Shown piece after piece: positions 1-10,153 of a stretch of 10,153 nucleotides of DNA (the first letter of the stretch is position 1; every line of letters starts with the position of its first letter). The translations under genes were made by a program, and so were the position numbers. The DNA is from Candidatus Krumholzibacteriia bacterium (GTDB lineage Bacteria; Krumholzibacteriota; Krumholzibacteriia; WVZY01), in the NCBI GenBank assembly GCA_036478295.1, contig JAZGDW010000206.1, positions 1 to 10,153 of the forward strand. Direction: 5' to 3'. Below the pieces are notes generated by a model. That model did no database searches. It saw only the letters and a list, made by a program, of their open reading frames with translations, and was not told the DNA's origin.

Positions 1-180
1 GATCACGCGGGCGGCGCCGACAAGAACCGTCTTTATAATGACACGCTTGAGCTCGAGCCGGGTGAATATGTTCTCTTCTATGAATCGGATGGATCCCACT
101 CATTCAATCGCTGGAATGCCAAGCCCCCCGCCGATCCCTGGAATTGGGGTGTGACGGTCAAACTGGCCAACAAGAACTAA
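1..180 (+). CDS. C-terminal fragment of a hypothetical protein (gene starts before the window)
   Basis: Frame 1 is open from base 1 to TAA at 178-180: DHAGGADKNRLYNDTLELEPGEYVLFYESDGSHSFNRWNAKPPADPWNWGVTVKLANKN*. It looks protein-like and ends 30 nt before the next co-directional gene. It is absent from the ORF track because it has no start codon in the window. Confidence 0.8.
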   Translation, partial: DHAGGADKNRLYNDTLELEPGEYVLFYESDGSHSFNRWNAKPPADPWNWGVTVKLANKN

Positions 181-210
181 CGCGCAAGGAGCGCGTCGAA
201 GGGGGAAGAA

Positions 211-1155
211 ATGCACAAGAAGGCACTGTGGCTGTCGCTGGCGTGTGTTTTTCTTGGCGCCGGCACGGTTTGGGGCGGTTCGGTCGACCTCGCCGTCGAC
301 AACGTCGGTTTGAGTATCGGGAACTCGAAACACTTCACCGGCCTGCGGATCAACTTTACCGATGAGCGCGTCGAGAGAATCAACGGAATCAATCTAACGC
401 TGTGGAAGCCCGGGGACAACCCGCGTGCGGAAATCCAGGGACTGCAGCTCGGTCTCGTCGGTATCGACGCCCGGGAGCTGCGAGGCATCATGCTCACCGG
501 CGTTGGTCTCGGGGCGGAGCGCGTTGCAGGTGTGGCCGTCGGCCTGGTTGGTATCGGCGGCGAGACCAGTGTGACGGGAATCGGTGTCGGGGGAGTCGGC
601 CTGGGCGGTGGTGATCTCAACGGGATCATGCTCGGCGGTGTCGGCCTGGGTGCAGACGACATCAACGGCATCGGCGTTGGCGGCCTCGGCGTCGGTGGCG
701 ACAACATGAAGGGACTTTTCGCCGGCGGGCTCGGCATCGGCGGTAATGATATGCAAGGTATCTTTGCCGGCGGGCTCGGCATCGGCGGTAATGATATGCA
801 AGGTACCTTTGCCGGCGGGCTCGGCGTCGGCGGTGCCGACATGAGGGGCCTGTTCTTCGGAGGTCTGGGTGTCGGTGGCGACGCGATTTCCGGTGTTGCA
901 GTGGGTGGGCTCGGCATTGGAGCCGAGGAGGCAAGAGGCATTGCCATCGGTGGACTGATGAGCCGGTTTGACTATGCCGAGGGGCTGGTCGCATCGGCGC
1001 ACAACCAGGTTCGCGAAGAGATGATCGGTGTGCAACTCGGCCTCTATAATTTTGCACGCGTCCTCAGTGGCGTGCAGCTTGGTCTCATCAACTACGCGGG
1101 CAACAATCCGAAGCTGCTTCGCGTGTTGCCTGGTATCAACTTTCACCTGAGATAA
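211..1155 (+). CDS. Secreted glycine-rich 15-aa repeat protein (putative beta-solenoid; resembles LA_2272-type surface-repeat proteins)
   Basis: ATG at 211 follows a purine-rich RBS (GAAGGGGGAAGAA). Signal peptide MHKKALWLSLACVFLGAGTVWG. About 12 clear repeats of the GIxxGGLGIGGxDxx type, then GVQLGLYN/GVQLGLINYA repeats and a C-terminal LPGINF. Confidence 0.8.
   Translation: MHKKALWLSLACVFLGAGTVWGGSVDLAVDNVGLSIGNSKHFTGLRINFTDERVERINGINLTLWKPGDNPRAEIQGLQLGLVGIDARELRGIMLTGVGLGAERVAGVAVGLVGIGGETSVTGIGVGGVGLGGGDLNGIMLGGVGLGADDINGIGVGGLGVGGDNMKGLFAGGLGIGGNDMQGIFAGGLGIGGNDMQGTFAGGLGVGGADMRGLFFGGLGVGGDAISGVAVGGLGIGAEEARGIAIGGLMSRFDYAEGLVASAHNQVREEMIGVQLGLYNFARVLSGVQLGLINYAGNNPKLLRVLPGINFHLR
721..834 (+). 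repeat. 45-bp coding tandem repeat, about 2.5 copies
   Basis: 721-765 and 766-810 (GCCGGCGGGCTCGGCATCGGCGGTAATGATATGCAAGGTA[T/C]CTTT) differ at 1 base; the partial third copy 811-834 has 1 mismatch. Confidence 0.95.
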
Positions 1156-1184
1156 GGCGGCGGAAAACGCCGCAGGAATGGTGT

Positions 1185-1214
1185 CCCGGGGTCAGACTGG
1201 CCCCGGGTTTTTTT
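1185..1214 (+). terminator. Rho-independent terminator between convergent genes
   Basis: Stem CCCGGGGTCA-gac-TGGCCCCGGG (1185-1207, one G-U pair) followed by T7 (1208-1214). A second small hairpin GCGGCG-gaaaa-CGCCGC lies at 1157-1173. Confidence 0.85.
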
Positions 1215-1225
1215 GCGAGCGGTGT

Positions 1226-2410
1226 TCAAAGATCATCACGGTGGCCACGCTTCGGCTCACCCCTCCATATCGACTTCGGGCCGAAACGGGCCTGGAGGTC
1301 ATCGAGCAGGTGGTCCACTCGTTCCTCTTGCTCGCGGGTCCGGTCGGGGAAAAGCTCCGGCTCCCCCTCGGCGGGCCGCACGAGCGTCGACACCGATACG
1401 CCAAGGAGCCTGAGCGGTCTGCCTTCGCGCCCCAGGCGACTCTCCAGGAGCCGGCGTGCCGCGCCGATAATCACCTGGGTGGCGGCGGTTGATGCGGGCA
1501 AGGTCACCGCCCGGGTGACGGTGGTGAAGTCGGGGTAGCGTGCCTTGATGTGAACGGTATGCGCGCGGAAACCCTCCTTGCGGAGGCGTTTTGCCACCCC
1601 GGTGGCAAGACCGTCCAGCCAGCGCCGCAGCTCGCCGTCGTCTTCGATGTCCTCCGCGAATGTCGTCTCGGCCCCAATGGATTTGGATTCCTCGCCCACG
1701 ACCACGGGGCGGTCGTCGATGCCGCGGGCGAGATCGCGCAGCCGGCGTGCGTACGACCCCACGATGGACTCGAGCCGCTCGGCGGGCATGGCGAGAAGGT
1801 CTCTTACCCGGTGCACGCCGTGGCTGGCCAGGTGCTTCTGCGAGACCTTGCCGACGCCCCACAGTTTGCCCACGGGCAGGCAGGCCAGACGCGCCTCGCC
1901 CTTTCCCGGCTGAATGACCACGAAACCGTCGGGCTTTTCGAGATCGCTGGCCAGCTTGGCCAGAAACTTGTTTTCCGCCACTCCGACCGACGCGGTCAAG
2001 CCTGTTTCATCCCGGATGCGCGCCTTTATCGTTGTTCCGATCTCGGATGCACGGCCGAAAAGACGACGGCTGCTGGTTACATCCAGAAACGCCTCGTCGA
2101 TGGAGATGGGTTCGACCAGAGGCGTGTATTCCCTGAAAATCGCGAACACCCTTTTGGAATAGGTCACATAGTGACCCATGCGTGGCGCAAGAAAAATTGC
2201 GTGCGGGCAGAGCTTTCTGGCCTGGTACGAGCTCATCGCGCTGTGCACGCCGTACTTTCGCACCGCGTACGAAGCAGCGGCCACCACGCCGCGCCCGTCC
2301 GGCGTGCCGCCTACGATCACCGGTTTGTCGCGGAGTTCGGGATTTTCGAGGATCTCGATGGACGCGTAGAAAGCGTCCATGTCGATATGCAAAATGGCAC
2401 GGTGCGACAT
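1226..2410 (-). CDS. dinB: DNA polymerase IV (Y-family, DinB)
   Basis: MSHRAILHIDMDAFYASIE, GRGVVAAASYAVRKYGVHSAM, VEPISIDEAFLD, NKFLAKLASDLEKPDG, HhH LWGVG, little-finger KSIGAETTF...RLLGV, and clamp-motif-like EPELF. Start placed at ATG 2410 because the family N-terminus begins there (394 aa); the ORF-track extension to 2560 is not protein-like. Confidence 0.95.
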   Translation of the reverse strand: MSHRAILHIDMDAFYASIEILENPELRDKPVIVGGTPDGRGVVAAASYAVRKYGVHSAMSSYQARKLCPHAIFLAPRMGHYVTYSKRVFAIFREYTPLVEPISIDEAFLDVTSSRRLFGRASEIGTTIKARIRDETGLTASVGVAENKFLAKLASDLEKPDGFVVIQPGKGEARLACLPVGKLWGVGKVSQKHLASHGVHRVRDLLAMPAERLESIVGSYARRLRDLARGIDDRPVVVGEESKSIGAETTFAEDIEDDGELRRWLDGLATGVAKRLRKEGFRAHTVHIKARYPDFTTVTRAVTLPASTAATQVIIGAARRLLESRLGREGRPLRLLGVSVSTLVRPAEGEPELFPDRTREQEERVDHLLDDLQARFGPKSIWRGEPKRGHRDDL

Positions 2411-2599
2411 TGGTCTGCCGCCCGGAGACACGGGCGTGCTCCTCCCCCGGTTTTGCGGGGCTTCTTGAAGTCCCGTGCGTGTGCTATTCTCACAACGGTG
2501 CGGCGAGAGCCTTATCGGCGCTCGTGATACGCCACTCTGCAGATAATGTACACCACCCAAGGTATTGTTGGCAGGAAAAACACAGCGAGGCGGGAAAAA

Positions 2600-3409
2600 G
2601 TGAAGTTGCAGTGGATCGGCGGCCCGACGTTTTTGCTCGAGCTGGGGAGTTTCAGGGTACTTGCCGACCCGGTTTTTGGCACCGGTGACGCGGCCTTCTA
2701 CCTGCGCACCACCCGCGAGAAGGCGTCGCGGGAAGAGAGTGACCGGGGCACCGGGCTACCGGTCACACGCCTTACGGAATTCCCCACCGTCAACATCGAC
2801 ACCCTCGACCTGGTGGTCGTAAGCCGCATGCGCGCGGACCACCTGGACCCCACGGCCATCGACCGTCTGGACAAGGACCTCACCATCATTCTGCCTGCCG
2901 GGCAGGCGAGCGCGTTGGAGGCGGACGGGTTCCATCGAACCCACCAGCTGGAATGGTGGCGGGAGGCGTTCGAAACTAAAGGGGAGGAGACGTTGACCGT
3001 CCTGGCGGTGCCCGTCGCCCGGCCGGAGGCGGGGAAACCCGCCGGTGACACCAACGGGTATATCATCGAGCACGCGGTGCGTGACAAAAAGTACACGATC
3101 TACTGGACCGGCGATACACTGTGGTTCCCGCAGGCGCGCGAGATAAAGGAGCGGTGCGGTGACGTGGATCTCATGATCGTTCACCTCGGCGCCGTGGGGG
3201 CAGGCGCCGACGACATGACGACGTTGAACGGCAAGGAGGCGATGCAGTTCGTCTTTATGTTTCAGCCGAAACGATTGCTGCCGATCAACCACAGCACGTT
3301 TTCACATTACACAGAATCCATCGACGACTTCAGGCAGCGTATCGATTTGACGATGTACGACCGCAGGCTCGTGCTGCTCGAAGAGGGAGAGACCTTCGAA
3401 CCAAAGTGA
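2600..3409 (+). CDS. Metallo-beta-lactamase-fold protein (UlaG/UPF0173-like) with a degenerate metal-binding motif
   Basis: GTG at 2600 after GAGGCGG. KLQWIGGPTFLLE...VLADP, DLVVVSRMRADHLD (position of HxHxDH), IYWTGDT, DLMIVHLG, LLPINHSTF. Confidence 0.85.
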   Translation: MKLQWIGGPTFLLELGSFRVLADPVFGTGDAAFYLRTTREKASREESDRGTGLPVTRLTEFPTVNIDTLDLVVVSRMRADHLDPTAIDRLDKDLTIILPAGQASALEADGFHRTHQLEWWREAFETKGEETLTVLAVPVARPEAGKPAGDTNGYIIEHAVRDKKYTIYWTGDTLWFPQAREIKERCGDVDLMIVHLGAVGAGADDMTTLNGKEAMQFVFMFQPKRLLPINHSTFSHYTESIDDFRQRIDLTMYDRRLVLLEEGETFEPK

Positions 3410-3417
3410 GGGGGATC

Positions 3418-4470
3418 ATGAAAGGCATCCGTATTCAGTTGACCGTCGTGACGATGCTCGTGTTGAGCATGGTGCTTACCGGTTGCGTAAGAAGAGAGAA
3501 CGATCAGTATACAAAAAAAGCCCCGAAAGAAAAACCGCTTGCCATCGTAATCCATGGCGGGGCGGGTACCATTCTCAAAGAGAACATGACACCGGAGCGC
3601 GAGAAGGCATACACGGACATCCTCACCGAGGTGCTCCAGGCCGGCTACGAGATTCTCGAGCAAGGCGGCAGCAGTCTCGACGCGGTGGAGGGCGCGATTC
3701 GCATCATGGAGGATTCCCCGCTGTTCAACGCAGGAAAGGGGGCGGTGTTCACCAACCAGGGCAAGAACGAGCTGGACGCGTCCATCATGGACGGTGCGAC
3801 GCTGCAGGCGGGCGCCGTCACCTCGGTAACGATCATCAAGAATCCGATCACGGCGGCACGGTTGGTCATGACCGATTCGAAGCACGTGCTGCTCGCCGGC
3901 AGGGGCGCCGAGCTCTTCGCGGGCGAACACGGTTTGGAGACGGTCGACCCCGACTATTTTTTTACCCAGCGTCGCTGGGATAGCCTGCTGAAAGCGAAGG
4001 AAAGGGACCGCTCGTCGAACGCCGCATCGCGTGAGGAAAAGTTCGGAACGGTCGGGGTGGTGGCGCTGGACAAGGACGGTAACCTCGCCGCCGGTACATC
4101 GACCGGCGGGCTCACCAACAAGCTCTACGGCCGCGTCGGTGACTCACCGATTATCGGCGCGGGATCCTACGCAAACAACAAGACCTGCGCGGTATCCGGT
4201 ACCGGCCAGGGTGAATATTTCATGCGGAATTTGGTGGCGTACGACGTATCGGTGTGGATGGAACACGAGGGCATGAGCGCGCAGCAGGCGGCGGATAAAG
4301 TGATCCAGGAGAAGCTCACCGAACTCGGCGGCACGGGCGGTGTCATCGTTCTGGACAAGGACGGCAACGTGGCGATGTCGTTCAACACCGAGGGCATGTA
4401 TCGGGGATTCATTGTCGGTGACGGTGTTCCCCACGTCTCGATATACGGAGAAGCGCCGCCCAGCGGATGA
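3418..4470 (+). CDS. iaaA: Isoaspartyl peptidase / plant-type L-asparaginase (Ntn hydrolase, T2 family) with a lipoprotein signal
   Basis: ATG at 3418 after GAGGGGG. IVIHGGAG, FNAGKG, ELDASIMDG, autocleavage/nucleophile FG|TVG, TSTGG, GRVGDSP, TGQGE. The N-terminus MKGIRIQLTVVTMLVLSMVLTGC ends in a lipobox (LTGC). Confidence 0.93.
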   Translation: MKGIRIQLTVVTMLVLSMVLTGCVRRENDQYTKKAPKEKPLAIVIHGGAGTILKENMTPEREKAYTDILTEVLQAGYEILEQGGSSLDAVEGAIRIMEDSPLFNAGKGAVFTNQGKNELDASIMDGATLQAGAVTSVTIIKNPITAARLVMTDSKHVLLAGRGAELFAGEHGLETVDPDYFFTQRRWDSLLKAKERDRSSNAASREEKFGTVGVVALDKDGNLAAGTSTGGLTNKLYGRVGDSPIIGAGSYANNKTCAVSGTGQGEYFMRNLVAYDVSVWMEHEGMSAQQAADKVIQEKLTELGGTGGVIVLDKDGNVAMSFNTEGMYRGFIVGDGVPHVSIYGEAPPSG

Positions 4471-4495
4471 TCTCGCAGCGTCCACTTATCTATGG

Positions 4496-4701
4496 AGCGG
4501 CGCCCCGTTGAATCGCTTCCTGGCCCACGCTCCACTTCGCTCGGCCACCCACGGCTAGCGCGGGTGGCAGCGAACGGGCGCCCGGCCGCGCGCAGCCTGC
4601 GAGCACGGACGGGCTGTTCGCTGACAGGACCCGCGCTAGCCGCGCGTGATCCTCGCTCGTTCCCGCATCGGGGCCCGTCACCGATTTAACGGGGCGCCGC
4701 T
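4496..4701. repeat. 206-bp palindromic MITE/REP-like intergenic element (copy 1)
   Basis: Terminal inverted repeats 4496-4515 (AGCGGCGCCCCGTTGAATCG) and 4682-4701 (CGATTTAACGGGGCGCCGCT), 19/20. Internal perfect 14-bp IR 4552-4565 / 4629-4642. Nested IR 4568-4577 / 4614-4623 (9/10, G-U). Confidence 0.8.
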
Positions 4702-4721
4702 TTAGAGAAGGGAAACACCCG

Positions 4722-5861
4722 ATGGCGGCCACGCACGATGTTGCGATAATCGGTCTCGGCGCCATGGGCAGCGCCGCCGCCTACCACCTGGCGCGGCGGG
4801 GACGCAAGGTCATCGCGTTCGATCTGTCCGTACCGCCGCACGCACTGGGTTCGACCCACGGCCAGTCGCGCATCATTCGCGAAGCCTATTTCGAGCACCC
4901 GCTCTACGTGCCGCTGGTGCGGCGGTCCTACGAATGCTGGCACCAGCTGCAGGCCGATGCGGGCAAGCCGCTCCTCAACCAGACGGGGGCCGTTCTTATC
5001 GGACCGGCGCAGGGCATGCTGGTGGGTGGGACGCGCCTCAGTGCCGACCGCTACGGCCTCGACTACGAAATGCTCACGGCGGATGAGGTTCGCCAGCGCT
5101 ACCCCGTGCTGCACCCGGCGGACGGGACGGTCGCGGTTTACGAGCCGCGTGCCGGCATCCTCTTTCCGGAGAAATGCGTGGAGGCTCACCTCGGGTTGGC
5201 ATCCCGGCACGGCGCCGAGCTTCATTTCGACGAAACGGTTACCGGATGGAAACCCAAGCGCAAAGGCGTAGAGATAACGACGGAGCGCGGGAAGTACGTC
5301 GCATCCCGGCTCGTGCTCACGCCCGGCGCCTGGATGAACCGCCTTTTGCCCGATCTCCAACTACCGCTCACCGTGGAGCGCCAGGTGATCTACTGGTTCG
5401 AGCCGATCGCAGGCCACGAAGCCTTCGAGCTGGGCAGGCTTCCCGTGTATGCATGGGAATACGAGGACGAAGCGCTGTTTTACGGATTTCCGAACCTGGG
5501 GGACGGGGTCAAGATCGCCGTGCACCATCAGGGAGTGGTCACCGACGTCGACTCCATCGATCGAACGGTGGACGAAACGGAAGTTGGAGCGATGCGGGCA
5601 CTCGTGAGTGGGTTCATCCCGGATCTCGCCGGCGCGCTCCTGCGCTCGGAAGTGTGCATGTACACCAACACACCGGACGAGCATTTTATCATCGATTTTC
5701 ATCCCGAGCTGCCCCAGGTACTGATCGTCAGTCCCTGTTCGGGGCACGGGTTCAAGTTCGCCGCGGTCATCGGCGAAATCACAGCGGACCTTCTCATCGA
5801 GGGCAAGACCGAGTTCGATCTGGCGCCGTTCCGGCTGGATCGGTTTAGCGAAAAGGAGTAA
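4722..5861 (+). CDS. solA: N-methyl-L-tryptophan oxidase / monomeric sarcosine oxidase family FAD-dependent oxidase
   Basis: Rossmann DVAIIGLGAMGSAAAYHLA, GSTHGQSRIIREAY, CMYTNTPDEHFIID (Cys at the covalent-FAD position of the MSOX/MTOX family), SPCSGHGFKF. RBS AGAAGGG upstream. Confidence 0.92.
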   Translation: MAATHDVAIIGLGAMGSAAAYHLARRGRKVIAFDLSVPPHALGSTHGQSRIIREAYFEHPLYVPLVRRSYECWHQLQADAGKPLLNQTGAVLIGPAQGMLVGGTRLSADRYGLDYEMLTADEVRQRYPVLHPADGTVAVYEPRAGILFPEKCVEAHLGLASRHGAELHFDETVTGWKPKRKGVEITTERGKYVASRLVLTPGAWMNRLLPDLQLPLTVERQVIYWFEPIAGHEAFELGRLPVYAWEYEDEALFYGFPNLGDGVKIAVHHQGVVTDVDSIDRTVDETEVGAMRALVSGFIPDLAGALLRSEVCMYTNTPDEHFIIDFHPELPQVLIVSPCSGHGFKFAAVIGEITADLLIEGKTEFDLAPFRLDRFSEKE

Positions 5862-5863
5862 GA

Positions 5864-7735
5864 ATGCAGAAACGTTCCGCAGTCGGCTTGCTGCTCTTTG
5901 CGACGAACGTGGCGACGAGATTCCGAAGGACGCTCACGCCGGTGACGCTCCGGTCGATCGTTTTGGCGATCGCAACGTTCCTGGTGACGACCGCGCTGCC
6001 GCCTGATGCAGCGCTCGCGCAGGATGATGAGCTCCTCACCGACTACGAGAAGTCGGGGTACAAGGCGACACCGCGCTACGAGGAGACTATCGACTACTGC
6101 AAACGTCTCGCCGGCGCTTCGCGGTGGCTGCGCTACACGACGTTTGGCACCAGTCCACAGGGCCGCGATCTGCCGCTTATCATCGTGGACAAGCACGAAA
6201 ATTTCACGCCGAAGCGCGTGCGCGGCAAGGGCAAGATCGTTCTGCTGATCCAGGCGGGGATTCACTCCGGCGAGATCGATGGCAAAGACGCCGGCTTCAT
6301 GCTGCTCCGTGACATCGCCGTGTCCCGGAAATACCCCGGCTTCCTCGATCACGTCGCGATCCTCTTTATTCCCATCTTCAGCGTGGACGGCCACGAGCGC
6401 TTTGGCCCCTACAACCGCATAAACCAGAACGGTCCCGAAGAAATGGGATGGCGGGTGACGGCGCAGAACCTCAATTTGAACCGGGATTATCTCAAGGTCG
6501 ACTCGCCGGAAATGCGCGCCTGGCTCGAGTTGTGGAACGAGTGGCGGCCGGATTTTTTTGTCGACTGCCACGTCACCGACGGTTCCGATTATCAGTACGT
6601 GGTGACCTACGGGCTGGAGGTCTACGGCGGTCTGACGACCGCGCTCTCCAACTGGACGAAGGATGTCTACATTAAAGATGTCGGCAAGAACATGGCGGTG
6701 TCGGGCTTTGACTTCTTTCCTTATGTAGGTTTGATAGAGCGGCCCGACCCGAGGGGCGGGATGCGAAGCTGGGTGGCATCGCCACGGTTCTCGACCGGCT
6801 ATACCGCCATTCATAACCGGCCCGGACTCCTGATCGAAACCCACATGCTCAAGGACTACAAGACACGGGTGACCGGTACCTACGAGCTGCTCAGGCACAC
6901 GGTGGATCTCCTGAACCGCGAGCACGCGGGGCTCAAGAAAGCCATCGAGCAGGCGGAGCGTTACACGGCCAGCAGCGAATTTCGCCGCAAGCCATTTGGC
7001 GTTAAGTACGAGCCCGATCCAGAGGGCGTCGACATCGATTTCAAAGGTATAAAGTTTACGGCGGGAAAGAGCGACCTTACCAACGGGACCTGGTTCAAAT
7101 TCAGCGGTGAGCCAGAGACCTTCCGCATCAAGTGGCTCAACAAGCAGAGGCCGACCGTCCTGGTCGATTTGCCGGAGGCCTACATCGTGCCGGTCGAATG
7201 GCAGGCCGTGATCGAACGGCTCGAGCTGCACGGCGTGGAGGTCAGGAGACTCAAGCGGCCCGTGACGCTGACCGTCGATTCGTACCGTTTCAAGAATCCA
7301 AAATGGAAACAGCAGCCGTTCGAGGGCCGCCACGAGCTCACGGTGGACGTCGAACCCATGCAGGAAGAACGCACCTACCCCGCGGGATCGGCCGTCATCG
7401 ATATGAACCAGCCCTTGTCGCAAGTGGCCGTGCACGTTCTCGAGCCAGGTGCGCCGGACTCCTACGTTCACTGGGGGTTCTTCGATACTATTTTCGAGCG
7501 CAAGGAATACGCGGAGTCGTATGTCATGGAGAAAATGGCGCGGGAGATGCTGGCGAACGACGCAGCGCTGCGTAGCGAGTTCGAAGCGAAGAAGGACGGG
7601 GACCCTGAGTTCGCGGCCGATCCGAGGGCGATTCTCGACTGGTTCTACCGGCGCACGCCCTACTGGGACGACCGTATCAACGTATACCCGGTCGGAAAGA
7701 TTTTCGAGCGCGACCGCGTGAACGCACTTCGCTGA
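5864..7735 (+). CDS. Secreted M14-family zinc carboxypeptidase
   Basis: AAGGAG at 5853-5858 before ATG 5864. Signal ending AALA-QDD; FGTSPQGRDL, GIHSGEIDG (HxxE), NLNLNRDY, FVDCHVTDG, LLIETHMLK. An alternative GTG start is possible at 5942. Confidence 0.9.
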   Translation: MQKRSAVGLLLFATNVATRFRRTLTPVTLRSIVLAIATFLVTTALPPDAALAQDDELLTDYEKSGYKATPRYEETIDYCKRLAGASRWLRYTTFGTSPQGRDLPLIIVDKHENFTPKRVRGKGKIVLLIQAGIHSGEIDGKDAGFMLLRDIAVSRKYPGFLDHVAILFIPIFSVDGHERFGPYNRINQNGPEEMGWRVTAQNLNLNRDYLKVDSPEMRAWLELWNEWRPDFFVDCHVTDGSDYQYVVTYGLEVYGGLTTALSNWTKDVYIKDVGKNMAVSGFDFFPYVGLIERPDPRGGMRSWVASPRFSTGYTAIHNRPGLLIETHMLKDYKTRVTGTYELLRHTVDLLNREHAGLKKAIEQAERYTASSEFRRKPFGVKYEPDPEGVDIDFKGIKFTAGKSDLTNGTWFKFSGEPETFRIKWLNKQRPTVLVDLPEAYIVPVEWQAVIERLELHGVEVRRLKRPVTLTVDSYRFKNPKWKQQPFEGRHELTVDVEPMQEERTYPAGSAVIDMNQPLSQVAVHVLEPGAPDSYVHWGFFDTIFERKEYAESYVMEKMAREMLANDAALRSEFEAKKDGDPEFAADPRAILDWFYRRTPYWDDRINVYPVGKIFERDRVNALR

Positions 7736-7746
7736 GGCAGCGGAGA

Positions 7747-7851
7747 GCGCGCTGTTGATTTGGTGACGGCCCGTCGTCGGAGCCAGCAAGGGGCGCCAGG
7801 TGGCCGAGCGAAGCGGAGCGCGGCACCGGAGACAATTCCACAGTGCGCCGC
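7747..7851. repeat. Shorter inverted copy (copy 2) of the 4496-4701 element
   Basis: 7799-7823 matches the reverse complement of 4525-4549 at 23/25. Both ends resemble the copy-1 termini, and it has its own imperfect terminal IR, 7747-7761 / 7834-7848. Confidence 0.72.
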
Positions 7852-7977
7852 CCCCTGACCTCCGCGAACAGTGTGTCACCGTAGACCGTTCACGCGGTTT
7901 GTGCGAGAATGCCAAACGCGATGTTCGGCGAGGTAGTTTTATGCGGCCGCCGCTGCGGCCGTCATGAGGAGGTATTC

Positions 7978-8550
7978 ATGCGTTTTCCCGGAATGCTTGC
8001 AGTTTGCGCCGCAGTGATCGCCCTACGGGCGACACCGGCACTTGCATTTCCCACCTTTTCGAGTCCGGTGCACGGGACGCTGGTGTTCCTGCACGTGTTC
8101 GGTGCCATCATTTTTCTCGGCAACCTGATCGTGAGCGCGATGTGGATGGCGAATGCCCGGCGAACGGCCAACCCTGAAGTCCTTTACTTCGCCTCACGAA
8201 TGGTGGCGCGCGCCGACCGGATATTCACGCTGCCCGGCATGGTGTTGATTCTGGTGCCCGGGTTGCTCGTGACAGGGCCCTTCGGCGGATTTCCCGGGGC
8301 GGCCTGGGCCGAGCTGGCGCTGGGCCTGTTCATTATCACTGCGGTCATATGGGGCGCTTTTCTCGTTCGCCTGCAACGAAGTATGATCGAGCTATCGCGC
8401 CAGGCGGTGGTGCAGAAAGTAGCGCTAGAGGAACGCTACTACGATGTTTTCAAACGGTGGATAATGTTTGGCGGGATCGCGACCCTGCTGCCCGTGATCG
8501 CACTGTTCCTGATGGTTTTCAAACCGCATCTGTGGGGGCCGGCGAAATGA
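7978..8550 (+). CDS. DUF2269-like integral membrane protein
   Basis: Strong RBS GAGGAGG at 7966-7972 and ATG at 7978. Four hydrophobic helices, with the motifs FLHVFGAIIFLG, RADRIFTLPG, RLQRSM, KRWIMFG, LFLMVFKP. A short signal-like N-terminal extension (ATPALA-F) is present. Confidence 0.8.
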   Translation: MRFPGMLAVCAAVIALRATPALAFPTFSSPVHGTLVFLHVFGAIIFLGNLIVSAMWMANARRTANPEVLYFASRMVARADRIFTLPGMVLILVPGLLVTGPFGGFPGAAWAELALGLFIITAVIWGAFLVRLQRSMIELSRQAVVQKVALEERYYDVFKRWIMFGGIATLLPVIALFLMVFKPHLWGPAK

Positions 8551-8555
8551 TTCGC

Positions 8556-8668
8556 CCGCCCGCTCGCGGTACCGGTGGCGGCAGGGTGACAGGGCACGCA
8601 GGGACGGTTGATCCGCCCGCTCGCGGTACCGGCGGCGGCGGGGTGACCAGCCACGCACACGGATGGTT
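8556..8668 (+). repeat. 57-bp intergenic tandem duplication (2 copies)
   Basis: Copies start at 8556 and 8613. The first 35 nt are 33/35 identical (CCGCCCGCTCGCGGTACCGG[T/C]GGCGGC[A/G]GGGTGAC), and similarity continues through CACGCA...GGA[C/T]GGTT. Confidence 0.9.
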
Positions 8669-8695
8669 CGCAAAACGTTGGATTGGAGGTGCATC

Positions 8696-9475
8696 GTGCT
8701 AAGACAAGTACTGCTTGTTATGTCGGTTTGTTGTGCTCTTCTGGTTCCGAAGCCTGGTGCCGCCGGGGAGGCCGTGCCGACCCAGGTCATGGTGCGTGCC
8801 ATCGCCAAGGACGCAAAGATTATCGGCACCAAGGTGGGCGGCGTTCGCGTGACCATTCGTGATGCGGCGAGCGGCAAGGTGCTGGCGCAAGGCATGGCGC
8901 AGGGCAAGACCGGCGACACCAAATTGATTATGGTCGAGCCGCACGCGCACGGCGCGTCGCTGTACGACACGCCGGGAGCCGCCGGTTACCTGGCCACCCT
9001 GATGCTCTCCGAACCCACCGTGGTCGAGGTGATCGCCGAGGGCCCACTGGGACATCCGCAGTCCACCCAGCGCGCCAGCAAGACGTTGCTGCTCCTCCCC
9101 GGCCGGGACGTTCTCGGTGACGGCGTGGTTCTCGAGATCCACGGCTTTACCGTGGAAATCCTCGAGCCCGCCGCTGCGGGCCGCTTGCGCCGCGGAGAGG
9201 AACTGACGGTCCGCGCCCGCGTTACCATGACCTGAGGCTGTCCTACCGAGCCCGGGGGGCTCTGGGATGCCGACAAGATGGACGTAATCGCCCGCCTCAT
9301 GCAGCGCGGCCGCGTCATGACCGAAGTACCGCTCGCGTTTTCAGGCGAACAAAGTATCTACTCGGGGGTTATAAAGGTGGAGCACTCGGGGCGTTCGGAG
9401 CTGCAGGTGCTGGCCATCCAGCCAGAGACGGCGAATTTCGGGATTATCAAACAAAGGCTCAAGGTTCGTAATTAA
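8696..9475 (+). CDS. Putative secreted selenoprotein, 259 aa, UxC motif (Sec180 encoded by TGA 9233-9235)
   Basis: GGAGGT RBS at 8685-8690, GTG at 8696, signal peptide MLRQVLLVMSVCCALLVPKPGAA. The frame reads ...VRARVTMT-TGA-GCPTEPGGLWDADKMDVIARL...KVRN-TAA(9473-9475), joining ORFs 8663..9235 and 9278..9475, which share a frame. A SECIS-like hairpin begins directly after the TGA. Confidence 0.82.
9236..9271 (+). promoter_or_regulatory. Putative bacterial SECIS element
   Basis: GGC-u-GUCCUA-cc-GAGCCC-[GGG]-GGGCUC-UGGGAU-GCC. Lower stem 9236-9245 / 9263-9271 (one bulged U, two G-U pairs), a CC bulge, a perfect 6-bp upper stem 9248-9253 / 9257-9262, and an all-G apical loop after an 18-nt spacer from the UGA. 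Confidence 0.72.
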
Positions 9476-10153
9476 GTTCGGATTTCGTTTCATCCTTTTG
9501 CTCGCTGCTGCGGCATTGGGGATTGCTCCCGTGGCGGAGGCTTCATGGGCCGGGGCCGGCTCACCCGCGGGCGTCGTCCAGGAAGCAGAGCACCGCGCCC
9601 CTGCCGGAGAGGTCCAGGCCGCCGAGCGAATCGCCCCTGCCGGGGAAAGTCTGCCCACGGAAGACCGCATCCGCATCGCCGAGGCGTTTCGCATTGCGGA
9701 TGAGCTGGGTGAAAAGGTCTGGCGCGGTTGGAGCGATGCGCCGCGGGCGCTGCTGCTCGTTACGCGCGACAGGGAATACCTCGTCCGCCATCCGTACCCC
9801 ACCGGCGACTTCACACGTGTGGGGTACGATTCGCTGCTTCGAAGCGATGTGTATACACGGGAACGCGTGTACGACCCGAAGCTCCTCGCGACCTTTCCCG
9901 CGGTCGCCGGCGTGCCCACGATCGTCATCGGCCAACCCCGAAACACCGATGCCAGCCATTCCACGCGCTGGGTGATGACACTCCTGCACGAACACTTTCA
10001 CCAGTGGCAGCTGTCGCAGCCGGGGTACTACGATGCGGTAGCTGGCCTTGGCCTCGCCCGTGGCGACACGACCGGCATGTGGATGCTGAACTACGACTTT
10101 CCCTACGACTCGCCGGAGGTGGCGGCCGCCTTCTCCCATCTGTGCAAGAGCGC
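9471..10153 (+). CDS. Secreted HExxH (zincin-like) putative metallopeptidase, 3' truncated; start codon uncertain (ATT 9471 or TTG 9498)
   Basis: Open frame to the window end: IKFGFRFILLLAAAALGIAPVAEA...DRIRIAEAFRIADELGEKVWRGWS...LLATFPAVAGVPTIVIGQP...WVMTLLHEHFHQWQ...GMWMLNYDFPY. It has a signal-like N-terminus and an HEHFH motif. It is missing from the ORF track because there is no stop codon in the window. Confidence 0.8.
   Translation, partial: MKFGFRFILLLAAAALGIAPVAEASWAGAGSPAGVVQEAEHRAPAGEVQAAERIAPAGESLPTEDRIRIAEAFRIADELGEKVWRGWSDAPRALLLVTRDREYLVRHPYPTGDFTRVGYDSLLRSDVYTRERVYDPKLLATFPAVAGVPTIVIGQPRNTDASHSTRWVMTLLHEHFHQWQLSQPGYYDAVAGLGLARGDTTGMWMLNYDFPYDSPEVAAAFSHLCKS
9576..9647 (+). repeat. 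36-bp degenerate coding duplication (VQEAEHRAPAGE / VQAAERIAPAGE)
   Basis: GTCCAGG...CGCCCCTGCCGG.GA recurs at 9576 and 9612. Confidence 0.75.

Follow-up and report, generated by a model that had tools for sequence, protein, structure and literature searches.

The window (the whole 10,153-nt stretch of DNA analysed here) carries a run of amino-acid- and peptide-processing genes (3406-7735), followed on the same strand by a reading frame that passes through an in-frame UGA, and then by a gene that is open at its 3′ end (Table 1). The list of open reading frames compiled with translation table 11 gives this frame as 8663..9235, ending at the UGA, and also holds a separate downstream ORF that begins at an ATG (9278..9475). 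Translated with TGA as U, the frame runs from a GTG at 8696 to a TAA at 9473-9475 and yields 259 residues, with U at residue 180 in the peptide RVTMT-U-GCPTEPGGLWDAD and 79 residues after it. An earlier note on this DNA had proposed a hidden selenoprotein here, on the grounds that the ORF caller stops at TGA 9233-9235, that the same frame stays open for 79 more sense codons, and that a TMT-U motif is followed by a Cys two residues after the UGA (U180, C182); all three observations hold.

We place the start at GTG 8696 and not at ATG 8663 because a GGAGG lies 6 nt upstream and because the database protein P0002 starts at the equivalent position. P0002 (179 residues, 97% identical) ends exactly at ...RVTMT, at the UGA, and is, to judge by this match, the same gene in a closely related strain, where a gene caller has truncated it at the UGA; the earlier note had expected standard annotation to split the gene in this way. 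Logan contigs from three public runs of one study, 95-99% alike, leave 9233-9235 unchanged, so that the TGA is genuine in the sequence data. The strain behind these contigs is about 97% identical to the window. Seven of the eight strain differences listed after the UGA fall at third codon positions of the read-through frame, as do 11 of the 14 that precede it within the gene. Together the contigs exclude an assembly error and show the downstream part to evolve as coding sequence. No promoter or terminator consensus turned up in a scan of 8450-9650, and an Rfam scan of 8600-9600 returned nothing meaningful.

Table 1. Coordinates of the candidate selenoprotein gene, its parts, neighbouring genes and two further genes of the same genome.
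Feature	Position	Strand	Remarks
Asparaginase_2 gene	3406-4470	same as selenoprotein gene	upstream of selenoprotein gene
DAO-family FAD oxidoreductase gene	4722-5861	same as selenoprotein gene	upstream of selenoprotein gene
M14 zinc carboxypeptidase domain protein gene	5864-7735	same as selenoprotein gene	upstream of selenoprotein gene
Shine-Dalgarno-like GGAGG	8685..8689	+	6 nt before GTG start; read from the sequence
Predicted complete selenoprotein gene	8696..9475	+	GTG start, 259 codons, U at codon 180, TAA stop; translated with TGA = U
Signal-peptide-like N-terminus (inferred)	8696..8767	+	about residues 1-24; basic residue, hydrophobic stretch, then G-A-A-G
Predicted N-terminal beta-sandwich domain	8774..9139	+	about residues 27-148; AlphaFold2 strands 27-148, pLDDT of block mostly 78-97
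Predicted C-terminal Ig-like beta-sandwich domain	9143..9472	+	residues 150-259; U-G-C-P in the loop after strand 169-178; AlphaFold2
Putative Sec codon UGA, residue 180	9233..9235	+	opens U-G-C-P motif; aligned with an invariant Cys in 23/23 homologues
Putative SECIS hairpin	9236..9271	+	MFE fold; same upper helix in the RNAalifold consensus of 27 TGA forms; fits bSECIS constraints
Lower helix of hairpin	9236-9238/9269-9271 and 9240-9245/9263-9268	+	MFE fold
Upper helix of hairpin, GAGCCC/GGGCUC	9248-9253/9257-9262	+	6 bp, begins 12 nt after UGA
Apical loop of hairpin, GGG	9254-9256	+	18 nt after UGA
Stop codon TAA	9473..9475	+	true stop; homologues end within a few residues of the same point
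Downstream gene	9498-10151 (3′ open)		starts 22 nt after TAA; no Pfam match; shared only with the congener
selD fragment L010	contig C118, bases 2-229	-	in-frame TGA, ...ACAG-U-ASKF
DUF1573 candidate selenoprotein gene L123	contig C87, ORF 880-1890	-	PF07610 at 67.9 bits; in-frame TGA, KVQPG-U-GCTVAQ

From a collection of 5.8 billion proteins a search drew 3557 candidates, of which 931 are homologues at E <= 0.001. The best 120 of the 931 are mostly about 260 residues in length, with a query coverage of 88-99%; Pfam domains are precomputed for none of these 120, and every source name shown is 'hypothetical protein'. In a 24-row alignment that includes the window protein, the position of the UGA is Cys in all 23 full-length homologues, with homology on both sides of it. 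Residues C180 (U in the window), G181, C182, P183, E185, P186, G188, W190 and D191 are invariant, and the family consensus TMxCGCPTEPGGLWD shows that the motif which the earlier note had given for Cys-containing relatives (M-M-C-G-C-P-x-x-P-G-G-x-W) was essentially right. A profile of the C-terminal domain retrieved 463 representatives (clusters at 50% identity) at E <= 0.001 from a library of 1.84 billion proteins. A search of the ESM Atlas with the Cys homologue P0013 found only unnamed clusters.

To count codons at the Sec position, we assembled 101 related loci, comprising the window, a congener, 80 loci from species-representative genomes and 19 metagenome loci. The 80 genome loci came from a protein-pattern scan that did not require TGA and are distributed over Acidobacteriota, Gemmatimonadota, Rhodothermota, Nitrospirota, Bacteroidota and others; one of them, the Cys-form locus L044, belongs to the cultured Roseithermus sacchariphilus. 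Six of the 80 escaped a first, strict regular expression, and a looser version scored all 101. The 19 metagenome stretches were found with a degenerate DNA pattern for U-G-C-P-T-E-P-G-G, and every one of them (19/19) translates in frame as a family member. The codon is TGA at 35 loci, TGC at 55 and TGT at 11. Among the species-representative loci 14 of 80 carry TGA, so that standard annotation would truncate about one member in six at the UGA, as happened to P0002. The TGA loci span lineages that are up to about 50% divergent, the protein sequence after the TGA is conserved in them, and the congener copy (74% identity) also has TGA. For a maximum-likelihood tree 88 rows were used (26 Sec, 62 Cys); the truncated congener was left out, as were the six loci that the strict expression had not captured, three partial rows and three identical duplicates. 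At least six changes between Sec and Cys are required on this tree, and well-supported branches make two of them unavoidable.

The earlier note had also described a SECIS-like hairpin that starts at the first base after the UGA and bears a G-rich loop 18 nt downstream, and a hairpin with this position and loop is found in the minimum-free-energy fold (MFE −23 kcal/mol for the 60 nt from the UGA). The consensus bSECIS model of Zhang and Gladyshev, as summarised in the legend to Fig. 2 of PMC13188914, has a loop of 3-9 nt with a G in its first two positions, an upper stem of 4-16 bp, 16-37 nt between the UGA and the loop, and an MFE of −7.5 kcal/mol or lower. The hairpin (3-nt loop GGG, 6 bp, 18 nt, −23 kcal/mol) lies within every one of the published constraints summarised in that legend, in agreement with its proposed SECIS-like nature. 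The fold by itself is unexceptional for such G+C-rich sequence (z = −0.99; 31 of 200 shuffles fold as well), and it is the comparison with relatives that gives the hairpin its significance.

Codon choice in the helix distinguishes TGA forms from Cys forms. In 23 distinct TGA forms the helix codons are nearly fixed (GAG 23/23, CCC 21/23, GGG for the second Gly 23/23, CTC for Leu 23/23), and 2-4 synonyms are in use for the Gly codon of the loop and for each of the four codons that precede the helix. The same helix codons are free in 60 distinct Cys forms (GAG 48, CCC 23, GGG 15, CTC 8). Among forms that all encode one and the same peptide, GCPTEPGGLW, 21/23 TGA forms vs 2/21 Cys forms have an intact helix. 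Across all 101 loci, the 6-bp helix with a GGN loop is intact in 23/26 distinct TGA forms vs 2/63 Cys forms (Fisher p = 6e-16, uncorrected for relatedness, the forms not being phylogenetically independent).

Two related TGA loci (L047 and L050) have CAGCCC/GGGCUG, a compensatory G:C to C:G exchange in the bottom pair that alters both partners at the cost of a Glu-to-Gln replacement. RNAalifold, applied to 27 TGA forms, found two-sided changes in 0 of the 11 predicted pairs, because the upper helix is invariant in this set and is also constrained by the peptide. With the helix invariant, structural support rests on the codon-choice contrasts and on the single compensatory pair of L047 and L050. 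One TGA form (L041) keeps only four of the six helix pairs and folds differently. Two Cys forms (L038 and L080/L081) have the full GAGCCC-GGN-GGGCTC helix typical of TGA forms, and could reflect either recent Sec-to-Cys replacement or pre-adapted sequence.

The hairpin lies in the codons of the most conserved peptide of the family (G-C-P-T-E-P-G-G-L-W-D), so that a single run of 36 nt encodes the putative active-site loop and the recoding signal alike. This makes the gene a clean natural case of joint constraint by protein and RNA structure. In a reading that we consider doubtful, the SECIS arose through synonymous changes alone in a conserved peptide motif that was already there, which would have let lineages switch between Cys and Sec repeatedly; the tree requires at least six such changes, and two Cys forms have the full helix.

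The genome assembly (316 contigs, 3.5 Mb, about 91% complete) was searched for the Sec machinery that the earlier note had named as a check. We found selA (476 bits) and selB (383 bits), both above cut-off, and a tRNA-Sec gene (selC) with anticodon TCA, also above cut-off. The selD gene is present as a fragment at a contig end that covers only the first 79 positions (80 bits, below the full-length cut-off). As this fragment has an in-frame TGA, SelD itself is a predicted selenoprotein in the host organism. The selA gene was also found in five of five other genomes with TGA forms and in four of five genomes with Cys forms. A second candidate, L123, is a DUF1573 selenoprotein of the catalogued 'UGC' type, and the genome would therefore hold two different beta-sandwich U-G-C proteins. 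Four database relatives of L123, each of 258-265 residues, extend over just the part that follows the TGA, and their annotation is probably truncated.

Taken on sequence evidence, UGA 9233-9235 almost certainly encodes selenocysteine, and 8696-9475 is very probably one gene whose UGA is decoded as Sec by the ordinary bacterial route. Sec-tRNA(Sec) would be delivered to the UGA by SelB, which in turn would be recruited by the SECIS hairpin immediately 3′ of the codon. The product would have 259 residues, with a signal-peptide-like N-terminus and two beta-sandwich domains.

A single base change could also have turned a TGC or TGT Cys codon into TGA in a gene that is now dead, leaving the downstream frame as a remnant, and decay does occur in this family, as is seen from the 5′ truncation of the congener copy and from two metagenome copies whose upstream part has lost the frame. 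A pseudogene is nevertheless very improbable: it would leave unexplained why the TGA occupies exactly the same codon at 35 of 101 loci with conserved protein sequence after it, why seven of eight downstream strain differences sit at third codon positions, why the helix is common to TGA forms and missing from all but 2 of 63 Cys forms, and why the genome has Sec machinery.

Bacteria are known in which UGA is reassigned to a standard residue, and we give an equally small chance to UGA being read through or reassigned here to Trp, Gly or Cys in place of Sec. As the earlier note had observed, UGA serves as a true stop in other genes of the window: TGA terminates five of the seven others checked, which argues that the code is not reassigned. 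The open frames of selA and selB have no internal stops, relatives always have Cys at the aligned position, the residue with which Sec is usually paired, and the SECIS-type helix goes with the TGA forms (2/63 Cys forms excepted). The two parts are hardly credible as separate genes, a 179-residue protein ending at the TGA and an independent small ORF such as ATG 9278..9475: gene callers do give this split, both in P0002 and in the ORF list, but each Cys relative is one protein of about 260 residues, both parts form one beta-sandwich domain, and 9236-9277, which encodes the most conserved peptide of the family, would be non-coding.

The AlphaFold2 model of the selenoprotein (mean pLDDT 85.9, pTM 0.76) has a low-confidence helix at residues 2-14 and is otherwise all-beta, with two beta-sandwich domains; no thioredoxin-like fold surrounds the Sec residue in this model. 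The homologues have comparable hydrophobic N-termini that end in A-Q, and export of the protein is inferred from its signal-peptide-like N-terminus. Both features agree with the earlier description of an exported, beta-rich protein without a thioredoxin fold. A wide VIA-align search matched residues 150-259 to Ig-, E-set- and Fn3-like structures (Z 9-12, best 12.2, many tied at 9-10). Together with a Foldseek search against the PDB, it returned generic Ig-like sandwiches only and no functional lead.

Pfam and NCBIfam scans of the window protein gave only sub-threshold chance hits. Table 1 of a 2026 review (PMC13188914) gives a domain identifier for each of 119 prokaryotic selenoprotein families or subfamilies. 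The scan covered those with a Pfam or NCBIfam model (some have only cd or PTHR identifiers), and none of these models matched the window protein. As it matches no Pfam or NCBIfam model, we place the family in none of the 119 catalogued families, and so answer, as far as that table goes, the earlier note's question of whether it was already listed. The text consulted of the deep-Sep and BSepDB papers makes no mention of such a family, which their supplementary tables could list, and a literature search with the family motif gave no relevant paper among the matches listed. The predicted decoding is entirely conventional; it is the family that is new to the catalogue of PMC13188914. It would add a widespread, non-thioredoxin-like family, exported as far as its N-terminus indicates, to the bacterial selenoproteome.

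The nearest catalogued likeness is to the DUF1573 (PF07610) 'UGC' selenoproteins, which are listed in Table 1 of PMC13188914. Both have U-G-C directly after a beta strand in a beta-sandwich, a signal-like N-terminus and Cys forms with C-G-C. PF07610 does not match the window protein at E <= 1 (hmmscan), however, and the window gene is not among the 22 matches to PF07610 in the genome at E <= 10. Profile-profile comparison (hhalign) of the window family with DUF1573 gave probabilities of 0.3% and 0.6% over 11 columns around C-G-C, with DUF1573 profiles that are thin (8 rows each). The window protein also differs from DUF1573 in having two domains and an extended invariant motif, C-G-C-P-T-E-P-G-G-x-W-D.

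In its genetic arrangement (an in-frame UGA, Cys homologues, a 3′ hairpin) the window gene resembles the known bacterial Sec/Cys pairs with a bSECIS. Most catalogued families are thioredoxin-like with UxxC or CxxU, whereas the window family is a predicted beta-sandwich with UxC. Two known proteins have Sec and Cys one residue apart, of which one has a thioredoxin fold and the other is a membrane transporter. The window protein, a soluble two-domain beta-sandwich in the predicted model, shares the spacing with them and matches the models of neither family.

The only invariant residues of the alignment that bear chemistry are the U/C-x-C pair, nearby acidic residues and a Trp. Sec usually replaces a catalytic Cys. 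C-X-C redox centres occur in Erv2 (C-G-C) and Mia40 (C-P-C), and a C-X-C copper site occurs in the SOD1 chaperone; the cysteines of a vicinal C-x-C can either bind Cu(I) or close into a disulfide, which is strained and rather oxidising and shuttles electrons. These three proteins have folds unrelated to that of the window protein, and the likeness is one of possible mechanism, with no homology claimed.

By analogy, U180 and C182, which lie two residues from each other in a second-domain loop, would form the working centre of the protein, either as a reversible redox selenenylsulfide or as a chelate of a thiophilic ligand. Our best guess for its role, to which we give about an even chance, is an extracytoplasmic thiol- or chalcogen-exchange centre of the oxidoreductase type. 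Binding of a soft metal or metalloid comes second, as a possibility perhaps half as probable, and the rest falls to some other role. The redox and metal guesses, both already put forward in the earlier note for a periplasmic protein, rest on the C-X-C chemistry and on the rule that Sec replaces catalytic Cys. The Sec position would mark the working residue and offers a defined starting point for experiments.

Two of the 463 representatives retrieved with the C-terminal domain profile, P0135 (680 aa) and P0153 (709 aa), consist of the whole family module fused to a beta-lactamase-fold serine-hydrolase domain (PF00144), which stands at the N-terminus in one and at the C-terminus in the other. 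The motif in both is C-S-C-P, not C-G-C-P. From these two natural fusions of opposite order one might read a new kind of extracytoplasmic chalcogen-redox module that partners periplasmic enzymes of the serine-hydrolase or peptidase type and not the Dsb/thioredoxin systems, a reading that we consider doubtful.

All-against-all clustering of the flanking ORFs of 95 loci revealed no neighbour shared across lineages, and Pfam searches of 53 flanking ORFs from 16 loci gave unrelated functions. The neighbours in the window, DUF2269 upstream and an unnamed protein downstream, recur only in the congener. The congener copy of the downstream gene (L023 1018-2019) encodes the residues H-E-H-F-H, which resemble an HExxH motif. 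At several unrelated loci the family gene has peptidase genes (M20, M16, Met-zincin) beside it, which may be coincidence. Two proteins are encoded near Cys-form loci only, a diheme cytochrome c whose domain is of the SoxA/TsdA type (at 27 loci) and a molybdoenzyme resembling sulfite oxidase (at 15 loci). Their genes lie 2.5-3.5 kb upstream on the opposite strand (L028-L078), a synteny confined to one clade; a Cys clade of 27 rows is labelled mostly Terriglobia or Acidobacteriota.

The congener locus (L023, in the same-genus genome G001) retains at 676-1003 only the last ~103 codons of the gene (the 74% identical part), with the TGA and most of the hairpin. This remnant directly follows the stop of DUF2269, the first ~155 codons are missing, and it is either a deletion remnant or an assembly artefact. 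Two metagenome TGA forms (L110 and L118) have stops in frame upstream of the motif and a C-terminal end that diverges (…LAMDRSLSTT…), and are probably frameshifted or decaying copies. The truncated congener and these two out-of-frame copies suggest that the gene is dispensable or decaying in some lineages.
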